Assembly (NCBI GenBank): GCA_964344415.1
Contig: CAYFMS010000001.1
Coordinates: 250,620 to 314,619, forward strand
Source of the DNA: an uncultured Gammaproteobacteria bacterium
GTDB taxonomy: Bacteria; Patescibacteriota; Patescibacteriia; UBA9934
Length of the DNA stretch: 64,000 nucleotides
Direction of reading: 5' to 3'
In this document: one piece after another, positions 1-64,000 of the stretch
Layout: the number at the start of each line of letters is the position of its first letter
How positions within the stretch are numbered: position 1 is the first letter of the stretch
Notes under the pieces: model-generated
What the model saw: only the letters and a program-made list of their open reading frames with translations
What the model was told of the DNA's origin: nothing
Database searches by the model: none
Translations under genes and position numbers: made by a program

Positions 1-235
1 GAATGAATTCGGAGATCGTATTGCATATGCGCGAACAAAAGAAGAGGTGTTTCCAGCGCATGCACTCCTTGTGCTTACGGAATGGCCGGAATTTGATCTT
101 GATGATTGGCAGTTGGTAAAGCAGCAAATAAAAACGCCATATATTTTTGACGCAAAAAACTTTTTGAATCGCAAGCGAATGAAGGAAGCTGGATTAGTAA
201 TGGTTGGAATGGGTATATGCGAGCAAGGAAATTAA
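1..235 (+). CDS. UDP-glucose/GDP-mannose dehydrogenase family protein, C-terminal fragment (5' end outside window)
   Basis: Frame continues open from position 2; translation ...IAYARTKEEVFPAHALLVLTEWPEFDLDDW...IFDAKNFL matches the C-terminal UDP-binding domain of UDP-glucose 6-dehydrogenases. Confidence 0.6.
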   Translation, partial: NEFGDRIAYARTKEEVFPAHALLVLTEWPEFDLDDWQLVKQQIKTPYIFDAKNFLNRKRMKEAGLVMVGMGICEQGN

Positions 236-1677
236 CACGATCTTGGATTTTCTTTTTGATTTTGGCGGCATTTGTTGTTGGTGTAGGCGTTGCTTCATAT
301 TCGAACAATTTTTTTGTTCAATCTATTTTTGGTCTTCTGACCATCTTTATTGTTGGTAGATTTTTTTCAAAGACAGATTTGCAAATATTGCTTTTAACAC
401 TTCTCGTATGCGCCGCCGCTTTTGCTGGTGGGATTATTCGATATGATTTTGCAAATCCTACGGCTCTTTCTGTGCGGCATTTGCCAGATACATATGTCAC
501 ATTTCAGGGATCTATTGAATCCATGCGCGTTTCTGAATCTCATCAGCAATTAACAATTGGATCGATTCAGTATGGAGACGAAAAAAGGTCTGGAAATATT
601 CTTGCATTTGTTCCGGTATTTCCTGAATTGCGGGCAGGAATTGATGTTCAAGTTAGTTGCGAACTTAGTCAGCCAGAGCCATTTCAAGGCTTTGCGTATG
701 ACCGATTCTTGGCTGCAAGGAATACATATAAAACATGCTTCACGCATGATACTCCGGTGATCCTCGGGCAGCCTCGCAGTATTCAGGCGGCATTTTGGAA
801 GGTAAAAAATGATGCCATTGATTCAATACGTCGATCTTTTGATGAACCTCATGCAACGCTTCTTGCGGGGCTTTTACTTGGCGAGCGCGGTTTTCAAGAT
901 ACATGGGATGAGGCATTTATTCGTACGGGGACAAGTCATATTGTTGCAGCATCTGGCTATAATGTCACCATCGTCAGCTTTATTCTTTTTGGGCTTTTGA
1001 CGTGGTTTGGAGTGAAGCGTCAAACGGCTTTTCCGCTCTTGCTTGTCGGAATCGCATCTTATGTTCTTCTCGTGGGGGCTGATGCGCCGATTATTCGTGC
1101 AGGAATTATGGGGGCATTGGTGCTAACGGCTCGTTTTCTGGGCAGGCAAACAACAATGCGCAATATTCTTCTCCTTACGGCCGTGATTATGCTGACACAG
1201 AATCCATTACTTCTTCGTGATGATGTTGCATTTCAATTATCTATACTCTCAACTATCGGTCTTGTTTATTTAGCACCATTTTTTGAGAAACGTCTTCAAT
1301 TCATTCCATCGGCATTCACAATTCGCGAATCTTTTGTTGCAACACTTGCCGCAACCGTAACAACATTGCCAATTATTCTGACATCATTTGGCCAGCTCTC
1401 AACTGTGAGTCCATTTGTGAATCTTCTCATTCTCCCAATCGTTCCTTATGCTATGCTCTTCGGCGTTCTTGCAATAAGTATTCCAAAAATAGGTTTTGTT
1501 TTTGCGGGTATCGCTTGGCTTCTTCTTGAAATTATTCTTTTTGTCATTGCATCAATATCGCAGCTTGGCTTTGCATCAATTTCCATTTCTGAACCAATTG
1601 CTTATGCAGCAAGTATTCTTTATGTAGCAATCTTCATATTATGCGTATACTTTTACAAAAAATCATTGTTTCGATAG
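217..1677 (+). CDS. comEC: ComEC/Rec2 family competence protein, membrane (competence) domain
   Basis: 486 aa poly-topic membrane protein with ComEC-like internal segment (IVAASGYNVTIVSF, many TM helices); overlaps next ORF in a different frame. Confidence 0.7.
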   Translation: MRARKLTRSWIFFLILAAFVVGVGVASYSNNFFVQSIFGLLTIFIVGRFFSKTDLQILLLTLLVCAAAFAGGIIRYDFANPTALSVRHLPDTYVTFQGSIESMRVSESHQQLTIGSIQYGDEKRSGNILAFVPVFPELRAGIDVQVSCELSQPEPFQGFAYDRFLAARNTYKTCFTHDTPVILGQPRSIQAAFWKVKNDAIDSIRRSFDEPHATLLAGLLLGERGFQDTWDEAFIRTGTSHIVAASGYNVTIVSFILFGLLTWFGVKRQTAFPLLLVGIASYVLLVGADAPIIRAGIMGALVLTARFLGRQTTMRNILLLTAVIMLTQNPLLLRDDVAFQLSILSTIGLVYLAPFFEKRLQFIPSAFTIRESFVATLAATVTTLPIILTSFGQLSTVSPFVNLLILPIVPYAMLFGVLAISIPKIGFVFAGIAWLLLEIILFVIASISQLGFASISISEPIAYAASILYVAIFILCVYFYKKSLFR

Positions 1678-2501
1678 CGGTGAGTAGCTTGCTATTCCTG
1701 CTTGCCGTAGGTCTTGAATATGCATCGCCACATGTCATAACAGATCCGCAGCATGTGACGGTTTGGGTTTTTGATGTTGGGCAGGGTGATGCCATTTTCG
1801 TGCAGGGTCCTGAACAGCAAGTGCTGATTGACGGAGGTCCAAATGAAGCAATTCTTGAGGAGCTCAATGCCGTGATGCCATTTTGGGATCGGCATATTGA
1901 TTACCTGATTAATACGCATCCGCATGCGGATCATGTGACGGGACTTGTGCATGTGCTCGATCATTATGAAGTAAGTCGAGTCTATACATCCGGCCAGCGT
2001 CATAGTACGAATATTTATGAACATTTTTTGCAGGAAGTGAATGACGAAGTCATTATGGCGGGCGACGTGATTGATCTTGGTTCGGGTGCGCGGCTTCATT
2101 TTTTATGGCCAGATGAGTTATTAGATGGAAAGCGTTTAAATGATCCAAATGCTGGTTCATTAGTTGCATTGCTTACATATCGTGGGAAAAGCATGCTATT
2201 AACGGGTGATATTGGGGTTAAAGAGGAAGCGGAATTGCTCGATGATCTTGGTGATATAGATGTATTGAAGGTTGGTCATCAGGGAAGTGATACATCCAGC
2301 TCTCGAGACTTTCTAGATGCTATTACTCCGGAATATGCCATCATTTCTGTCGGTGAAAATGATTATGGACATCCTGATTCTGTCGTTATGGACCGTATAC
2401 AGCAATTTGGTGCAGAGCTATTCCGCACAGACACTGATGGAAGTATCAAAGTGGAATTTGGTGATGATATTGTGATTGGCGGTTATCAACTTGGATTATA
2501 A
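1641..2501 (+). CDS. ComEC C-terminal metallo-beta-lactamase domain protein (separate ORF)
   Basis: N-terminal TM helix then VWVFDVGQGDAIFVQ...NTHPHADHVTGL MBL-fold motifs typical of the ComEC C-terminal domain. Confidence 0.75.
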   Translation: MRILLQKIIVSIAVSSLLFLLAVGLEYASPHVITDPQHVTVWVFDVGQGDAIFVQGPEQQVLIDGGPNEAILEELNAVMPFWDRHIDYLINTHPHADHVTGLVHVLDHYEVSRVYTSGQRHSTNIYEHFLQEVNDEVIMAGDVIDLGSGARLHFLWPDELLDGKRLNDPNAGSLVALLTYRGKSMLLTGDIGVKEEAELLDDLGDIDVLKVGHQGSDTSSSRDFLDAITPEYAIISVGENDYGHPDSVVMDRIQQFGAELFRTDTDGSIKVEFGDDIVIGGYQLGL

Positions 2502-2520
2502 GTAGGGGGTAGGTTTTAGG

Positions 2521-2870
2521 TTGTAGCTTGTAGGCGTAGAAAGATCCTTCGACAGGCTCAGGATTTCGATGTCCGAAACTGCCGCCACCTGTGAGTCTGT
2601 CACTTGCATGCGGCAAGAGCGAGGAATTGCAAAACAGCCGATAGGAATGAACAGATCAATGTATTAAGAAAAATAAAGACATTCCTACTCTCTGTTTTGC
2701 CCGAGCGATGACGCTTTATGCATGTGACAAAGCGAGCACTGGCGGCGTTCTTTTGCTTACTTTTCTTTAAAGAAAAGTAAGGAGAAAACAACAAGAGATC
2801 TCTCCCGACTTCGCTCTGTGAGCTACGGAGGACAGTCGTATTCACTCGAGATGACAGAGTGTGCATAATG
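2521..2870 (-). repeat. Copy A of ~330-nt structured repeat / candidate ncRNA; inverted relative to copy at 40440..40755
   Basis: Reverse complement aligns with 40440..40755 with near-identical ~210-nt core, including the perfect 26-bp palindrome CTTACTTTTCTTTAAAGAAAAGTAAG at 2756..2781; flanks diverge but keep hairpin potential. Confidence 0.5.
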
Positions 2871-2929
2871 TAAGTCGGACTTAAATCACGTATTTTAAGT
2901 CCGACTTAAACCTGCGGACATTGACGATA

Positions 2930-2958
2930 AGCGCACAAATTGCTATGCTCCTAGCGAA
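2930..2958 (+). promoter_or_regulatory. Candidate sigma70-like promoter for ndk (TTGACG-17-TATGCT)
   Basis: -35/-10 hexamers with 17-nt spacer about 10 nt upstream of the ndk start. Confidence 0.35.
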
Positions 2959-2968
2959 AAATTAAACT

Positions 2969-3436
2969 ATGGCAGATATTGAAAAAACACTTGTACTTAT
3001 TAAGCCAGATGCTTTGCAGCGCGAGCTTGCTGGTGATGTTATTAAACGTTTTGAGCAGAAAGGTCTCAAAATTGTAGGAATGAAATTGACCATGCTCGAC
3101 GATGCAACGCTTGAAGAGCATTATGGTCATTTGGCGGACAAGCCATTCTTTGCGGATCTAAAAAAATTCATGATGCAAACTCCGGTTATCGCTTTGGTCC
3201 TTGAGGGGCTTGGTGTGATCGAAGAGGTGCGAAAAATTGTTGGCGCGACGAATCCTCGCGAGGCAGATGCTGGAACAATCCGTGCAGACCTTTCAATGAA
3301 TATTCCTTCGAATATGGTGCATGCGTCGGATTCTCCAGATGCTGCAAAAGCGGAAATTGAACGGTTTTTCAATGAAGGTGAGTTATTCGCTTATACAAAG
3401 TTCACCGATATCTATCATTTCGGAGAAGGTGTATAA
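2969..3436 (+). CDS. ndk: Nucleoside diphosphate kinase
   Basis: LVLIKPDALQRELAGDVIKRFEQKGLKIVGMK...NMVHASDS motifs. Confidence 0.95.
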   Translation: MADIEKTLVLIKPDALQRELAGDVIKRFEQKGLKIVGMKLTMLDDATLEEHYGHLADKPFFADLKKFMMQTPVIALVLEGLGVIEEVRKIVGATNPREADAGTIRADLSMNIPSNMVHASDSPDAAKAEIERFFNEGELFAYTKFTDIYHFGEGV

Positions 3437-3452
3437 AAAACAGAATTGTGGA

Positions 3453-3484
3453 AAATCTGTGGATAAACTCTGCAGATTTTTTAT
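3453..3484 (+). terminator. Rho-independent terminator after ndk
   Basis: AAATCTG...CAGATTT stem followed by a T-run. Confidence 0.5.
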
Positions 3485-3763
3485 TTGCAGTCTTTTGTGT
3501 GCGGGGTGATAATGAAAGTACTTCGGTCGGATGATTCATGTGATTGGCCAATTTGCAATTGAAAGGATCCGAGGTCAATCAGACATCTGCGAGATTACGT
3601 AGTCCAGCAATTTGCGTGCAAACGGAAATATGCGGGGATCCAGCGGTTCTCTGTGCTTCGCAAAGCGTCATTTGGGCTTTTGGCTCAACTGGTCGTAATG
3701 TATAGCGCTTTTGCCCACATGTGGTAGAGGACCAATTCACATGCGTCCGACTGGAGTTAGTGC

Positions 3764-3789
3764 AAAATCAAGGTTTAGCCTTGATTTTT
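3764..3789 (+). terminator. Terminator-like hairpin ending a ~300-nt non-coding stretch upstream of ORF 3840
   Basis: AAATCAAGG-TTTAG-CCTTGATTT followed by TTTTTG. Confidence 0.4.
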
Positions 3790-3839
3790 TGATGGTTTTT
3801 TGTTAGTTTTCATTGTCGTTCTTTTTCATTGGGGGAAAC

Positions 3840-5099
3840 ATGGACGGATCAATCATAATCAAGCCAGAAGAGCGCCTTCTGTTTTTGCCATTTGAGCGAG
3901 AACAGACTGCGATTAGAGAGATGAGGTCAATTTTTGACCAAGTGCGAAATAGTGGCGCGAAAACTCGTGCGGCATATTTGCGCGCATTCCGAGAAACGCA
4001 TCACAGGTATGGGTCTCTGCATGAGATTGAAATCGGACCAAAGTCATTCTGGCATCTCGTTTTCGAGTCATCTCGAAGGGCGGAATATGACATCAGACGT
4101 GTGCAGCATAATTTCATACGGCCTGAGATGTGGCCGAGCGTATCTGTTCCAAATTTGATCAGTGCGCATCTTGGGCCAATACGGCTACTTGAGATTGCCA
4201 CCGGTGAAGCGTCAGATGATATGGAGGAGTCCATGCGTTGGGGCGCAATGCGAAAATTGAGCGTTGCACATCAGTATGCGTTGGTCGATCTTGCGTATCC
4301 AGCAGATCGGATTGGAAGGGATATCTTCGAAATTGAACGGGCACTGAAGCCGCGGATCAATTCGGGCGAACTTGTCACTTTACATGTGACGGCACGGAGA
4401 AATCCAAAAGACGACTTCAGGGTTACGAAGCAGAGTATTGTTCTTCATACGGACAAGGATAAGGCTGTGGAGCGTGCTAGCCAAATCGACCATCGGGGAC
4501 AGATTGTGCATGCAGTGTACGATCTGCGTTGTCGCGTTTGTCATGCGAATGGCATCACATACCTCGTATACACGGAGCCACGTGGAAAAGATAGTTTGTC
4601 GACGGTGCTAAAGCTGACGCGCAAGCCTCGAGATGAGTGGCTAAAAGATCAATGCGCATGGCGCGATGTAGTTGTTGCTATCATCGATGGTGGTAAGACG
4701 CGTCTTGCAAGCCGTCAAGATGCAGGCAGTTATCTGAAATTGTGTCTTGATCGACTGTGGAAATATCCACTTGCTGGTAAGCAAGATGAGGAGACTGGCG
4801 GTAGTCATCCAGATTACTGGGGTCTGAAAGTCCTTGGTCGTTTTCATCGTGCACTCGATGATGATCCTAGCGTTATTTTCAGCGGACGCGTTGAGCATCA
4901 AATCACCACACTTCGTGACTGGCTGGTGGCACAAACCGCCACAGATGAATTGAATCACTTCGTGCGTCGAGGATCGCAGCTCATCAAGCACCTACTTCCG
5001 CACTGGTTTCCTCAGGTGAAATGGGAGGACCCAGAGATACGTGAAGACCATTTCGCCCATTGGAGACAGGGCGTGAGGCCGTCTATGCATGAAATCTAA
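3840..5099 (+). CDS. Hypothetical protein (GC-elevated, no recognisable domain)
   Basis: Long ORF with GGGGGA RBS 6 nt before ATG at 3840; composition richer in G+C than neighbours; no family recognised by eye. Confidence 0.55.
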   Translation: MDGSIIIKPEERLLFLPFEREQTAIREMRSIFDQVRNSGAKTRAAYLRAFRETHHRYGSLHEIEIGPKSFWHLVFESSRRAEYDIRRVQHNFIRPEMWPSVSVPNLISAHLGPIRLLEIATGEASDDMEESMRWGAMRKLSVAHQYALVDLAYPADRIGRDIFEIERALKPRINSGELVTLHVTARRNPKDDFRVTKQSIVLHTDKDKAVERASQIDHRGQIVHAVYDLRCRVCHANGITYLVYTEPRGKDSLSTVLKLTRKPRDEWLKDQCAWRDVVVAIIDGGKTRLASRQDAGSYLKLCLDRLWKYPLAGKQDEETGGSHPDYWGLKVLGRFHRALDDDPSVIFSGRVEHQITTLRDWLVAQTATDELNHFVRRGSQLIKHLLPHWFPQVKWEDPEIREDHFAHWRQGVRPSMHEI

Positions 5100-5100
5100 T

Positions 5101-5130
5101 ACACATTGACACGGGTTGATGTGTTTTTTC
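5101..5130 (+). terminator. Rho-independent terminator
   Basis: ACACAT-TGACACGGGTTG-ATGTGT then TTTTTTC. Confidence 0.5.
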
Positions 5131-5161
5131 TTTACTCAAAATATGGCATGATAGGGGCATT

Positions 5162-5716
5162 ATGAAGAATGAAGATTTGCATATTGCGGTCATGATCGGA
5201 TCTATTCGCAAAGAGCGTCAAAGCGATAAGCCTGCGAATGTTTTGGCGGAGTATTTAAAGGGTCTTGGTGTTCACGTGAAAGTTCTGGATTTGCAAAAGC
5301 TCGATTTGCCGATGTTTGATGATGGTATTGAGCATGATGGACGGACGGAATTGCTTGAAGCGTATCAGAGAATGGATGGAATCATTATTGTGACGCCTGA
5401 ATATAATCACAGCATTCCATCGCCGGTGAAAAATGCCATTGACTATGCGCGGGATAAGGAATTAATGGGTAAGCCAATGGCATCTGTTGGAACATCTCGA
5501 GGTCATTGGGGCGGCGCTCGCGTTCTTCCGGAATTGCGCCATATTTGGACGGGCGCTGGAGGAATTTCACTTCCGGTTTCTCTTCAAACCCCAATGGTTA
5601 CGGAATTCGACGAAAGCAATCCACCGGAAAAATGGATAGAAGGTATGGAGGGATTTGTTCAAAATACTCTGAAATGGTTCATGATAATCAAATCAGGTAA
5701 GGAAACAATCGAATAA
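5162..5716 (+). CDS. NAD(P)H-dependent FMN reductase family (flavodoxin-like) protein
   Basis: IAVMIGSIRKERQS...IIIVTPEYNHSIPSPVKNAIDY pattern of the NADPH-dependent FMN reductase family. Confidence 0.7.
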   Translation: MKNEDLHIAVMIGSIRKERQSDKPANVLAEYLKGLGVHVKVLDLQKLDLPMFDDGIEHDGRTELLEAYQRMDGIIIVTPEYNHSIPSPVKNAIDYARDKELMGKPMASVGTSRGHWGGARVLPELRHIWTGAGGISLPVSLQTPMVTEFDESNPPEKWIEGMEGFVQNTLKWFMIIKSGKETIE

Positions 5717-5717
5717 T

Positions 5718-7010
5718 ATGAATGAAATGCGCATTATTGGAGGAAATCCTCTTTATGGTGAAGTGCAAATAGCTGGTGCGAAGAACGCGGCATCGAAAAT
5801 GATGATTGCCACTCTTTTGACGCCCGACACGGTTACACTTCACAATATTCCGCTTCAACAGGAAACGAGTATCGCTAAGGAATTGATCGAAATGGTCGGC
5901 GCTGAATGCGATATCGATGATCATACACTTGTCACGCGGTTTCATGACATTGCTTCTACGTCGACAAAGGCACAGTCAAGAAAAAATCGTCTTTCTATTT
6001 TGATGGCAGCGCCGCTTTTGCATCGAGCAGGAGAAGCGAAGGTTGCAAAGCTAGGTGGTGATAAAATCGGTGCTCGACCGGTTAATTTTCATATAGATGC
6101 TCTCTTAAAAATGGGTGCTGAAATCGAAGATGCTGATGATGGATGGTATTTCCGTGCCCCCCATGGATTAAAAGGAATTTCCCTTGAATTGCCTTATCCT
6201 TCTGTTGGCGCGACGGAAACATTACTTTTTGCTGGAGTGCTGGCTCATGGAGATACGGTTATTTACAATTCTGCGATTGAACCGGAAATTATGGAGCTCA
6301 TCATTATGCTTCAAAAAATGGGAGCTATTATTTCCGTGGGTGCACATCGCACTATTCGAATCACAGGCGTGGATTCCCTGCATGGTTGCGAGCATACGGT
6401 TCTACCGGATCGTTTAGAGGCCGCTTCATATGCCTGTATTGCCCTTGCGACGCGAGGCGAAATTTTCTGCAGAGGCGCGCAGCATAGGGACATGATTACT
6501 TTTTTGAATGCGGTACGGCGAATCGGTGGTGATTATGAAACATCGGATGAAGGAATACTGTTTAAGGGATCCCACTCTTATCAAGGGGTGACGATTACGA
6601 CGGACACTTATCCGGGATTTTCTACGGATTGGCAACAGCCTTTTGCGGTTGTGATGACGCAGGCAGAAGGGGAATCGACAATTCATGAAACGGTGTATGA
6701 AGATCGTTTTAAATATACAGAAACACTCAATGAAATGGGGGCGAATATTGAAATTCAATATTTACCAGATGATGTGAGCGGACGATTTCAACTTCAAAAT
6801 TATAAGCAATCTGCGATCATTCACGGCTCTACACCGCTTCATGCAGCAAATATGACCGTGCCAGATATTCGCGCAGGACTTGCTTATGTCGCAGCTGCAC
6901 TTGCAGCTGAAGGAGAATCAGTCCTTGATGGAATCGATCATTTAGAGCGCGGGTATGAAGACTTACATGGAAAATTGTCAGCAATTGGTGCTAATGTTAC
7001 TGTTTCTTGA
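5718..7010 (+). CDS. murA: UDP-N-acetylglucosamine 1-carboxyvinyltransferase
   Basis: RIIGGNPLYGEVQIAGAKNAASKMMIATLL N-terminus and EPSP-synthase-fold length (430 aa). Confidence 0.9.
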   Translation: MNEMRIIGGNPLYGEVQIAGAKNAASKMMIATLLTPDTVTLHNIPLQQETSIAKELIEMVGAECDIDDHTLVTRFHDIASTSTKAQSRKNRLSILMAAPLLHRAGEAKVAKLGGDKIGARPVNFHIDALLKMGAEIEDADDGWYFRAPHGLKGISLELPYPSVGATETLLFAGVLAHGDTVIYNSAIEPEIMELIIMLQKMGAIISVGAHRTIRITGVDSLHGCEHTVLPDRLEAASYACIALATRGEIFCRGAQHRDMITFLNAVRRIGGDYETSDEGILFKGSHSYQGVTITTDTYPGFSTDWQQPFAVVMTQAEGESTIHETVYEDRFKYTETLNEMGANIEIQYLPDDVSGRFQLQNYKQSAIIHGSTPLHAANMTVPDIRAGLAYVAAALAAEGESVLDGIDHLERGYEDLHGKLSAIGANVTVS

Positions 7011-7681
7011 CTATGTTTTTTCAACTTCTCAATTCTGCACCTGGAATAGCCGCCGCTTGGATAATCGTTATTGTTCTTTCTCTTACGGTGCATGAATTTG
7101 CTCATGCGCTTGTCGGGAATTTAAAAGGAGATAAAACGGCAGAAATGGCGGGCAGGCTGACACTGAACCCCTTGTCACATATCGATTGGATTGGATTTCT
7201 TCCGCTTTTGCTCTTTGGTTTCGGATGGGCAAAGCCGGTTCCTTTCAATCCGTATAATCTACAAAATCCAAAGCGAGACGCTCTACACATTGCGCTTGCT
7301 GGTCCATTTTCTAATTTATTTCTCGCCATTTTGAGCGCAATCGTTTTTCGATTGCTTGATACCGCGGGAGCTTTGACGGGATTATTGCCAGCATTTTTGC
7401 TGCTCATGATTATTATCAATCTGTTTTTACTTCTCTTCAATGTCATTCCGGTGCATCCACTGGATGGATCGAAAGTGATTGATGCGATTCTTATTCGACC
7501 CGATCAGCAATCCCTGCTTCACAAAATAAAATATTATGGCCCGAGAGTGCTTTTTGCCCTTATCCTCGTTTCGCTCTTCACGAATTTTAATGTCTTTTTC
7601 TTTATCAGCGAACCAGCATTTTGGATATGCGATTCGATGATTGGATCGAGTTGTAATGCCGAGCTCTCGCAATTATTCTAA
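7007..7681 (+). CDS. Peptidase M50 (site-2 protease-like) membrane metalloprotease
   Basis: HEFAHA zinc motif in a TM helix plus NLFLLLFNVIPVHPLDGS (LDG motif). Confidence 0.7.
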   Translation: MTMFFQLLNSAPGIAAAWIIVIVLSLTVHEFAHALVGNLKGDKTAEMAGRLTLNPLSHIDWIGFLPLLLFGFGWAKPVPFNPYNLQNPKRDALHIALAGPFSNLFLAILSAIVFRLLDTAGALTGLLPAFLLLMIIINLFLLLFNVIPVHPLDGSKVIDAILIRPDQQSLLHKIKYYGPRVLFALILVSLFTNFNVFFFISEPAFWICDSMIGSSCNAELSQLF

Positions 7682-7738
7682 ACTTGGATGGCGTATTGAC
7701 GAAAAAAGAGTGTCGTGATACCCTTGCGGCACAAAACT

Positions 7739-8158
7739 ATGCCAACAATTAATCAATTGATTCGAAAAGGGCGTACCAGTAAGAAGGCGAAGTCAAAGTC
7801 GCCTGCTTTGCAGTTTACGCTCGATACCCTTCACCGACGTAAAACAGATTTGCGTCGTGGTGCACCATTTAAGCGTGGTGTATGTACTCGTGTTTTCACG
7901 ATGACACCGAAGAAGCCGAACTCGGCTCTTCGAAAAGTAGCTCGTGTCCGACTTTCAAATGGACAAGAAGTTAATGCTTATATTCCGGGAGAAGGACATA
8001 ATTTGCAGGAACACTCCGTTGTAATGATTCGCGGTGGTCGTGTAAAGGACCTTCCTGGTGTGCGATACCATATCGTTCGTGGTCGTTATGACACGGCGGG
8101 AATCGACGGACGACTTCAGAGTCGATCAAAATACGGTACAAAGCGACCGAAAAAATAG
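7739..8158 (+). CDS. rpsL: 30S ribosomal protein S12
   Basis: [12 protein letters not shown]...[19 protein letters not shown]; ATG at 7739 preferred over upstream in-frame start. Confidence 0.95.
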
Positions 8159-8269
8159 AGTATAGCGTGTAGGAATGGGCTTCCAAGCCTCTAATCCCTA
8201 CACCCTAAACCCTACCCCCTAACAAAAAAAGTACCGCCCCCGCGGCGGGAATACTATTCATCTATAAAT

Positions 8270-8743
8270 ATGCGTGGAAAACAAGCACCAAAACGAGAAT
8301 TAGCACCCGACTCTAGGTACGGGAATCCTTTAATTACAAAGCTCATCAATTATGTGATGCTAGACGGTAAGAAAACCGTTGCAGAACGTATTGTTTATTC
8401 TGCCCTCGAAAAAGCGGAGAAAGAATTGAAGAAGCCTGCGATGGAGGTTTTTGAAACGGTAATGAAAAATGTAACGCCATCTGTCGAGGTTCGTTCTCGT
8501 CGTGTTGGTGGAGCAAATTACCAAATCCCAACGCCTGTACGTGGAAATCGTCGTCATGCCTTGGCATTTCGATGGATTTTAAGTGCTGCACGAGGAAAGA
8601 AAGGGAAGCCAATGGCTGATCGCCTCGCTGCTGAATTTATTGCTGCAGCAAATAATGAGGGAGATGCTATCAAGAAAAAAGCAGACGTTATTCGTATGGC
8701 CGAGGCAAACCGAGCCTTCGCTCATTTCGCACGTCGTCGATAA
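8270..8743 (+). CDS. rpsG: 30S ribosomal protein S7
   Basis: PDSRYGNPLITKLINYVMLDGKKTVAERIVYSALE. Confidence 0.95.
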   Translation: MRGKQAPKRELAPDSRYGNPLITKLINYVMLDGKKTVAERIVYSALEKAEKELKKPAMEVFETVMKNVTPSVEVRSRRVGGANYQIPTPVRGNRRHALAFRWILSAARGKKGKPMADRLAAEFIAAANNEGDAIKKKADVIRMAEANRAFAHFARRR

Positions 8744-8764
8744 TCATTTATATCAAATACATAT

Positions 8765-10864
8765 ATGGCACGAGAATATCCACTCGATAAGATTCGAAAT
8801 ATTGGAATTATTGCCCACATTGATGCGGGGAAGACAACGACGACAGAACGCGTTCTTTTCTACACAGGAAAGAAGCATAAGCTTGGAGAGGTTCATGAAG
8901 GTGAAGCGGAAATGGACTGGATGGAACAGGAGCAGGAGCGTGGAATCACGATTACATCTGCTGCAACAACATGTTTTTGGAAGGATCATCGAATTAATAT
9001 TATCGATACGCCAGGTCACGTTGACTTTACGGTAGAGGTAGAACGATCTCTTCGTGTTCTCGATGGTGGTGTGACCGTATTTGACGGTGTAGCTGGTGTT
9101 GAGCCTCAGTCGGAAACGGTTTGGCGACAAGCTGATAAATATAATGTTCCTCGAATTTGTTTCGTTAACAAGCTTGACCGAACAGGTGCAGATTTCATGA
9201 AAGATCTTGAATCGATTCGAAATCGTCTTACGAAGAAGGCGCACCCTGTTCAGCTTCCAATTGGTGCCGAGGATCAATTTGAGGGAATTATTGACCTTCT
9301 TAAGATGAAGGCATTCATGTACCGAGATGAGGAAGGAAGACAAATTGATGAAATTGAAATCCCAGATGAATATAAGGCGCAGGCTGAAGAATGGCGCGGG
9401 AAGCTCATCGAAGCGATCGCTGAAAATGATGAAGAATTGATGGATCAGTACATTTCTGGTGAAGAACTTGCTTATGATGATTTGATTCGGGTTCTTCGAA
9501 AGGCAACAATCGAGCTTGAAATTTTCCCTGTTCTTCTAGGAACGGCCCTTAAGAATAAAGGTGTACAGCTTATGCTTGATGCTGTTGTTGCACTTCTTCC
9601 ATCACCGCTTGATATTCCTGCGGTTGAAGGATTCCACCCAGATGATGAAGAGAATGTTATGAAGCGCGAAGCTTCAGATTCAGCACCATTTTCAGCACTA
9701 GCTTTCAAGATTGCTGCTGACCCATTCGTTGGAAAGCTCGCATTCTTCCGAGTATATTCTGGTGTTTTGAAGTCAGGATCATATGTCCTCAATACAACGA
9801 CTGGTAAAAAAGAACGTATTTCTCGTATTGTTCGACTTCATGCAAATTCTCGTGAAGAGGTGCAGGAAGTATATGCTGGTGAAATCGCAGCAGCGGTAGG
9901 ACTCAAAGAAACAACGACTGGTAATACACTTTGTGATCCAGATAATCCTGTTGTTCTGGAATCAATTACATTCCCAGAGCCTGTTATCTCTCTTGCTCTT
10001 GAGCCACTTACGAAAGCTGACCAAGAAAAGATGTCTCTTGCGCTTTCAAAACTTGCGGAAGAAGATCCTACATTCCGTGTACGAACGGATGAGGAAACAA
10101 TGCAGACAATCGTTTCAGGAATGGGAGAACTTCACCTTGAAATTATTGTTGACCGCATGAAGCGCGAATACAATGTTGAAGTAAATGTTGGTCGTCCGCA
10201 GGTAAGTTACCGCGAAACGATCCGAGGCAGCGCAGAAGCGGAAGGTAAATACGTAAAGCAGTCTGGTGGTCGTGGACAATATGGTCACTGTTGGCTACGA
10301 ATCGAACCAATCGTTCAGGAAGAAAATGAGGAAGAGGAACCAAAGAATTTCGAATTCTTTAGTGAAATCAAGGGTGGTGCTATTCCTAATGAATACATCC
10401 CAGCTGTTCAAAAGGGTGCACGAGAAGCAATGGATCGAGGTGTTGTAGCCGGATATCCGCTGATCAATGTACGAGCAACGGTTTATGATGGTTCTTACCA
10501 TGATGTTGACTCGAATGAAGCGGCATTTAAGATGGCTGGATCAATGGCATTCCAAGCAGCAGCGAAGCTTGCTAGCCCGGTACTTCTTGAGCCGGTGATG
10601 AAAGTTGAAGTTGTGACGCCAGAAGAATTCATGGGAACTGTTATCGGTGACTTGAATGCAAAGCGTGCGCAAATTCAGGAAATGGGTGACCGTGGTGATG
10701 TAAAAACGGTTCAGGCACTTGTTCCACTCGCTGAAATGTTCGGATATGCAACGCAGCTTCGATCAAATACGCAGGGACGTGCAAGTTACAGCATGGAATT
10801 CCACGAATATCAGGAAGTTCCAAATAATATTGCAGAAGCAATCAAAGAAAAGCGAAATGCATAA
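8765..10864 (+). CDS. fusA: Elongation factor G
   Basis: [20 protein letters not shown]...[10 protein letters not shown]-domain motifs, 699 aa. Confidence 0.95.
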
Positions 10865-10874
10865 TTCGCAGTAA

Positions 10875-10899
10875 TGAGACCTCGAAAGGGGTCTTTTTA
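10875..10899 (+). terminator. Terminator after fusA
   Basis: GAGACC-TCGAAAG-GGGTCT + TTTTT. Confidence 0.5.
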
Positions 10900-10986
10900 C
10901 TTTTCTAAATTTATATTGGACTTCATACGCATTTTTTGTCCTTGACTCAATTTGCGACTTCGTTAAGATGCAGGAAAGAATGCAAT

Positions 10987-11337
10987 ATGAATGAACAAGG
11001 TTTACAGCGCCTAATTCAGGCCGCTAAAAGAATAGGGGGACCATTAATTGTGACAGATGCATCTGGTGATGAACCTGTTGTTATTGTGCCGCTACATGAA
11101 TATGAATCAATGCTCGGTACGGCGCCTGCTCCTGAAATTCCTGTAGAAACTGATGCGGTGAAAGAAGATGCTGGCTTTATAGAGCAGGGGGGTGAGATTC
11201 CAGAAATCAGTCAGGAAGTGTTTGAAGAATTGGGCCAAGTGACGGAAGAATCCATTCCTGTGCAGCCTGTAGTAAAAGCGCAGGAAGCTCCATCTATTCC
11301 TGGCGAAGAGCAATTTTATTTAGAACCGATTGAATAA
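10987..11337 (+). CDS. Hypothetical protein with Phd/YefM-antitoxin-like N-terminal segment and acidic tail
   Basis: AGGAAAG RBS then ATG 10987; GGPLIVTDASGDEPVVIVPLHEYESMLG resembles the YefM/Phd core; no cognate toxin nearby. Confidence 0.4.
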   Translation: MNEQGLQRLIQAAKRIGGPLIVTDASGDEPVVIVPLHEYESMLGTAPAPEIPVETDAVKEDAGFIEQGGEIPEISQEVFEELGQVTEESIPVQPVVKAQEAPSIPGEEQFYLEPIE

Positions 11338-11378
11338 AAAAATGAACCCCGCAGCGAGTACTGCGGGGTTTTGTCTTT
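11338..11378. terminator. Bidirectional terminator hairpin (copy 1 of duplicated hairpin)
   Basis: AAAAAATGAACCCCGCAGCGAGTACTGCGGGGTTTTGTCTTT; A-run and T-run on either side; near-identical to 12339..12376. Confidence 0.55.
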
Positions 11379-11425
11379 ATAAAGCGTCTCAGGCGGAGCC
11401 TGACATGGCTTCACGGAGCAAGTGC

Positions 11426-12145
11426 CTAGCTCTTGTACTCCCGGATGACGGCCGCGGAGCACAAGCGGAACGAGTCGCCGACGTAGTTACCGACGAGCTC
11501 CGCGTCGCCGCGGTGCCATACGGAGGGCGAGACCGACCGCGCGTTGCAGCTCGGCACGGAGAGGAGTAGGGCAGCGAGAATGGCATAGGGCACGTTGATC
11601 CCGTCCATCTGCTCGACCCACTTCTGGCTTTGCGATGCGTTGAAGATCACCGCGAAGTCTGCGAGCTTGTCGGCCTGCGTCCTCTGGACCCCGCACAGCA
11701 CGATACCGTGCTGGTGACCCCAGTTTGCACTGAAATCCACGGCCTGCACCTGAATGGTGTTCGGCCGGAACTCACGGGTACCCGGGATAAGCTCGATACG
11801 CTTGTCGTCGACCCCGCTCGCATAGGCCTCATTCCACTCGACGTAGCGGTCGCCCCAGGTCTCCTTCATGCGGGCGCAACCGTAGAGGAGCGTGGCCGGG
11901 ATGGATTCGCGGTAGACCACGACGACGAGGTCGAGGAGGTGGTTGCTCGGGCTCTCGGCCTCGAAGCCCGCGATGGTTCCGTCCTTGCGAGCACGCTCGA
12001 CGGCGGCATCCACATCGGCTGGATTAATGCCCGGCCAGGACTTGACCATTTCGACCTTGTCCGCGAGCGGCGTGAACCGTCCGTGGATGAGGTGGAAGGC
12101 CTGCTGAGAATTTACCCAGGCCGCTAGGGTAGCGATGGATTCCAT
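11426..12145 (-). CDS. Hypothetical protein A (GC-rich island; paralog of 42637..43407 and of the C-terminal part of 12408..13205)
   Basis: AAGAGG RBS then ATG (MESIATLAAW...); about 60% G+C; shared motifs HLIHgrFtPlAD and QH...W..VPyaIL with paralogs. Confidence 0.55.
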   Translation of the reverse strand: MESIATLAAWVNSQQAFHLIHGRFTPLADKVEMVKSWPGINPADVDAAVERARKDGTIAGFEAESPSNHLLDLVVVVYRESIPATLLYGCARMKETWGDRYVEWNEAYASGVDDKRIELIPGTREFRPNTIQVQAVDFSANWGHQHGIVLCGVQRTQADKLADFAVIFNASQSQKWVEQMDGINVPYAILAALLLSVPSCNARSVSPSVWHRGDAELVGNYVGDSFRLCSAAVIREYKS

Positions 12146-12338
12146 CGGACACCTCTTAGGAACGCCGTCAGGGTTGATTGTCTGGCACCATCCAGATCCA
12201 ATCAGTGGCCTATTGTTGATTACGGCTTCCTGGGGTTTTGGAGAAACCACAAAAAGCCGTATTCAACAGTGAAACTAGGCTAATAATTTAGTAAAGAACA
12301 AGACATGAATATACCGTAAATTAGCCATTTTGTCAATG

Positions 12339-12376
12339 AAAAAATGAACCCCGCAGCGAGTGCTGCGGGGTTTTGC
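12339..12376 (-). terminator. Terminator hairpin (copy 2, 37/38 nt identical to 11338..11378)
   Basis: AAAAAATGAACCCCGCAGCGAGTGCTGCGGGGTTTTG. Confidence 0.5.
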
Positions 12377-12407
12377 GATGTCATGGCATCACATCACGAT
12401 CCAAGCT

Positions 12408-13205
12408 CTACCCGATGGAGGGCACCGAGTAGTGCGAGTAGTCATTGTAACGCCGGCGAGCATTCAGGCGCGTCTCGCCATCGCTCGGGTAGCGGGACAC
12501 GCACGGAACAAATGACCGAGAATCGCCCCCCGACTCATAGCCGGCGCAGAACCACGCGCACCACTCGTCGTAGTCGATGACATGCACGCGGTCCGGCACG
12601 AGCCATGCGAGCACGAGACCTTCGTCTGCGAGGGACTTTGGGCCGCTCACCGACGTCACGGAGACGCGCATGCGGTGCTGCGATAGGTTAGGTATAATGA
12701 TCCACTCGACCACCGGCTTGTGGCTTTCATTGCCCACGAGCAGGCGAAGACGATCCACGGGCTTACCCCGGCAGGGCTGCACTCTAGAGAGGAGATGCTT
12801 CCCGCGCGAGTAGTTATCGTGGACGTGCTCGATTGCCGCAGCATGCGCCTCGAAGGTCTTGATGACTCCGTTACTTCCATCGCCAAAGCGAATACGGAAG
12901 CTGCGGTAGGCGTCACGACCCTCGGGCCACGCGGGAGCGGTCTTGGCGAGGCGTGCAAACACGTCCTCCTCGATACCCCAACCACCCAGCTCATTCTGAC
13001 GACGAAATGCAGCGAGCTGCTCCTCGACCGTCTGCTCGAACGGGTTCTTGTTGGCGAGCCAGGGGTTCTCCTTGCGCAGGAAGCGCTTGAATGCGTGCAG
13101 CCATATGCCGCCGTTGGGTCCCGCGAGCTTCGCGAGAAGGTCACTGATCGGTCCGGCCGCTTCAGCCAGAGCGATACTGTCGAGCATGGACTTCTCCATG
13201 GTCAA
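12408..13205 (-). CDS. Hypothetical protein B (GC-rich island)
   Basis: AGAGGAG RBS then ATG (MTMEKSML...); C-terminal WFCAGYESGGDSRSFVPCVSRYPSDG region alignable to the C-terminus of protein C. Confidence 0.6.
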   Translation of the reverse strand: MTMEKSMLDSIALAEAAGPISDLLAKLAGPNGGIWLHAFKRFLRKENPWLANKNPFEQTVEEQLAAFRRQNELGGWGIEEDVFARLAKTAPAWPEGRDAYRSFRIRFGDGSNGVIKTFEAHAAAIEHVHDNYSRGKHLLSRVQPCRGKPVDRLRLLVGNESHKPVVEWIIIPNLSQHRMRVSVTSVSGPKSLADEGLVLAWLVPDRVHVIDYDEWCAWFCAGYESGGDSRSFVPCVSRYPSDGETRLNARRRYNDYSHYSVPSIG

Positions 13206-13474
13206 CTCCTCTTATCAAGTGCCGCCGGTGCAGTGTTCCTGGAAGCCAGGGTTACACGTAACCATTTTGTTGAAAGCGGCGTCTTAATGCCTTGTTTAAA
13301 GCAGTAAAACACCACTTTCAACACTTGAAACTTGTCTATTTTTAGTAATGAACAAGCAGGGAATGTAGCATATTTAGACGATTTTGTCAATCATTTCACA
13401 TTAATGTTTTATGGTGCTCGGTAATGAAAAATATCATTATGAGATGCATGTAAAAAATCTTTATGGCTGGGGCT

Positions 13475-13502
13475 TGCAAAGTTTTTTATATTTTGCTACA
13501 CT
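13475..13502 (+). promoter_or_regulatory. Candidate promoter upstream of tuf (TTGCAA-16-TACACT)
   Basis: AT-rich spacer between GC island and tuf with sigma70-like hexamers. Confidence 0.3.
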
Positions 13503-13560
13503 CTCGGCACTTATCGCTATTAGGCGGTAGAGAAAATAACCCCCATAAATTTTAACTAAT

Positions 13561-14739
13561 ATGGCAGAACAGTTTGATCGTTCAAAGCCGCATGTAAACG
13601 TTGGAACAATTGGTCACGTTGACCATGGAAAGACGACTACAACGGCTGCACTTTCTCTTCTTTTCTCACCAGAAGGTCAGAAAAAGGAGTTTGCAAATAT
13701 TGATAACGCTCCGGAAGAACGAGAGCGTGGTATTACGATTGCTACTTCACATGTGGAGTATGAATCAGAAGCGCGTCACTATGCGCATGTTGACTGTCCA
13801 GGTCACGCAGACTACGTAAAAAACATGATTACGGGTGCTGCACAAATGGATGGTGCAATTTTGGTTGTGTCAGCGGCTGATGGTCCAATGCCTCAGACGC
13901 GTGAGCACATTCTTCTTGCTCGTCAGGTTGGAGTACCTAAGATTGTTGTATTCCTTAACAAGACAGACATGGTTGATGACCCAGAGCTTATCGATCTTGT
14001 TGAAGAAGAGGTTCGTGACCTTTTGAAGACATATGAATTCCCTGGAGATGAAACTCCTGTGATTCGTGGATCAGCTCTTAAGGCTGTTGAAGGTGATGAA
14101 GAAGGAAAGAAAGCTATTGCTGAGCTCGTAAAGGCACTTGATGATTACATTCCAACACCGGAACGTGATACAGAAAAGCCATTCCTTATGCCAGTTGAGG
14201 ATGTATTCTCAATTGAAGGACGAGGTACAGTTGTAACTGGTCGAATCGAACGTGGAACAATCAACTTGAACGATGAAATCGAAATGGTTGGTTTGAAGGA
14301 CACAACGAAGACTGTTGTTACTGGAATCGAAATGTTTAATAAGCAGCTCGACAAGGGTATGGCTGGTGACAATGCTGGTCTTCTCCTTCGAGGTGTGAAG
14401 AAGGAAGACGTGATGCGTGGAATGGTACTTTCTGCTCCAGGATCAGTGACTCCTCATACAAAGTTCGAAGCTGAACTCCTTGCTCTTACAAAGGAAGAAG
14501 GTGGACGACATAAGCCATTCTTTAAGGGATACAAGCCTCAGTTCTACATCCGAACAACAGATGTAACAGGTGAGGTAACAACTCTTCCAGAAGGAACAGA
14601 AATGGTAATGCCTGGTGATACAGTAAATGTTACTGTTGAACTTATTCAGCCAGTTGCTATTGAAGAACAGATGCGTTTCGCTATCCGAGAGGGTGGACGA
14701 ACGGTTGGAGCTGGTGTTGTAACGAAAATTGTTGAATAG
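13561..14739 (+). CDS. tuf: Elongation factor Tu
   Basis: [18 protein letters not shown]...[26 protein letters not shown]. Confidence 0.95.
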
Positions 14740-14792
14740 ATGACGATGATGGCGAAGCAATTCGCCATCTTGTCTTACTCGTACCTTGAACT

Positions 14793-15116
14793 ATGACAGA
14801 AACACAAGACGTAAAATCTCGAATTCGTATAAAGATTCGTGCTTATGACCATAAGATTGTCGATGCGGCAACGCAGACGATTATCAAAACGGTTCATCGT
14901 GGTGGAGCGAAGGTCCTTGGGCCAGTGCCGCTTCCAACGGAAAAGCGAAAATATACAGTGAACCGATCAACCTTTGTACATAAAAGGTCTCGAGATCAGT
15001 ATGAAATGCGAATTCACAAACGTCTCATCGATATCGTAAATCCATCGGAGGGGGTTGTTGACTCATTGATGTCACTCAATTTACCGGCGGGTGTAGATAT
15101 CGAGATCAAAATGTAG
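14793..15116 (+). CDS. rpsJ: 30S ribosomal protein S10
   Basis: IRIKIRAYDHKIVDAATQTIIKTVHRGGAKVLGPVPLPTEKRKYTVNRS. Confidence 0.95.
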   Translation: MTETQDVKSRIRIKIRAYDHKIVDAATQTIIKTVHRGGAKVLGPVPLPTEKRKYTVNRSTFVHKRSRDQYEMRIHKRLIDIVNPSEGVVDSLMSLNLPAGVDIEIKM

Positions 15117-15542
15117 TCGGACGGCATATTTGGTCCACTTTCGGCTCATGGATCCTGACAAGCTTCGTTACCGTACGTTTCAGTACGGCGCCTCGCTTGC
15201 CTTCCATTCACCGAAATTGAATTCAAATTTACCATCCTCTGCTACAAACAGAATATCAAATCATAGATTCATGGATTGACGCGGCTAGCAATAGCTGGCT
15301 GCGCGAGTTCATGAGAACTCTAAACATTCCGGATTGAACCGAGAAGAAAGATTCGCTCGCGAAAAACCTTCTCGAAGCTTCAAGAGGAATAAGAAAGCAA
15401 CGCAATTAACAAATTTATTCATTCTACACAAACTGAGTTCATTAATGGCTAGAGGCCGTTAATTATTTCTTTGTGTAATAATTGATGACCTCTAGTCTTT
15501 ATTTATTGACTGGAACATTATTACTCAGGTCCTAATGAATAT

Positions 15543-16163
15543 ATGAAAGTCCTCTTAGGAAAAAAACTTGAAATGTCTCAGGTTTTCAAAGAAGACGGTA
15601 AAGTTGTACCGGTAACGCTTGTACAAGCGGGTCCATGTACAGTAACAACCGTTCGTGAAAATCCTGCCGGACATAAGACGGCCGTGCTTGGCTTTGGACA
15701 TAAAAAGTCCGTAAATAAAGCACAAAAAGATGAGTGGAAAGATCTTGGTTCTTTTGCTATCACTCGTGAATTCCCAATCGGTGATGAACAGGTTGAGAAG
15801 GGTCAGACTATTGATGTAACGACATTTGAGGAGGGGCAAAAGGTAACAGTTATCGGAACATCAAAAGGAAAAGGTTTCCAAGGTGTTGTAAAGCGGCATA
15901 ATTTCCGTGGATCAAAAGCAACACATGGTAACAAAGACCAACTTCGTATGCCTGGATCCATTGGTGCTCTTGGACCACAAAAAGTGTTCAAAGGAGTTCG
16001 AATGGCAGGACGAATGGGTGGTGAGCGTGTGACGGTGAAGAATCTTGAAATCGTCCAAATCGACACAAAGCAAAATATTCTTGCAGTAAAAGGAGCTATT
16101 CCTGGTGCTCGAGGTAGTTTTGTGACAATTACAACATCTGATGGAAATGTATGGCACAAGTAA
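15543..16163 (+). CDS. rplC: 50S ribosomal protein L3
   Basis: MKVLLGKKLEMSQVF...VTVIGTSKGKGFQGVVKRHNFRG. Confidence 0.95.
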   Translation: MKVLLGKKLEMSQVFKEDGKVVPVTLVQAGPCTVTTVRENPAGHKTAVLGFGHKKSVNKAQKDEWKDLGSFAITREFPIGDEQVEKGQTIDVTTFEEGQKVTVIGTSKGKGFQGVVKRHNFRGSKATHGNKDQLRMPGSIGALGPQKVFKGVRMAGRMGGERVTVKNLEIVQIDTKQNILAVKGAIPGARGSFVTITTSDGNVWHK

Positions 16164-16783
16164 ATCTCTACAAAAAAGACGGAAAGGAAGCGGGAGTTAT
16201 TGAACTTCCAGACGCTCTTTTTAGTGTTGCGGTAAAGCCATCACTTATTCATGAAGTGATTGTTGCGCAAGACGCTAATAGCCGAAAGATTCTTGGAGTT
16301 ACAAAAGACCGAAGCGAAGTTCGCGGTGGTGGTCGTAAGCCTTGGAAGCAGAAAGGTACTGGACGTGCTCGTCACGGATCTCGTCGTAGCCCAATTTGGG
16401 TTGGCGGAGGTGTGACATTTGGTCCAAATGCTCTTCGCAATTTCGCTAAGAAGGTGAACAAAAAAGTTCGTCGAAAAGCAATTGCGATGCTTCTATCGGA
16501 CAAAGTAAAGTCTGGTGAATTCATTGTTGTTGAAGATTTCGCATTTGATGTTCCAAAAACATCTGTGATTGCTCGCATGCGGCAGGCACTTCCTGGAAGT
16601 GATGCAACAGCTCTTCTTATTACAACAAAGGAAGATGAAGCGATTATTCGCGGAACACAGAATTTGCCAAAAACACAGACGATTGCTGCACATAGCTTGA
16701 ATGCAAGAGATTTAGCGAAATATCGCTATGTCATTGCTTCAAAGTCAGCGCTCGACATTGTTAAAGAAACATATTTAGCATAG
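16151..16783 (+). CDS. rplD: 50S ribosomal protein L4
   Basis: RGGGRKPWKQKGTGRARHGSRRSPIWVGGGVTFGP. Confidence 0.95.
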   Translation: MAQVNLYKKDGKEAGVIELPDALFSVAVKPSLIHEVIVAQDANSRKILGVTKDRSEVRGGGRKPWKQKGTGRARHGSRRSPIWVGGGVTFGPNALRNFAKKVNKKVRRKAIAMLLSDKVKSGEFIVVEDFAFDVPKTSVIARMRQALPGSDATALLITTKEDEAIIRGTQNLPKTQTIAAHSLNARDLAKYRYVIASKSALDIVKETYLA

Positions 16784-16787
16784 TCAT

Positions 16788-17213
16788 ATGGGTATTTTCA
16801 AAAAAGAAGAAACAACTCAAAAGAAGAGCGTTGCTGCCGAGGTAACTCGCAAAAAGGCAAAGAAGTCTGAAAAGAAGCCTGAAACTGCAAAGAAAGCGAC
16901 AGCAAAGAAAAAGCAGAAGATGATTTCAAAAGAAGCGCTTAGCGTTATTCTGAAGCCACTTGTTTCAGAAAAATCTGCGCATCTATCTGAGGATAATGTT
17001 CTCGTTCTCCATGTTGCTCCAAGAGCGAATAAAGTACAGATCAAACAAGCATTTCACGAATTGTATAAGGTAATGCCGGAATCGGTAAACATTATCAATG
17101 TTCGCGGGAAGTCAGTGCGATTTGGTCGTACTCGTGGAAAGCGAAGTGATTATAAGAAAGCGATGATTCGCCTACCAAAGGGCACATCAGTCGATATCTT
17201 TGAAGGAGTGTAA
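16788..17213 (+). CDS. rplW: 50S ribosomal protein L23 (Lys-rich N-terminal extension)
   Basis: LKPLVSEKSAHLSEDNVLVLHVAPRANKVQIKQAFHELY. Confidence 0.9.
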   Translation: MGIFKKEETTQKKSVAAEVTRKKAKKSEKKPETAKKATAKKKQKMISKEALSVILKPLVSEKSAHLSEDNVLVLHVAPRANKVQIKQAFHELYKVMPESVNIINVRGKSVRFGRTRGKRSDYKKAMIRLPKGTSVDIFEGV

Positions 17214-17214
17214 T

Positions 17215-18048
17215 ATGGGTATTAAAGTACATAAGCCGACGACACCGGGACGACGAAAATCAAGTGTTCAAACATTTGATGACGTAACGGTGAAACGTCC
17301 ACATAAAAAACTCACAACGAATCGCAAAAAGCATGCCGGTCGTACGAAAGGAAAAATTACTGTACGACATCAAGGTGGTGGTGCGAAGCAGCGTATTCGT
17401 CTTATCGACTGGAAATCGGATAAAATCGACATTCCTGCAAAGGTAAAAACGATTGAATACGATCCAGGGCGAGGTGCACGTATCGCTCTCATTGCTTATG
17501 CCGATGGAGAAAAGCGTTATATGCTTGCTCCAAAAGGTCTCAAGGTTGGAATGGAAGTAATTACGTCAAAGAAAAAAGGCGAAGTAACACCTGGTAATCG
17601 ATACCCTCTATCAATTATTCCTGAAGGAATGAGCATCTACAATATCGAGCTTGAACCCGGAAAAGGTGGGCAGATGGTGCGAGGTGCCGGAGGCTCTGCA
17701 ACGCTTCTCGCCGTTGAAGGTGATTGGGCGACGGTAAAGCTTCCATCTGGCGAAGTTCGTATGGTTCTTAAGAGCTGTATGGCTTCTATCGGAAGTGTAT
17801 CTAATCCAGATTGGCGATTGATTCGTTGGGGTAAGGCCGGACGATCACGTCATCGAGGAAAGCGTCCAGCGGTTCGTGGTAAAGCAATGAACCCAGTTGA
17901 TCACCCTCATGGTGGTGGTGAGGCTCGAAATCCAATCGGACTCAAGCATCCAAAAACACCAACTGGTAAACCAGCTCTTGGTGTAAAAACAAGACGAAAG
18001 AAGAGTTCTGATAAACTTATTCTCCGTCGTCGTAAAGGTAAGAAATAA
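17215..18048 (+). CDS. rplB: 50S ribosomal protein L2
   Basis: AGGAG RBS then ATG 17215; MGIKVHKPTTPGRR...MNPVDHPHGGGEA. Confidence 0.95.
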   Translation: MGIKVHKPTTPGRRKSSVQTFDDVTVKRPHKKLTTNRKKHAGRTKGKITVRHQGGGAKQRIRLIDWKSDKIDIPAKVKTIEYDPGRGARIALIAYADGEKRYMLAPKGLKVGMEVITSKKKGEVTPGNRYPLSIIPEGMSIYNIELEPGKGGQMVRGAGGSATLLAVEGDWATVKLPSGEVRMVLKSCMASIGSVSNPDWRLIRWGKAGRSRHRGKRPAVRGKAMNPVDHPHGGGEARNPIGLKHPKTPTGKPALGVKTRRKKSSDKLILRRRKGKK

Positions 18049-18054
18049 ACGTGT

Positions 18055-18312
18055 ATGTCACGAAGTCTAAAAAAAGGTCCATATATCGATGAAAAACTCA
18101 TGAAAAAGATTGCTGCCGCTACCGCAGGCAAAGGCGTGATCAAGACATGGGCTCGTTCATCAACAATTACACCTGAAATGGTCGGGCATACGCTTGGAAT
18201 TCACAATGGTCGATCATTCATCAATGTAAAAATTGAGGAAAATATGGTTGGTCATAAGCTCGGTGAATTTGCGCCAACGCGCCGATTTACTCGACATGGA
18301 GGAAAAGCCTAG
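18055..18312 (+). CDS. rpsS: 30S ribosomal protein S19
   Basis: [12 protein letters not shown]...[17 protein letters not shown]. Confidence 0.95.
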
Positions 18313-18321
18313 TCTATTTAT

Positions 18322-18735
18322 ATGCAAGCAAGAGCAGAAGCAAAATATATTCACATGAGCCCACGCAAGGTTCGACTTGTGGTCGATCTTATTCGTGGCA
18401 TGGGAATTAAAGAGGCAAGGCAGCAGTTAACATTCTCAAGAAAGGCAGCAGCAGGTCCAGTACTTAAGGTATTGAATTCTGCCATTGCAAATGCTGAACA
18501 TAACTTAAAAGCTGATACAGCTGATTTCAAGGTTATGGAGGCATTTGTGAATGATGGTCCGACGATGAAGCGATTCCAGCCTCGTGCACATGGACGAGCA
18601 ACACCGCTTCGAAAGAGAATGTCGCATATCACAATTACGGTAGGAAATGGAAAGGAAGATGCTGTGAAGGAAGTGGTAAAGACCGCAAAGAAGGAGGAGT
18701 CAAAAGAAACTCAAGAAAAAACTACCCAGAAGTAA
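18322..18735 (+). CDS. rplV: 50S ribosomal protein L22
   Basis: AKYIHMSPRKVRLVVDLIRGM...RAHGRATPLRKRMSHITI. Confidence 0.95.
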   Translation: MQARAEAKYIHMSPRKVRLVVDLIRGMGIKEARQQLTFSRKAAAGPVLKVLNSAIANAEHNLKADTADFKVMEAFVNDGPTMKRFQPRAHGRATPLRKRMSHITITVGNGKEDAVKEVVKTAKKEESKETQEKTTQK

Positions 18736-18752
18736 ATCCAAAATAAACGATT

Positions 18753-19454
18753 ATGGGTCAAAAAATTCATCCAAAACTATTCAGACTGCAAACGATTTTC
18801 GACTGGGATTCGAAATGGTTTGCACCGCGTGGAAAGTACATCCAATACTTAAAAGAGGATGTGAATCTACGAAATTTCATTAAAGACGCGCTCAAAGATG
18901 CCGCTGTTGACTCTGTTTTGATTGACAGAAATGCAAATAAGATCACGATTACGATTATTTCTGCAAAGCCAGGATTCGTTATTGGTCGATCTGGTGCCGG
19001 TATTGAAGAATTGAAGAAGAAGATTACGAAGAAATTCTTTGCCGGAAAGCGTGTTTCAATGAATATTAATGTAAAAGAAGTAGCTCACCCTTCATTATCT
19101 GCACGTGTTGTTGGTTTGCAAATTGCCAATGAAATCGAGCGACGTCTTCCATTTAGACGATCGATGAAAATGGCGCTTGAACGCATTATCAAAGCGGGAG
19201 CGAAAGGAGCGAAAATCACCGTTGGAGGACGATTGAATGGAGCAGAAATTGCTCGAAGTGAAACTGTCTCAGAGGGTAGTATTCCTCTTCATAATCTTCG
19301 CGCTGACATCGATTACTCTCGAGTGACGGCGAAAACGATTTGGGGAACAATTGGAATCAAAGTTTGGATTTACAAGGGTGAAGTTTTCGACAAATCAGAA
19401 GTTAAAAAGACGGCGGTTGAAAAGCCGAAACGTCGACGCCGAGCGCGTTCATAA
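18753..19454 (+). CDS. rpsC: 30S ribosomal protein S3
   Basis: MGQKIHPKLFRL...KH domain, GRLNGAEIARSE. Confidence 0.95.
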   Translation: MGQKIHPKLFRLQTIFDWDSKWFAPRGKYIQYLKEDVNLRNFIKDALKDAAVDSVLIDRNANKITITIISAKPGFVIGRSGAGIEELKKKITKKFFAGKRVSMNINVKEVAHPSLSARVVGLQIANEIERRLPFRRSMKMALERIIKAGAKGAKITVGGRLNGAEIARSETVSEGSIPLHNLRADIDYSRVTAKTIWGTIGIKVWIYKGEVFDKSEVKKTAVEKPKRRRRARS

Positions 19455-19463
19455 TGAAAGATT

Positions 19464-19877
19464 ATGTTGATGCCAAAGAAACAAAAGTATCGCAAGCATC
19501 ATAAGCGGCGCACAAAAGGTGACCGTCTTGCGACACAGAAAACAAAGGTAGATTTTGGAGAATACGGACTGAAAGCTATGACAGAGTCATGGGTAACGGC
19601 CCGCCAAATCGAATCTGCGCGTCGAGCAATGACTCGATACGTAAAGCGTGGAGGAAAGATCTGGATTCGACTTTTCCCGGATCACCCAGTGACAAGTCAC
19701 GGCGGTGAATCTCCGATGGGTAAAGGTAAAGGTGGAGTTGATTATTACATGACACCTGTACGAGCCGGAACAGTAATGTTCGAAATGGATGGTGTGACAG
19801 AAGAGCAGGCGCGGGAAGCATTCCGACTTGCGTCACATAAGCTTCCAATGAAAACGAAATTCGTAACAAAGCATTAA
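19464..19877 (+). CDS. rplP: 50S ribosomal protein L16
   Basis: [18 protein letters not shown]...[32 protein letters not shown]. Confidence 0.95.
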
Positions 19878-19878
19878 T

Positions 19879-20091
19879 ATGAATTTCAAAGACATGACAA
19901 AGAAAAAGACAGCGGAACTTCAGAAAATGCTAGCGGAGGAACGCGGAAAGCTCTTCGATCTAAAATTGAAGGTAGCCGTAAATCAGCTGAAGGACCATGC
20001 AAAGATCAGAAATACGCGTAAAAAGATTGCGCAATTGCTAACAGCGATGGCACAGCAAAAAGCTGAATCATCTAATACAGACACCAAATAG
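19879..20091 (+). CDS. rpmC: 50S ribosomal protein L29
   Basis: 70 aa, ELQKMLAEERGKLFDLKLKVAVNQLKD. Confidence 0.9.
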   Translation: MNFKDMTKKKTAELQKMLAEERGKLFDLKLKVAVNQLKDHAKIRNTRKKIAQLLTAMAQQKAESSNTDTK

Positions 20092-20097
20092 GTAACT

Positions 20098-20355
20098 ATG
20101 AAAGAAGAAGGAAATAAAACACGAAACCGACGACGTCTTGATGGGACCGTTGTTTCAGACAAGATGGATAAAACCGTCGTTGTTCGTGTTGACCGAACGG
20201 TGGTGCATCCAAAGTATTTGAAGCGTTACACGGTAAGTAAGCGTTACAAGGCTCATGATGATGAGAATACGTATAAAGCAGGTGATGAAGTGACGATTGA
20301 AGAAACGCGTCCATATTCAAAAGATAAGCGTTTTCGCGTTGTAGGAAAGAAATAG
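20098..20355 (+). CDS. rpsQ: 30S ribosomal protein S17
   Basis: [44 protein letters not shown]. Confidence 0.95.
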
Positions 20356-20356
20356 T

Positions 20357-20728
20357 ATGTTACAACATCGATCAATGATTCAAGTAGCTGACAATACCGG
20401 AGCAAAGAAACTTCAGGTTATTCGCGTTTTGGGCGGGTACAAGAAGCGTTATGCTCGTATCGGTGACATTGTTACAGCTGTTATTAAAGAAGCTGTTCCA
20501 CATAGCAGCGTGAAAAAGAGTGATATCGTTCATGCTGTTATTGTGCGAACAAAGAAGGAAACACGTCGCAAAGACGGGTCATATATTCGCTTTGACGAAA
20601 ATGCGGCCGTTATTGTGAACCGTGAGACAAAAGAACCGAAAGGAACTCGTATTTTTGGACCGGTTGCGCGAGAGCTTCGTGGAGAAGGTTTCCAAAAGAT
20701 TATTTCATTAGCCCCAGAGGTACTCTAA
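20357..20728 (+). CDS. rplN: 50S ribosomal protein L14
   Basis: [27 protein letters not shown]. Confidence 0.95.
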
Positions 20729-20738
20729 TTGTAGGCAT

Positions 20739-21056
20739 ATGAAGATTAAAACAGGTGATACCGTTCGAGTTATCGCAGGGAAAGACAAAGGGAAAACAGG
20801 AAAAATCATGCAAACATTCCCTGAAAGAAATCAAGTTGTTGTCGAGGGTGTAAATGAAAGCACGAAGCATATCAAGCGACGTGGAAATACACCGGGACAA
20901 AAAGTTTCCTACAATGCACCAATTCATGTCTCAAATGTAAAAATTGTTGGCAAGAATATGGAGGGTAGAGTCGGATACAAAATGCTTGACAAGGACGGTA
21001 AGAAAGAAAAGGTCCGTGTGATTAAATCATCAAAGGGCACAGAAGAAATTGCATAG
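20739..21056 (+). CDS. rplX: 50S ribosomal protein L24
   Basis: MKIKTGDTVRVIAGKDKGKTGKIMQ (KOW motif). Confidence 0.95.
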   Translation: MKIKTGDTVRVIAGKDKGKTGKIMQTFPERNQVVVEGVNESTKHIKRRGNTPGQKVSYNAPIHVSNVKIVGKNMEGRVGYKMLDKDGKKEKVRVIKSSKGTEEIA

Positions 21057-21057
21057 T

Positions 21058-21594
21058 ATGTCGAGTATCATTAAGGAAAAATATACAAAAGAGGCAGTGC
21101 CGGCCATAAAGGAGCAATTTGGACTTCCTACGGGACGCATTCCAAAAATTGTGAAAGTCACTATTAATACGGGGCTTAGCACAAAGAGAGATCCAAAGTT
21201 TATTGAAACAATGGTTGATACGCTTGAACGCATTTCTGGTCAAAAGCCAGTTGTGACAAAGGCGCGTAAATCTATTGCTGGATTCAAACTGCGTGAAGGA
21301 ATGCCAACGGGTGCATCTGTGACGCTTCGAGGGCCGCGCATGTGGAGTTTCCTCGACAAGCTGGTCAATGTAACATTCCCGCGTGTGCGAGACTTCCGAG
21401 GAATCGAAGAAAAGACAGTAGATAGAAGCGGAAATCTCAATGTTGGATTCAAAGAGCATATCGCTTTTCCAGAAGTGGAAGCAGATGCAATCGAATCTAT
21501 TCATGGACTCCAAGTAAATGTCACGACATCAACAGATAATCGTGAAGAGGGACTAGCGCTATTCAAATTGCTAGGCTTCCCATTTAAGAAATAA
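21058..21594 (+). CDS. rplE: 50S ribosomal protein L5
   Basis: ATG 21058 immediately after rplX stop; KIVKVTINTGLS...ASVTLRGPRMWSFLDKLVNVTFPRVRDFRG. Confidence 0.95.
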   Translation: MSSIIKEKYTKEAVPAIKEQFGLPTGRIPKIVKVTINTGLSTKRDPKFIETMVDTLERISGQKPVVTKARKSIAGFKLREGMPTGASVTLRGPRMWSFLDKLVNVTFPRVRDFRGIEEKTVDRSGNLNVGFKEHIAFPEVEADAIESIHGLQVNVTTSTDNREEGLALFKLLGFPFKK

Positions 21595-21597
21595 GAT

Positions 21598-21783
21598 ATG
21601 GCAACAAAAAACCAAATCGCAAAATCGAAGAAAACGCCAAAATACATGACTCGCAAGGTCAACCGTTGTTGGAATTGTGGTCGTCAGCGTTATTTCATGC
21701 GTCATTTCGGACTTTGCCGTATCTGCTTCCGGGAAATGGCGAATAAAGGTGAAATTCCGGGAATTAAGAAATCAAGCTGGTAG
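21598..21783 (+). CDS. rpsN: 30S ribosomal protein S14, Zn-ribbon (type Z)
   Basis: 61 aa with CWNCGRQ...CRIC zinc ribbon. Confidence 0.9.
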
Positions 21784-21784
21784 T

Positions 21785-22180
21785 ATGATGACAGATCCAA
21801 TCTCAGACATGCTGACACGAATTCGTAATGCATCGCTTGCATCAAAATCAGTGGCCGAAATGCCGCTTTCAAAGATGAAGTATGCCATTGCAAAAATCCT
21901 TGAACATGAAGGGTACGTGGGAGCTGTTGAACAATATCAAGAAGGTGCACGGCCAATGCTGCGTATCAATCTTAAATATGATGGAGCTGCAAAGCCGGCT
22001 ATTTCATCTATCAAAAGAATCAGTAAGCCTGGTCGACGCGTGTATGCAAAATCTAATGAACTTCCACGTGTTCGTGGTGGATATGGTTTTGCACTCGTAT
22101 CAACGCCAAATGGAATCATGACAAGTGACGAAGCGCGAAAGCGACATTTGGGTGGTGAAATAATTTGTGAAGTATTTTAA
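21785..22180 (+). CDS. rpsH: 30S ribosomal protein S8
   Basis: ATG 21785 directly after rpsN stop; MMTDPISDMLTRIRNA. Confidence 0.95.
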   Translation: MMTDPISDMLTRIRNASLASKSVAEMPLSKMKYAIAKILEHEGYVGAVEQYQEGARPMLRINLKYDGAAKPAISSIKRISKPGRRVYAKSNELPRVRGGYGFALVSTPNGIMTSDEARKRHLGGEIICEVF

Positions 22181-22181
22181 T

Positions 22182-22733
22182 ATGTCACGTATTGGAAAGA
22201 AAATTATTGCACTATCAAATGGTGTTGAAGCAAATATCACTGAAGGACGAATTTCTATAAAGGGTCCAAAAGGTGAGTTGAGTCGTGAACTTCATTCAGA
22301 AATCGTTGTTCTTGAAAAAGAGAATGAAGATGGCGGGAAATACCTAGAAGTTGAACTTGCTGATGGTAGCGAAAATAAAGCAATTTGGGGAACGATGCGC
22401 GCACATCTTGCAAATATGGTGCAAGGTGTTACAGAAGGGTGGTCAAAAACCCTTGAGCTTAGCGGTGTTGGTTTCCGTATGAATCTTGCTGGAAAAACAC
22501 TCAAAATGAATCTTGGATTTTCGCATGAAGTCAATTATGACATTCCGGAAGGAATTGATGCGAATATTGAAGGAATGACACTCACGATTTCTGGTCTTGA
22601 TAAGGAGCTTGTTGGTAAGGTTGCATCTGAAATTAGAGCATTTAAGAAGCCAGAACCTTATAAAGGAAAAGGATTTAGATACTCTGATGAGGTAATCCGT
22701 CGCAAGGTCGGTAAGGCAGCGAAGGCTGAATAA
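22182..22733 (+). CDS. rplF: 50S ribosomal protein L6
   Basis: [11 protein letters not shown]...[10 protein letters not shown]. Confidence 0.95.
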
Positions 22734-23101
22734 TGCATATGAAAAAGTTACTTACAAAAAAGAATCGAAGCGCAAAGCAGCGAGCTGCTCGAACGCGTAA
22801 AAGCATTCTACGTGGTGCTAATACACGACCGCGCCTATCTGTTTTCAGAACAGCGAAGCATATGTATGCTCAGATCATTAATGATGAGACTGGTACAACA
22901 CTTGCTGCATCTTCTGATAAGCATGTTGATGCTGCCGGAAAGAAGCCGGTAGAAATTGCAGCACTTATTGGGTCTGATATTGCAAGTAAAGCAAAGGAAG
23001 CTGGTGTATCAAAGGTTGTGTTTGATCGAGGATCGTATAAATATCATGGTCGTGTTCGTGCACTTGCGGAAGCAGCGCGTGAAGCTGGTCTTGAATTCTA
23101 G
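22733..23101 (+). CDS. rplR: 50S ribosomal protein L18
   Basis: [30 protein letters not shown]...[17 protein letters not shown]. Confidence 0.95.
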
Positions 23102-23104
23102 TAT

Positions 23105-23629
23105 ATGGAAGAGAAAAAACAGGAACAAAAGAAAGAATATAAGGGTGGTCGAGGCCGTGGACGCGGACGACGCCCTCAGCGAGAGCCTCGTGAATTCGAG
23201 CAGAAGATTCTCGACCTTGCGCGAGTAACGCGTGTAACAAAGGGTGGAAAACGTATGCGTTTCCGAACTTGTCTTATCATTGGTGATAAGAAGGGACGTG
23301 TTGGAATGGGTGTTGCAAAGGGTGTGGATGTTGCCACATCAGTTGAAAAGGCATTTCGACGGGCGAAGAAAAATTTGGTAACCGTACCTCTTCAGAATGA
23401 AACACTTCCACATGAGATTCTCGTGAAAGACGGTGCAGCGAAGGTTATGATGAAGCCGGCTCCTGTTGGTACAGGATTAAAGTCTGGTGGACCGGTTCGT
23501 GTTGTACTAGAACTCGCTGGTGTGCCAAATGCTGTGACGAAGATCCTTGGATCAAATAATAAGATCAATAATGCGCGCGCGACTTTTAAGGCGCTTCGCT
23601 CATTTAAGACAGTCAATGCAAAGAAATAG
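23105..23629 (+). CDS. rpsE: 30S ribosomal protein S5
   Basis: RVTRVTKGGKRMRFRTCLIIGDKKGRVGMGVAKG. Confidence 0.95.
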   Translation: MEEKKQEQKKEYKGGRGRGRGRRPQREPREFEQKILDLARVTRVTKGGKRMRFRTCLIIGDKKGRVGMGVAKGVDVATSVEKAFRRAKKNLVTVPLQNETLPHEILVKDGAAKVMMKPAPVGTGLKSGGPVRVVLELAGVPNAVTKILGSNNKINNARATFKALRSFKTVNAKK

Positions 23630-23632
23630 CAT

Positions 23633-24070
23633 ATGAGTATTGGATTACATAATTTGTCACCAAAAGCTGGATCTAAGAAGTCAAAGAAACGTGTTGGTCG
23701 CGGATTGGCTTCAAAGGGTACAACGGCTGGTCGTGGACAAAAAGGACAAAAAGCACGTTCAGGTACGGGTGGATTCAAGCGTCTTGGAATGCGAAAGCTT
23801 CTCCTTTCGACGCCAAAATTACGCGGATTTGGATCAATGCAGGCAAAAAAGGAAATCATCAGTATCGATGAAATCGCAAAACATTTCGGAAAAGGAGATG
23901 TTGTAGCTCCAAAGTCATTGAAGAAAAAAGGATTGATTCAGACAGTGAAGAATGGAGTAAAAATCCTTTCTGATGGAGAAATTGAGCATCCTGTGAAAGT
24001 TCAAGGTTGTTCTGTATCAAAAAAAGCGGCAGAAAAAATTCTTGCTGCTGGAGGTGAAATCGTAGCTTAA
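23633..24070 (+). CDS. rplO: 50S ribosomal protein L15 (follows S5 directly; no L30 gene)
   Basis: LHNLSPKAGSKKSKKRVGRGLASKGTTAGRGQKGQKARSG. Confidence 0.95.
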   Translation: MSIGLHNLSPKAGSKKSKKRVGRGLASKGTTAGRGQKGQKARSGTGGFKRLGMRKLLLSTPKLRGFGSMQAKKEIISIDEIAKHFGKGDVVAPKSLKKKGLIQTVKNGVKILSDGEIEHPVKVQGCSVSKKAAEKILAAGGEIVA

Positions 24071-24071
24071 T

Positions 24072-25343
24072 ATGATAAAAAATATCCTGGGTGCCTTCAA
24101 AGTGAAAGAAATTCGAGATAGCTTACTGTTTATTCTGCTCGTCATCACGATTTTCCGTGTTGCGGCGCATATTACGGTACCAGGTATTGATGCAAGTGGA
24201 CTTGCAGCACTTCTAGAATCAAATCAATTTCTTGGACTCTTGAATGTATTTTCTGGTGGAACGCTGGATAGTTTCTCGATTGTGGCTCTCGGTGTGGCCC
24301 CGTATATTACGGCGTCCATTATCGTGCAGCTTCTCGGAATGATTTTCCCTTCCGTTGAGGAAATGCAGAAAGAAGAGCAGGGACGACGTCGATTGAATCA
24401 ATGGACGCGAATTGCAACGGTTCCACTCGCATTCATTCAAGGATATGGTTTGATAGCACTTCTTGGTCAATCTGGAGGGCATGGAGCAAGTCTTGCCGCA
24501 TTTAACCTCGCGCCATTCGACATGTTTGTTGTTCTTCTCACCATGACGGCAGGAACGATTTTCCTTATGTGGCTTGGTGAGCTTATCAGTGAACGAGGCG
24601 TTGGAAATGGAATTTCAATTCTTATCCTAGCAGGTATTATCGCTTCATTCCCGCAATTTCTCTTGCAGACAATCGCGACATATACCTCTAGCGATCTCTT
24701 CGATATCATTCTCTTCTTGATTCTGACGGTTATTACAATCGTTGCTGTCGTGATTGTGAATGAGGGGCAGAGGAATATACCTGTTCAATATGCTCGTGGA
24801 GGTGCTGGCATGAAAGTGTCTTCGCATCTTCCAGTGCGTGTGAATATGGGTGGAATGATTCCAATTATCTTTGCTATCGCAGTTATCGTTTTCCCTCCGC
24901 TTATTGCGCAATTCTTCTTGAATGCAAGGACGGGATTCCTGAGAAGTATTTCGGAAATAACGATTGAACTCTTCAATAATAGTTTCTTCTACGGACTATT
25001 GTACTTCCTGCTCGTATTCGGATTCACGTATTTCTATGCAACGGTTGTATTTAAACCAGATCAAGTTGCGGAGAATCTTCAGAAGCAGGGTGGTTTCGTG
25101 CCTGGTATTAGACCGGGTGTTGAAACGGCGAGCTATCTGAATCGTGTGAAGAATAGATTGCTCCTTACAGGGGCGACGTTCCTTGGACTCATCGCGGTAT
25201 TACCGCTTATTGTTCAGGAAATTACCGGAAGTCAAAATCTGATTGTCGGTGGTGCTTCCATTCTGATCATTGTGGCGGTTGTGATCGATATGTTTAAACA
25301 GATCGAGTCGCAATTATCGCTTCGAGAATACGAAATAAAATAA
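24072..25343 (+). CDS. secY: Preprotein translocase subunit SecY
   Basis: 423 aa, 10 TM; SGGTLDSFSIVALGVAPYITASIIVQLL. Confidence 0.95.
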   Translation: MIKNILGAFKVKEIRDSLLFILLVITIFRVAAHITVPGIDASGLAALLESNQFLGLLNVFSGGTLDSFSIVALGVAPYITASIIVQLLGMIFPSVEEMQKEEQGRRRLNQWTRIATVPLAFIQGYGLIALLGQSGGHGASLAAFNLAPFDMFVVLLTMTAGTIFLMWLGELISERGVGNGISILILAGIIASFPQFLLQTIATYTSSDLFDIILFLILTVITIVAVVIVNEGQRNIPVQYARGGAGMKVSSHLPVRVNMGGMIPIIFAIAVIVFPPLIAQFFLNARTGFLRSISEITIELFNNSFFYGLLYFLLVFGFTYFYATVVFKPDQVAENLQKQGGFVPGIRPGVETASYLNRVKNRLLLTGATFLGLIAVLPLIVQEITGSQNLIVGGASILIIVAVVIDMFKQIESQLSLREYEIK

Positions 25344-25725
25344 AAGAATGCCTTCGGGCATTCTTTTATTTTAGGGTCGCTTGTGAGTTGGCGACCTTTC
25401 GCTTCAGTTTTCCGTTGCTCATTCACCGTACGTTCCAGTACGGCTCATTCCGCTACCAAGTTAAGGTTGAACCTTGACTGCGATTCGGAATAGGTTCAAC
25501 CTTTCTTGGCTCACTGCGCGACTACGAAATTTCTTTTGAATGAGTGATCCATCGTAAAATAAAGGTTGAACCTCGACTAACTATTCGCACATAGACTCAA
25601 CCTTTCCGAGCCAGCATTGCACTCATCCTTCACCAATATTGCATCCGACATTCTTCACGGATAGGGTCATTCGGGCTAAGTTTGGCCTTGATCAGATGTT
25701 AAAAATTACCTATACTCACTGCGTT

Positions 25726-26277
25726 ATGCATAGAATTATTGTTTTAGGTCCGCAAGGAAGTGGAAAAGGAACGCAAGCAAAAATCATTGCTGAGCATTTA
25801 GATGTGCCAGCTCTTTCAATGGGAGATTTACTGCGTGCAGAAAAAGCGAGCGGTAGTGAAAGAGGAAAAATCATCGCTGAATTAATCGATGGTGGAAGTC
25901 TTGTGCCGGACGATATCACGAGCGCCGTTCTAAAAGAGCGACTCAATCAAGACGATACGAAAAATGGTTTTATTCTTGACGGATATCCTCGTTTTATGGA
26001 GCAATATGAAGCCTCTCTTTCATTCTTGAATCCGACAGCGCTTCTCGTTATCTCGGTTCCAGAAGAGGAATCAGTGAATCGAATCATGAAGCGTGCAGAG
26101 ACAGAGGGACGCGTGGATGACACTCCGGAAAGCATTCAAAAACGTCTTGGCTGGTCAAGGGAAAAAACGGAGCCCGTAATAAAGAAGTATGAAGAGCAGG
26201 GGATTGCGCATCATATTGATGGCATGGGAACAATCGAAGAAGTAGCCCAGCGTGTTAAATTGGCGGTTGGCGTTTAG
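25726..26277 (+). CDS. adk: Adenylate kinase
   Basis: ATG 25726 (TATACT -10 upstream); MHRIIVLGPQGSGKGTQAKIIAEHL. Confidence 0.9.
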   Translation: MHRIIVLGPQGSGKGTQAKIIAEHLDVPALSMGDLLRAEKASGSERGKIIAELIDGGSLVPDDITSAVLKERLNQDDTKNGFILDGYPRFMEQYEASLSFLNPTALLVISVPEEESVNRIMKRAETEGRVDDTPESIQKRLGWSREKTEPVIKKYEEQGIAHHIDGMGTIEEVAQRVKLAVGV

Positions 26278-26278
26278 T

Positions 26279-27064
26279 ATGGCATTTATAAAAACAAAAG
26301 AAGAGATTGAGAAAATGCGTGAAGGTGGTGCATTGCTTTCACGCGCTCTGCAGGCGGCGGTTGATGCCGTGAAACCGGGTGTAAGCATGCGTGAGCTCGA
26401 TAAAATCGCAACAGATGTACTCGTTGCAGGTGGCGGTGATCCCTCATTTAAGGGGTATAAAGGTGGTGGCGATCTTCCATTTCCGTCAGCTGTTTGTATT
26501 TCGAATAATCAAGAAGTTGTGCATGGCACAGGTAATCGCGATATTAAGCTTCAATCTGGTGATATTGTCGGGCTTGATATTGGTGTTTGGCTGCATGGAC
26601 TTTGTACTGATATGGCATGCACGGTACCGGTTGGGCAGGTGAGTAAAGAAAGACTTGCGCTCCTTCGGATTACGCGTGATGCTTTGATGATGGGTGTTGA
26701 TGCGACGCGTGCGGGGAATATGATTTCGGATATTAGTGGCGCTGTTGAAGATGCAATCGATCAGAAGAAATATGGGATTGTAAAAGCACTTGTCGGTCAT
26801 GGTGTTGGTCATGAAGTGCATGAAGCACCGCATGTTCCTAATTATCGATCGAAACATTTTCAGGATATGGAATTGAAGAAGGGGATGTGTCTCGCGCTCG
26901 AACCTATGATTACGACAGGGACAGATCAGGTTCGTACTGCCGATGATGGATGGACAATAGAAACAACAGATCAATCAGATGCCGCGCATTTTGAAGTAAC
27001 GGTTGCAATTACGGAAAAAGGACCAGAAATTTTAACGCCTCAACCCCATATTGCTGGGCTGTAA
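26279..27064 (+). CDS. map: Methionine aminopeptidase type I
   Basis: ATG 26279; MAFIKTKEEIEKMREGG...VHGTGNRDIKLQSGDIVGLDIG...GHGVGHEVHEAP. Confidence 0.9.
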   Translation: MAFIKTKEEIEKMREGGALLSRALQAAVDAVKPGVSMRELDKIATDVLVAGGGDPSFKGYKGGGDLPFPSAVCISNNQEVVHGTGNRDIKLQSGDIVGLDIGVWLHGLCTDMACTVPVGQVSKERLALLRITRDALMMGVDATRAGNMISDISGAVEDAIDQKKYGIVKALVGHGVGHEVHEAPHVPNYRSKHFQDMELKKGMCLALEPMITTGTDQVRTADDGWTIETTDQSDAAHFEVTVAITEKGPEILTPQPHIAGL

Positions 27065-27518
27065 TATGATGAACAGAGACACTCTCTTATTTGGAGGAAT
27101 GCTGATCGCTCTTGTAGCTATCGGGTCTCATTTTCTATTTTCAAAACCCGCACCTGGTGTGCGTTATCGGCCAGTCGATGTTGGTGGTGGTGCAATTCAA
27201 GTGCAGAATCAGCCTTTTGCACATATTGTTGGTTTAGACGCTGAAATTGCTGCAACTGGTTTTATTTCTATTCATCCATCATTGAGCGGAGCTCCGCAGG
27301 CACCAATTGGTGCATCGGACCTGCTCGAACCGGGGAATTATTCAGATATTATTATTGAAATTGATGGGGAAATGCTTCCCGGTGCGCGTTATATCGCTCT
27401 TTTAACGGTTGATGACGGGAATGGTATTTTTGAGGCTGGTGTTGATTTGCCCGTAAAAACAAATGAAGAAGTAGTTAGAATGGACTTTCTTTATACGCCA
27501 GAAAGTGAGCAAGAATAG
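27051..27518 (+). CDS. Hypothetical membrane-anchored protein
   Basis: N-terminal TM helix, no recognised family. Confidence 0.4.
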   Translation: MLGCNMMNRDTLLFGGMLIALVAIGSHFLFSKPAPGVRYRPVDVGGGAIQVQNQPFAHIVGLDAEIAATGFISIHPSLSGAPQAPIGASDLLEPGNYSDIIIEIDGEMLPGARYIALLTVDDGNGIFEAGVDLPVKTNEEVVRMDFLYTPESEQE

Positions 27519-27897
27519 TATGAGATTACTTGGTATTGATTATGGTCTAAAACGTATTGGCTTGGCGCTTGGTGATAGCGAGACGGGCATTGCCACGCCG
27601 CTTGAAACAGTTGATGAAAAGACGGCAATTGTTCATATTCAGAATCTCATCCGTGAAGAAGGAATAGATGAATGTGTTATCGGGCTGCCTTATAATGCCG
27701 ATGGGACAGAATCAGAGCAATTACTTTTGACGAAAAAATTTATTCAGCAATTAGAATCATTTGTGAAAGTGAACACAATTGATGAACGATTCACGACGGC
27801 AGAAGCTCGTGAAATGCAATCTGAAGGAGATATAGCGGACAAAGATGCGCTTGCGGCACTCATCATTTTAGAGACATACTTTTCCGAACATAGCTAA
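27505..27897 (+). CDS. ruvX: Holliday-junction-resolvase-like protein YqgF/RuvX
   Basis: MRLLGIDYGLKRIGLALGDSETGIATPLETV. Confidence 0.75.
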   Translation: MSKNSMRLLGIDYGLKRIGLALGDSETGIATPLETVDEKTAIVHIQNLIREEGIDECVIGLPYNADGTESEQLLLTKKFIQQLESFVKVNTIDERFTTAEAREMQSEGDIADKDALAALIILETYFSEHS

Positions 27898-27904
27898 AAG
27901 TACA

Positions 27905-28735
27905 TTGCTTACGTATAATATCTTCATGGCTTGGTACTCGATAAAAGACGAAGGTATTGTATTACGGGCATTTCCTTGGAGGGAATATGACCGAAGGTAC
28001 CGGATTCTGACGCATAGGCATGGAAAAATCGACTGTATTGGTCGTGGTGCTCAGAAAGAAAAAGCAAAGCTTGCTCCGGCACTTGAACCTTTTGCTATTG
28101 TTGATATTGAAATAGTGCGAGGCCGAAAATCTACAACGATTATTTCTGTTGAAAAAAAGAAGCGTTTTTGGGATGTGATGCATGAACTTGATAAACGTCT
28201 TGCGGCGCAAACATCACTTCAACTCCTCGATCGTTTTACGCAAGAATATGACCCTGATCCAGATTTATATGCACTTGCATCACATTGGCTGCATTTTTTG
28301 AATGAATGCTCGATTGATTCGCATACACGTTCTACATTTTTGATTGGTGGTTTTCTTCTAAGGCTTCTTGAGCATTTTGGATATCAGACGCAGTTACGAG
28401 ATTGCATAAATTGTCGGCAAAAGGTTCGTTCGAATGAGTATAAATGGCATGGAGGGAAAGGTGGGCTGATTTGTTCAAACTGTATTAAGAGTGATGACTA
28501 TGAATGGTTTGCAGCCAGATTGATTGGGGATGATGTTATTACACTTCTTCGCTTTGCTCGATCAGCTGACTTAAGTGATTTAATGAAGCCTGCGCTTTCT
28601 GGTGCTGTCATGTCCGATTTTGCCAATATTATTCACGACTTGGTGACCTTCCATATCCCCGGAGCGAGTGACTTGCCGTTTTGGAGAGGGATTTTGCATG
28701 ACGTTCCACTTGAAGAACCGGTAAATTATGGGTAA
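27905..28735 (+). CDS. recO: DNA repair protein RecO
   Basis: N-terminal OB-fold segment (EGIVLRAFPWREYDRRYRILT) plus CINCRQ...CSNC zinc finger. Confidence 0.7.
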   Translation: MLTYNIFMAWYSIKDEGIVLRAFPWREYDRRYRILTHRHGKIDCIGRGAQKEKAKLAPALEPFAIVDIEIVRGRKSTTIISVEKKKRFWDVMHELDKRLAAQTSLQLLDRFTQEYDPDPDLYALASHWLHFLNECSIDSHTRSTFLIGGFLLRLLEHFGYQTQLRDCINCRQKVRSNEYKWHGGKGGLICSNCIKSDDYEWFAARLIGDDVITLLRFARSADLSDLMKPALSGAVMSDFANIIHDLVTFHIPGASDLPFWRGILHDVPLEEPVNYG

Positions 28736-28747
28736 TATCTGATCATT

Positions 28748-30142
28748 ATGAAACGTATTTTTACGAAAGACACAATTAATAAAGTGGGCGAGACGGTGAA
28801 GGTGGCCGGATGGATTCATGCTCGGCGAGATATGGGGAAGGTTGCATTTTTTGATCTTCGCGATAAAGATGGGCTTATTCAAATTGTTGCTGTGCCGTCG
28901 GATCTTGGAGAAGAGGGTATGGAGATCGCACAGTCATTGCGTCCGGAATGGGTGGTTGAAATCGAGGGGGAAATTCAAGCTCGAAATGAACGATCGATTA
29001 ATGACAAGCTTGCGACAGGAACCGTTGAGCTTCTTGCGAAGAAAATTACCGTTCTCAATGAATCGAAGACACCTCCATTTGAGCTTGATAAGGATACGGC
29101 AGATATCAATGAAGCGGTGCGATTGAAGTATCGCTATCTTGATTTACGTACAGAGCGTTTGCAGAGAAATATGCGTATGCGCAGTGAGCTTGTTCGGCAT
29201 GTTCGTGAATATCTTTATGGGCATGAATTCACCGAGGTCGAAACACCGTATCTGACCAAGGCAACACCGGAAGGATCTCGAGATTTTATCGTTCCTGCTC
29301 GTTTACAGCCTGGAAAGTTTTTTGCACTCCCGCAATCTCCGCAGCAGTATAAGCAGCTATTGATGGTTGGTGGAATTGAGCGATATTTTCAGATAGCGCG
29401 GGCCTTTCGTGATGAGGATCCTCGTGCTGATCGTGGATTTGAGCATTCTCAGATTGATATAGAAATGAGTTTTGTTACGCAAGAAGATATTCTCAATTTG
29501 GTCGAGGGCATGATCATCGAAACGGCGGAGAAGCTTGGAAAGACTATTAAAGAAACGCCATTCCCGCGATTTACATATAAAGAAGCAATGGAAAAATTTG
29601 GTGCAGATAAATTTGACTTACGCACCGAGGAAGAGAAAGAGGCTGGCATGCTTGCTTATGCTTGGGTTGTAGATTTTCCGTTCTTTGAACGAACCGATGA
29701 CGGCAAGTGGACATTCTCACATAATCCATTTTCTGCCCCTACAGATGAATCAAAGGCGGATTTGTTGGCAGGTAAAAATATCGAAAATATCATCACGCAA
29801 CAGTATGATCTTGTTTGTAATGGATATGAAGCAGGCGGAGGAAGTATTCGTGCGCATGAACCGGAAGTTCTTCGGTCAGTTTACAAGGTGATGGGATATT
29901 CCGATGAGGAAATCGAGGAATCTGTTGGTCATATGATCGAGGCATTTGAATACGGCGCTCCTCCACATGGTGGAATTGCGCTTGGTGTTGAGAGGCAATT
30001 GATGACATTTACTGGGGAAGAAACACTTCGTGAAACGCAGGCTTTCCCAATGACGGGATCGGCGACAACATCGGTGATGGAAGCCCCAAGTGATTTGCCG
30101 GATGAGATAATACAGGAAATGCATATTAAGAAAGATATTTAG
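28748..30142 (+). CDS. aspS: Aspartyl-tRNA synthetase (class IIb, short form without GAD insertion)
   Basis: QSPQQYKQLLMVGG flipping-loop motif and motif 2 AFRDEDPRADRGFEHSQIDIEMSF as in AspRS. Confidence 0.85.
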   Translation: MKRIFTKDTINKVGETVKVAGWIHARRDMGKVAFFDLRDKDGLIQIVAVPSDLGEEGMEIAQSLRPEWVVEIEGEIQARNERSINDKLATGTVELLAKKITVLNESKTPPFELDKDTADINEAVRLKYRYLDLRTERLQRNMRMRSELVRHVREYLYGHEFTEVETPYLTKATPEGSRDFIVPARLQPGKFFALPQSPQQYKQLLMVGGIERYFQIARAFRDEDPRADRGFEHSQIDIEMSFVTQEDILNLVEGMIIETAEKLGKTIKETPFPRFTYKEAMEKFGADKFDLRTEEEKEAGMLAYAWVVDFPFFERTDDGKWTFSHNPFSAPTDESKADLLAGKNIENIITQQYDLVCNGYEAGGGSIRAHEPEVLRSVYKVMGYSDEEIEESVGHMIEAFEYGAPPHGGIALGVERQLMTFTGEETLRETQAFPMTGSATTSVMEAPSDLPDEIIQEMHIKKDI

Positions 30143-30168
30143 AAACAGATCCTCAGGACTGCCATAAG

Positions 30169-30200
30169 CCCACCATAGCATCAGCGACGGTGGGTTTTAT
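30169..30200 (+). terminator. Terminator after aspS
   Basis: CCCACC...GGTGGG + TTTTAT. Confidence 0.5.
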
Positions 30201-30218
30201 GTTAAAATACTAACTATT

Positions 30219-30926
30219 ATGACCTTCGAAGCTCGGCAAGGTGAATTTTCCGGACCACTTGGATTGCTTTTGGAATTGCTCGGAAAAAAGGAACTCGCGA
30301 TCAAAGATGTTAATCTTGCTAAGATTGCTGATGAATATTTGGCATATCTTGAGAAAACGGATGTTCCTTCTGAGGAGCTTGCTGATTTTCTTGTCATAGC
30401 TTCACAGCTTATTTATTTGAAAACGCGGGAGTTATTGCCATATCTTCGAACAAATGAAGAGGAGGAACAAATAGAGAATCTTGAAGAGCAGCTCAGACTT
30501 TATAAAGAGTTTGCTTTGGCTGCGGAGGGTATTTCGGCATACTTTGCTTCTGACACTTTTGCGTATACGAGACCTTTCAGAAAACAGCCTCTTAGTGAAA
30601 AGAAACAGAGGCTATTTTATATGCCGGGTAATGTGTCTGCTGGCAGTTTGCATGAATCATTTCAAGTACTTCTTAAAAAATTACAGCCATTCTTTTCATT
30701 GCAAGAAGCTTCGATTAAGCGCATCAAGTCTGTGAAGGAGCGAATTGTTGAGCTTCAAGATGCAATACAAACTCGCGCAAAGATGGGATTCAAGGATGTT
30801 ATAAAGGGAGCTCAGGGCAGGGGTGATGTTGTTGTGAGTTTCTTGGCGCTTCTTGAATTGATGCGCAGACAGGTCATTGTTGCAACGCAGTCATCTGGAA
30901 ATGATATTATGATTGAAAGAGTCTGA
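30219..30926 (+). CDS. scpA: Segregation and condensation protein A
   Basis: FSGPLGLLLELLGKKELAIKDVNLAKIADEYLAYL. Confidence 0.8.
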   Translation: MTFEARQGEFSGPLGLLLELLGKKELAIKDVNLAKIADEYLAYLEKTDVPSEELADFLVIASQLIYLKTRELLPYLRTNEEEEQIENLEEQLRLYKEFALAAEGISAYFASDTFAYTRPFRKQPLSEKKQRLFYMPGNVSAGSLHESFQVLLKKLQPFFSLQEASIKRIKSVKERIVELQDAIQTRAKMGFKDVIKGAQGRGDVVVSFLALLELMRRQVIVATQSSGNDIMIERV

Positions 30927-31473
30927 TGATATGAATGAAATATCCGTTAAAATTGAAGCACTTCTTTTTCTGCATGTACGGCCCATGTCATTTAAAAAAA
31001 TGGCAAAACTACTTGAGGTATCTGTTCAGGATGTAAAAAAGGGATTAGAAGATCTAGCTGAGTATAGGAATATTGAACAGTCGGGCATTCATCTTATTGT
31101 TGGTGAGGATGCGGCGGAGCTTGCAACAAATCCGAACCTTTCAGATGTGCTAGAGGGATCCACGAAAGAGGAGAAGGAGTCAGACTTAACACGTCCTCAG
31201 CTCGAAACGTTAACAATTATTGCGTATAGGGGGCCAATTACGAGGCCCGAAATTGAACAGATTCGAGGGGTCAATTGTTCCATCATCCTTCGGAATTTAT
31301 CGATCCGTGGTTTTATTATCGAAAAAGAAGACTCAGTCAAAATGCAGGCAACGTACACCGTTTCAACAGAATTATTGCGTGCACTTGGTGTAAGTCATGT
31401 GAAGGATTTGCCAGATTATGATGCATTGCATGGCCAAGAAAAAATAAATAAGCTTCTCGAGGCGATTGCATAG
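30913..31473 (+). CDS. scpB: Segregation and condensation protein B
   Basis: IEALLFLHVRPMSFKKMAKLL...LETLTIIAYRGPITRPEIEQIRGVN. Confidence 0.8.
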   Translation: MKESDDMNEISVKIEALLFLHVRPMSFKKMAKLLEVSVQDVKKGLEDLAEYRNIEQSGIHLIVGEDAAELATNPNLSDVLEGSTKEEKESDLTRPQLETLTIIAYRGPITRPEIEQIRGVNCSIILRNLSIRGFIIEKEDSVKMQATYTVSTELLRALGVSHVKDLPDYDALHGQEKINKLLEAIA

Positions 31474-31475
31474 CT

Positions 31476-32435
31476 ATGATTTCCAAGGCAATCGGACCAC
31501 TTTTACTTTCTGCCGCGGCATCAATCATATTGCCTTCAGATGGATTTGAAATTGAGAAACGTGTCGATCTTGTTGTAGATGATCAGATTTCATATGGAAT
31601 AACATCACATCACGGTCCTGTTATTGATGAAATTCTTCCTCGAGAAAATTCGCCAAAGAAAGTAGATACAAATAGCTTTGGCATTGTGACATCCGCAAAG
31701 AGCGTTATTGTTGTTGATGATGAAAGTGGAATGATGCTTTTTGGTAAGCGGCCTGATGATATGCGATCCATCGGTTCGGTTACAAAATTAATGACGGCGA
31801 TGGTATTTCTTGACCAGAATCCTGATTTGACGCAGACGGTCATGCTGCATGTTAAGGATGATCTTGTGATTGGAGGAAGGCAATATGTTGGATTCGAAGA
31901 GCCAATTAGATTAGAACAGGTTTTAAAGGCAAGCATCATCGGTTCTGATAATTCCGCTACAAAATCGCTTATGAGATTCTCTGGCCTTGATGACAATGCA
32001 TTTATCGAAGCGATGAATGAAAAAGCTGAAGAGCTTGGTATGGGATCCACTCGATTTACTGATCCAACCGGTATTGATCCATATAATATGTCATCAGCGC
32101 GTGATTTGGTGCAGCTTCTGAAGGCTTCAGAGGAATATGCCATGATTACGCAATATGCCATTGAATATGATTCGAGCATTGTTCACGCAGGTGGTAGGGA
32201 AGTGGCGATACGTAATACGAATGGATTATTGAATACATTTATTAACCAGTCTCCATATGAAGTCATTGTGGGTAAGACGGGCTATTTGCCGCAAGCTGGT
32301 TATGTACTGACATCTACGGTTGAACATGAAGGGAATCGTATTCATGCCATTGTTCTTGGTAGCGATTCAATCGATTCTAGAGTTAATGAAGTGAAGGCTC
32401 TTTCTGATTGGGCTTTTCGTGTTTTTGAATGGTAA
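31476..32435 (+). CDS. D-alanyl-D-alanine carboxypeptidase (peptidase S11 / PBP5-like)
   Basis: SIGSVTKLMT (SxxK), SGSDNSA (SxN), KTGY (KTG) active-site motifs. Confidence 0.75.
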   Translation: MISKAIGPLLLSAAASIILPSDGFEIEKRVDLVVDDQISYGITSHHGPVIDEILPRENSPKKVDTNSFGIVTSAKSVIVVDDESGMMLFGKRPDDMRSIGSVTKLMTAMVFLDQNPDLTQTVMLHVKDDLVIGGRQYVGFEEPIRLEQVLKASIIGSDNSATKSLMRFSGLDDNAFIEAMNEKAEELGMGSTRFTDPTGIDPYNMSSARDLVQLLKASEEYAMITQYAIEYDSSIVHAGGREVAIRNTNGLLNTFINQSPYEVIVGKTGYLPQAGYVLTSTVEHEGNRIHAIVLGSDSIDSRVNEVKALSDWAFRVFEW

Positions 32436-32929
32436 ATATGACAGATCAAATCATACAATTCGTAAGCCAATTTCCAAGGGAAGTAGCCGTTATTCTCTTG
32501 GCATCTTTTCCTGTTACTGAACTTAGACTTGCAATTCCGCTCGCAATGCATTCATGGCAATTTAGTCCTTATCAGGCTTTTCTTTTAGCAATTATCGGTA
32601 ATTTAATTCCTCTTGTCCCATTGTACTTTGGGCTTGATTTCTTGCGAGATCTTGGTGAGAAATATGCACCCTGGACAGTAAAGTGGATTGATAGAATTGT
32701 TGACCGATCACGAAATCGGGTGGAAGAAAAATACAATCGCTATGGCGCGATTGCACTCTTCCTTTTTACAGCATTACCCCTTCCAATGACGGGCTTGTAT
32801 ACAGCGACACTGGCGGCAACTGTACTGAAAATTCCTTTTAAATTTGCAGCACCAGCTATTATTTCCGGCGTATTCACGGCCGGCATTATTGTTACGATAT
32901 TGAGTTACTCTGCAGAGCTTTACTTTTAA
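32429..32929 (+). CDS. Small polytopic membrane protein (possible small-multidrug-export-like family)
   Basis: Four predicted TM helices, conserved-looking hydrophobic profile; family assignment tentative. Confidence 0.4.
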   Translation: MVNMTDQIIQFVSQFPREVAVILLASFPVTELRLAIPLAMHSWQFSPYQAFLLAIIGNLIPLVPLYFGLDFLRDLGEKYAPWTVKWIDRIVDRSRNRVEEKYNRYGAIALFLFTALPLPMTGLYTATLAATVLKIPFKFAAPAIISGVFTAGIIVTILSYSAELYF

Positions 32930-33390
32930 GCAAAACGCAGAATCATTGCGATTGCAATGGCCTGATATGTCAGTCCGTAGACTAGTTTCATATCACCGAA
33001 TCGGTCTAGAATGAGATTGTGAAAAAAGAAATGTAATTTATAGAACCAAGTGAGTAGTTTTGTTTTCGTCGCCTCATAAATAACAACAAGTAAATCTGGC
33101 AATATACTACCGGCGACTGATGCGGTTAAAATGGCTGTACTCGAATATTCTTTCAGGTTCAAAACGTAGAGGAAAAGATAGAATGCAATCAGATAATCGG
33201 CAATCCCGTAAATATAAGACAAACGCCTTTTTTTTCCTCCAGACTTATATCGCTCGAACATATTTGTGTCGCCATGTGGAATAATATCAACAAGAAAATG
33301 GAATCCAATTCCAAGTAGAAATCCGATTATTGGACTTCCAGCGTGGAGGCCGATAGCTGTTCCAACGGCTACATGTGTAGTCACTGTCAT
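32926..33390 (-). CDS. Membrane-bound metal-dependent hydrolase-like protein (YdjM/DUF457-like)
   Basis: MTVTTHVAVGTAIGL...HFLVDIIPHGD His-rich TM pattern. Confidence 0.4.
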   Translation of the reverse strand: MTVTTHVAVGTAIGLHAGSPIIGFLLGIGFHFLVDIIPHGDTNMFERYKSGGKKRRLSYIYGIADYLIAFYLFLYVLNLKEYSSTAILTASVAGSILPDLLVVIYEATKTKLLTWFYKLHFFFHNLILDRFGDMKLVYGLTYQAIAIAMILRFA

Positions 33391-33484
33391 ACGTCGGGAT
33401 TATAACAAACGTTCAATGTATTTAGTAGCATTTTTCCTGATTGACATTTTGGATCAAAATTGATAATATACGCTCACATTTTTA

Positions 33485-33571
33485 GCCGTGGTGGCGGAAT
33501 TGGTATACGCGACGGATTCAAAACCCGTTGCCTTAACAGGCTTGAGGGTTCGAGTCCCTCCCGCGGCACCA
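33485..33571 (+). tRNA. tRNA-Leu(CAA), type II with long variable arm, CCA encoded
   Basis: Acceptor GCCGTGG/CCGCGGC, 3-bp D stem, anticodon loop TTCAAAA, variable stem GCCT/AGGC, T arm GAGGG-TTCGAGT-CCCTC. Confidence 0.8.
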
Positions 33572-33711
33572 GATAATATGAATGTTATTGTGCCGAGAAG
33601 AAAACCACCTGTGTGGTTTTCGCGGGACGAGAACGGCCGGAGTCATATGCAAACAGCAGTGAGCATGACGAGGCCCGGACCTGAACCCGAGGCTCTGCAG
33701 AGCCGAGAGGT

Positions 33712-33743
33712 GAGGGCGAGTCCCTCCCGCGGCACCAGATAAT
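33712..33743 (+). repeat. Duplicated 3' portion of tRNA-Leu (T-arm 3' half + acceptor + CCA + 6 nt) abutting tRNA-Met; att-like scar
   Basis: GAGGG(-TT)CGAGTCCCTCCCGCGGCACCAGATAAT repeats 33545..33577 with a 2-nt deletion. Confidence 0.6.
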
Positions 33744-33745
33744 TT

Positions 33746-33822
33746 GGCTGGGTAGCTCAGTTGGTTAGAGCGAAGGACTCATAAGCCTTAGGTCGTGGGT
33801 TCAATTCCCACCCCAGCTACCA
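33746..33822 (+). tRNA. tRNA-Met(CAT), elongator-like
   Basis: GGCTGGG-TA-GCTCAGTTGGTTAGAGC...CTCATAA...GTGGGTTCAATTCCCAC-CCCAGCT-A-CCA; close to E. coli elongator tRNA-Met. Confidence 0.85.
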
Positions 33823-33888
33823 TAAAAAAGATCATATTACATGGTCTTTTTTATTTTTTGATGGAGTTGTCTGTGATACCATCATCGT

Positions 33889-35526
33889 ATGAAATCGATT
33901 ATTTCTTTTGTTCGCGGAATAAAAATTAATTCAATATCGGATTGGATATTGGCATTTTTGGGAATTTTACTGGTTCGTTTTTTTCTGGAGAATATTTCCA
34001 GTGAAACAGCGACAGGGATTTTGGCATCAGATATGTCAACAAATGTGCATTATATTCTTTTCTACATAGCCGTTGCGGCAGTGTTTTTCATTTTGCTTTC
34101 AAAGCTTATTCCGCAGGAGAAGAGATTGATCCCAAAACTAATCTTATTTGGTTTCTTGGGTATTTGGATGGCCCCCATTTTCGATATGGTCATTTCGGGG
34201 GGATCAGGCTATCCCATGGCTTATATTTTTCAAGAACCAGCGGAACTTATTCGCAGTTTTTTCACATTTTTTGGACCAATGACGATGCCCGGTGCTACAC
34301 CTGGGGTGCGTCTTGAGATCATTATTCTTATGATCACGATCTTCTTGCTCATGATCACGCTGACCGATTCATTAAAAAAATCCTTCATCGCTAGCCTGGG
34401 GTTGTATGCGATTATTTTCTTTTTTGGATCACTGCCAAGCATTGTTTATTTTATTGCACACATTTCTGGTTCAAATCTGGCAGAGGGTCAAAGTATTCTA
34501 GAATGGTTTGTAGCAAGCGTTGATCATTCTATACTTGCAGATAATTTTTTACATCAATCAACGCATATTTCCAGTTCGGCAAGACATTTAGAAATCTATT
34601 TCAATGCGGGCATATCTCAAATATATTGGCTAATTCTTACCCCGATTCTGTTCATTATTGGAATAATTATTGATCGGGAACAGATGCTGGCGCTCATAAA
34701 AAATATACGACCAGAACGCGTTCTTCATTATTGGATGCTTATTGGTTTAGGATTAATCCTTGCGTACTTTTATTCACCCGGCTCGCTCAATTCACTAACA
34801 TTTTTTAATGTATCGTCCATTCTGATTCTCTTTTTATGCTTTGCACTTGCATGGCTACATGCAGTGAATATAAATGATTTACAAGATATTGAAGTTGATA
34901 AAAAAACAAATGCACATAGGCCGATAATTACTGGAACATTATCGTCAGAATTTTCAAAGAGTGTAAATATCGTTCTTGTGATATGGATATTAATTGGAGG
35001 TTATATTGTTTCGCATCATGCTCTATATATGCTCATCGCATTTCTTGCATTGTCATATGTGTATTCCTGCCCGCCACTTCAATTGAGGCGCATACCAATA
35101 CTCTCAACCTTTTTAATTGGCCTCGCATCACTTTCAGCTGCAATGGCAGGGTTTTTTACATTAAGTGCTCAGAAAACCATGAATGCATTTCCAGTTACAT
35201 GGTTAATATTCATTGTGATTGCATTCACGATTGCGGCAAATGTGAAAGATATAAAAGATGTGGAAGGTGATAATGCAGCGGGCTATAAAACTCTTCCCGT
35301 TATGCTTGGAAAAAAGAAGGCAAGTATGCTTATCGGATGCGGAATTGCATTGGTGATTATGTCTATTCCAATCATTGCATCACAGTCAATTATATGGATA
35401 AGCTCAATCATCTTTGCTCCCGCGGCCGTCTTTGTTGTGTCGAGAGAAAGGTTCAAGGATAGGCATATTTTCATTTTATATTTTGTGTATACATTTATAT
35501 CTCTTCTTTTACTTTTAGTCCTTTAA
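33889..35526 (+). CDS. UbiA-family prenyltransferase fused to N-terminal polytopic membrane domain
   Basis: NDLQDIEVDKKTNAHRP and KDIKDVEGDNAAGYKTLP Asp-rich motifs in C-terminal half. Confidence 0.7.
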   Translation: MKSIISFVRGIKINSISDWILAFLGILLVRFFLENISSETATGILASDMSTNVHYILFYIAVAAVFFILLSKLIPQEKRLIPKLILFGFLGIWMAPIFDMVISGGSGYPMAYIFQEPAELIRSFFTFFGPMTMPGATPGVRLEIIILMITIFLLMITLTDSLKKSFIASLGLYAIIFFFGSLPSIVYFIAHISGSNLAEGQSILEWFVASVDHSILADNFLHQSTHISSSARHLEIYFNAGISQIYWLILTPILFIIGIIIDREQMLALIKNIRPERVLHYWMLIGLGLILAYFYSPGSLNSLTFFNVSSILILFLCFALAWLHAVNINDLQDIEVDKKTNAHRPIITGTLSSEFSKSVNIVLVIWILIGGYIVSHHALYMLIAFLALSYVYSCPPLQLRRIPILSTFLIGLASLSAAMAGFFTLSAQKTMNAFPVTWLIFIVIAFTIAANVKDIKDVEGDNAAGYKTLPVMLGKKKASMLIGCGIALVIMSIPIIASQSIIWISSIIFAPAAVFVVSRERFKDRHIFILYFVYTFISLLLLLVL

Positions 35527-35527
35527 T

Positions 35528-35893
35528 ATGAAACAACTTATCTTTATTTACAATGCAGACAGCGGTTTACTCGCAGATGCAGCGGGTGCTTTTCGAAAGG
35601 CAACCACCGGTTCATCACTTTGTTCGCTATGTAATATCACGCATGGCGTCATTTCAGAAAAGAAATCGTGGGCAGAATTTGAGTCGCGTCTTTCTCCGGA
35701 TCCAATTTATTTTCATCGAAATGATATTCCTGAAGATGTAGCGGAATTTTTGAGAGAGGGTAATTTTAACCTCCCATGCATTTTGACGAGAGAGGGTGAT
35801 GTATTTGAACACATAATTGGTTCAAGTGATCTTGATGCATGCAAAGGGTCCGAAGAATGCCTCATTGATCTTGTAAAAAAGAACATAGCGTAA
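35528..35893 (+). CDS. Hypothetical protein
   Basis: 121-aa ORF tightly following previous gene; no family recognised. Confidence 0.4.
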   Translation: MKQLIFIYNADSGLLADAAGAFRKATTGSSLCSLCNITHGVISEKKSWAEFESRLSPDPIYFHRNDIPEDVAEFLREGNFNLPCILTREGDVFEHIIGSSDLDACKGSEECLIDLVKKNIA

Positions 35894-35896
35894 TCA

Positions 35897-35925
35897 TTGA
35901 CAAAAATGCCTTTATGAGCTATTCT
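35897..35925 (+). promoter_or_regulatory. Sigma70-like promoter for intron-containing tRNA gene (TTGACA-17-TATTCT)
   Basis: Consensus -35, 17-nt spacer, -10 ending 5 nt before tRNA 5' end. Confidence 0.45.
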
Positions 35926-35934
35926 CCTTCTGCG

Positions 35935-36599
<665 letters not shown>

Positions 36600-36722
36600 C
36601 ATAACCCGAAGGTCATTGGTTCAAATCCAATCCCCGCAACCAAAAACCTGTCTAGTTTTCTAGGCGGTTTTTTGTTTAACCAAGTGGGACGTCAGATCCC
36701 TTCAGATCCCTGTCGTGGTAAC

Positions 36723-37331
36723 ATGCTCTCAAATATGGATCTTAAACAGCAGACAATTGATACCTATGAACGAACAGCTGGAAAAATGGCTGAAAAATTT
36801 AATGCCATCGGTCCTCGAATAGAGGATATTGAGCGTGGGTTTTCTTTTATAGATAAACAAAATCCATCTGTACTGGAGATAGGCTGTGGTAATGGACGAG
36901 ACGCTAAAGTGATTCTGAAGCACACAAATCGGTATCTTGGAATTGATATTTCAGAATCCATGATAAAAATTGCAAGAAAAAGTGTACCAAATGGAGCATT
37001 TGAAGTATCTGATATAGAAGCGTTTACCCTGCCCAAAAATATAGACATCGTTTTCTCATTTGCTTCACTACTACACTCTGAAGCTAAAGACGTCCAAGAT
37101 ATTCTAATAAGTGTACATGAGGCTCTGAGTGAAAACGGAATATTCTATATCTCACTAAAATACGGAAATGGAATGACAACAACGACAGATCGGTTTGGAA
37201 CAAGAACATACTACTTCTACACACCTAAAGATATAGAAGGAATGGCGGCGCAAAAATATGAAGTACTTTGGTCTGATAGGCAAGAAGTCTTAAGTCAAGA
37301 TTGGTTCACAATTGTTCTCAAAAAGAGATAG
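36723..37331 (+). CDS. Class I SAM-dependent methyltransferase
   Basis: VLEIGCGNGRDAK motif I; start ATG 36723 preferred. Confidence 0.65.
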   Translation: MLSNMDLKQQTIDTYERTAGKMAEKFNAIGPRIEDIERGFSFIDKQNPSVLEIGCGNGRDAKVILKHTNRYLGIDISESMIKIARKSVPNGAFEVSDIEAFTLPKNIDIVFSFASLLHSEAKDVQDILISVHEALSENGIFYISLKYGNGMTTTTDRFGTRTYYFYTPKDIEGMAAQKYEVLWSDRQEVLSQDWFTIVLKKR

Positions 37332-37512
37332 TTGGACCTCAAGCACTCTCCGCTCCACCGTTCTGAACCCGTCCCGAGTATGGAGCTAAATAAAAATAAT
37401 CCAACTCGGGATTGTTGTTTATGTTCGGATATGAGAATACCGCTAGCGGTCCATTGTCAACGATTCACATAAACATTTGCTATAGATTCTAGGTATGGCA
37501 AACTAGATCTGT

Positions 37513-38655
37513 ATGAATACAAATGAGCGAGCGCTACAATTACATGAGGAGCATAAGGGAAAAATTGAAATTGCATCCAAAGTTGAGGTAAAAAATGCAG
37601 ATGATCTGAGCCTTGTGTACACACCGGGGGTAGCGGAAGCATCCCGAAAAATTGCAGAAAACACAGAAAATGTATGGAAATATACAGCTCGTGGTAATTG
37701 GGTTGCCGTTGTGAGTGACGGAACGGCAGTGCTCGGACTCGGTGATATTGGTCCGGAAGCTGCGCTTCCTGTTATGGAAGGGAAGGCGATTCTTTTTAAG
37801 CAATTTGGCGGCGTTGATGCTTTTCCGATTTGTGTGAACACAAAGGATACGGATGAAATTGTGGCGCTTGTAAAGCAAATTGCTCCAAGTTTTGGAGGTG
37901 TGAATTTAGAAGATATCGCCGCGCCAAAATGTTTTGAAATTGAAGCTCGCTTGAAGGAAGAACTAGATATCCCTGTTTTTCATGATGATCAGCATGGAAC
38001 GGCCATTGTGGTATATGGAGGTCTTTTAAATGCGGTCAAAGTTGTACAAAAAGATATTCGGACAGCACGTATTGTGATTAGTGGTTCAGGCGCTGCAGGT
38101 ATTGCTATTGCTAAATTATTATTAGCAGCGGGTGCGACATCAATCATTATGACTGATAGTCGTGGCATTTTGAGCTCTGATCGATCCGATTTGAATCCCG
38201 CAAAGCAGGCAATGCTTAAAACAACAAATCAAGAGAATATTTCTGGCTCGCTCGCTGACGCTATGAACAATTCAGATATTTTCATTGGTGTGAGTGCGCC
38301 GGGGATTGTTGATGAAGCGATGGTGAAATCAATGAATGAAAACGCTATTGTATTTGCGATGGCTAATCCAGTCCCGGAAATTATGCCTGATCTTGCAAAA
38401 AATGCTGGAGCTGCCATTGTGGCAACTGGACGAAGTGATTTTGCGAATCAGGTAAATAATGCCCTTGTATTCCCAGGCTTTTTCAAGGGTCTATTCGCAT
38501 CCGGATCCCGAGAGATAACGGAAAAAATGAAGCTCGCGGCGGGAGGGGCTTTGGCGGCATTGCTCGAAAACCCAGAACCAGAGAAAATCATCCCATCGAT
38601 TTACGATGATGGCGTGGCTGATGCGATTGCAAAAGCTGTTCAAGATGCCTCATAG
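37513..38655 (+). CDS. NAD(P)-dependent malic enzyme (short form)
   Basis: LSLVYTPGVAEASRKIAEN...VSDGTAVLGLGDIGPEAALPVMEGKAILFKQFGGVDAFPI. Confidence 0.85.
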   Translation: MNTNERALQLHEEHKGKIEIASKVEVKNADDLSLVYTPGVAEASRKIAENTENVWKYTARGNWVAVVSDGTAVLGLGDIGPEAALPVMEGKAILFKQFGGVDAFPICVNTKDTDEIVALVKQIAPSFGGVNLEDIAAPKCFEIEARLKEELDIPVFHDDQHGTAIVVYGGLLNAVKVVQKDIRTARIVISGSGAAGIAIAKLLLAAGATSIIMTDSRGILSSDRSDLNPAKQAMLKTTNQENISGSLADAMNNSDIFIGVSAPGIVDEAMVKSMNENAIVFAMANPVPEIMPDLAKNAGAAIVATGRSDFANQVNNALVFPGFFKGLFASGSREITEKMKLAAGGALAALLENPEPEKIIPSIYDDGVADAIAKAVQDAS

Positions 38656-38691
38656 AGCCATTCGATTGGAAATGGTATACTAGTGAGAGAT

Positions 38692-39456
38692 ATGGCTCAT
38701 ATTGTTTCGGTTGTGAATCAGAAAGGAGGAGTTGGCAAGTCGACGACAGCCGTGAATTTGGCTGCTTTTTTGGCTGATCATGGAAAATATGTCCTGCTTG
38801 TCGATCTTGATCCACAGGGGAATGCTACAAGCGGTCTTGGTCATGCACCCGATGGCATAGAGGGGACATATGAAGCTATGGCGGGCATGAAGCATCCGAA
38901 GGACATCATGCTTCCAACCTCGCATGATGGATTATATGTTTTAGGCGCGAATCAGAATTTGGCTGGAGCATCCGTTGAGCTTGTGAATGAATTCAATCGC
39001 GAGCGCAAATTGCATGAAGCACTTCTGCCGATTCGGAATGATTTTGATTATATTATTATCGACAATCCGCCTTCGCTTGGACTGCTTGCAATTAATGGGA
39101 TGGTTGCTGCAGACAGTGTTCTCATTCCCGTTCAGGCCGAGTATTTTGCGCTTGAAGGACTTGGACAGCTTATGAAAACGATTGGTATGATAAAACAATC
39201 GGTTAAGCCCGAACTCGAGATCATGGGAGCCGTTATTACGATGTTTGATCCTCGTACGAAGCTCTCGAAGCAGGTTCTTGAAGAATTGTATCGGCATTTT
39301 CCTGGCAAGATTTTCCGAAGTGTTATTCCGCGTAGTGTTCGATTAGCTGAGGCACCGAGTTTTGGAAAATCTATTTTGCATTATGATCCATCCTCTAAAG
39401 CTAGCGAGGCATATGGCCGGCTGGCTAAAGAGTTTTTAATGAGAGAAACTACATAA
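38692..39456 (+). CDS. parA: Chromosome partitioning ATPase ParA/Soj
   Basis: MAHIVSVVNQKGGVGKSTTAVNLAAFLA (deviant Walker A). Confidence 0.9.
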   Translation: MAHIVSVVNQKGGVGKSTTAVNLAAFLADHGKYVLLVDLDPQGNATSGLGHAPDGIEGTYEAMAGMKHPKDIMLPTSHDGLYVLGANQNLAGASVELVNEFNRERKLHEALLPIRNDFDYIIIDNPPSLGLLAINGMVAADSVLIPVQAEYFALEGLGQLMKTIGMIKQSVKPELEIMGAVITMFDPRTKLSKQVLEELYRHFPGKIFRSVIPRSVRLAEAPSFGKSILHYDPSSKASEAYGRLAKEFLMRETT

Positions 39457-39457
39457 T

Positions 39458-40372
39458 ATGAGTCAAAAAATTGGGGGGCTCGGTCGTGGTTTGGGTGCAC
39501 TTCTACCACAAACAGCGCCGGTGAAAACAGATGTTAAGCCAAAGAGGCAAGAGATATCAGATGAAAAAATGTCTGATCTTGAAATTGATATTGCATCGAA
39601 GATCAGGGTGCTTGAAATTTCGCCAGATGACATTATTGAAAATCCACATCAGCCCCGCACCTATTTTTCAGACGAAGAACTTAACGATTTAAAAGCGTCC
39701 ATTAAAGAGCATGGTATTTTGCAGCCTCTAGTTGTTTCGGAGCGAGCGGGTGGTCGATTTGAACTCATCGCTGGAGAGAGAAGATTGCGTGCATCTCGCG
39801 CAATTGGACTCGAAAAAGTCCCAGTTATTGTTCGAAGTGAAATCACTGAACAAAAGAAATTAGAATTAGCTCTAATCGAAAATATTCAGCGCCAGCAATT
39901 GAATGCGGTTGAAGAGGCGAAGGCATATGAAGCGCTTGCTGATCTTTTTTCGCTGACGCAGGCGCAAGTTGCCGAACGAGTAGGGAAGAGTCGTTCATAT
40001 GTGACGAATATCATGCGTTTACTTGATTTGAATGATGAGATGCTTGATGCATTGACAAGAGGAAAGATCACAAAGAGTCATGCGCGCGCATTGCTTTCAG
40101 AGGGTGATGCTGAGAAACGAAAAGTCCTTTTTGATCAGATGATGCAAGGGGGAATGACGGTTCGTGAGGTTGAAGCAAAAGCAACAGGACTTGAGCGGCA
40201 TGTTTCAAAATCTTCAAAGAAAGATCCAAATATCGTGGCTCTTGAGCATGAATTACGGCAAGAGCTTGGGACGAAAGTACAGATTAATATGCGCGGTGTA
40301 GGTGGAAAAATGACAATTACTTTTTATTCTAAATCTGATTTAAAACGCATTATTGAAAAATTGATGGACTGA
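39458..40372 (+). CDS. parB: Chromosome partitioning protein ParB/Spo0J
   Basis: GILQPLVV...LIAGERRLRASRAIGLEKVPVIV ParB box. Confidence 0.9.
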   Translation: MSQKIGGLGRGLGALLPQTAPVKTDVKPKRQEISDEKMSDLEIDIASKIRVLEISPDDIIENPHQPRTYFSDEELNDLKASIKEHGILQPLVVSERAGGRFELIAGERRLRASRAIGLEKVPVIVRSEITEQKKLELALIENIQRQQLNAVEEAKAYEALADLFSLTQAQVAERVGKSRSYVTNIMRLLDLNDEMLDALTRGKITKSHARALLSEGDAEKRKVLFDQMMQGGMTVREVEAKATGLERHVSKSSKKDPNIVALEHELRQELGTKVQINMRGVGGKMTITFYSKSDLKRIIEKLMD

Positions 40373-40439
40373 GCTCCACTTCCCGTCATGCCAGATACTG
40401 AATCAAGTTCAGTGTATGCTTGGTTCTCCTGTCTGTCGT

Positions 40440-40755
40440 CATCTCGAGTGAATACGAGACCTGCCTCTACCTGACGGTAGACAGGTGCCGGCAGGCAGGG
40501 ATCTCTTGTTTTTTCTCTCCTTACTTTTCTTTAAAGAAAAGTAAGCAAAAGAACGCCGCCAGTGCTCGCTTTGTCACATGCATAAAGCGTCATCGCTCGG
40601 GCAAAACAGAGAGTAGGAATGTCTTTATTTTTCTTAATACAGTGGTGCGTTCATTCCTATCGGCTGTTTTGCAATTCCTCGCTCTTGCCGCATGCAATGT
40701 GACAGTCTCGCAGGTGGCGGCAGATTCGAACAGCAAAAATCTAAACAACGAATAG
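40440..40755 (+). repeat. Copy B of ~330-nt structured repeat / candidate ncRNA (inverted relative to 2521..2870)
   Basis: Near-identical ~210-nt core with copy A, perfect 26-bp palindrome at 40519..40544, divergent hairpin-forming flanks. Confidence 0.5.
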
Positions 40756-40808
40756 TTGAATGATTTAAAATAAAAACACGTCCGATTTTATTTACGTGGA
40801 CGTGTTCG

Positions 40809-41009
40809 CTAGACGTTTGAATGAGTCATTGGACTGACGCATTCGCCTCCAAGCGTGGCGGTTCGGCACTCTGGATCATGATTCCAGCTGATGCCAGTGA
40901 CAGTGATGTCGTGAGAACTTGCGACTCGATCGAGCTCCATCGTGGCCTTGATCATATTTGTAGAGCCCTCGAGAATCTCGACAACTTCGCGAATCAAATC
41001 TGTGCTCAT
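40809..41009 (-). CDS. Small hypothetical protein (66 aa) with strong SD
   Basis: AAGGAGAAAG 5 nt upstream of ATG on minus strand; lies just downstream of the relA/spoT homologue. Confidence 0.4.
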   Translation of the reverse strand: MSTDLIREVVEILEGSTNMIKATMELDRVASSHDITVTGISWNHDPECRTATLGGECVSPMTHSNV

Positions 41010-41038
41010 TTCTTTCTCCTTGGCCGTATTTTAACAGA

Positions 41039-42550
41039 TTATCGCTTCATGAGCGAACTGAGGATGGACCGCTTATTTTTCTTCAGCGCATCCTTAATTT
41101 TACTGCGAGCATGGTGCGTTTTTACAAATTTTAGCCAGTCGGCATTTGGACTTTTTCTATTCCGATCTGTGAGGATTTCGCACATATCACCAGACTTCAA
41201 TTCGGCATCAAGGTTCACCATTTGATGATTGATTTTGGCTCCAGAGGCTTTATTCCCGATTTCTGTATGAATATTGTATGCAAAATCGACTGGCGTTGAT
41301 CCGAATGGTAAATCAATAACATCACCTTGCGGAGAAAATACAAAAATTCTGTCTTGGAACATATCGAGCTTTAATTCGGCTAGACGATCCATAAAATCAT
41401 CCTGATCTAATTCCTTTTGAATATCTGAAAGCTCGTCCATCCATTGAATTTGACGCGCTTTAATCTTGCCGCCTTCCTTATATCGCCAATGGGCAGCAAT
41501 ACCGTATTCGGCCTCTTCATGCATTTCTAGTGTTCGAATTTGGAATTCTAAAATGGACCCTTCCGGAGACAGAACGGTTGTATGCAGGGATTGATAGCCA
41601 TTTGGTTTTGGTTGCGCAATATAATCTTTAATACGTCCTGGAAGGGGTTTATACATGGAATGTAAAATTCCGAGCGCTCCATAGCATTCGCTTACATCAT
41701 CTAAAATAATTCGCAGGGCGACAATGTCATAAACTTTATTGATGTCATTTCCATAGCGTTTCAATTTTTTATAGAGGCTGTGACAATATTTGATGCGTCC
41801 ATGAATATTGATAGGGGCGATGTCATGATCGAGAAGATTCGATTCTACTTCTTGCATCGCTTTATTCATCGCTGGTCCGAATTTTTTTACACGTTGCTCA
41901 AGAAGATGCTTTGTCCAGTTATATTCCTTTGGTTCAAGGTATTTGAAGGCATAATCCTCGAAAAGTCCTCTGTATTCACCCATACCGAGGCGGTTAGCAA
42001 TTGGGGCGTAAATTTCCATCACCTCGCGGGCGATGCGTTCGCGCTTATGTTCTGGAATCACGTACAGCGTTTCCATATTATGCATGCGGTCGGCAAATTT
42101 AATAAAAATCACTCGAACATCTTTTGCCATCGCGATAAACATCTTTCGTAGATTTTCGACATAGCGTTCCAGTCCGCGGTATTTTACATGCCCCAATTTT
42201 GTGACAGCAGACACCATTCCGGCAATATCCTCGCCAAACTTTTTCTCGAGCTCTTCTTTTGTAACCTCCGTGTCTTCAACAATATCATGCATGAGTCCCG
42301 CTGCGATCACATTTGCTGGTAATCGCCAATTTGCAAGCTTCATTCCCGTCGCAAATGCGTGAACGAAATATGGCTCACCCGTCTTTCTCATCTGGCCCTC
42401 ATGCGCTTTTTTCGACAAATTATATGCCTTTTTAATAATGCCAATATCGTCCTCGGTATAGCGATCCGGGGCAAGTTTGGCTTTTAATACACTAAAATTT
42501 GTGCCTGTATTTACTTTTGCGGGCATACTACCAATGTAACATGTCTGCAA
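41039..42550 (-). CDS. Short bifunctional RelA/SpoT homologue (HD hydrolase + (p)ppGpp synthetase + TGS; no ACT domain)
   Basis: HD motif HDIVEDT, synthetase-domain consensus, 503 aa. Confidence 0.85.
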   Translation of the reverse strand: MQTCYIGSMPAKVNTGTNFSVLKAKLAPDRYTEDDIGIIKKAYNLSKKAHEGQMRKTGEPYFVHAFATGMKLANWRLPANVIAAGLMHDIVEDTEVTKEELEKKFGEDIAGMVSAVTKLGHVKYRGLERYVENLRKMFIAMAKDVRVIFIKFADRMHNMETLYVIPEHKRERIAREVMEIYAPIANRLGMGEYRGLFEDYAFKYLEPKEYNWTKHLLEQRVKKFGPAMNKAMQEVESNLLDHDIAPINIHGRIKYCHSLYKKLKRYGNDINKVYDIVALRIILDDVSECYGALGILHSMYKPLPGRIKDYIAQPKPNGYQSLHTTVLSPEGSILEFQIRTLEMHEEAEYGIAAHWRYKEGGKIKARQIQWMDELSDIQKELDQDDFMDRLAELKLDMFQDRIFVFSPQGDVIDLPFGSTPVDFAYNIHTEIGNKASGAKINHQMVNLDAELKSGDMCEILTDRNRKSPNADWLKFVKTHHARSKIKDALKKNKRSILSSLMKR

Positions 42551-42582
42551 AAATAAAAAAGAGCTTGTATTTGGTGCTTTAT

Positions 42583-42616
42583 AAAAAAATGCCCCATATC
42601 GTGAGTGATATGGGGC
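42583..42616 (-). terminator. Terminator after gene C (hairpin GCCCCATATC-GTGAGT-GATATGGGGC then T-run on minus strand)
   Basis: Same architecture (AAAAAATG-CCCC...GGGG) as the two hairpins in the fusA-tuf island. Confidence 0.5.
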
Positions 42617-42636
42617 GCGGTCTTTAGCCGGAGATA

Positions 42637-43407
42637 TTACTCTCTGAAGACGGGCACAGCGAGGGAGCCGTCGTCTTTGTCGTACCGATACGCTTCCAGA
42701 AAGATCACGCAGGTGTAGCTGTCAAGAACGATAAAGGGCACGCTCCGCCAGGATTTGTCGCGAGTCGTCTTGCACTCCAGACCCGGGATGAACCAGCCGA
42801 AGCGCTTCGTGTGGTCGGTTGCCTTCATCCGCTGTGGGTGTTGGGCAGCAACATACATGAGCGCAAGGCCGGGGGAGGTCTTGGGATCACGCACCTCGAC
42901 AGGCTTCTTGCCTACATTCGTGTCGAGCTTGACGCATCGCCAGCGCAGCGTCCACGGCTTGAAGTCCTCAGATCCCTCAAGTAGCCGGAGATTGTTGGGA
43001 CTCGATATCATGCCACCCCACCGCTTGCTGGCACTCTGGCCGTCTTTGGTCCAGTCCCAGGCGAAATCGAAGCTCTCCTGCAAATCACTGAGATTTACTT
43101 CGAGCACCACGACCGTTTCCAGATCTTTGGGATCGAAGTCGGGAGCCTTCTCGGGCCCGTCCCAGGTGAAGCGGGTGAAGTCGATGTCCTTCTCGGTGCA
43201 ACGTACCTTGAAGGCCGACATTACATCCGCAGCGGGATTGAAGACCTCGTGGATGAGGTGACACTTCGGGTGACCCTTGAGTTCGCCGACCCACCAATTC
43301 ATCAAATCATCGTCACTGAGGAGCTTCTTGATCAACTTGACCGTGCCGCCGAAGCGGAAGAACCGGTTGATGAACTCCACTGCCTGGTTGAGGAAAATGT
43401 CGGGCAT
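42637..43407 (-). CDS. Hypothetical protein C (GC-rich; paralog of A and of B's C-terminus)
   Basis: AGAGG RBS then ATG (MPDIFLNQ...); shared motifs HLIHEVFNPAAD, QHPQRM...WFIPG...SWRSVPFIVLDS. Confidence 0.55.
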   Translation of the reverse strand: MPDIFLNQAVEFINRFFRFGGTVKLIKKLLSDDDLMNWWVGELKGHPKCHLIHEVFNPAADVMSAFKVRCTEKDIDFTRFTWDGPEKAPDFDPKDLETVVVLEVNLSDLQESFDFAWDWTKDGQSASKRWGGMISSPNNLRLLEGSEDFKPWTLRWRCVKLDTNVGKKPVEVRDPKTSPGLALMYVAAQHPQRMKATDHTKRFGWFIPGLECKTTRDKSWRSVPFIVLDSYTCVIFLEAYRYDKDDGSLAVPVFRE

Positions 43408-43583
43408 TTTGTACCTCTGAAGCCATCTCCGACTAGCCTGCAAGAACACCCAATGTGCCTAGCAAACCTGCCGATATATGTATTGAGAATGGCATCCTCG
43501 AGCCACAAATGTAGCTAGAAAATGCCGTTCTCAATGAAAAGAGTGGTTGTTTAGTGTAGAGTATTTTTCACTCCTTGTCAATC

Positions 43584-45845
43584 CTAATCCTTCTTTTTTG
43601 GCCACCGCGCGCGTGGGTTTTCACGCTTTGCTTGCAGTCTTTCAATGGCGATTTCTGCCGTTACTTCTTTCGGGTCCATCGACTTTGGAATGGAAACATT
43701 CGTTTTACCATCTGTGATATAGGGTCCGAATCGTCCGTCTTTAATAAGAATCGGACTCTTTGAATTCGGATCTTCTCCTAATTCGGCAATTGGCGTCATG
43801 GCCTTTTTCTTTGCTTCTTCAGCTTCTTTCAGTAGTACACGCGCCGTAGCTTCATCGATTTCAAAAATATTATTGTCTTCCGGAATAGAAGCATTTACTT
43901 TTCCAGATTTTAGATACGGTCCATAAGGTCCGATCAATGCTTGAATCTCAGTACCGTCCTCTCGACTTCCGACTAATCGCGGCAATTCAAGAAGCTTCAA
44001 TGCTTCTTCATATGTCACAGATTCCATATTCATGGATTTGAGTAGGGAAACATTTTTCGTTTTTTCACCTCCCTCAACATATTCTCCCAGTTGAATATAG
44101 CCCCCAAACCGACCCGTTTTTACATAAATCGGCTTTCCAGTTTTTGGGTCATCGCCGAGCTTGCGAGGCGGCATAATGTCTTCTCGCGTCAAATCCTTTT
44201 CCTTCTTTTCTAAGTTTTCGTGGAATGGTCCATAAAAACCTTCGAGCATAGGACGCCATTCAACTTTACCTTCCGCAATTTCATCCAGTGTTTTCTCCAT
44301 TGTTGCCGTAAATTCGAAGTTCACAATATTCTCGAAATGTTCAACGAGAAGGTCATTAACGATAAAGGCAATATCAAGCGGGAAGAGTTTTCGATTCTCA
44401 TCTCGGTCAATGTATCCACGATCAACAATGGTACCAATGGTAGGTGCATAGGTAGATGGTCTTCCAATCCCATGCTCTTCCAGTTCCTTAATCAGCATAG
44501 CATCTGAATACCGTGCTGGCGGTTGCGTAAAGTGCTGTCCAGCTTCAATATTCTTCGCTTTCAGTTTTTCACCTTCCTTCAAATCGGGGAGAATCTTTTC
44601 TTTTGCAGATTTATACACTTTCATGAAACCATCAAAAACGATAATGCTTCCATTTGCGCGCATCGTGTAATCTTTCGCGGTAAAATCGACAGCGGTTTGT
44701 TCGATCTTTGCCGGTGGAAGCTGACTTGCAACCGTTCTTCGCCAAATCAAATCATAAATCTTGAACATTTGTGCATCGATATCTGACTTCAAGCGATCCG
44801 GCGTTGCGGTGATGTCGGTTGGGCGAATAGCTTCATGAGCTTCTTGCGCGCCTTTTGATTTTGTTTTGTACTGAACAGACCCTTTCGCATAATCTGCTCC
44901 ATAAACTGATGAGATAAAGCTTTGCGCATCATCAAGGAATTGCTTCGATAAATTCATCGAGTCGGTACGCATATACGTTATGCGTCCGGTTTCATAGAGT
45001 TTTTGCGCAAGTCGCATTGTTTGCTTCGCGCTGTAACCAAATTTATTATTCGCTTCTTGCTGCAAAATTGATGTTCGAAGAGGTGTTGGACTTTTGCGAC
45101 TACGATGTTTCTTTTCAATCGAGGAAACGGTGAAGTTTTCATCTTTAATATCATCGACGATTTTTGTCGCCTCTTCTTCTGACTTGATGTCGAGTTTATC
45201 GAGCTTTTTTCCTGCACGATGCGTTAGTTTTGCTGGTAATTCTTGCTCAGATTTTTCGAAAAGTCCTTCAATGGTCCAATACTCTTCTTGATCGAATGCG
45301 CGTCGTTCGCGTTCACGCTCTACAATGAGGCGCACAGCGACGGACTGAACGCGGCCAGCTGAAAGTCCTCGACGAACTTTTTTCCATAAAAACGGTGATA
45401 ATTCATAACCAACAATGCGGTCAAGAATACGCCGAGCTTGCTGAGCATCTACGAGATCCTGTTCAATGGTACGCGGTGCCTCAAGTGCCTTATTGATTGC
45501 CTTCTTCGTAATCTCGTGGAAAGTAATACGCTTCGCCTTTTTTGGATCGAGCTTTAAAATTTGTGCAATATGCCATGCAATTGCCTCTCCTTCGCGGTCT
45601 TCATCAGTAGCAAGGTAGACTTCATCTGCATCCTTTGCGGCGCGCTTTAAGTCTGTCGCCCGTTTCTTTTTATCTGTCGGTACAATGTATTTTGGTTCAA
45701 ATCCATTCTCAAAATCCACGCCCATTTCCTTTTTCGGGAGATCACGAATATGGCCGAATGATGAAATAACGGCATAGGTATCCCCAAGGAATTTATTAAT
45801 TGTCTTCGCCTTTGTGGGCGACTCAACGATCAGGAGCTTTTTCAT
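43584..45845 (-). CDS. topA: DNA topoisomerase I
   Basis: MKKLLIVESPTKAKTINKFLG...TOPRIM and active-site Tyr region, 753 aa. Confidence 0.95.
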   Translation of the reverse strand: MKKLLIVESPTKAKTINKFLGDTYAVISSFGHIRDLPKKEMGVDFENGFEPKYIVPTDKKKRATDLKRAAKDADEVYLATDEDREGEAIAWHIAQILKLDPKKAKRITFHEITKKAINKALEAPRTIEQDLVDAQQARRILDRIVGYELSPFLWKKVRRGLSAGRVQSVAVRLIVERERERRAFDQEEYWTIEGLFEKSEQELPAKLTHRAGKKLDKLDIKSEEEATKIVDDIKDENFTVSSIEKKHRSRKSPTPLRTSILQQEANNKFGYSAKQTMRLAQKLYETGRITYMRTDSMNLSKQFLDDAQSFISSVYGADYAKGSVQYKTKSKGAQEAHEAIRPTDITATPDRLKSDIDAQMFKIYDLIWRRTVASQLPPAKIEQTAVDFTAKDYTMRANGSIIVFDGFMKVYKSAKEKILPDLKEGEKLKAKNIEAGQHFTQPPARYSDAMLIKELEEHGIGRPSTYAPTIGTIVDRGYIDRDENRKLFPLDIAFIVNDLLVEHFENIVNFEFTATMEKTLDEIAEGKVEWRPMLEGFYGPFHENLEKKEKDLTREDIMPPRKLGDDPKTGKPIYVKTGRFGGYIQLGEYVEGGEKTKNVSLLKSMNMESVTYEEALKLLELPRLVGSREDGTEIQALIGPYGPYLKSGKVNASIPEDNNIFEIDEATARVLLKEAEEAKKKAMTPIAELGEDPNSKSPILIKDGRFGPYITDGKTNVSIPKSMDPKEVTAEIAIERLQAKRENPRARWPKKKD

Positions 45846-45885
45846 ATCGCGCTTATCATGATGTCCATTTTATCATTTGTCAAAT

Positions 45886-47175
45886 CTATTTTTGCTTTGC
45901 AGCTTGCTGTACGATCTCTTTTTCACTCATCCATAATGACCGAATTTCCCCGGCGGTATAGAGTGATCCTGTAACCAAAAGTGCCTCATCTTTTTTAAGA
46001 TTCTTAGCGATGCTTTGCACAGCTTGCTTTGGGTCGAGGAACATATTTCCGCGTTTTGAAGCAGGGACCTTCTTCAAGATAAATGATGGGTTCTGGGCCT
46101 TTCTATGTGTGTCAGTGAAACGAGTTGCATGAATTCGGTCAGCGACGGGGAGAATGAGTTTCAGGCTTTTTTCAAGTTCCTTCTTTCCTGATGCTGAATA
46201 TAGGACATGTAATTTTTTTCCAATGCGTCTCGCAAGCTCGGCGCCAGCAGCCACTTTTGCAGGATTATGTGCACCATCCAATATAATGAAAGGACTCTTT
46301 GAAATAACTTCAAATCGGCAGGGGAGGGGCTGATAGTCTGATAGGGCCTTTTCTACTGCATCCTCTGAAACATGCAATTCTTTTGCTGCTGCCACTGCGA
46401 TGGCGGCATTATGCGCACCATGCTTACCAGCGAGATTCGGATTGCGATGATGTAATTCATTTGTGACAAAGAATAGGGCGGCATCTTTCTTTACGGCTTC
46501 TTCACAAAAAACCTTTTTTAGCCTTGGTCTGCTTTCTCCAACAATGGTATTCCCTCCTTTTTTTATAATCCCAGCCTTTGCATGCGCAATCGCCTCGAGC
46601 GTGTCACCAAGAATTTCAGTATGATCTTTGCTGACATTGGTGATAATAGCGAGTTGTGATGTCGCAATCGCATTTGTTCCATCATATCGGCCGCCGCATC
46701 CGACCTCTAATACGCAATATTCAGCCCCAGCTTTTTCAAATGCATAGAGGCCAAGGGCCGTTGATAAATCAAAAAAAGATAGGGGAGGGTGTTTTTGTAA
46801 AAATGTAATATATGTTTTTGTAACCTCGGCAATGCATTTTATGAATACATCGGGATTAATAAGATTGTTTTGGAATATGAATCGTTCGAGGAATGTTGTT
46901 GTATGCGGTGAAATATATGCAGATGTTTTCTTACCGTCACGCGTGAGCATCATTTGAATGAGTTTCGCTACCGTTCCTTTCCCGCTCGTTCCGGTGATAT
47001 GGACAATATTCATTTTTTTGTCTGGTGCATCGAGTGCATCCAAAAAAGAACGCATGTTTTTGATCCTCGAATCGAGTACGCGCTTTGAATTCGTTGATGT
47101 TGGCTGATAAATATTATGCAGCGAAATAAAACCCTCAACGGATTTTTTGTATTTCAAATAGAGATCCTTTTTCAT
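45886..47175 (-). CDS. folC: Folylpolyglutamate synthase/dihydrofolate synthase (Mur ligase family)
   Basis: HITGTSGKGTV P-loop, Mur ligase middle-domain pattern. Confidence 0.8.
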   Translation of the reverse strand: MKKDLYLKYKKSVEGFISLHNIYQPTSTNSKRVLDSRIKNMRSFLDALDAPDKKMNIVHITGTSGKGTVAKLIQMMLTRDGKKTSAYISPHTTTFLERFIFQNNLINPDVFIKCIAEVTKTYITFLQKHPPLSFFDLSTALGLYAFEKAGAEYCVLEVGCGGRYDGTNAIATSQLAIITNVSKDHTEILGDTLEAIAHAKAGIIKKGGNTIVGESRPRLKKVFCEEAVKKDAALFFVTNELHHRNPNLAGKHGAHNAAIAVAAAKELHVSEDAVEKALSDYQPLPCRFEVISKSPFIILDGAHNPAKVAAGAELARRIGKKLHVLYSASGKKELEKSLKLILPVADRIHATRFTDTHRKAQNPSFILKKVPASKRGNMFLDPKQAVQSIAKNLKKDEALLVTGSLYTAGEIRSLWMSEKEIVQQAAKQK

Positions 47176-47215
47176 TCTTCTCGATTGTAGCGATTCACCC
47201 TGTGTATTTCAAGTT

Positions 47216-48055
47216 TTAAGGCAATCGATACTGCATGCCTGCTTCTTGAATGATTGCTTGCTTGAGTTCGAGCTCGGAGAGCGTGGCCATGATTGTCGCG
47301 GCATCCATTCCCGTCTTTTCTATCATATGATCGATATGCATAGGAGCATCCGTTATATGGGTCAGTATGGCTTTTTCCGTATCATTTTCCGGTTTATACG
47401 CGATGCGAGTTTTTTCTGCCGATCCAAAATATTCCGTGATTACTGAACGATTTATGAGAGGGATAGCGCCTTGAGCGATTAAGCCATTTGTTCCGGCAGA
47501 TTGGGGGCTGTTGACTGGGCCAGGGAGGGCGAAGACTTCACGATTTTGCTCCATTGCTGTTCTTGCTGTAATAAGGGATCCAGACCGAAGCGCTGCTTCT
47601 ATAACAATAGTCGCTTTGGACATTCCTGAAATAATTCGATTACGAATCGGGAAAAGACCTTTGTGGGGAATTTTATCAGGTTCCTGTTCTGAAATAACAG
47701 CGCCCCCATTTTCGATAATATGTTTTGCTAATCGTTTTTCCCGCAGGGACATTTTCTGATGTCCACCTGCGAGTATGGCTATGCTTGGAATTCCTGCTTG
47801 TATACATGCGGTATGTGCAGCAGTATCAATCCCATAAGCAAGGCCGCTAACGATGCAAAAACCATCTGGGATGCTGCTTACGAGCCTTTCGGTACATCTC
47901 TTTCCATATGGCGTCGCCATTCTTGATCCAACGATAGCTATATAATGATTGGCATTTGGAATATGGCCGGCAATGTATAATTGTTTTGGTGGATCATAAA
48001 TTTCGCGGAGAAGCTTTGGATATGCTTCATCGCTACATTGAATTCTCTTTGGCAT
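47216..48055 (-). CDS. dprA: DNA processing protein DprA
   Basis: IAIVGSRMATPYGKRCTERLV Rossmann-like core and C-terminal winged-helix region. Confidence 0.85.
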   Translation of the reverse strand: MPKRIQCSDEAYPKLLREIYDPPKQLYIAGHIPNANHYIAIVGSRMATPYGKRCTERLVSSIPDGFCIVSGLAYGIDTAAHTACIQAGIPSIAILAGGHQKMSLREKRLAKHIIENGGAVISEQEPDKIPHKGLFPIRNRIISGMSKATIVIEAALRSGSLITARTAMEQNREVFALPGPVNSPQSAGTNGLIAQGAIPLINRSVITEYFGSAEKTRIAYKPENDTEKAILTHITDAPMHIDHMIEKTGMDAATIMATLSELELKQAIIQEAGMQYRLP

Positions 48056-48061
48056 ATTGGA

Positions 48062-48358
48062 CTATGAATGCCATTTTTTCTCATGTGTATCTACGCGATC
48101 CCGAATTTCATTACTTGCATCTGATCGGACTTCCCAAATTTTTCTGTCGAGATAATCTTTTGTGACCATTTCTGAACGGATTCTTGTGATCTCACGATTG
48201 AATTCATTTTTTGTCACCATTTGAGCCTCGATGAGCGCAAAACGACGATCCACATGGGTCGCGAAGCTCTGAATAACTTCGGTTAATTCTTGAACGGCTT
48301 TCCCCACGATGCGCTCGACAATGCGCTCAACATCCGGGACTGTTGTGTATTTGGACAT
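48062..48358 (-). CDS. Hypothetical coiled-coil protein
   Basis: 98-aa ORF between dprA and pth, charged/helical. Confidence 0.4.
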   Translation of the reverse strand: MSKYTTVPDVERIVERIVGKAVQELTEVIQSFATHVDRRFALIEAQMVTKNEFNREITRIRSEMVTKDYLDRKIWEVRSDASNEIRDRVDTHEKKWHS

Positions 48359-48399
48359 AACAATGTTGTGGGGAGTGGAATTATATATTCAGTTTACCA

Positions 48400-49002
48400 C
48401 TAAAATGTTTGCTCTTCTATCTCTTGATTTTTGATCTTTTCCACAATGGCTCGAGTGATGCCGTGTAGTTCGCTTATTTCTTTTTTATCGAATTTCGACA
48501 GAACCCATTTTTCAAGTGGCATCTTTTCTGGCGCTGATCCGACGCCGATTTTTATGCGCCAATAATCTTCACCGATATGTTTTGTTAATGATTTTACGCC
48601 ATTATGCCCTCCGCTTGATCCACCTTTTCGTATGCGCAATTTTCCAAATTCAAGTGTCACATCGTCATAAACAACAATCACTTCTTCAGTTTTATATTGC
48701 TGCTTGAGCGCTTGCGCGGCTTCACCAGAAGCATTCATGAATGTAAGCGGCTTGGCAAGAATGGCCTTTTTCCCATTTAGCTGCGTTTCAATGATTTCTG
48801 CCTTGAATTTTTTATTCACTTTCCAAGTCTCACCAAGATCCTCCGCCAGTGCATCGAGTACAGCAAAGCCGACATTATGCCTCGTTCCATCATATTTCCC
48901 CCCCGGATTTCCAAGGCCAATGATAAGCATATTATCCACGAGTGGTGTGGCTTTTCTTTCTTTCCTCGACAGAAATCCGAATAGGGCTTCCTTCAAAGTC
49001 AT
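48400..49002 (-). CDS. pth: Peptidyl-tRNA hydrolase (alternative start at 48930 would abut der stop)
   Basis: LIIGLGNPGGKYDGTRHNVGF. Confidence 0.85.
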   Translation of the reverse strand: MTLKEALFGFLSRKERKATPLVDNMLIIGLGNPGGKYDGTRHNVGFAVLDALAEDLGETWKVNKKFKAEIIETQLNGKKAILAKPLTFMNASGEAAQALKQQYKTEEVIVVYDDVTLEFGKLRIRKGGSSGGHNGVKSLTKHIGEDYWRIKIGVGSAPEKMPLEKWVLSKFDKKEISELHGITRAIVEKIKNQEIEEQTF

Positions 49003-50314
49003 AATGTTTTCTTAGCTGATTTTTCAAGAATCGCAGATAGGACGGATGCAAAGCGTCATGTCTTTTTTGCTTAATACCAAGCTTGAAAAGAGGTGGATTA
49101 ATCCCCGCCTGCCGGAAATAGGTAATTTTCGGATGCGCAACTCCTTTTCCGCGACTTGGCTTATGACGCATGATTGACCGCGCAATAAATTCATAGGTCT
49201 GATCCTTATTTAGCTGTGTGAATCGTGATTGATATACATGATCAATGACATCGAATAGATTCTGAACGCGTTTACCGGTTTTTGCTGATGTAAAAACAAG
49301 TGGGGCATAGCTAAGCATGGGCAGATGCGCCCGTAGATAATTTTCGTATTCATTTATTGTCTTGGAGTCTTTTTCTGGAATAAGGTCCCATTTATTCGCA
49401 ACAATGATGCAGCTTGCTCCTGTTTCGCTAATTTTTCCTGCAAGGAATTTATCCTGCATGCGAATGCGTTGTGTGACATCGAGCACAAAAAGTACAACAT
49501 CTGATCGTTTCATTGCGCGAAGTGTTCTTGTGACACCCGATTGTTCGAGTTTCGACTTTCCGCCATGTATGCGGGCCATTTTTCTGATTCCTGCCGTGTC
49601 CACGAGCGTATAGTTCTGCCCCGCGACTGTGATGATGGTGTCATTTGGTTCACGCGTTGTATGCTCTCGATCTGCTTCAATAAATCGATGCTCGCCGAGC
49701 ATGGAATTCAGAATTGAAGATTTCCCCACATTTGGCCGCCCAATAACAGCAACACGAAGCGATGTAATTTCACGCACTTCAACCGGTGCCTTGTCAATTT
49801 CATGAAGCTTTTCAAAAATGTCATCAAGAAGATCTCCAACGCCAAGGCTGCGTGCCGCAGAAATAGGGATTGCTTTACCAAGCGGCCAATTTGACCAACT
49901 TTTTTCGTTCACCTGACCGATGAGTTTTTGGTTGTCAGCCTTATTTGCAATGGTGAGAACGGGTGCGTCTGAAGATAGGAGCTCCTTTGCGAGTTCATGA
50001 TCTTCAGGTTGCAGTCCTGCCTGTACATCTGTAACAAAGAGAATAAGGTCCGCTTCTTTCATTGCAAGGCGCGCCTGCTCGGCAATGTTCTTTTCGATTT
50101 CATCACGATAGTCAACATCAAGTCCGCCAGTATCAACCATGCGTATTACCTCGCCACGCCAAATACAATCGGCTTCATACCGATCTCGCGTTGTGCCGGG
50201 AATGGCAGAAACAAGTGATTTTTGCTCTTCGATGAGTTTGTTAAACAAGGAAGATTTACCGACATTCGTTCTCCCGACGATGACGACTTTTGGCACATGA
50301 AGAGATATATTCAT
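48932..50314 (-). CDS. der: GTPase Der/EngA (tandem GTP-binding domains)
   Basis: VVIVGRTNVGKSSLFN and VAVIGRPNVGKSSILN P-loops. Confidence 0.9.
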   Translation of the reverse strand: MNISLHVPKVVIVGRTNVGKSSLFNKLIEEQKSLVSAIPGTTRDRYEADCIWRGEVIRMVDTGGLDVDYRDEIEKNIAEQARLAMKEADLILFVTDVQAGLQPEDHELAKELLSSDAPVLTIANKADNQKLIGQVNEKSWSNWPLGKAIPISAARSLGVGDLLDDIFEKLHEIDKAPVEVREITSLRVAVIGRPNVGKSSILNSMLGEHRFIEADREHTTREPNDTIITVAGQNYTLVDTAGIRKMARIHGGKSKLEQSGVTRTLRAMKRSDVVLFVLDVTQRIRMQDKFLAGKISETGASCIIVANKWDLIPEKDSKTINEYENYLRAHLPMLSYAPLVFTSAKTGKRVQNLFDVIDHVYQSRFTQLNKDQTYEFIARSIMRHKPSRGKGVAHPKITYFRQAGINPPLFKLGIKQKRHDALHPSYLRFLKNQLRKHYDFEGSPIRISVEERKKSHTTRG

Positions 50315-50322
50315 GATAATGG

Positions 50323-51780
50323 TTAGCGCAAAACAATATTTTGGGCATTTTGGCCTAAAATGATAAGAAAATCAACCCCTTCTTCGCCCGAAGGGCTATC
50401 AACATTGAGTTCTCTTGGCACAATTTCCGGTGAAAGGAGCCATCCTTCGACAGATTGAGCGATATCGGCACTTAAAAATTCCTTCAAAACTTCAAGCTCG
50501 GCTGACTTTTTTCCTTCAGTCAAATCGTAAATAATGGTTCTTTCATATCCGCGCGAGTCTGCATTGCTGATATCTGTGATATTGAATCCAGATGCGGCGA
50601 GGATATCCGCAAGATCGCCAGCAAGTCCAGTAACGAATGTCCCATTTTGAATTTCAACGTATATTTCTTGTTCAGGCGGTTCCAGACTACGTGCACTTGA
50701 GAAATCTAAATCTTCGTCACTAAACATATTTGCAGCCAAATATTGCAAGTCAGACCAATCATCTTGCTTTGGAAGTAGAACATAGGCTCCGTTGATCGTT
50801 GATGAATAGAGCGGGCTTCCGGGGGCATCGTCAAGGACGAAGTGATTCATATTGTCATTGCTGAGCTCTGGCGCAAATTTAGCGAGTCGTACCATTTCCC
50901 AAATCGATAAATTCGTTTCGACATGTCGATTGAAAAGTTGAGCAATGCTATTAAGTCGAGCTGGATTAAACAGGGTGCTGCTTGAAAGGATTTTGTCTTT
51001 TGCTGCCGTAATAACCTTTTGCTGTCTAGCTGCGCGCGCAAAGTCAGAACCTTCACCATTATTTCCATGTCTAGACCGCGCATATTGAAGTGCGGTTTCA
51101 CCATTCATATGCTGCCAGCCTTCTTCGAATGTCAGGCTTTGCGTCAAATCGTTCGCTGCTGGATAAAGTGGATCTGTGAATGTGCGGTCGACATAAACAT
51201 CTACGCCGCCAATAGCATCAATGAGTTCTTCAAAGCTCGAAAAATCAATTTTGACATGATATTGGATTTCTTGGTCTAGAATTTCTTCTAAAATGCTAAC
51301 GGTTTGTTCTGGTCCAGACCCCGGATCATCGATTTCTCCATAAGCATTTGCATGATTCACTTTTCGCCAGCCATATCCGGGAATTGGAACGACAAGGTCA
51401 CGAGGAATGGATAGCATGCTCGCTTCATTCGTGGATGGCTTGAAGCTAGCGAGGATGAGCGTGTCTGTTAATTCTGGTCCGTCATGGCTTCCGCCACCAA
51501 TTCCCATGAGAAGGACATTGATTCTATCGTCATTTTCACCAGAAATAGATTTATCATTCGATGTAATGAGACGTTCAAAAGGGGAGAAAAGTGTGAAATG
51601 TTCTCCTTCTCCGCTACTTGTCTGCGCGTATTGATGTGAAAAAAGAATCCCGACAATTGCGAGGGAAAGAAAGGTTGCAATGCCAAATTGGAGTCCGCGA
51701 TTTCTTTTTTTTCGTATGGACCTTTTTGGTGCAAGATTGTATTTCTTTTTAAGAAAATCAACCGAATAATCCTCGGGCAT
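50323..51780 (-). CDS. LytR-CpsA-Psr (LCP) family cell-envelope-related transcriptional attenuator domain protein
   Basis: N-terminal TM then INVLLMGIGGGSHDGPELTDTLILASF. Confidence 0.8.
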   Translation of the reverse strand: MPEDYSVDFLKKKYNLAPKRSIRKKRNRGLQFGIATFLSLAIVGILFSHQYAQTSSGEGEHFTLFSPFERLITSNDKSISGENDDRINVLLMGIGGGSHDGPELTDTLILASFKPSTNEASMLSIPRDLVVPIPGYGWRKVNHANAYGEIDDPGSGPEQTVSILEEILDQEIQYHVKIDFSSFEELIDAIGGVDVYVDRTFTDPLYPAANDLTQSLTFEEGWQHMNGETALQYARSRHGNNGEGSDFARAARQQKVITAAKDKILSSSTLFNPARLNSIAQLFNRHVETNLSIWEMVRLAKFAPELSNDNMNHFVLDDAPGSPLYSSTINGAYVLLPKQDDWSDLQYLAANMFSDEDLDFSSARSLEPPEQEIYVEIQNGTFVTGLAGDLADILAASGFNITDISNADSRGYERTIIYDLTEGKKSAELEVLKEFLSADIAQSVEGWLLSPEIVPRELNVDSPSGEEGVDFLIILGQNAQNIVLR

Positions 51781-52236
51781 AGTTATGGCGATTGTAACAT
51801 GTTTATTGTGAGTAGAAAACAGGGGGTGGGCTACCGTTACGAATTTACAGATAATACGGATATACGGATTTTTGGGTGTGGGCAGCCGTTACGGATTTAT
51901 GTGGAGGAGATAAAAGAGATTGAGGAGATTTTAGGAGCTTCCCGTCATTCCGGCCTCCGAGCCGGAATCCATCGCAATACGAAAAGCGATGGATCCTGAA
52001 TCTAGTTCAGGATGACAAGAAATCGGCATTTCGATTCAACCTTAACTTGGTCGTCGATCATAAACAGATTTGTAATCAAAAACCCGCCGAGTTGGGCGGG
52101 GAGGGATGGGCGCGGCTCGGACAAGGATGAATATCCGAGCCGCGGTGCTTGCGCACATCGGCTAAATCGAGACAGGCAAATGTACTCGGGTTTTCCGATC
52201 CCCTCACGCCGGTTTTGGTTATTGGCGTGAAGATTG

Positions 52237-52336
52237 TGGGCCGAGGAGGGCTCGAACCTCCAACTTCCGTCTATTACATCTCAGGCATAGACCTGAAATG
52301 TGGCAGACGGTGTTCTCACCATTGAACTATCGACCC
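52237..52336 (-). tRNA. Aberrant 100-nt tRNA-like gene: intact acceptor, D and T arms but 34 nt between the anticodon-stem halves (possible small intron or pseudogene)
   Basis: Minus strand GGGTCGA-TA-GTTC-AATGGTGA-GAAC-A-CCGTC-[TGCCACATTTCAGGTCTATGCCTGAGATGTAATA]-GACGG-AAGTT-GGAGG-TTCGAGC-CCTCC-TCGGCCC-A; no CCA encoded. Confidence 0.5.
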
Positions 52337-52428
52337 AGTTTCGGCAGATTATATAATTGCAAAAAGAACGTCAAGCATTTTCTATCCATACCGTAATAAA
52401 TATGCTACACTTTGCGTAGTAAAAATAT

Positions 52429-53031
52429 ATGAGATTTCGAGGACGGCAGTATACTGAAGATCATTTTTTGAAGCGATTATTGGGTTCGACGCTTGGATCA
52501 ATCGCTCTTTTTTTGCTTGAAGTCATTCAGATCGGTGTTATTGCCGGCGTCATCATTTTTAGTGTTCGAACATTTCTTGTGAAGCCATTTGTGGTACAGG
52601 GCGGGTCCATGGAGCCGAATTATTACGATAATGAGTATCTTATTATTAATCAGACGCAAAAGCAGTATAAGCGCGGCGACACGGTTGTTTTTCATCCGCC
52701 CGGAAATGAGCAGCAATTTTACATTAAACGCATTATTGGCCTACCCGGAGAAGTCGTTGAGTTAAAAGACGGTGTCATTATGATTTTTAATGACGATCAT
52801 CCGAATGGTTTTCAGCTCAATGAATCCTATATTCACGAATTCACACATGGACGTGAACGTGTAACAGTTGGTCTTGACGAATACTATCTTTTGGGGGATA
52901 ATCGTGACTCGAGTTTAGACTCGCGGAATTTTGGCCCCGTGCCAAATGAGAACATTGTTGGTAAGGTCTGGTTGCGCGGATTACCATTTGAACGCGCCGG
53001 AATTATTGATAGACCGATTTACACATATTAG
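52429..53031 (+). CDS. lepB: Signal peptidase I
   Basis: VVQGGSMEPNYYDNEYLIINQ (Ser), RGDTVVFHPPG, GDNRDSSLDSR boxes. Confidence 0.85.
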   Translation: MRFRGRQYTEDHFLKRLLGSTLGSIALFLLEVIQIGVIAGVIIFSVRTFLVKPFVVQGGSMEPNYYDNEYLIINQTQKQYKRGDTVVFHPPGNEQQFYIKRIIGLPGEVVELKDGVIMIFNDDHPNGFQLNESYIHEFTHGRERVTVGLDEYYLLGDNRDSSLDSRNFGPVPNENIVGKVWLRGLPFERAGIIDRPIYTY

Positions 53032-53037
53032 TTAGCT

Positions 53038-54372
53038 ATGCCGAAGAAATCTACGAAGAAGCAAGTGGAGGAAAAGCCAAAAAAGAAAATAACAAAACCA
53101 AAATTACTGAGAGGTTTTAGAGATATATTGCCCGAAGAGCAGGTGTACTGGAATCATGTGACCGATGCTGCGAGACGGATTTCTGAAGATTATAGCTTTG
53201 GACGTATTCGCCTTCCATACCTCGAACGCACACGACTATTTGAACGTACGATCGGAAAGGGGACGGATGTTATTGATAAGGAGATGTACAAGTTTGAGGA
53301 TGCTGGCGGAGACAAGGTTTCTTTGCGTCCTGAAGCAACGGCGCAAATAGCCCGCGCTTATATTGAACATGGAATGCTTAATTTACCGCAGCCTGTAAAG
53401 ATGTGGTACATGGGACCAATGTTCCGGCATGATCGCCCGCAAGCTGGACGGTATCGTCAGTTTTGGCAATGGGGAATCGAGGTACTTGGGTCTAGCGATC
53501 CTATTACAGATGCACAGATTATTTTGATGATGCACCGATTCATGGCTGAGCTTGGCTTGAATGTAAAAATCAAAATCAACTCAATTGGGACATCTGAATC
53601 TCGTCGAGAATACATCATGGAGCTTGTAAGTTATTTCAAGCAATTCCGAAGTAAGCTAAGTGACGTTGATAAGAAGCGATTGCAGAAGAATCCACTTCGG
53701 CTTCTTGACTCGAAAGAGGATGGAATGGCCGAATTGAAGCAGGATGCGCCTCAGATTCTTGATTGGCTTGATGATGAGTCTAAGAAAGAATTCATGACAC
53801 TTCTTGAGTATTTGACGGAGGCGGAAGTTCCATATGAACTCGATCCATTTTTGGTAAGAGGTCTTGATTATTACGGTAAAACAGCGTTTGAAGTTGTTGC
53901 CGTTGATGAAGATGGTAAAGAATTGCTTGGCGGACTATCCCTTGCTGGTGGAGGTCGATACGATGACTTGATTCCCCAAATCGGCGGTCGTGAAGAATTT
54001 GCCGGTGCTATCGGTGCCGCGGTTGGCGTGGAACGCGTAATCCTTGCAATGAAAGAATCAGGTATTGATCTTGGCCCAGGAACAGATGTTGATGTATTTT
54101 TCTGTCAGCTTGGAGAGGCTGCAAGACGAAAGGGGCTGAATATTTTTGAGGATTTCAGAAAGGCTGATGTTTCAATTGCTGAAGCATTCGGTAAAGGATC
54201 GCTCAAAGCGCAGCTTGAAACGGCAGATAAGCGTAATGCAAAAATCGCTCTTATTCTCGGACAAAAAGAGGTGCTTGATGGAACAATTATCATCCGAGAT
54301 ATGGATAGCGGTGGTCAGGAAATTGTGAATGTTGAAAAAGTGGTCAGCATTGTAAAAAAACAATTGAAGTAA
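53038..54372 (+). CDS. hisS: Histidyl-tRNA synthetase
   Basis: LRGFRDILPEE, class II motifs, C-terminal anticodon-binding domain. Confidence 0.9.
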   Translation: MPKKSTKKQVEEKPKKKITKPKLLRGFRDILPEEQVYWNHVTDAARRISEDYSFGRIRLPYLERTRLFERTIGKGTDVIDKEMYKFEDAGGDKVSLRPEATAQIARAYIEHGMLNLPQPVKMWYMGPMFRHDRPQAGRYRQFWQWGIEVLGSSDPITDAQIILMMHRFMAELGLNVKIKINSIGTSESRREYIMELVSYFKQFRSKLSDVDKKRLQKNPLRLLDSKEDGMAELKQDAPQILDWLDDESKKEFMTLLEYLTEAEVPYELDPFLVRGLDYYGKTAFEVVAVDEDGKELLGGLSLAGGGRYDDLIPQIGGREEFAGAIGAAVGVERVILAMKESGIDLGPGTDVDVFFCQLGEAARRKGLNIFEDFRKADVSIAEAFGKGSLKAQLETADKRNAKIALILGQKEVLDGTIIIRDMDSGGQEIVNVEKVVSIVKKQLK

Positions 54373-54495
54373 TCGTAATAAGGTTAAACCTTGCTTGTGT
54401 ATCAAAAAGGTTGAACCTTTTCCGGTTGAGTATTGACAAGGTGGGTCCGATATTGTACACTCCTTGCATCCTAGAATTTAGGGTGAAACCCAAAT

Positions 54496-54741
54496 ATGTC
54501 AGATATTCTTATTAAGAAAAACAAAGGCGAAAGCTTTGAATCAATGTTCCGACGGTTCAAAAACCGAGAGCGACAAAGTGGAAAACCGCTTACCGTAAAA
54601 GGAAAGCGTTACCATGCTCGAGACATTGCAAAGAATAAGCAAAAAGCCAGCGCTTTGCGAAAAATTGCTAAAGCGACAAAGATCAATTATCTGCTTCGAA
54701 GCGGAAAGATGACTGAGCAAGAATTGCGCGGTCGTCGATAA
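54496..54741 (+). CDS. rpsU: 30S ribosomal protein S21
   Basis: FRRFKNRERQSGKPLTVKGKRYHARDIAKNKQKASALRKIAK. Confidence 0.8.
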   Translation: MSDILIKKNKGESFESMFRRFKNRERQSGKPLTVKGKRYHARDIAKNKQKASALRKIAKATKINYLLRSGKMTEQELRGRR

Positions 54742-54767
54742 AAAAACCTCCCTCACGGGAGATTTTT

Positions 54768-55211
54768 TTATCCTAGGTGTTTTTGGACGAATTCGCGAAC
54801 GCGATTTCCATCGGCTTTGCCAGCTAATTCTTTCATGGCGGCACCCATAGCACGCCCCATATCTGATAAATCCGTGACCCCTGCATTGTCGAGTGCTTCT
54901 TTTACCTTGCTGGACAGTTCCTCATCACTCATTTCAGCGGGTAGATATTTCTTCAAAATGGCAATTTCTTTTTCCGTTTTTTCTACGAGATCATCGCGTG
55001 CGGCGGCTGTAAAATCTTTCAAAGCATCTTGCAATTTTTTTACATCACTTTTTACGGCTGCGACAACTTCCGCTTCTTCGAGCTCTTTCTTTAATTCAAT
55101 AGACTTATTTTTTATGCTCGATACAACGAGTCTTAAAATATCCACTGTTTCGCTATCGCGATCCTTCATCGCTTGCACCAAATCCCCCTTCAATTGTTCA
55201 AATAAATTCAT
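54768..55211 (-). CDS. GatB/YqeY domain protein
   Basis: MNLFEQLKGDLVQAMKDRDSETVDILRL...; start at ATG 55211 preferred. Confidence 0.7.
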   Translation of the reverse strand: MNLFEQLKGDLVQAMKDRDSETVDILRLVVSSIKNKSIELKKELEEAEVVAAVKSDVKKLQDALKDFTAAARDDLVEKTEKEIAILKKYLPAEMSDEELSSKVKEALDNAGVTDLSDMGRAMGAAMKELAGKADGNRVREFVQKHLG

Positions 55212-55293
55212 ATGCGCAATTGTATCATATCCTCTCCACAACTGAACTGAAATTCACAGAGCATAACTGTTATAATGACCGAAACGAAATGAA

Positions 55294-57105
55294 ATGAGAA
55301 AATTTCGGGGGACAGGGTATGTTCATATGCTCGCGGCAATGTTTGCGGTGATTCTTGTGATTTTGCTTTCGCCAGATTTTGTATCGGCGCAAGATGTGAA
55401 TTTGGACACGGTTGGTGAGGCGAGTGGTCTTGCGGGAGGGAATTTAGTGACGATTATCGGGACGATCATTCGGGTATTCATTGGTATTCTCGGCGTCGTT
55501 TTCCTTTCCCTCATGATTTATGCCGGTGCGCTTTGGATGGGGGCTGGTGGAAATCCTGAAATGGTTGAAAAGGCAAAGAAGGTTATGGTACGCGCCGTGA
55601 TTGGGCTCATCATTACACTTTCTGCTTTTGCAATCACAACATTCATTTTCAATGCTCTTCAAAATGCGGGCCTTCTTGGAACAGGAACGGGTGGACTTGG
55701 AACGACACCGGGGGCGCCTCCATTCTCAAACTCTCTTGGTAATGGTGGGATTCGCGATCATTATCCTGAACGAAATGCAACGGATGTGCCGAGAAATGCA
55801 AAAATCATTGTCACATTTAAATCCGCAATGGATCTTGAGCGCTTCATCGACGGATATGATGCAAATGGAACGCCGCTTGATGTGTCCGACGACTCGGTTG
55901 GTGGAACGCCGATCCAGGATGGTATAGCATTTCCACTTAATGACAATCTTGTAACGATTTATCCGACAGATGAGGGCGAAGGTGCAAAATTAACCTCTTC
56001 TGAAGTATCTGTTTCTTATACGGATGACCTGCAAACTTTGGTATTTGTGGTTCCGCTTCTTGGTTCTTCTGTTGAAGATACGCTGTATACAGTTGAATTG
56101 TCTGATCGCCTTGTCGACGCAGAGGGAGATCAAATTATCGACAATGGTGGATATATTTGGAATTTCACCGTTGGAACGCAAATCGATTTGACGCCTCCTT
56201 ATATTCAAAGCGTTATTCCGATTGAGGGCCGACAATATGCTCGTAATATTGTCGTTCAAATTAATTTCAGCGAAGCAGTTGATCCCGTGTCTTCTTCTGG
56301 GATCTTTAATGCTGGCGACGCAAATTCATTTAATCATATAGAAGTTACAGGAGATTTATCAGGTCCCGTATCTGGAAATTATGCGATTAGCAATGGATAC
56401 AAAACAGTGACATTCATCACAACGGACATTTGCGGGACGAACTCTTGCGGTGAAACTCTTTTCTGCCTGCCGGCGAGTGAAAATATTCGAGCGGATATTC
56501 ATGCTGCGACTCCTGGAAGTAATCCGCCTCAGGTTGATTTCTACCCATATGACGGTGTAGCAGATGTTGCTGGTAATGCTCTTGATGGAAATAATGATGG
56601 TGAAGCGGGCGATGATTTCGGATGGGATTTCCGAACGAATAATGCCATCGAACTTGCTGGTCCAGAAATTGAATCCGTGACGCCTGATATTCTGGCTGAA
56701 GATGTGCCACTCGATCAGGCGGTGACCATTGTTTGGAATGACATTTTGATGGCGAACTCTGCGACCTCGGACAATATTTCATTTGTATCACGCCCTGAGC
56801 ATGAATTGTGGTTTACGACGCGTCTTGAAGATATTGAAGGTCCATCGAGCAATATGGTTTCAAGCCTTTCACTTCCGCATGGAATTCTTCTTGAATCGAC
56901 GGAAGATCAGTCATATCTTTACGATTTATTGGTTACGCAGGGGGTGAGAAATCAGTATCAGAATTGCTATAATCCAGCGATTGGACCAGATGGATCTGGC
57001 GGAGAATGTGTGCCGCAACCTGGTGGAGCGCTTGATCAGGCATATTGTTTTAATGGTGATCCGGTAGCGGAAGATCAATTACCGAGCTCATTTATTTCGC
57101 CATGA
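55294..57105 (+). CDS. Large secreted/surface protein with signal peptide and conserved N-terminal double-hydrophobic module (paralog of next gene)
   Basis: Signal peptide ...SPDFVSAQ; IIRVFIGILGVVFLSLMIYAGALWMGAGGNPEMVEKAKKVMVRAVIGLIITLSAFAITTFIFNAL conserved with the next ORF. Confidence 0.7.
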   Translation: MRKFRGTGYVHMLAAMFAVILVILLSPDFVSAQDVNLDTVGEASGLAGGNLVTIIGTIIRVFIGILGVVFLSLMIYAGALWMGAGGNPEMVEKAKKVMVRAVIGLIITLSAFAITTFIFNALQNAGLLGTGTGGLGTTPGAPPFSNSLGNGGIRDHYPERNATDVPRNAKIIVTFKSAMDLERFIDGYDANGTPLDVSDDSVGGTPIQDGIAFPLNDNLVTIYPTDEGEGAKLTSSEVSVSYTDDLQTLVFVVPLLGSSVEDTLYTVELSDRLVDAEGDQIIDNGGYIWNFTVGTQIDLTPPYIQSVIPIEGRQYARNIVVQINFSEAVDPVSSSGIFNAGDANSFNHIEVTGDLSGPVSGNYAISNGYKTVTFITTDICGTNSCGETLFCLPASENIRADIHAATPGSNPPQVDFYPYDGVADVAGNALDGNNDGEAGDDFGWDFRTNNAIELAGPEIESVTPDILAEDVPLDQAVTIVWNDILMANSATSDNISFVSRPEHELWFTTRLEDIEGPSSNMVSSLSLPHGILLESTEDQSYLYDLLVTQGVRNQYQNCYNPAIGPDGSGGECVPQPGGALDQAYCFNGDPVAEDQLPSSFISP

Positions 57106-60100
57106 CTTTTTCTCGACGAAACATTTTGATGCTTCTTGGATTGGCGCTCGGATTTGCAGCCATACTTGGCTTTGCCGATTTTGCTTTTGCGCAAGGCGCA
57201 ATCGATTCTCTTGAAACAGTTGGAGATCAGTCTGGACTTGGGGATCAAGATATTCGTATTGTTATCGCACGAATCATTCGTACGGTACTTGGTGTTTTGG
57301 GCGTGCTTGCTGTCATTATCGTGATTTACGCAGGATTTTTATGGATGACGGCCGCTGGAAATCCAGAACGTGTTGATAAAGCAAAGCGCATTTTGATTCA
57401 GGCGATTATTGGCCTTGTTATTATCTTTTCTTCTATTGCGATCACGACATTTGTTATCAATTCTATTTTGAATGCAACGGGCGGTTCTGGCACATCTGGA
57501 TTTGGAAATGGAGGTCGAACCGTGCCAATTGGCGGTGCGACGACGACGAGTTTTGTTATCACGGAATTTGTTCCAGAGGGAGAGGTTCCGATTCGCAATG
57601 TTGTTGGACAATTGGCATTTAGCGGAAAAATTGAAGAGGAATCGGCTCAAGATGCAATTAGGGTATTTAATCTCGACACGCAGGAAGAGGAAGAAATCGA
57701 TCTTACAATCGGATTGACGCGTATTGCTATTCGTTCTGCAGAGACATGTCCGGAACCAAATGACGATCGTCGTTGCTTTGGTGAAAATACGAATTATCGT
57801 TTGACGGTTGCAGATTCTGTACGCAGTCAGGTGGGGCGAGAATTGGTTTGTAATACCCTTCATCCATGCGAATTTACATTCACAACGGGTGATTTAATCG
57901 ATGTCGATGATCCGAATGCGAATCTTATTATCCCCGGTAATGGGCAGAGATTAGCGCCAAGTTCTCTTGTTGATGTGCAGGTGCATGCAACGGATGATAG
58001 CGCGGTTGCGGCGGCCGATTTCCGCGCTGAGGGGGATCTCTTCAATTCTGTTCCGGCGACAGGTGATGATTTGACTGATGTAACCATTGATACGCTTTGG
58101 GATAATGCAGGGTTTGAAGAAAATGCAACATATACCCTTGATGTCACTGTTATAGATATTGCAGGAAATACAGATACCGATTCAGTGTCTGTACGAATCA
58201 ATCCTGCGCATTGTTATAATGGTTCATTTGACGATGATCTTGGTGAAACGGGATTGGATTGCGGAGGTGTTTGCGGGGCTTGTCAGGGTGGTGCATGTAC
58301 GGATTCTTCGGAGTGTGCATTCGGAAGTTGTATTAATAATGTATGTACTGCGCTTCCAATTATCGAGGGTATATCTCCAGATAATGGTGCTCCGGGTACA
58401 TTTGTATACATTCAAGGATCATTTTTCGGATCCACAGCGGGTCAGGTGTTTTTCACAGGTGAAAATGGCACTTTGCTTGCGGCGACATCTCCAGCTTGCT
58501 CCGAGGGGTGGGGCCATTCAGGGGTAATGGTCGAGGTTCCGGTTGGCGCTGTTGATGGTCCGATTACACTGCGAACAGCTGCAGGACTTGAAGATGCATC
58601 AAATGACGACAATGGTCCTCTTCATTCTGATTTCGATGTGAATGAATTGCAGAGACCGAATCTTTGTCGTATTTCTCCAAATACAGGAAGGCAAAGGTCA
58701 GTAGTGAATTTGATTGGAGACAATTTTGGTTCTGCGCTCGAAGATGATTCCGCGGTGCATTTCGACTTAGATGAATCATTCCTTTTTGATGAAACAGAGC
58801 CAAATAGTTATGAATCTTGGTCAAATGATTCCATCTCCGTAACCACGCCGGGAATTCCGGATGATGATTATTTCGTGACGGTGTCGACTGGTGGTATACG
58901 GTCAAATCCTGCGCCATTTTTCATGCGCAGTCAGTCATCGGATGACTTTGAAGATTTACCTCAAATTTCGGGCATTGACCCATCATCTGGCGGTATTGGA
59001 AGTTATGTCACCATTTCTGGACTGCATTTTGGAAGTCGTATTGGTACGGTTCGATTTGAAAATACTCGAACAGGCGAGAGTGGTGTGGCGAGCATTGATT
59101 TCCCAGAGAGCTGCTCTGAAGGTTTTTGGAATAATGATCAAGTCATCGTAATCATCCCTGACGCATATGATAATGGAAATGCCGTTCAGGCTGATGCACA
59201 TAGCGTTTATCTTATTCGAAGTGATGGCGCGATTTCAAATAGCAGTAGTTTTCAGGTAACGAATGCGAGTCCAGATCCGGGTATTTGTCTTTTGGATCCA
59301 GATATTGGTTCCAGTGGTACGACGGTGACTATTCATGGGGACCATTTTGGTGACGGTGCTGGCAATGTCACATTTTATAATGAAATTGACGGATCGATTA
59401 CGAGTTGGGGAAATCAGCAAATTACCGTTGAAGCTCCTACGGGCGAAACGGGGCCTGTTTATGTAACTACGGTAAGTGATCAAGATGCATTCGGGGGGCT
59501 TGAGAGTAATCGGGTCAATTTTGAATTCGGTATTCAGGATGATTCGGTAGAAGTGGCCGGGGTAAGGAGTGGGTATGGATTTACCTTCTCAACGGGAATA
59601 ATCCCAGAAACGCCGAGTATCGTGATCGCTTGTAATGAAGATATTATCAGTGGGGTCCCGAATGCACAGTTTACGCAGAGTGTTTGTCATAATGTGCTTG
59701 TAAAAGCTGACTTTACAACGCTCATGGATCATTCATCACTTCGAATGGGGGAATCTGTTCTTGTACAGGAATGTCTGAATGATCGATGTGGACGTCTTGG
59801 TGATCCAATTGATGCGGAGCTGCGTCTTTATGATGCATCAGGGTTTACATATTTTGAAACAGAGCCATTTGGAAATCAGGCGGCATCTGCAAATACCAAA
59901 TACCAAGTAACGGTTACGACGGCGGCATCATCTGCCGAGGGTATTCCATTCGATCGTGATATTTCTTGGCAATTTGAAACAGGGGATGAAAATGCATCAT
60001 GTACGGTTGAAGATGTACTTTTGGTGCCAGATGAGGAAATTTTGACATATGAAGGGCAGCAAAGCGAATTCCGAAGCTATGCAACGGATGGATCATGTTT

Positions 60101-63100
60101 ATTGCTTTCAAGCGATATTGACTGGGATTGGTTTGTTGGACCAAGCATTGCTTCCATTGAACCGGGTGCATGTCAGGGGGATAATCGAGACGAATGCGCC
60201 GTTGTGACGGCTCGCTCACAAGGAGAAACAAAAGTCATTGCTCGTGAACGTCAAAGTCGGCTTTCGGATGATGCAGATCTTACCGTTATCTTTGAAGACC
60301 CATATGTAGAACAATATTGGCCTCATTGTAATTCAGCATGCCTGAATGCGGCTATTGGTGGGCGATTCAATGTACCGATGAGACTTTCTTATCTTGGAAC
60401 GGGTATTGAAGATGTAAATAATGTCATTGTTGAAGAATGTGCAAATGAACTTTGTGCAACGACGACGAGACAGATTGCAAATTCAGCTCATTGTGTCATT
60501 GAAGAGGAATTACCAAATGGCGAGAGTGGATGCATTGAATTTGCTGCAAATCTCGACATCGACCGACTCAATCCGGATGCATTCTATCGCGTAACCGTCT
60601 CTCAAAATATTCAGTCACGTGAAGCGAAGCCGCTTACACGTTTGAATGATCCAAGTGGTTTTGTATGGACATTTGGTTCAGGGGCAGATGTTTGCGCTGT
60701 TTCATATATTGATGTTCATCCAGATCGTGAAATCACGGATTTGGTCGGGGACCGATCTTCATTTGCCGTGAAGCCATTCAGCGATCCAGATAGTTGTTCT
60801 GTCGCAGGGCAAAGGCTTGATGCTCGTGATTATGATTGGAATTGGTCCATTGACGATGTTAGAATTGCTGATTTCGTAGGCCCACAAAGTGGATTCTTCG
60901 AATCAGGTATAGATAATATTCCAAATGGATGTACGGATTCTTGTTTGGCGTCTGGTTCGGTGTCATTGCCGGCTCTTTGTGGAAACGGAATTATCGAAAC
61001 CGGCGAGGAATGTGAAGACGGAAATATTGCATCGGGAGATGGATGTAGCTCTTCCTGCTTGCGCGAAGGTGTTTTCGGTGAGGGGCAAATTCTTTGCGGA
61101 AATGGAATATTGAATCGATTGCCAAGTGGTGCGGGTGAAGATTGTGATGACGGAAATCGATTCAATGGAGACGGTTGTAGTTCTCTTTGTTTGAATGAAG
61201 GGTCTCATTCCATCAATGCACAATGTGGAAATGGTGATATTGCTTTCGATCCTTCAGTTGGTGGTGAAGACTGTGATGATGGAAATCTAGTAAGCGGCGA
61301 CGGATGTAGCGCATCTTGTACATTTGAAGGGTCTTCTTCTGTTCTTGAATCTCCAGCCATTTGTGGAGATGGTCAGATTACAGCACCATATGAGACATGC
61401 GATGATGGGAATGCTATTTCGGGTGATGGATGTAGTGCATTTTGTGTGCGTGAGGGTAATACGATTGGTTCTGTTTGTGGTGATGGATTACTCGCGCGAA
61501 ATCCATTAACGGATGCAGGTGAAGATTGCGATGACGGAAATCGATTCAATGGAGATGGTTGTAGCTCACTTTGCTTATTTGAAGGTTCCTCTATGCAATA
61601 TGATGCCCCTTCTATTTGCGGTGATGGAATTGCGGGTATTGGTGAATACGGAGCTTGCGAAATCGGAGTAAGTGGTGATGGTCGTATTGATCCGACTCAA
61701 CTGGCAGAAATCATGTCGACGGCTCCTCTTCAAGTTGATGAACGCACTCATTTAGCAGAAGCGACTATCACGGTCACCGAGGGTGATAGTGTCAGTATTT
61801 CGGATCAGGCAGTGTATGGACTGTCTTGCGGGGCAGAATCTGATCTTGATTGTCGAGATCCGGACGAAAATGGTATTGGTCAAAATGGATGCTGCATTGC
61901 GCGGCCTTCCGTCACGGATATTTTGCCTAATCATAGCAATGTTTGCCGAAATGCAACCCTTCAATTCATTACAGATCAGGAAATAGATAGTGATAGCTAT
62001 CAAGGAAATGTATTCGCTATTCTCGATACGAGCACGACAGGAGGTATTTGTCCGGATGGTCATAAAATTCTTACAAATGATGATTTGGCGCTTCATGATT
62101 CTTTCCTTGCGCGACTTTGGCATTCATTAAAGCGATTCTTTGTACCGAATGTGACGGCGCAAAGTGCTGGAGAGTGTGCGATCGATGTGAGAGATGTCTC
62201 GTCCATACCGATTGAAAATCAAGATGGATCTGTCCAGGCATATAGAAATATTCTTTCTTACACGAATGCACTCGAACCAAATGCGAATTATACGATTTTT
62301 GTAGAAGGAGATGAAAATGTTCGTGATGCTGTTTTGGAAGGAATTGCTGCCCGTGGAGGTGCTCATATGAATGGTATTGCAAGACAATCGTTCACGACTG
62401 GTTCAGAAATTTGTGAACTCGATCAAATCATTGTCGAAGATACAACGGGTGACATTCCTGGGTACTTCGGAACATTTGACGAATCTCATCTCTTTGCGGC
62501 AAGAACTTATACGCTTGAAAATGGTTCACGGGAAGAAATTCAACCAGTAGCGGGAGTGTATGAATGGGTATGGGATGATTGGCGTGAAGATTCTTCCGGC
62601 GTCATTGTCACAGTGGAAAGCGGTATTGATCTTGGTGGAAATTCGGTGGATGGATCGATTGCGACGGTGACATCTGGTCGGGAAATTGGAGATGCGAATG
62701 TTATTGCTTCGGTTGCCATCTTTGAAAATGGACAGCAGACAGGTACGCTTTCAAGCGCAGAGCAGGTCAGGACATTTACTTGTGAAAATCCATGGCCACA
62801 TTTCGATCATTTCCCATTTATTGATGACGATACTGGAACGCAGCCGGGAATAGAGCGCGGAATCGGATGGACGAATTTCTCAACATTCTATTGTCGAGAT
62901 GCTGGTGATGATGGTCCTTCTGGCGATTTGCCGGCTATTGACGTTGTACGTCCCGACCCAGGAGTTGGTGAGGGTGCTTCAATTGTTTTGAAGGAATATC
63001 TCTTTGAAATTGCTGATAATTCTGGAGATGCAATTGGTATTCGTATTGCTGAAAATCCGGATTATCTTAGCCCGCAGGATTGGTATACGGATCAGGGATT

Positions 63101-64000
63101 TGTTGGAAGTCCGTCGCCGGTACAAATTGATGGGTATGAAGCAATTCGTGATGGTCGAACCTATTATATTTCGGCTCCGAATGAGGGTGGTCTTGGTGCG
63201 CTCTATTCGAATATGTATATCATTTCGCATAATGAGCTTGCGGATGATGACACGTTAAACATCTTCAATCAAATCATCAATCACTTGAAATTAAATACAA
63301 ATATCACTGATGTTGGATTCTGTGCAGATGTGAGTGGTCAATATACCAATACATCCTGCTCTTCCGACCTCGACTGTAATGCGGGGGAAATTTGTGCAGA
63401 TGAAAAGGCAAAATTGACGCGAGATTTGAAGCGTATAACCGACATGCAAGTCATTGGTCAAGCAATCGAAGCGTATGGATCTTCAAATGGTTTCTGCAGT
63501 CAAACAACCGAGCAAGCCTGCACGAGTGCAAGTCAATGTCCGACGGGAGAGATCTGCAGGCAATCAGTGCCGTTACTCGAATCAGGTACTTTTGTTCGCT
63601 CGGTCGCCTCGAGCGCTTGGGATAGCTGGGGAACTGAATTCAGCGCCGCTCTTGGCAATGTGCCGAGCGATCCATTGAATTCATACGGCGATCTTTGTTC
63701 TATTGAGCCTGATTTGAATGAAAAATGTCAGGATATTTCTGATGGATCATATATGTGTCCCCTGGGTGCTCATGCATATCATTACCGCTCAAATGGAAAA
63801 TTTGACTATGAATTGACAGCGGACCTTGAATATAGCGGAGGTGATTGGGTCAATCCTGCCCCGTCATTCAATCTTGGGACGATTACAATAGGCGGAAATA
63901 ATGACAATTCTGTTTCTGGATTCTATGGGGGCCCATATGTTTGTCAGGGGTGGAGACTTGGAACATCGTCATTCTGCGGGGATGGAATCATTGGCGAAGA
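57102..64000 (+). CDS. Giant surface protein (>2290 aa, 3' end beyond window) with shared N-terminal module, IPT/TIG repeats and Myxococcus-type Cys-rich (DUF4215-like) repeats
   Basis: ATG 57102 overlaps previous stop (ATGA) and the frame stays open to window end. N-terminus is ...IIRTVLGVLGVLAVIIVIYAGFLWMTAAGNPERVDKAKRILIQAIIGL. At least four ISP..G..GT.V.I.G..FG IPT/TIG units sit around 58330..59470. At least six CG(N/D)G....GE.CDDGN...GDGCS..C units sit at 60978..61690. Confidence 0.7.
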   Translation, partial: MTFSRRNILMLLGLALGFAAILGFADFAFAQGAIDSLETVGDQSGLGDQDIRIVIARIIRTVLGVLGVLAVIIVIYAGFLWMTAAGNPERVDKAKRILIQAIIGLVIIFSSIAITTFVINSILNATGGSGTSGFGNGGRTVPIGGATTTSFVITEFVPEGEVPIRNVVGQLAFSGKIEEESAQDAIRVFNLDTQEEEEIDLTIGLTRIAIRSAETCPEPNDDRRCFGENTNYRLTVADSVRSQVGRELVCNTLHPCEFTFTTGDLIDVDDPNANLIIPGNGQRLAPSSLVDVQVHATDDSAVAAADFRAEGDLFNSVPATGDDLTDVTIDTLWDNAGFEENATYTLDVTVIDIAGNTDTDSVSVRINPAHCYNGSFDDDLGETGLDCGGVCGACQGGACTDSSECAFGSCINNVCTALPIIEGISPDNGAPGTFVYIQGSFFGSTAGQVFFTGENGTLLAATSPACSEGWGHSGVMVEVPVGAVDGPITLRTAAGLEDASNDDNGPLHSDFDVNELQRPNLCRISPNTGRQRSVVNLIGDNFGSALEDDSAVHFDLDESFLFDETEPNSYESWSNDSISVTTPGIPDDDYFVTVSTGGIRSNPAPFFMRSQSSDDFEDLPQISGIDPSSGGIGSYVTISGLHFGSRIGTVRFENTRTGESGVASIDFPESCSEGFWNNDQVIVIIPDAYDNGNAVQADAHSVYLIRSDGAISNSSSFQVTNASPDPGICLLDPDIGSSGTTVTIHGDHFGDGAGNVTFYNEIDGSITSWGNQQITVEAPTGETGPVYVTTVSDQDAFGGLESNRVNFEFGIQDDSVEVAGVRSGYGFTFSTGIIPETPSIVIACNEDIISGVPNAQFTQSVCHNVLVKADFTTLMDHSSLRMGESVLVQECLNDRCGRLGDPIDAELRLYDASGFTYFETEPFGNQAASANTKYQVTVTTAASSAEGIPFDRDISWQFETGDENASCTVEDVLLVPDEEILTYEGQQSEFRSYATDGSCLLLSSDIDWDWFVGPSIASIEPGACQGDNRDECAVVTARSQGETKVIARERQSRLSDDADLTVIFEDPYVEQYWPHCNSACLNAAIGGRFNVPMRLSYLGTGIEDVNNVIVEECANELCATTTRQIANSAHCVIEEELPNGESGCIEFAANLDIDRLNPDAFYRVTVSQNIQSREAKPLTRLNDPSGFVWTFGSGADVCAVSYIDVHPDREITDLVGDRSSFAVKPFSDPDSCSVAGQRLDARDYDWNWSIDDVRIADFVGPQSGFFESGIDNIPNGCTDSCLASGSVSLPALCGNGIIETGEECEDGNIASGDGCSSSCLREGVFGEGQILCGNGILNRLPSGAGEDCDDGNRFNGDGCSSLCLNEGSHSINAQCGNGDIAFDPSVGGEDCDDGNLVSGDGCSASCTFEGSSSVLESPAICGDGQITAPYETCDDGNAISGDGCSAFCVREGNTIGSVCGDGLLARNPLTDAGEDCDDGNRFNGDGCSSLCLFEGSSMQYDAPSICGDGIAGIGEYGACEIGVSGDGRIDPTQLAEIMSTAPLQVDERTHLAEATITVTEGDSVSISDQAVYGLSCGAESDLDCRDPDENGIGQNGCCIARPSVTDILPNHSNVCRNATLQFITDQEIDSDSYQGNVFAILDTSTTGGICPDGHKILTNDDLALHDSFLARLWHSLKRFFVPNVTAQSAGECAIDVRDVSSIPIENQDGSVQAYRNILSYTNALEPNANYTIFVEGDENVRDAVLEGIAARGGAHMNGIARQSFTTGSEICELDQIIVEDTTGDIPGYFGTFDESHLFAARTYTLENGSREEIQPVAGVYEWVWDDWREDSSGVIVTVESGIDLGGNSVDGSIATVTSGREIGDANVIASVAIFENGQQTGTLSSAEQVRTFTCENPWPHFDHFPFIDDDTGTQPGIERGIGWTNFSTFYCRDAGDDGPSGDLPAIDVVRPDPGVGEGASIVLKEYLFEIADNSGDAIGIRIAENPDYLSPQDWYTDQGFVGSPSPVQIDGYEAIRDGRTYYISAPNEGGLGALYSNMYIISHNELADDDTLNIFNQIINHLKLNTNITDVGFCADVSGQYTNTSCSSDLDCNAGEICADEKAKLTRDLKRITDMQVIGQAIEAYGSSNGFCSQTTEQACTSASQCPTGEICRQSVPLLESGTFVRSVASSAWDSWGTEFSAALGNVPSDPLNSYGDLCSIEPDLNEKCQDISDGSYMCPLGAHAYHYRSNGKFDYELTADLEYSGGDWVNPAPSFNLGTITIGGNNDNSVSGFYGGPYVCQGWRLGTSSFCGDGIIGE
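60978..61690 (+). repeat. In-frame tandem ~120-nt DNA repeats encoding Cys-rich CGNG...GEECDDGN..GDGCS..C modules
   Basis: Six successive units start with TGTGG(A/T)(A/G)A(C/T)GG; coding, not CRISPR. Confidence 0.6.

What the first reader, a model, noticed from the sequence alone, without database searches (positions are those of the whole stretch)
10936..13330. GC-rich two-gene island inserted inside the str operon between fusA and tuf, with a duplicated terminator module; a third paralog sits in a second GC island at 42637..43407
rpsL-rpsG-fusA-tuf is normally contiguous. Here about 2.6 kb intervene. They contain a Phd/YefM-like small ORF and two minus-strand genes, A (11426..12145) and B (12408..13205). 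By eye these are about 60% G+C against a much AT-richer background, so the plus-strand six-frame ORFs are spurious. Each gene has an AGGAG-type RBS. Each is followed on the minus strand by a near-identical hairpin AAAAAATGAACCCCGCAGCGAGT(A/G)CTGCGGGGTTTTG (11338..11378 and 12339..12376). This points to duplication of a gene-plus-terminator cassette. A third gene of the same family, C (42637..43407), also sits on the minus strand in another GC-rich patch and is followed by an analogous hairpin (42583..42616). The shared motifs are HLIH..F.P.AD in the N-terminal part and QH...(F/W)..G......SW.SVPf.vLDS at the C-terminus. No known domain is recognisable. An imperfect 14-bp inverted repeat ATTGAGAATGGCAT..(26 nt)..ATGCCGTTCTCAAT (43482..43535) lies upstream of C. 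This looks like a horizontally acquired multi-copy gene family of unknown function, possibly a mobile cassette or defence-related, wedged into one of the most conserved operons.
Basis: partly seen in the sequence, partly recalled or inferred. Interest (0 to 1): 0.75.

Follow-up and report, generated by a model that had tools for sequence, protein, structure and literature searches.

The report
Solo hypervariable-protein genes beside tuf
The GC-rich genes wedged between fusA and tuf, and their third relative 30 kb away, belong to a family of lectin-like binding proteins whose tips are rewritten by a reverse transcriptase in related ultra-small bacteria. Here they sit alone, without that rewriting machinery nearby.

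Summary
A (11426-12145), B (12408-13199) and C (42637-43407), all on the minus strand, have GC3 of 0.84, 0.75 and 0.76. Forty-four host ORFs average 0.36 (z = 8-10). A and B end in a 41-nt terminator module that is 95% identical.

The interpretation needs replacing. A, B and C are distant paralogs (profile-profile probability 97.7-99.7%) of a Patescibacteria/Uhrbacteria family of diversity-generating retroelement (DGR) variable proteins. In 14 related loci the last ~130 nt of the gene (the variable region, VR) is repeated 350-560 nt downstream as a template repeat (TR). There are 233 mismatches at TR adenines and 4 elsewhere. Avd and a reverse transcriptase gene follow. The modelled fold resembles C-type lectins.

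The window has no TR, Avd or RT, and the A and C variable regions are identical across assemblies. The copies are therefore either retired or remote targets; I lean towards retired.

Two extras look undescribed:
- Every family member carries a conserved promoter and a covarying 5'-leader hairpin.
- The high GC3 is confined to the target coding sequence and the TR, inside otherwise host-like cassettes. It is weaker in solo copies.

This is a new member of a known kind.

The parts
11333..11378 (-). 3' module of gene A. An 11-bp GC-rich stem with a 4-nt loop (11345-11370), followed by a T-run. It is an intrinsic terminator that faces both ways, between the convergent Phd-like ORF and A.
   Evidence: It is 95% identical over 41 nt to the module after B.
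11426..12145 (-). Gene A (239 aa), a DGR variable-protein paralog of the A family. Relative to its closest homologs it has an in-frame loss of about 35 N-terminal residues.
   Evidence: 36 homologs at 44-76% identity, all Patescibacteria hypotheticals. The homolog in L001 has a canonical VR/TR pair plus RT. GC3 is 0.84.
11437..11560 (-). Variable-region (VR) equivalent of gene A, its last ~41 codons.
   Evidence: It aligns to the TR of L001 over 125 nt at 68% identity, and 21 of 40 mismatches fall at TR adenines. The hypervariable alignment columns fall here, and NNC codons sit at the positions of TR AAC codons.
12210..12272 (-). Conserved 5'-leader hairpin of gene A.
   Evidence: Covariance model R1 scores 64.7 bits (E = 7.5e-12) on the gene strand and 27.8 bits on the other strand.
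12308..12336 (-). Promoter of gene A: TTGACA, 17 nt, TATATT. The spacer is conserved in other genomes.
12335..12376 (-). 3' module of gene B. An 11-bp stem with a 4-nt loop (12347-12372) and a T-run, abutting the -35 box of A.
12408..13199 (-). Gene B (263 aa), a DGR variable-protein paralog of the B family. The model shows an N-terminal helical bundle followed by a C-type-lectin-like domain.
12408..12535 (-). VR equivalent of gene B. The limits are inferred. It lacks 5 codons at its 5' edge relative to the family.
   Evidence: 12408-12509 aligns to the TR of L010. Alignment A4 shows alternating hypervariable columns and the LNVPE deletion.
13264..13327 (-). Conserved 5'-leader hairpin of gene B.
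   Evidence: R1 scores 62.0 bits, E = 3.3e-11.
13362..13390 (-). Promoter of gene B: TTGACA, 17 nt, TACATT, with an extended -10 TG.
   Evidence: repeat D1.
42591..42616 (-). Terminator hairpin of gene C: 10-bp stem, 6-nt loop, T-run.
42637..43407 (-). Gene C (256 aa), a DGR variable-protein paralog of the C family. The VR equivalent lies at roughly 42643-42772 (inferred).
   Evidence: 23 homologs. The L044 homolog has a VR/TR pair with 22 adenine-only mismatches plus bAvd and RVT_1. hhalign to the B family gives probability 99.7%.
43477..43540 (-).
   Evidence: R1 scores 55.8 bits, E = 9.6e-10.
43553..43581 (-). Promoter of gene C: TTGACA, 17 nt, TACACT.
10987..11337 (+). Neighbouring Phd/YefM-like ORF. 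It is not part of the GC-rich cassettes. It is a host-composition gene conserved next to tuf.
   Evidence: GC3 is 0.30. A homolog ending in the same EEQFYLEPIE motif lies between fusA and tuf in L019. The Pfam match is below threshold.

Best explanation
A, B and C are three anciently diverged paralogs of one Patescibacteria (mainly Uhrbacteria) superfamily of diversity-generating-retroelement (DGR) variable proteins. Each is about 260 aa: a short, swappable N-terminal helical module, then a C-type-lectin-like domain whose last ~45 residues form the variable region (VR).

In complete cassettes of this superfamily the order is promoter, structured leader, target CDS with its VR, a ~350-560 nt spacer, the template repeat (TR), avd on the opposite strand, and the RT gene. 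In the established DGR mechanism, TR RNA is reverse-transcribed with adenine-specific errors and the cDNA overwrites the VR. This re-randomises the ligand-binding surface.

In this window each gene is its own transcription unit: a consensus promoter, a ~150-nt leader with a conserved hairpin, an RBS, the CDS and an intrinsic terminator. No TR, Avd or RT lies within the 64 kb.

Shown: family membership, the DGR nature of the family, the cassette anatomy, and the absence of the machinery in the window.

Inferred: these three copies are no longer being diversified. They would be retired targets that now act as fixed-specificity binding proteins. I put this at about 55%, against 45% for their being remote targets of DGRs elsewhere in the 768-kb genome. 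The stated confidence refers to the family identification and anatomy.
For: Superfamily: hhalign A~B 97.7% (E = 2.5e-12), C~B 99.7%, A~C 99.6%, all full length.

DGR nature of the relatives:
- VR/TR pairs occur in 13 loci of the A and B families and in L044 of the C family. Identity is 80-93% over 118-139 nt. There are 233 mismatches at TR adenines and 4 elsewhere.
- An RT gene (Pfam RVT_1) lies on the target's strand in 16 of 37 B-family loci, about 0.9-1 kb downstream in most and upstream in L021, and also in L001, L044 and L051.
- bAvd lies between TR and RT in 16 loci.

Variable columns: hypervariable alignment columns alternate with conserved scaffold columns exactly in the last ~45 residues.

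Shared anatomy: the leader hairpin is found once upstream of each of A, B and C and in about 37 related loci.

No machinery in the window: tblastn with three RTs and one Avd finds nothing at E <= 1. blastn finds no second copy of any 3' end.

Leaning towards retired:
- RT-linked relatives carry CTYGG repeats and a long hairpin right after the stop codon. A, B and C have only plain terminators there.
- The VR of C is identical in two assemblies.
- The antisense ORF covering the VR of A is identical on 5 contigs, including a second sequencing run.
- B and C have GC3 values typical of solo copies.
- B lacks 5 codons at its VR edge.
- The L019 copy at the same locus is a pseudogene.

Literature: DGRs are abundant in CPR bacteria (PMC8144416). 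CPR DGRs mostly have a single target, and truly remote targets were seen only in another lineage (PMC5758913).
Against: - No cognate TR was seen for any of the three window genes, so membership as a current DGR target is not demonstrated here.
- The rest of the 768-kb source contig could not be searched.
- All three ORFs are intact, with intact scaffold residues, promoters and leaders. This fits functioning genes, whether or not they are being diversified.
- The near-identity of the A and B 3' hairpins could reflect recognition by a shared DGR machinery, which would favour the active-remote reading.
- Identical VRs in consensus assemblies do not exclude low-frequency variants.
Confidence: 0.85

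Rival explanations
1. The family is the same, but the three genes are active remote targets. One or more DGRs elsewhere in the 768-kb genome would carry TRs cognate to the A, B and C VRs. The GC-rich hairpins after the stop codons would double as the cruciform element that guides retrohoming.
For: - The ORFs, scaffold residues, leaders and promoters are intact.
- The VR of A keeps NNC codons where TRs have AAC, and its GC3 of 0.84 equals that of RT-linked copies.
- The A and B 3' hairpins are 36/37 identical although the genes are unrelated at DNA level.
- In another genome, an A-type and a B-type gene also share their 3' flank, 77% over 43 nt.
- A GC-rich inverted repeat after the VR is required for efficient homing in phage BPP-1 (PMC3240598).
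Against: - Three different TRs would be needed, because the three VRs are not alignable to one another.
- The family-typical 3' element is missing.
- The hairpins lie 32-48 nt after the stop codon and have loop ACTC, not the GRNA loop placed directly after the VR in BPP-1 (PMC3240598).
- No VR variation is seen between assemblies.
- In the same MAG as L017, the solo copy L022 differs from the L017 TR at 7 non-adenine positions, so solo copies are not automatically served by the resident DGR.
- The hairpin sequence occurs as an ordinary terminator in unrelated high-GC organisms.
Confidence: 0.4
2. A recently acquired horizontal island or mobile gene-plus-terminator cassette, possibly a defence system, was inserted into the str operon.
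For: - The compositional contrast is very strong.
- The two units are arranged in tandem with repeated flanks.
- One A-family homolog sits beside Fic, helicase and methyltransferase genes.
- Contigs from other sequencing runs break inside A and B.
Against: - The same anomaly is present in relatives only 45-65% identical, across hosts of 39-69% GC. It is confined to the CDS and the TR, while the adjoining leader, avd and RT are host-like. This is a maintained property of the family, not a trace of recent transfer.
- There is no integrase, transposase or flanking direct repeat.
- There are no PADLOC or PHROG hits.
- A distant relative has a B-family gene at the same place beside tuf.
Confidence: 0.05
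3. The Phd/YefM-like ORF and gene A form a type II toxin-antitoxin pair.
For: There are weak Phd matches: Pfam E = 0.005 and NCBIfam E = 0.045. The ORF is adjacent to A.
Against: - The two genes are convergent, not co-transcribed, and a terminator lies between them.
- The ORF has host composition.
- Its homolog in L019 sits next to a B-family pseudogene and tuf, with no toxin.
- A is homologous to DGR variable proteins, not to any toxin family.
Confidence: 0.02

Closest known systems
DGR variable proteins with a C-type-lectin fold (Bordetella phage Mtd, Treponema TvpA, Thermus TaqVP), and the CPR/Patescibacteria DGR clade described by Paul et al. 2017, Wu et al. 2018 (PMC5758913) and Roux et al. 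2021 (PMC8144416, clade 2)
   Same: - A C-terminal VR of about 130 nt paired with a TR that differs only at adenines.
- Avd and an RVT_1 reverse transcriptase in the cassette.
- AAC-rich TR codons.
- A lectin-like fold with the variable residues in the last ~45 aa.
- A GC-rich inverted repeat after the VR.
   Different: - There is no sequence-level match to any Pfam, NCBIfam or PDB family.
- The window copies lack TR, Avd and RT.
- In this lineage avd is on the opposite strand, and the TR lies 350-560 nt after the target.
- The whole target CDS, not just the VR, is compositionally aberrant.
- A conserved promoter and a covarying leader hairpin precede every target.
Non-adjacent or remote DGR targets, for example Treponema denticola (seven non-adjacent targets) and Legionella (PMC5758913)
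   Same: Paralogous target genes are scattered in the genome away from the RT. Each has its own 3' hairpin.
   Different: Known remote targets share one VR type that matches one TR. Here the three VRs are mutually unalignable, so three TRs would be required. Remote targets have not been reported for CPR DGRs.
BPP-1 IMH plus hairpin/cruciform target-recognition element (Guo et al. 2011, PMC3240598)
   Same: A GC-rich stem with a 4-nt loop downstream of the VR. That paper itself notes the terminator-like character.
   Different: - The position is 32-48 nt after the stop codon, rather than within about 24 nt of the VR.
- The loop is ACTC rather than GRNA.
- A T-run follows, so it is a plain intrinsic terminator.
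- RT-linked relatives use a different and much longer element.

Membership tests
DGR variable (target) protein gene | The 3'-terminal VR is matched by a TR that differs essentially only at TR adenines. | tested here: not met
For the families the feature is met in 14 related loci, with 233 adenine mismatches against 4 others.
DGR variable (target) protein gene | A DGR-type reverse transcriptase, usually with Avd, is in the same cassette or genome. | tested here: not met
   tblastn with three family RTs and one Avd finds nothing in the window at E <= 1. Both are present next to homologs in 16-19 related loci. The source genome outside the window could not be searched.
DGR variable (target) protein gene | Homology to proteins that are demonstrably DGR targets. 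| tested here: met
   phmmer hits run from E = 1e-95 to 1e-107 to family members. Members of each of the three families carry VR/TR/RT. hhalign links the three families.
DGR variable (target) protein gene | A C-type-lectin (or Ig) fold presents the variable residues. | tested here: inconclusive
DGR variable (target) protein gene | An IMH and a GC-rich inverted repeat lie immediately 3' of the VR. | tested here: inconclusive
   GC-rich hairpins exist 32-48 nt after the stop codons. They are ordinary terminators and differ from the CTYGG-repeat plus long hairpin of RT-linked relatives. The IMH cannot be defined without a TR.
DGR variable (target) protein gene | Ongoing diversification, seen as VR polymorphism within or between populations. 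| tested here: not met
   The VR of C is identical in two assemblies. The ORF antisense to the VR of A is identical on 5 contigs from at least 2 runs, and its 90% cluster has a single member. Only consensus sequences were available, not reads.
Type II toxin-antitoxin (Phd/YefM with toxin) | An antitoxin domain above threshold, co-transcribed with a toxin gene. | tested here: not met
   The Pfam score is 17.1 bits against a cutoff of 29.8. The ORF is convergent with A across a terminator. It is conserved beside tuf without a toxin in L019.
Horizontally acquired genomic island or mobile cassette | Mobility genes or flanking repeats, and composition explained by a donor. | tested here: not met
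   There is no integrase or transposase ORF and no flanking direct repeats. The anomaly is family-wide, limited to the CDS, and independent of host GC.
Known RNA family (Rfam) for the leader or terminator | A match at the gathering score. | tested here: not met
   No Rfam hit at gathering score falls in these regions. Only chance-level hits appear in E-value mode.

The most novel reading that the evidence does not exclude
The extreme GC3 and third-position adenine depletion of the whole target coding sequence is maintained by linkage to an active DGR and decays once a copy is orphaned. The maintaining force could be off-target adenine mutagenesis that reaches beyond the VR, or selection to shield the scaffold from it. 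Composition would then report DGR activity. Separately, the covarying leader hairpin with its invariant promoter would be a dedicated regulatory RNA that co-controls all DGR targets of a cell. Neither feature appears in the DGR literature I could search.
Probability: 0.3. Interest if true: 0.7.

Novelty: new member of a known kind. Interest (0 to 1): 0.45.

Why it matters
- Annotation. The finding turns three "hypothetical, possibly foreign" genes into solo paralogs of DGR hypervariable binding proteins. DGRs are the main known accelerated-evolution system of CPR bacteria. Such proteins are thought to mediate attachment to hosts or ligands.
- A practical artefact. Public gene callers annotate spurious antisense ORFs over A and B, so these proteins are missing from protein databases.
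- A family-level regulatory leader. If the leader RNA is regulatory, it gives a handle on when CPR cells express their variable proteins.
- A composition mosaic. GC3 is about 0.86 in the target CDS and about 0.47 in the RT gene 1 kb away. Neither horizontal transfer nor the textbook DGR mechanism explains this. If the mosaic tracks DGR activity, it offers a sequence-only test for live versus retired targets. It would also hint that DGR mutagenesis, or the defence against it, reaches beyond the VR.

Tried and rejected
- Domain libraries. Pfam, NCBIfam, PHROGs and PADLOC on A, B, C and the Phd-like ORF gave nothing above threshold. The only hits were DUF6236 (E = 7e-4) and Phd (E = 0.005), both below their cutoffs.
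- Rfam. Nothing for the leaders or terminators.
- TR and machinery in the window. blastn of the three 3' ends and of 14 family TRs, and tblastn of RTs and Avd, found none.
- More hairpin copies. The scan of metagenome contigs returned 4 unrelated terminators from high-GC organisms. The source genome is in neither that collection nor genome contigs.
- First search for related loci attempt. The 81-sequence alignment failed for lack of a conserved stretch. A 12-sequence alignment worked.
- Structure libraries. Foldseek against the PDB gave no significant hit, and afdb50 was not available.
- Paul et al. 2017. The paper could not be read.
- Literature on DGR target composition. Two full-text searches found nothing relevant.
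- Toxin-antitoxin and mobile-island readings. Both were considered and rejected; see the rival explanations.
- Adenine-only depletion as the cause of high GC3. Third-position T is also depleted, although less than A.
- L022 as a remote target of the L017 DGR in the same MAG. Rejected, because 7 mismatches are at non-adenine positions.
Full report
**1. Observation**

The window looks like a Patescibacteria (CPR) chromosome of about 43% GC. The order is murA, an M50 peptidase, rpsL, rpsG and fusA (ends 10864), then a 2.7-kb gap, then tuf (13561) and rpsJ.

The gap holds a plus-strand Phd-like ORF (10987-11337) and two minus-strand genes:
- A, 11426-12145.
- B, 12408-13199.

A third gene, C (42637-43407, minus strand), lies between relA/spoT and topA.

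| Gene set | GC | GC3 | GC3 z-score |
|---|---|---|---|
| A | 0.632 | 0.838 | 9.9 |
| B | 0.617 | 0.754 | 8.1 |
| C | 0.568 | 0.759 | 8.2 |
| 44 other ORFs of the window | not computed | 0.357 (sd 0.049) | reference set |

First and second codon positions are host-like, so the anomaly is synonymous.

The hairpin modules after A and B are 95% identical over 41 nt. There are only two copies in the window. They score as intrinsic terminators on the gene strand, as does the hairpin after C.

Each gene has a near-consensus sigma-70 promoter (TTGACA, 17 nt, TAnAnT) about 150 nt upstream of its start codon. Each is therefore an independent transcription unit.

- B starts at ATG 13199.
- A starts at ATG 12145. 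The upstream extension of the ORF is leader RNA.

**2. What the genes are**

No curated library recognises them. Homology searches found only hypothetical proteins of about 260-280 aa from Uhrbacteria and other Patescibacteria metagenomes:
- 36 hits for A.
- At least 121 hits for B.
- 23 hits for C.

A profile search over 1.8 billion cluster representatives finds about 340 clusters.

Pairwise, A, B and C are barely similar. Profile-profile alignment shows full-length homology: A~B 97.7%, C~B 99.7%, A~C 99.6%. The "third paralog" claim therefore holds at superfamily level. A and B are not a recent duplicate.

Genomic context gave the decisive lead. In locus L001 the A homolog is followed by an RVT_1 gene. 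The last 125 nt of the gene recur 681 nt downstream at 90% identity, and all 13 mismatches are adenines in the downstream copy. This is the signature of a DGR variable region (VR) and template repeat (TR).

I then fetched 37 B-family loci from species-representative genomes:
- 16 have an RT gene on the target's strand, 45-67% identical to the L001 RT. It lies about 0.9-1 kb downstream in most and upstream in L021.
- 12 show VR/TR pairs.
- For the C family, L044 has a VR/TR pair with 22 adenine-only mismatches, plus bAvd (PF22296) and RVT_1.

Over the 14 loci, 233 mismatches fall at TR adenines and 4 elsewhere.

Avd homologs lie on the opposite strand between TR and RT in 16 loci.

In the protein alignments, hypervariable columns alternate with conserved scaffold columns in exactly the last ~45 residues.

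Published surveys report that DGRs are abundant in CPR bacteria and that most CPR targets lack recognisable domains (PMC8144416, PMC5758913).

**3. State of the three window copies**

The window contains no RT, no Avd and no TR. The source is a 768,188-bp contig (ENA ERZ930061). I could not search the rest of it. It is absent from both contig collections, and the hairpin scan returned only unrelated terminators.

Evidence that the copies are retired:
- RT-linked relatives, and several solo ones, carry a characteristic element right after the stop codon. It consists of repeated CTYGG pentamers leading into a long interrupted hairpin. A, B and C have only plain terminators there.
- The three VRs are not alignable to one another, so three separate TRs would be needed.
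- B lacks five codons at the VR edge, and A lacks one codon inside the VR and about 35 N-terminal residues.
- The VR of C is identical in two assemblies. The antisense ORF spanning the VR of A is identical on five contigs from at least two sequencing runs, and no variants at or above 90% identity exist in the database.
- In L019 the copy at the homologous site has an in-frame TGA where the family has a conserved Trp, and it has no detectable leader.

Evidence that they are still active:
- All three ORFs, scaffold residues, promoters and leaders are intact.
- The VR of A keeps NNC codons at the expected variable positions.
- The A and B hairpins are nearly identical although the genes are not. 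This recalls the hairpin/cruciform requirement shown for phage BPP-1 (PMC3240598). Targets in one other genome also share 3'-flank similarity.

I lean towards retired at about 55:45. Only a scan of the full genome or read-level variant analysis can settle it.

**4. The str-operon location**

L019 has EF-G 71% and EF-Tu 76% identical to the window's proteins. Its fusA-tuf gap is 8 kb. The gap contains an ABC transporter, a kinase-like gene, an O-antigen-ligase-like gene and an AAA ATPase. These are followed by a homolog of the Phd-like ORF with the same C-terminal EEQFYLEPIE, then a B-family pseudogene, then tuf.

Three conclusions follow:
- fusA and tuf are not contiguous in this lineage.
- The Phd-like ORF is a resident gene of host composition, not an antitoxin partner of A.
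- A B-family gene beside tuf is shared by distant genomes, although in the opposite orientation.

Another B homolog, with its RT, follows rpoC directly. Wu et al. had noted ribosomal protein genes inside some CPR DGR cassettes (PMC5758913).

No mobility genes or flanking repeats bound the island.

**5. A conserved leader**

The upstream regions of A, B and C, and of homologs from all three families in other genomes, share four features:
- A promoter that includes its spacer: TTGACAAAATGGCTAATTTAyGsTATATT.
- A yTGTTCATT box.
- A ~60-nt hairpin with base GTTGAR...YTCAAC.
- A second, variable stem before the RBS.

On 20 sequences the hairpin has 22 pairs, and 12 of them show compensatory changes. 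Standard pairs form in 94% of cells, against 83% in shuffles (0 of 500 shuffles reach the observed value) and 33-46% when the partner columns are slid.

Covariance model R1 hits exactly once upstream of each target: three times in the window and in about 37 loci. It always scores higher on the sense strand, for example 64.7 against 27.8 bits. This fits an RNA element.

No Rfam family matches. Its function is unknown. A shared regulatory input to all target genes is the simplest inference.

**6. The composition problem**

The anomaly is a property of the family, not of this genome. Mean GC across ten cassettes forms a mosaic:

| Segment | Mean GC |
|---|---|
| Leader | 0.41 |
| Target CDS | 0.65 |
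| VR | 0.68 |
| Spacer | 0.51 |
| TR | 0.59 |
| avd | 0.44 |
| RT | 0.44 |

- In 13 cassettes target GC3 is 0.80-0.94, mean 0.87. The RT gene 1 kb away has GC3 of 0.29-0.71, mean 0.47, and tracks the host.
- Third-position A is 1-9% and third-position T is 5-20% in target cores. Host genes have about 30% and 38%.
- Members are only 45-65% identical, so synonymous sites are saturated and the bias must be actively maintained. Recent horizontal transfer cannot produce such a fine mosaic.
- Core GC3 is higher in 18 RT/TR-linked copies (mean 0.856) than in 18 solo copies with at least 3 kb of downstream sequence (mean 0.761). One-sided Mann-Whitney p = 0.008, with equal flanking GC. In linked copies it does not correlate with host GC (rho = 0.07).
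- This test is not phylogenetically corrected, and "solo" is defined only from the 3-10 kb of flanking sequence fetched on either side.
- The result suggests, but does not prove, that the bias depends on linkage to the DGR. By this measure A resembles linked copies, while B and C resemble solo ones.
- Adenine mutagenesis alone does not explain the loss of T.
- I found no mention of this in the searchable literature.

**7. Verdict**

The finding is real and the anatomy was well observed, but the interpretation changes. These are solo paralogs of a CPR-specific family of DGR variable proteins. They are not a foreign island, a defence cassette or a toxin-antitoxin module.

As a kind of system this is known, so I classify it as a new member of a known kind. 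Moderate interest comes from three points:
- The orphan status of three divergent paralogs.
- The conserved leader RNA.
- The unexplained composition mosaic, limited to the CDS and the TR.

Noticed in passing
window 12210-12272, 13264-13327, 43477-43540 (all minus strand); about 37 related loci: A ~60-nt hairpin in the 5' leader of every target gene of the superfamily. It has 22 pairs, 12 with compensatory changes, and is preceded by a promoter whose spacer is also conserved. No Rfam family matches. It is a candidate cis-regulatory RNA specific to DGR targets.
   Followed up: yes
L001, L006, L008-L011, L017, L023, L026, L028, L032, L037, L044 (cassettes); window A, B, C: Composition mosaic inside DGR cassettes. 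The target CDS has GC3 of about 0.87 and the TR is GC-rich, while the leader, spacer, avd and RT are host-like. Core GC3 is lower in solo copies than in RT-linked copies (0.76 against 0.86, p = 0.008, not corrected for phylogeny).
   Followed up: partly
about 110 nt after the stop codon in L001, L005, L006, L008-L012, L014, L017, L018, L020, L022, L025, L026, L028, L032, L035, L037, L042, L044, L046: Repeated CTYGG pentamers lead into a long interrupted hairpin (for example GGGGAATCTTGGTCTTCTGACCTTGGTTCCCC). A further motif follows in some loci (GAAGCGnACTCGCCGCATCC). This is probably the lineage's target-recognition or spacer element. It is absent after window A, B and C.
   Followed up: partly
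L019 2857-11025: A distant relative has an 8-kb fusA-tuf gap. It ends with a homolog of the Phd-like ORF (9209-9592) and a B-family gene carrying an in-frame TGA at a conserved Trp (9713-10081 and 10193-10669). That gene is on the same strand as tuf, which is the opposite orientation to the window.
   Followed up: partly
L051 4537-7302: A B-family target and its RT lie immediately after rpoC. This is another case of a CPR DGR embedded in the transcription/translation gene cluster.
   Followed up: no
N-terminal ~50 aa of A, B and C family proteins (alignments A1, A2, A4): The N-terminal helical modules are mosaic across the three families. For example, 'AAEFFxRFFRFGG..LLSDDDLMxWW' occurs in window C, in P0013 (A family) and in P0053, P0056 and P0059 (B family). 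'MESIATLAA' occurs in window A, P0002, and in similar form (MVSIATLAS) in the B-type gene of L028. This suggests domain shuffling.
   Followed up: no
window 11342-11569, 11714-12127, 12843-13307 (plus strand): Public assemblies of this genome annotate these spurious antisense ORFs (P0181-P0183) instead of genes A and B. The real A and B proteins are therefore absent from the protein collection.
   Followed up: yes
window ~11634 and ~12883: Contigs assembled from two other sequencing runs of the same project (ERZ930070, ERZ930068) end inside gene A and gene B respectively. The cause could be strain heterogeneity or a coverage drop in the GC-rich segment.
   Followed up: no
window 35987-36576 (plus strand): An Rfam group I intron hit (36392-36576, 53 bits, just above the gathering score) overlaps the 3' end of an ORF with a strong PD-(D/E)XK endonuclease domain (PF11645, E = 2e-48). 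This is probably an intron-encoded homing endonuclease. The host gene was not identified.
   Followed up: partly
window 52237-52336 (minus strand): Rfam calls a 100-nt tRNA here (52 bits) that ARAGORN does not report. It may be a tRNA with an insertion or intron.
   Followed up: no
window 10987-11337 (plus strand): The Phd-like ORF has a weak antitoxin-like N-terminus and an acidic tail ending in EEQFYLEPIE, which is conserved in L019. It appears to be a lineage-specific resident gene upstream of tuf, of unknown function.
   Followed up: partly

What the first reader, a model, noticed from the sequence alone, without database searches (positions are those of the whole stretch)
51781..52336. 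tRNA-like gene with a 34-nt anticodon region, next to a 450-nt hairpin-rich non-coding stretch
The minus-strand element 52336..52237 has a perfect 7-bp acceptor stem GGGTCGA/TCGGCCC, a canonical D arm GTTC-AATGGTGA-GAAC and a T arm GGAGG-TTCGAGC-CCTCC. The only possible 5-bp anticodon stem, CCGTC/GACGG, encloses 34 nt instead of 7, namely TGCCACATTTCAGGTCTATGCCTGAGATGTAATA, which contains the internal hairpin CAGG-TCTATG-CCTG. This is far too short for a group I intron, and bacteria are not known to use archaeal-type BHB splicing. It could therefore be a novel small tRNA intron, a tRNA pseudogene with an insertion, or a tRNA-like regulatory RNA. Read directly, the loop starts TGCCACA, giving CCA/Trp if the insertion follows position 37, but positions 33 and 37 are non-canonical. 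Downstream of it on the minus strand, 52236..51781 is non-coding and packed with stable stem-loops: ATTCCGGC-CTCCGA-GCCGGAAT at 51947..51968, ATCCTGAA-TCTAG-TTCAGGAT, and an 11-bp stem GCGCGGCTCGG...CCGAGCCGCGG at 52110..52145. It also has direct repeats of TACGGAT / CCGTTACG(A/G)ATTTA at 51835..51900 and one copy of the AAGGTTGAA palindrome. It could be a leader or ncRNA for the LCP gene.
Basis: partly seen in the sequence, partly recalled or inferred. Interest (0 to 1): 0.6.

Follow-up and report, generated by a model that had tools for sequence, protein, structure and literature searches.

The report
Orphan tRNA-like gene, hairpin-extended anticodon arm
A candidate-phyla-radiation bacterium carries a structurally perfect tRNA-shaped gene whose anticodon loop is replaced by a long hairpin, so it almost certainly cannot decode; it is a one-off seen in no relative, and nothing indicates a new kind of bacterial tRNA intron.

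Summary
Minus strand 52336..52237 matches the Rfam tRNA model (52.3 bits) with 34 nt between the anticodon-stem strands. Those 34 nt are not a loop: they extend the stem into an 18-bp helix (7 bp, 2x2 internal loop, 11 bp, CUAU tetraloop). All other stems and tertiary-contact positions are canonical.

The intron reading is not supported:
- With the standard 5-bp stem, every 27-nt excision leaves G33 and a pyrimidine at 37.
- A BHB at 37/38 exists only as an alternative fold, 10 kcal/mol above the minimum, with 3 of 4 central pairs.
- ARAGORN's intron mode gives a different answer, Tyr-GTA.
- No ribozyme core is present.

The gene lacks the encoded CCA that the window's three canonical tRNAs have. 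Four relatives that mostly share the gene order lack it, and motif scans of public collections found no homologue.

It has a tRNA-type promoter and heads a roughly 270-nt, highly structured transcript that ends at an intrinsic terminator. A separate four-way junction and direct repeats lie before the LCP gene, and Rfam explains none of this.

Best reading: a lineage-specific, tRNA-derived, non-decoding RNA gene. A recent pseudogene is the close rival. Interest is modest.

The parts
52346..52374 (-). Sigma-70-type promoter of the tRNA-like gene: -35 TTGACG (52374..52369), 17-nt spacer, -10 TAATCT (52351..52346). An alternative -10 is TATAAT (52353..52348) with a 15-nt spacer.
   Evidence: Read directly from the sequence. 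The architecture is the same as upstream of the window's tRNA-Leu (TTGACA-17-TAATAT) and tRNA-fMet (TTGACA-17-TATTCT). The consensus scanner did not list it because only 3 of 6 bases match TATAAT in the 17-nt register.
52237..52336 (-). tRNA-like gene, 100 nt: 7-bp acceptor stem (one U.G), D arm, T arm, discriminator A73, no encoded CCA.
   Evidence: Rfam tRNA 52.3 bits over model positions 1-71. The cloverleaf is the minimum-free-energy fold, z -5.3. Tertiary-contact positions are all canonical when read from the sequence: U8, A14, A15-U48, G18G19, A21, C13-G22-G46, G53UUCGA58, C61.
52267..52310 (-). Extended anticodon arm, 44 nt. It has 7 bp (the CCGUC/GACGG stem plus U-A and G.U), a 2x2 internal loop CC/AA, 11 bp and a CUAU tetraloop. 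The 34 nt between the stem strands are 52305..52272.
   Evidence: arm MFE -24.4 kcal/mol; 0 of 2000 shuffles of the 34 nt reach it.
52101..52236 (-). Structured, G+C-rich 3' trailer. It contains hairpin UCACGCC/GGCGUGA and a multi-branch fold with a GUGC-GCAA-GCAC hairpin and a 13-bp hairpin (52144..52111).
   Evidence: Fold z -7.0. GC is 0.53-0.59 against 0.44 for the window. No Rfam match at E <= 10.
52078..52100 (-). Intrinsic terminator CCCGCC-CAACUC-GGCGGG followed by UUUUU.
   Evidence: Terminator scan.
51935..52024 (-). Separate four-way junction: an outer stem plus three abutting hairpins of 7-8 bp (51993-52013, 51967-51994, 51947-51968).
   Evidence: Fold -44.2 kcal/mol, z -5.65. Inverted repeats I2-I4. 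No Rfam match. Both Logan contigs end at the arms of the central hairpin.
52035..52051 (-). One copy (a half-site) of the intergenic repeat ACCAAGTTAAGGTTGAA.
   Evidence: 17-nt identity with 25455-25471. The AAGGTTGAA motif occurs 5 times against 0.81 expected.
51822..51899 (-). Two 26-nt direct repeats (TAAATYCGTAACGG..GCCCACMCCC) with shorter ATCCGTA repeats between them, 40-120 nt upstream of the LCP start codon (51780).
   Evidence: the repeat finder families D1, D2 and D4.

Best explanation
This is a lineage-specific gene derived from a tRNA. It keeps the complete tRNA L-shaped core, but its anticodon loop is replaced by a hairpin that stacks on the anticodon stem to give an 18-bp arm. 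It therefore cannot read a codon and is not spliced.

Inferred mechanism:
1. It is transcribed from its own tRNA-type promoter as the 5' module of a roughly 270-nt, highly structured RNA that ends at an intrinsic terminator.
2. Because the acceptor, D and T domains are intact, RNase P should cut at G1, and a 3' endonuclease such as RNase Z should cut after A73.
3. This would release a stable tRNA-shaped RNA and a roughly 140-nt structured 3' RNA.

The tRNA shape would thus serve as a processing and stability module, or as a protein-binding decoy, rather than as an adaptor.

Shown: the fold, the intact core, the promoter and terminator motifs, the absence of any canonical anticodon loop, and the absence from relatives. 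Inferred: expression, processing, and any selected function.
For: - tRNA model score of 52.3 bits despite the insert.
- The cloverleaf with an 18-bp arm is the MFE and the centroid fold, z -5.3. The arm has z -5.1.
- All 21 stem pairs of the acceptor, D, anticodon and T stems, and the tertiary-contact nucleotides, are intact.
- The promoter has the same -35/17/-10 layout as two canonical tRNA genes of the window. A terminator lies at 52100..52078.
- The whole unit has z -7.8 and a local GC peak.
- With the 5-bp stem, every excision leaves G33 and a pyrimidine at 37.
- There is no encoded CCA, whereas Leu, Met and fMet in the window all encode it.
- The discriminator is A73, whereas the Trp-type tRNAs it most resembles have G73.
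Against: - There is no conservation. Four distinct relatives lack it (SPase 78%, 78%, 64% and 60% identical). The two 78% relatives have LCP<->SPase intergenic regions of about 270 and 190 nt, against 648 nt here. The 60% relative has an extra ORF in that gap, and the 64% relative has other genes upstream of SPase.
- No homologue was found by motif scans of 185,579 species genomes, JGI metagenomes or IMG/VR, or by translated searches.
- There is therefore no covariation and no evidence of selection.
- No expression data exist.
- A very recent insertion into a tRNA copy would look the same.
Confidence: 0.45

Rival explanations
1. A recent tRNA pseudogene. A duplicated or horizontally acquired Trp-type tRNA gene was inactivated by a 25-27-nt quasi-palindromic insertion in the anticodon loop, for example by a template-switch event. 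It is now neutral DNA that has not yet decayed.
For: - It is an orphan: absent from all relatives with mostly shared gene order, and no homologue was found anywhere.
- Key functional positions are non-canonical (G33, C37, A73, no CCA).
- A palindromic insert folds into a helix automatically, so the helix is not evidence of function.
Against: - There is not a single mismatch in the four stems or at the tertiary positions.
- The promoter and terminator are intact.
- It heads a G+C-rich transcript with z -7.8, which neutral DNA in a 44% GC genome would not be expected to keep.
- A 768-kb streamlined genome tolerates little junk.
Confidence: 0.33
2. A true intron-containing tRNA, in one of two forms:
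- tRNA-Trp(CCA) with a 27-nt intron at the canonical 37/38 site, cut at a relaxed bulge-helix-bulge.
- tRNA-Tyr(GUA) with a 25-nt intron at 32/33.

In either case the intron would be removed by an unknown bacterial activity, perhaps the one that removes non-ribozyme insertions from CPR rRNAs.
For: - CCA sits exactly at positions 34-36. The best full-length matches among 50,697 phage records are all tRNA-Trp at 74-78% identity.
- In correct BHB geometry, nt 32-35 pair with the last intron nucleotides at 3 of 4 positions. Two 3-nt bulges then place the cuts at 37/38 (sequence reading; energy).
- ARAGORN intron mode calls Tyr(gta) with U33 and A37.
- Both in-silico products are accepted as tRNAs.
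- CPR rRNA genes are known to carry excised insertions (PMC9297842).
Against: - The BHB conformer is 10.1 kcal/mol less stable than the MFE.
- A 3-of-4 central helix is expected by chance about 15% of the time (my calculation).
- The Trp product would have G33 and C37.
Its splice sites have no BHB when checked by hand.
- Only 2 of 24 stem/excision combinations give U33 plus a purine at 37, against about 3 expected by chance.
- With the loop masked, the Trp similarity shrinks to the 3' half.
- No EndA or RtcB gene is among the window ORFs scanned with Pfam.
- It has no encoded CCA, unlike the real tRNAs here.
Confidence: 0.06
3. A cis-acting leader. The whole 52345..51781 stretch would be a regulatory 5' region of the LCP mRNA, with the terminator acting as an attenuator controlled by the structured elements.
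For: - It is on the same strand as LCP and upstream of it.
- The 78% relative L007 has the same promoter hexamers (TTGACA-17-TAATCT) followed by a different ~130-nt structured RNA and a terminator-like hairpin just before its LCP gene.
- Direct repeats and a four-way junction lie between the terminator and the LCP start.
Against: - No antiterminator alternative is evident.
- The terminator lies 300 nt before the start codon.
- No riboswitch or leader family matches.
- The sequence is not conserved with relatives.
- A full tRNA core is not a known attenuator component.
Confidence: 0.1

Closest known systems
Archaeal/eukaryal protein-spliced tRNA introns (bulge-helix-bulge, canonical site 37/38)
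   Same: A short insert (25-27 nt) lies next to the anticodon and pairs with anticodon-loop nucleotides. A73 and the lack of an encoded CCA also occur in archaeal and eukaryal tRNA-Trp genes (from my own knowledge).
   Different: - There is no BHB in the stable fold. The only BHB-like conformer has a defective central helix and costs +10 kcal/mol.
- The product would have G33 and C37.
- The host is a bacterium with sigma-70 promoters and intrinsic terminators.
- No splicing endonuclease was seen among the window ORFs scanned.
Bacterial group I introns in tRNA anticodon loops (e.g. cyanobacterial tRNA-fMet/tRNA-Leu; the fMet gene at 35931-36642 of this window)
   Same: The insert is in the anticodon loop of a bacterial tRNA gene, and the same genome really does carry such an intron.
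   Different: The insert is 27 nt, against 635 nt for the fMet intron. It has no P3-P8 ribozyme core, no Rfam Intron_gpI hit and no homing-endonuclease ORF.
Non-decoding tRNA-like RNAs and processing modules (mascRNA of MALAT1, plant mitochondrial t-elements, tmRNA tRNA-like domain, YrlA)
   Same: It has a tRNA-shaped fold without a usable anticodon. It is predicted to be recognised by RNase P and RNase Z, and so to define the ends of a co-transcribed RNA.
   Different: - Unlike YrlA, the ends are at the acceptor stem and the anticodon arm is closed.
- Unlike tmRNA, it has a full D stem and no coding or pseudoknot domain.
- Unlike mascRNA, the anticodon arm is lengthened, not shortened.
- None of these Rfam families matches.
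- The comparison rests on architecture only.
Intervening or insertion sequences in bacterial and CPR rRNA genes
   Same: A helix-extending insert at the tip of a stem of a structural RNA, in a lineage known for rRNA insertions (PMC9297842).
   Different: It lies in a tRNA, it is far shorter than the >=100-nt CPR rRNA insertions described, and nothing is known about its processing.
Engineered 'tRNA scaffold' RNAs (a hairpin grafted onto the anticodon stem to stabilise a recombinant RNA; recalled from memory)
   Same: The architecture is identical: an intact acceptor/D/T core with a foreign hairpin in place of the anticodon loop.
   Different: That is a laboratory design, with no evolutionary relationship. 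Here the grafted hairpin has no recognisable function.

Membership tests
tRNA (Rfam RF00005) | Cloverleaf with acceptor, D, anticodon and T stems, scoring above the family gathering score | tested here: met
   52.3 bits against a gathering score of 29, model positions 1-71. The MFE fold is a cloverleaf.
tRNA (functional decoder) | A 7-nt anticodon loop with U33 and a purine at 37, on a 5-bp stem | tested here: not met
   There are 34 nt between the stem strands, folded into a helix. All eight 27-nt excisions leave G33 and a pyrimidine at 37.
tRNA (functional decoder) | A 3' CCA end like the other tRNA genes of the genome | tested here: not met
   A73 is followed by CAA, whereas Leu, Met and fMet in the window encode CCA. 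Post-transcriptional CCA addition cannot be excluded.
tRNA (functional decoder) | Conservation as an orthologous gene in related genomes | tested here: not met
   No tRNA was found in the fetched loci of four distinct relatives. No match to the D-loop/T-loop motif patterns turned up in the genome, metagenome or viral collections.
Archaeal-type BHB tRNA intron | Two 3-nt bulges separated by a 4-bp helix, with the splice sites in the bulges | tested here: not met
   The MFE fold has a symmetric 2x2 internal loop. The BHB-like alternative at 37/38 has only 3 of 4 central pairs and is 10.1 kcal/mol less stable. My first BHB script used a mirrored geometry, and its hits are not meaningful.
Archaeal-type BHB tRNA intron | Presence of a splicing endonuclease (EndA) and an RtcB-type ligase in the genome | not testable with these tools
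   Only 64 kb plus 10 kb of the 768-kb contig was accessible. Neither enzyme is among the 30 window ORFs scanned with Pfam.
Group I intron | Ribozyme core detectable by the Intron_gpI covariance model, at least about 200 nt long | tested here: not met
   The insert is 25-27 nt, and there is no Intron_gpI hit at E <= 10 in 51600-52500. The model does detect the fMet intron in the same window.
tmRNA / YrlA / mascRNA tRNA-like RNAs | A match to the family covariance model and its characteristic topology | tested here: not met
   None of these families hits the region at E <= 10. ARAGORN finds no tmRNA. The topologies differ (sequence reading).
Known cis-regulatory or sRNA families for 51781..52236 | Any Rfam family match | tested here: not met
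   There are only sub-threshold chance hits, the best at 19 bits against a gathering score of 56.

The most novel reading that the evidence does not exclude
The gene is the working tRNA-Trp (or tRNA-Tyr) of this CPR bacterium. Its 25-27-nt hairpin would then be a new class of short bacterial tRNA intron, removed by a protein machinery not yet recognised in Bacteria. That could be the same machinery that excises the non-ribozyme insertions from CPR rRNAs. A weaker novel reading is a natural 'tRNA scaffold' that presents a hairpin RNA and releases a co-transcribed structured sRNA.
Probability: 0.06. Interest if true: 0.85.

Novelty: new variant of a known kind. Interest (0 to 1): 0.33.

Why it matters
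If the RNA is made and stable, it would be a natural bacterial tRNA core carrying a grafted helix. That would be a small addition to the list of non-decoding tRNA-like RNAs, and a possible processing signal for a novel structured sRNA in a CPR genome.

Its main practical value is as a caution. Covariance-model hits with long anticodon-loop inserts in bacterial metagenome genomes should not be read as introns without a splice-competent structure and comparative support.

Only if it proved to be the sole tRNA-Trp or tRNA-Tyr gene of the genome would it bear on the open question of how CPR bacteria remove non-ribozyme insertions from structural RNAs.

Tried and rejected
- **Group I intron:** rejected, because the insert is too short and Rfam gives no hit.
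- **BHB intron:** my first script had the wrong geometry. With the geometry redone by hand, there is only a defective, energetically poor conformer.
- **Repeated mobile hairpin (MITE- or REP-like) as the insert:** no other copy in the window at up to 3 mismatches, and none in IMG/VR.
- **Homologues by motif:** the genome-contig scan gave 6 unrelated hits, mostly assembly-gap artefacts and odd tRNAs. The metagenome-contig scan gave 0 hits. The viral scans gave only unrelated tRNAs.
- **Homology through spurious ORFs (six-frame translations as protein queries):** nothing found.
- **Similarity between the tRNA-like gene and the relatives' intergenic DNA:** not above shuffles. A T-arm-like 15/17 match in L007 is at chance level.
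- **The trailer as a degenerate copy of the tRNA, or similar to the tRNA-Leu trailer:** not significant.
- **Target-site duplications around the region:** none.
- **Isotype from database similarity:** Trp when the loop is included, but only 3'-half matches to Trp, Tyr and Asn when it is masked. E. coli genomes gave no match. Identity therefore stays ambiguous.
- **A canonical tRNA-Trp nearby:** none in the window or in 10 kb upstream. The look-up meant to extend past the 3' end of the window found no record. The rest of the contig is out of reach.
- **Literature:** no report of short tRNA introns or long-anticodon-arm tRNA-like RNAs in CPR bacteria.

Full report
**Source and context**

The window is from a Patescibacteria (CPR) bacterium.
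- The signal peptidase next to the finding is 100% identical to a protein on a 768-kb ENA contig. Its homologues that carry a source name are labelled Candidatus Uhrbacteria, Patescibacteria group or simply 'bacterium'.
- The minus-strand neighbours are LCP (50323..51780), Der and Pth. The plus-strand neighbours are signal peptidase I (52429..53031) and HisRS.
- Window GC is 44%.

- Rfam's tRNA model matches 52336..52237 (minus) at 52.3 bits over the full model, with 34 nt where the 7-nt anticodon loop belongs. Default ARAGORN misses it.
- RNAfold gives a cloverleaf as both the MFE and the centroid structure (-47.5 kcal/mol, z -5.3). The 34 nt are not a loop. The anticodon stem continues for 2 more pairs, then a 2x2 internal loop (CC/AA), then 11 pairs closed by CUAU.
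- The arm is far more stable than when its 34 nt are shuffled (z -5.1; 0 of 2000 shuffles).
- Read against standard tRNA numbering, every stem pair and every tertiary-contact position is canonical: U8, A14, A15-U48, G18G19, C13-G22-G46, G53-U54-U55-C56-G57-A58, C61.
- The same sequence occurs in two ENA assemblies from two runs, and in the stretch covered by a Logan contig of one of those runs. It is not an artefact.

**Is it an intron?**

With the 5-bp stem that Rfam aligns:
- All eight possible 27-nt excisions leave G at position 33 and a pyrimidine at 37. The possible anticodons are UAA, CAA or CCA.
- The insert has no group I core and gives no Rfam hit. The same model does find a real group I intron elsewhere in the window.

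On a bulge-helix-bulge:
- My first script used a mirrored geometry.
- In the correct geometry, nt 32-35 (UGCC) can pair with the last intron nucleotides as U-A, G.U, C-G and C x U. This gives 3-nt bulges that place the cuts exactly at 37/38.
- That conformer is 10.1 kcal/mol less stable than the MFE. A 3-of-4 central helix is expected by chance about 15% of the time.

On ARAGORN's intron mode:
- It gives a different solution: tRNA-Tyr(GTA), with a 25-nt intron at 32/33 and a 6-bp stem, which does have U33 and A37.
- Only 2 of 24 stem/excision combinations have U33 plus a purine at 37, and about 3 are expected by chance.
- As far as I recall, bacterial tRNA-Tyr is class II, and this body is class I.
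- Both virtual products pass ARAGORN. That shows only that the core is a good tRNA.

I conclude that the intron reading has no structural or statistical support.

**Identity and oddities**

- The insert-less sequence finds 58 full-length matches among phage records. All of those listed are annotated tRNA-Trp, at 74-78% identity.
- With the loop masked, only 3'-half matches remain, to Trp, Tyr and Asn. The body is Trp-like at best.
- The discriminator is A73, where those Trp tRNAs have G73.
- CCA is not encoded, although tRNA-Leu, tRNA-Met and the split tRNA-fMet of this window all encode it.

**Transcription unit**

- Upstream lies TTGACG-17 nt-TAATCT (52374..52346). This is the same layout as upstream of tRNA-Leu and tRNA-fMet in the window.
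- Downstream, a G+C-rich 136-nt trailer folds strongly (z -7.0). It includes a GCAA-capped hairpin and a 13-bp hairpin.
- The trailer is followed by an intrinsic terminator at 52100..52078.
- The 271-nt unit has z -7.8 and coincides with a local GC peak of 0.53-0.59.

**Between the terminator and the LCP gene**

Three further features lie beyond the terminator:
- a half-copy of an intergenic repeat at 52051..52035;
- a self-contained four-way junction at 52024..51935 (z -5.65);
- two 26-nt direct repeats at 51899..51822.

Rfam matches none of them at E <= 10.

**Comparative evidence**

- Relatives whose signal peptidase is 78% (L007-L009 and L019), 64% (L010) and 60% (L011) identical keep the SPase-HisRS pair.
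- All except L010 also have LCP on the opposite strand upstream of SPase.
- In the two 78% relatives, the LCP-to-SPase intergenic region is only about 190-270 nt, against 648 nt here.
- No tRNA was found in any of these loci.
- Their intergenic DNA has no significant similarity to the tRNA-like gene.
- Pattern scans for the D-loop plus T-loop with normal or long spacing found nothing related in 185,579 species genomes, JGI metagenomes or IMG/VR.
- Six-frame translations used as protein queries found nothing.
- The 90% protein cluster of the neighbouring gene has a single member.

The element is therefore an orphan of one lineage. Covariation cannot be assessed.

**Interpretation**

The data show a tRNA-derived gene that keeps everything needed to fold and to be processed like a tRNA, but lacks everything needed to decode.
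- I favour a non-decoding tRNA-like RNA (0.45). It would be expressed from its own promoter and processed by RNase P and a 3' endonuclease. This would also liberate the structured 3' RNA.
- The main rival is a very recent pseudogene (0.33).
- A cis-regulatory leader (0.10) and a true spliced tRNA (0.06) are minor alternatives.
- Expression and processing are inferred, not shown.
- The decisive test is simple: the tRNA complement of the full contig, plus RNA reads over the locus.

**Literature**

My searches found no report of short tRNA introns or of tRNA-like RNAs with long anticodon arms in CPR bacteria. CPR rRNA genes are known to carry many insertions, most of them predicted to be introns (PMC9297842). 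That keeps a small probability on an unknown excision pathway.

Noticed in passing
window 35931-36642 (+): The initiator-type tRNA-Met(CAT) gene is split between nt 34 and 35 by a 635-nt group I intron. The exons are 35931-35965 and 36601-36642. The Rfam Intron_gpI core lies at 36392-36576. The intron carries a 172-aa PD-(D/E)XK endonuclease ORF (35987-36505; PF11645, E 1.8e-48). Joined in silico, the exons give a 77-nt tRNA-Met ending in CCA. As far as I recall, this is the same arrangement as the cyanobacterial tRNA-fMet intron that encodes I-Ssp6803I.
   Followed up: partly
window 33485-33745 (+): tRNA-Leu(CAA) is followed by a structured spacer (33572-33740 folds with z -4.3). Next comes a near-exact 33-nt copy of its own 3' end, including CCA and GATAAT (33543-33577 against 33711-33743, lacking only the TT of the T loop). 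This copy lies directly before tRNA-Met (33746). It looks like an att-type duplication left by a small integrated element, or a second tRNA-linked structured RNA.
   Followed up: partly
window 25455-25570, 52035-52051, 54407-54415: The palindromic motif AAGGTTGAA(CCTT) occurs 5 times against 0.81 expected, always in intergenic DNA. At 25.4-25.6 kb it forms the arms of roughly 55-nt hairpin elements. A 17-nt stretch is identical between 25455-25471 and 52051-52035. It could be a small repeat family or an operator.
   Followed up: partly
window 51935-52024 (-), especially 51973-51986: Three abutting perfect hairpins plus an outer stem form a linker-free four-way junction (z -5.65). Both Logan contigs of run ERR2281801 end at the arms of the central hairpin (at 51972 and 51987), leaving its 10-nt loop unassembled. 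This may reflect strain heterogeneity or loop inversion there.
   Followed up: no
L007 5745-5960 (-), relative with 78% identical signal peptidase: At the equivalent position the relative has the same promoter hexamers (TTGACA-17-TAATCT). They are followed by an unrelated ~130-nt RNA-like stretch and a terminator-like hairpin with a T run, just before its LCP gene. The locus may host fast-evolving small RNAs or leaders.
   Followed up: partly
window 52330-52374: The -10 elements of the minus-strand tRNA-like promoter and of a plus-strand promoter-like site (TCGACC-16-TATAAT, presumably for the signal peptidase gene) overlap back to back. The plus-strand -35 lies inside the 5' end of the tRNA-like gene.
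   Followed up: no
L022-L026 (IMG/VR contigs) and L006 (Acidobacteria MAG); also L003, L005: The pattern scans turned up other unusual tRNA-like genes. These include tRNAs with a UAU anticodon and a long, class II-like variable arm in several viral contigs and one MAG. There is also a tRNA-like gene with a 16-nt anticodon loop in a Clostridia MAG, and one with a large insert in Actinomadura.
   Followed up: no
window 51822-51899 (-): Two 26-nt direct repeats (85% identical, 52 nt apart), with shorter ATCCGTA repeats between them, lie 40-120 nt upstream of the LCP start codon. This resembles a set of regulator binding sites.
   Followed up: no

Follow-up and report, generated by a model that had tools for sequence, protein, structure and literature searches.

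Two adjacent Patescibacteria genes predicted to encode VirB2-type pilin modules ahead of adhesin-like ectodomains

The two genes considered here, ORF1 and ORF2, lie at the end of the window (the whole stretch of DNA analyzed, 64,000 nucleotides) and are coupled by an ATGA overlap at 57102..57105, which is read directly from the sequence and agrees with the preliminary description of this DNA. That description had called both products giant surface proteins; ORF2 is indeed giant, but ORF1, with 603 aa, is mid-sized. It had also called for the downstream sequence of the second gene. The source contig, identical to the window across their overlap, gives a complete ORF2 of 3,195 aa that ends at window-equivalent position 66689. 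The exact ORF1 protein is present on a 768,188-bp metagenome contig. A small TM/TSP3-repeat protein is encoded next after ORF2, and a LytR-CpsA-Psr gene lies near the pair. The window also contains comEC and dprA, ~8-55 kb away, with unrelated housekeeping genes between. Promoter-like sites in the region are no more numerous than in shuffled sequence, so the one listed below is a pointer only. The features are as follows.

55247..55276, + strand: promoter-like site (CTGAAA, 18 nt spacer, TG-TATAAT) from a consensus scan, its end 17 nt before the ORF1 start codon
55294..57105, + strand: ORF1, 603 aa, pilin-headed Ig-stalk protein (T4SS_pilin and Big_5), from the ORF call and translation
55294..55389, + strand: ORF1 signal peptide, aa 1-32, predicted cleavage between V-S-A and Q (hydropathy; model helix 7-25)
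55390..55665, + strand: ORF1 putative VirB2-type pilin module, aa 33-124, with acidic N-tail, helix 51-82, GNPE..KAKK loop and helix 88-124
55666..55737, + strand: ORF1 Gly/Thr/Pro-rich flexible linker, aa 125-148 (pLDDT <50 at residues 127-138; conservation 32%)
55738..57102, + strand: ORF1 ectodomain, aa 149-603, about four tandem Ig-like beta domains (Big_5)
57102..64000 in the window, + strand: ORF2, first 2,299 aa, pilin-headed giant adhesin-like protein
57102..57191, + strand: ORF2 signal peptide, aa 1-30, predicted cleavage between A-F-A and Q (hydropathy; model helix 5-30)
57192..57476, + strand: ORF2 putative VirB2-type pilin module, aa 31-125, hairpin helices 51-82 and 88-125, pLDDT about 90
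57912..58145, + strand: ORF2 Big_7 Ig-like domain, aa 271-348 (Pfam on the segment, 25.7 bits; cut-off 24.1)
58350..59531, + strand: ORF2, four IPT/TIG domains, about aa 417-810 (PF01833 in four stretches, 70.4 bits)
60978..61574, + strand: ORF2, five DUF4215/TIGR02232 'myxo_disulf_rpt' Cys-rich acidic repeats, aa 1293-1491 (profile matches and motif listing)
61599..63969, + strand: ORF2 conserved region without a Pfam match, aa ~1500-2290, covered by 46-62 of 76 orthologues

The N-termini of the two proteins are related. By hydropathy, hydrophobic segments occur in each only at the N-terminus, where there are exactly three, the signal peptide and then helices 1 and 2, and BLASTP aligns the two proteins with E = 1e-24, far beyond chance, with the strongest block at about residues 13-125 and the alignment reaching to about aa 350. 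The shared signal and double-hydrophobic module of the preliminary description is thus upheld. Cleavage of both signal peptides is suggested by hydropathy, by the AlphaFold models and by the residues conserved at the cleavage site: among 130 relatives of ORF1, position -1 is Ala in 128, position -3 is Val or Ala in 118, and position +1 is Gln in 104, and in ORF2 signal peptides Ala30 is invariant within an AxAQ consensus. The charges of the ORF1 module (net -2.6 in the N-tail, +1.0 in the loop and -1.0 after the helices) fit an N-out/loop-in/C-out topology, and this pattern is kept, with the AXA-Gln site, in the same 130 relatives.

Profile searches give the module a name. Pfam PF18895 (T4SS_pilin; gathering cut-off 26.6 bits) matches ORF1 at aa 49-118 with 28.8 bits and the isolated ORF2 N-terminus with 40.7 bits. 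The isolated ORF2 N-terminus also matches PF04956 (TrbC/VirB2) at 28.1 bits, just over the cut-off of 27.9, and the NCBIfam Mbov_0395 pilin-like model NF045849 at 43.2 bits (cut-off 40), a model for which ORF1 scores below the cut-off. The earlier guess of a VirB2/TrbC-type hairpin is therefore borne out, and its accompanying caution that no family could be named with certainty is resolved rather than refuted. A Foldseek search of the hairpin against the PDB returned nothing significant, with T-pilus VirB2 (8fai) at rank 8 (E = 6.8), and neither ORF matches PF07963 (N_methyl) in Pfam. Together, the profile matches support the assignment of the shared module as a VirB2-type pilin hairpin ahead of adhesin-like ectodomains.

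AlphaFold models ORF1 as a signal helix, hairpin, linker and Ig domains with a pLDDT of 89.1, mostly >95 in the ectodomain. The ectodomain matches Big_5 in Pfam (46.9 bits), is Cys-rich toward its C-terminus, with Cys380, Cys385 and Cys391 invariant among relatives, and in Foldseek resembles tandem Ig proteins only (LdtMt2 Big domains, S-layer SbsC and titin), with no enzyme among them. In ORF2, the Big_7 domain is preceded by an Ig-like region homologous by BLASTP to the first ORF1 ectodomain domain, and the four IPT/TIG stretches agree with the at least four units described previously. The Myxococcus-type Cys-rich repeats are likewise real, but their count of at least six was slightly generous: PF13948 (E = 1.2e-24) and TIGR02232 (E = 1e-45) each find five stretches, followed by a degenerate sixth copy. 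A further repeat had been seen to start at the window end, and CGDG does stand in its last residues. Searched in segments, the about 800 residues between gave no Pfam match; their distal part (IRI..NPD..SP..WY..VDGY) occurs in some lineages as a separate secreted protein of 300-900 aa. Beyond the window, on the source contig, ORF2 continues into a VWA domain whose MIDAS motif, DTSGS, is intact; 9 of 13 orthologues retain DxSxS. The complete ORF2 protein contains 136 Cys and is strongly acidic (D+E 14.7% versus K+R 4.6%). Neither protein has a C-terminal anchor or sorting signal.

Relatives of ORF1 are encoded by >405 species-level genomes, those with names being Uhrbacteria, Falkowbacteria, Magasanikbacteria and Komeilibacteria, and the relatives all belong to Patescibacteria/CPR, in keeping with the reduced-genome, host-attached type of bacterium proposed earlier. 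The gene order lepB-hisS-rpsU-yqeY-ORF1-ORF2 is conserved, and, of the 80 loci examined, about 77 have a second pilin-headed giant gene after ORF1, the three apparent exceptions having a divergent hairpin. ORF2 orthologues (1,650-3,470 aa) are colinear across most of their length, with Laminin_G_3, fn3 or TSP3 replacing TIG/DUF4215 in some lineages. Within ORF1, conservation is highest in the hairpin (pairwise identity 53-55% versus 28-50% elsewhere). Moreover, the ORF1 and ORF2 modules of one genome resemble each other more (0.568) than do those of pairs made across genomes (0.474 ± 0.005), and 0 of 5000 permutations reached the observed value. Gene conversion of adjacent paralogues could explain this as an alternative to functional co-adaptation.

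We think it reasonably probable that ORF1 and ORF2 are VirB2-type pilins of modular build, each with an adhesin joined to its C-terminus, and that they are displayed on the surface as part of the apparatus by which an epibiotic Patescibacteria cell attaches. Both proteins would be exported by Sec and cut by signal peptidase I after V/A-x-A, before Gln (lepB lies just upstream in the conserved synteny), and the mature N-terminus would then enter the cytoplasmic membrane as a two-helix hairpin, its acidic N-tail out, its basic GNPE-KAK loop in and its C-terminus out. With the C-terminus outside, everything past helix 2 would therefore be displayed on the cell surface, behind the flexible Gly-rich linker. 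For ORF1 this would be a rigid stalk built from about four Ig-like domains, and for ORF2 a roughly 3,000-residue acidic, disulfide-rich chain running from Ig/TIG spacers through the Cys-rich repeats and the unannotated unit to the distal VWA with its MIDAS metal site, the likely ligand-binding tip. Probably together with the adjacent small TM/TSP3-repeat protein, the pair would form the attachment apparatus. Adhesion is suggested here by domain types, and the two hairpins may contact each other. The module probably does more than anchor, because the conservation of its sequence exceeds what a passive anchor would need.

A related possibility, which we regard as tenable but doubtful, is that the modules are true pilus subunits, pulled out of the membrane by the Patescibacteria T4SS (VirB4/VirB6/VirB3, encoded elsewhere) and assembled, in a minor or tip position, into a VirB2-type pilus, a filament that would carry the Ig stalk and the giant VWA adhesin. 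In VirB2/TraA pilins both termini lie on the outside of the filament, and a C-terminal graft is therefore topologically allowed. The modules, always N-terminal, match the family profile as strongly as do short 122-190-aa proteins, among them possible contig-end fragments; a single alignment column tells the ORF1 and ORF2 modules apart, and their covariation within genomes and the high conservation of the hairpin point the same way. A complete gene for a short pilin (123-165 aa) separates the counterparts of the pair in three related loci (L039, L043 and L067), and other pilin arrays in Patescibacteria combine members that range from 111 to 440 aa. T4SS and VirB2-like arrays are, further, widespread in the phylum, essential in Southlakia and reported for class ABY1 (PMC12102498, PMC10633639). 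Against this, the 64-kb window and the neighborhoods of ~90 related cassettes contain no T4SS gene, about 95% of cassettes lack a short major pilin, Foldseek lends the hairpin no fold-level support, and a 3,000-residue graft would be tolerable only at the tip or at very low stoichiometry.

The remaining explanations fare worse. It is unlikely that the proteins are a housekeeping envelope scaffold, S-layer-like or wall-spanning fibers that serve envelope integrity rather than host adhesion. Their core-genome place among housekeeping genes, their occurrence in nearly all of the clade, the likeness of the ORF1 ectodomain to SbsC among other tandem-Ig proteins, and the nearby LytR-CpsA-Psr gene would suit such a role, but VWA/MIDAS, TIG and Cys-rich repeats are typical of adhesins, and the lineage-variable ectodomains better fit ligand-driven diversification. 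C-terminal trimming is known in TrbC-family pilins, and by analogy with that of RP4 TrbC the hairpin might serve only export and insertion, the ectodomain being cut at the disordered, poorly conserved linker and released. This seems very improbable: the cassette has no conserved protease gene, the linker (32% identity) has no conserved cleavage motif, and giant adhesins, once released, would not tether the cell. Least credible is the competence-pilus association that the preliminary description had entertained and that comEC and dprA might suggest, as might one related locus, L090, where N_methyl pilin genes follow the cassette about 7 kb downstream. The N-termini of the pair combine an AXA-type Sec signal with a hairpin of two helices, which is not a class III prepilin signal; N_methyl is absent, and comEC and dprA are distant.

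Conserved beside housekeeping genes in hundreds of related species, the pair is a strong candidate for cell-to-cell attachment of Patescibacteria; we found no paper describing pilin-module/adhesin fusions of this kind. Among the closest parallels are the VirB2-like arrays of Patescibacteria T4SS (Southlakia epibionticum SEML1_0006-0019; the TM7x 'Sec-secreted array'; PMC12102498), which share the phylum, PF18895/PF04956, the tandem arrangement of divergent pilin genes, and a Sec-type signal followed by a helical hairpin. Those arrays, however, are discussed as small pilins, often beside virB4, whereas ORF1 and ORF2 carry ectodomains of 480 aa and about 3,070 aa and form a syntenic core locus of Uhrbacteria/Falkowbacteria/Magasanikbacteria/Komeilibacteria-type genomes, among housekeeping genes and with no T4SS gene in 64 kb.

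The canonical conjugative pilins, VirB2 of the Agrobacterium T-pilus, TrbC of RP4 and TraA of F, have, as is predicted for ORF1 and ORF2, a signal peptide that is long and removed by signal peptidase I (in VirB2 also at an Ala-Gln site), a basic loop flanked by two hydrophobic helices, and N- and C-termini on the outer face; the PF04956 match at threshold belongs with these likenesses. They differ in being about 70-90 aa when mature, often cyclized or acetylated, and encoded within T4SS operons of diderm bacteria; cyclization of ORF1 or ORF2 would be impossible without removal of the ectodomain, and 8fai is not a significant structural match. To the Mbov_0395 family of Mycoplasma ICEs (NF045849), the ORF2 match spans the whole 80-position model, and both hosts lack an outer membrane, but Mbov_0395 is a short protein on a mobile element rather than a chromosomal core gene with a large ectodomain. 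Giant non-fimbrial adhesins (SiiE, LapA-type RTX and LPXTG Ig-repeat proteins) share the long chains of Ig-like spacers, the distal binding domains and the acidic, Ca-binding-type repeats, yet are held by T1SS retention modules, sortase/LPXTG or outer-membrane plugs, where ORF1 and ORF2, which lack a C-terminal sorting signal, would be anchored by an N-terminal pilin hairpin.

Finally, Streptococcus sanguinis PilB (vWA) and PilC (lectin) (PMC8179133) also carry an adhesin module on a pilin C-terminus, including a VWA with MIDAS, and the pilus-subunit reading would make our pair their conjugative-pilus counterpart. As type IV pilins, PilB and PilC have a class III signal peptide and are processed by PilD, in contrast to the VirB2-type hairpin and Sec signal found here; the assembly machine is another one, and the grafts of ORF1 and ORF2 are up to ten times larger. 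In both cases, the graft design would give a filament or an anchor a direct adhesive function.

The two genes at the 3' end of the window, ORF1 and ORF2, encode proteins that begin with a common module, a VirB2-type pair of helices behind a signal peptide, and continue into much larger domain arrays. They overlap by 4 nt (ATGA) and lie as follows:

55294..57105, + strand: ORF1, 603 aa
57102 to past the window end, + strand: ORF2, 2,299 codons inside the window

The preliminary description had the coordinates, the motifs and the overlap of this pair right, but in calling both proteins giant it was slightly generous, since the term fits ORF2 and less so the 603 residues of ORF1. The remainder of ORF2 was obtained from a 768,188-bp metagenome contig (ENA ERZ930061, k127_100043) on which the exact ORF1 protein was found, and the locus fetched from it is identical to the window across the overlap. 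On this source contig the complete ORF2 has 3,195 aa, with its stop at 66689 in continued window numbering. The two proteins match each other in BLASTP at E = 1e-24, in a dense block at residues ~13-125 with weaker similarity on to about residue 350. Kyte-Doolittle plots show exactly three hydrophobic segments in each, all inside the first 125 residues, and none beyond that point in either protein. With 136 cysteines and a strongly acidic composition, ORF2 shows two properties compatible with an extracytoplasmic protein.

As judged from sequence, the module belongs to the T4SS pilin family. Against a PF18895 (T4SS_pilin) cut-off of 26.6 bits, the window proteins score 28.8 (ORF1, aa 49-118) and 35.8 (ORF2, aa 55-118), complete ORF2 scores 41.9, and the isolated 140-residue N-termini of ORF1 and ORF2 score 32.5 and 40.7. 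PF04956 (TrbC/VirB2) gives the isolated ORF2 N-terminus 28.1 against a cut-off of 27.9, with full-length ORF2 below it, and has precomputed matches in several ORF1 orthologues; NCBIfam NF045849 (Mbov_0395 pilin-like conjugal transfer protein) gives the ORF2 N-terminus 43.2 against 40. The earlier guess of a VirB2/TrbC-type hairpin is thus borne out. A hydrophobic h-region precedes the mature pilin part in hydropathy plots, and a Sec signal peptide is predicted. The predicted signal-peptidase-I site of 130 ORF1 relatives is of the AXA type, with V or A at -3, A at -1 (128/130) and Q at +1 (104/130). In AlphaFold models, one built from 130 full-length relatives and the other from 26 N-termini, a signal helix precedes a short helix, and a long hairpin follows, made of helices 51-82 and 88-124/125 with a pLDDT of about 90. 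In 130 ORF1 relatives the net charge amounts to -2.6 in the mature N-tail, +1.0 in the loop between the helices and -1.0 beyond helix 2, a pattern that predicts the N-out/loop-in/C-out topology expected for a VirB2-type pilin. A Foldseek comparison of the hairpin model with the PDB returned no significant match, helical hairpins being too simple for such a comparison, and the sole PDB sequence matches of the ORF2 N-terminus and of the module profile were designed repeat proteins ("Pizza" and helical designs), which we regard as spurious, low-complexity hits.

Neither protein is a small single-domain pilin, which would have about 70-120 residues when mature; at 603 and 3,195 aa they carry Ig, TIG, Cys-rich and VWA domains. 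Genes for T4SS components (virB4, virB6, virB3 and others) were not seen nearby either: the large ORFs of the window contain no T4SS domain, and the gene tables compiled for related loci list none. Because both small size and T4SS linkage are lacking, the proteins are best called VirB2-type modular pilins, or pilin-anchored adhesins. Being adjacent, they nevertheless constitute a "VirB2 array" as defined by at least two PF18895 or PF04956 genes in tandem or with one non-pilin gene between them (PMC12102498), and theirs are the only two pilin modules within the 64-kb window. Anchoring by sortase was rejected for want of a C-terminal LPXTG sorting signal, the proteins ending in LPSSFISP (ORF1) and VRFAHCAP (ORF2); a lipoprotein was rejected because there is no lipobox, the +1 residue being Gln and not Cys.

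Several properties of the module bear on whether the hairpin does more than hold the proteins in a membrane. Mean pairwise identity in the ORF1 family is 53-55% across helix 1, loop and helix 2, against 28% in the signal peptide, 32% in the linker and 37-50% in the Ig domains, and its glycines and YAGFLWMTAGG motif show no or almost no variation. Only one alignment column tells the ORF1 and ORF2 modules apart, and they are therefore of the same kind. Module identity averages 0.568 for pairs from the same genome versus 0.474 ± 0.005 for permuted pairings (0 of 5000 permutations reach the observed value; Wilcoxon p = 1.4e-10), and a module's nearest relative is its own neighbor in 12-13 of 77 genomes. 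Such covariation within genomes would arise from gene conversion, or from co-adaptation if the two modules contact one another or share a binding partner. An exhaustive profile search of 1.84 billion cluster representatives retrieved the module in 75,103 proteins, with E <= 1e-10 in 25,087. The best 150 of the 75,103 include, besides ORF1-type (550-690 aa) and ORF2-type proteins (2,263-4,978 aa), short proteins of 122-190 aa and polyproteins in which 2-17 modules stand in tandem; fused and short versions of the module reach equally good scores in this set. Several of the short matches break off directly behind helix 2, perhaps because they are fragments from contig ends, so we do not take them as proof of a stand-alone module and rely instead on three loci (L039, L043 and L067) in which a complete short pilin gene lies between the ORF1 and ORF2 homologues. 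Other pilin arrays of Patescibacteria have members of mixed size (111-440 aa). Conservation, covariation and family-wide use suggest, at the level of sequence, that the hairpin does more than fix the proteins in the lipid bilayer. Readings of the proteins as an envelope scaffold only, or of the hairpin as a cleavable carrier, are less likely.

The polyproteins, which lie outside the window, deserve a separate remark. P0137, P0143, P0179 and others are single polypeptides of 2-17 tandem VirB2-type hairpins; P0137 has six repeats in 552 aa with no stops, and P0143 has 17 matched stretches in 1,775 aa. They would be multi-pass membrane proteins or precursors, and we know of no description of them.

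Behind a disordered Gly-rich linker, ORF1 is modeled by AlphaFold as about four Ig-like domains (pLDDT mostly >95). This ectodomain resembles tandem-Ig proteins (LdtMt2 Big domains, S-layer SbsC, titin), and the same structure comparison returned no enzyme matches. ORF2 runs from an Ig/Big_7 domain through a small Cys knot, four TIG domains, a Big_5-like domain and Cys-rich repeats to ~800 residues without a Pfam match, more Cys-rich repeats and a VWA domain. Two of its repeat regions lie inside the window:

58350..59531, + strand: four IPT/TIG stretches of ORF2 (about aa 417-810; Pfam/NCBIfam)
60978..61574, + strand: five DUF4215/TIGR02232 Cys-rich repeats of ORF2 (aa 1293-1491), then a degenerate sixth

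The Pfam scan thus recovered both repeat types that had been read from the DNA, with four TIG stretches and five DUF4215 repeats; the count of at least six Cys-rich repeats holds for five, the sixth being degenerate. TIGR02232 matches ORF2 at E = 1e-45 in five stretches; PF13948 matches five stretches of the part inside the window, and six when the whole protein is scanned. The VWA domain (PF00092, 37.7 bits) lies in the C-terminal segment, past the window, and has a MIDAS motif, DTSGS, at aa 2829-2833; DxSxS is kept in 9 of 13 orthologues.

Part of the unmatched region (about aa 1900-2300, with the motif IRI..NPD..SP..WY...VDGY) is in some lineages a separate secreted protein of 690-900 aa. 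Such ORFs occur in L041, L045 and L069 (about 870-900 aa, after the giant gene) and at L090:8001..10085, and P0285-P0293 are short stand-alone homologues of about 300-420 aa. Since it is encoded separately in these cases, this distal part is an independent functional unit.

The pair is a conserved core cassette of a large clade of Patescibacteria, carried also by complete genomes such as CP129476.1 and OZ246408.1. Homologues of ORF1 make up a large family of proteins of 550-690 aa that combine PF18895 with Big_5; their fullest annotation is "Ig-like domain-containing protein", and those with a named source are all from Patescibacteria. With one genome taken per GTDB species, a relative is present in at least 405 species, the named ones being Candidatus Uhrbacteria, Falkowbacteria, Magasanikbacteria, Komeilibacteria and Parcubacteria. 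Many of the GTDB representative assemblies with this Patescibacteria-specific cassette (L008-L087) bear the title "uncultured Gammaproteobacteria bacterium", and single ones are entered as "Kapaibacterium" and "Udaeobacter"; these names are apparently placeholders or wrong. In 80 fetched loci, where ORFs were called and scored with HMMs from our own alignments, a second pilin-headed ORF of 1,650-3,470 aa directly follows the ORF1 orthologue in ~77, and in the apparent exceptions (L041, L045 and L069) the next gene opens with a divergent hairpin below the HMM threshold. Orthologues are colinear with ORF2 across nearly its whole length, and the domain content of the cassette proteins varies with lineage (Laminin_G_3, fn3, TSP3). 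In L090 the homologues of ORF1 and ORF2 are separated by a 23S_rRNA_IVP (PF05635) gene (L090:1293..1652), and another adjoins a pilin array in L088 (L088:13830..14069).

Most of the 80 loci retain the upstream gene order lepB-hisS-rpsU-yqeY, here at:

52429..53031: lepB (signal peptidase I)
53038..54372: hisS
54496..54741: S21-like ORF of 81 aa
54768..55241: yqeY, inverted here and in L008 relative to most other loci

The lepB product is the enzyme expected to process pilin-headed proteins; the linkage may be coincidental. Downstream, a third gene follows ORF2 in at least 28 loci, starting here at 66661 in continued window numbering. In the source-contig locus (L001) and two related loci it lies at:

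L001:21368..21812: third gene
L008:15580..16377: third gene
L012:20983..21804: third gene

It encodes a protein of roughly 270 residues in which a single N-terminal TM helix is followed by helical repeats containing Cys and, at the C-terminus, by a bacterial TSP3 repeat of the Ca-binding type; this protein probably belongs to the same surface apparatus. Next in order are ybeY and a gene for diacylglycerol kinase. A mobile element was rejected in view of the conserved housekeeping synteny, and a tblastn search of 72,556 plasmids with the module gave no match, so the module is no recent plasmid or ICE import at detectable similarity. The window otherwise contains comEC, murA, aspS/asnS, parAB, relA, topA, a Mur ligase gene, dprA, pth, der, a LytR-CpsA-Psr gene, lepB, hisS and yqeY. 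Here comEC (217..2501, + strand) is seemingly split into overlapping parts, 217..1677 (DUF4131 and Competence) and 1641..2501 (metallo-beta-lactamase domain), either by a frameshift or assembly error or because the gene is truly split. An Rfam group I intron match at 36392..36576 (+ strand; 53.2 bits, gathering score 50) overlaps the end of a 172-aa ORF (35987..36505), and a 100-nt Rfam tRNA match at 52237..52336 (- strand), absent from the ARAGORN calls, lies between the LytR-CpsA-Psr gene and lepB; this tRNA may contain an intron or be otherwise unusual.

On balance, ORF1 and ORF2 are probably attachment proteins that are exported by Sec, held by their hairpins and displayed outward, a function we infer from their domains. 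After Sec-dependent export, signal peptidase I would trim both, and the VirB2-type hairpin would hold them in the cytoplasmic membrane with the entire C-terminal part outside. In the attachment gear that they would jointly form, ORF1 would serve as a short Ig stalk, and ORF2 as a long and flexible adhesin whose VWA tip depends on metal. The competence-pilus association proposed in the preliminary description is less likely: no PF07963 (N_methyl) match appears at E <= 1, and, instead of the class III signal peptide of a type IV pilin, a reading we rejected, there are a Sec/AXA signal and a two-helix hairpin.

Patescibacteria have a monoderm-type T4SS, with which VirB2-like pilins go, often in arrays of 2-11 genes; T4SS loci are present in genomes of class ABY1, and in Southlakia, in the one strain tested, the T4SS and the VirB2-like pilins are both essential for epibiotic growth (PMC10633639, PMC12102498, PMC12857230). 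The main rival extends the reading of membrane-held attachment proteins to a pilus: a T4SS encoded elsewhere would take up the modules and incorporate them in a VirB2-type filament, where they would be minor subunits or form the tip. We regard this extension as rather unlikely, and we are similarly doubtful of its fuller form, in which ABY1-type Patescibacteria build a VirB2 pilus with these modular pilins as its first subunits, so that the filament displays the Ig stalk together with an adhesin of 3,000 residues that ends in a VWA tip. If true, the T4SS pilus would have become an organelle for capturing hosts, its adhesin covalently joined to the pilin, these would be the first modular pilins of the VirB2 superfamily, and the persistence of VirB2 arrays in monoderm bacteria mostly without relaxases would be accounted for.

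The cassette, at ~11.4 kb, is a heavy investment for a reduced genome, whose main contig here is 768 kb. To our knowledge, host recognition and attachment in most Patescibacteria are not understood, and genetics is confined to Saccharibacteria, where type IV pili, the T4SS and a VirB2-like pilin array are essential for reasons that are unexplained. The locus joins a VirB2-type module directly to large adhesin domains in a core syntenic cassette of hundreds of groundwater and freshwater species, offers the VWA/MIDAS tip and the unannotated distal unit as candidate host-binding molecules, and yields a testable hypothesis for the role of Patescibacteria T4SS pilins. The profile search also shows the module family to be very large and architecturally diverse, comprising short pilins, pilin-adhesin fusions and polyproteins. 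In the searchable literature we found no mention of pilin modules fused to large ectodomains or of a housekeeping-linked cassette, and no description of pilin-adhesin fusions of up to about 5,000 aa or of polyproteins with up to 17 tandem modules. Two known systems invite comparison. Myxococcus-type Cys-rich repeat proteins have in common with ORF2 the tandem CGNG..E.CDDGN..GDGCS..C repeat type, which does not by itself point to a common system. In the other case, the modular type IV pilins PilB and PilC of Streptococcus sanguinis (PMC8179133) have the same design as would apply if ORF1 and ORF2 were pilus subunits, but they belong to another pilin superfamily.
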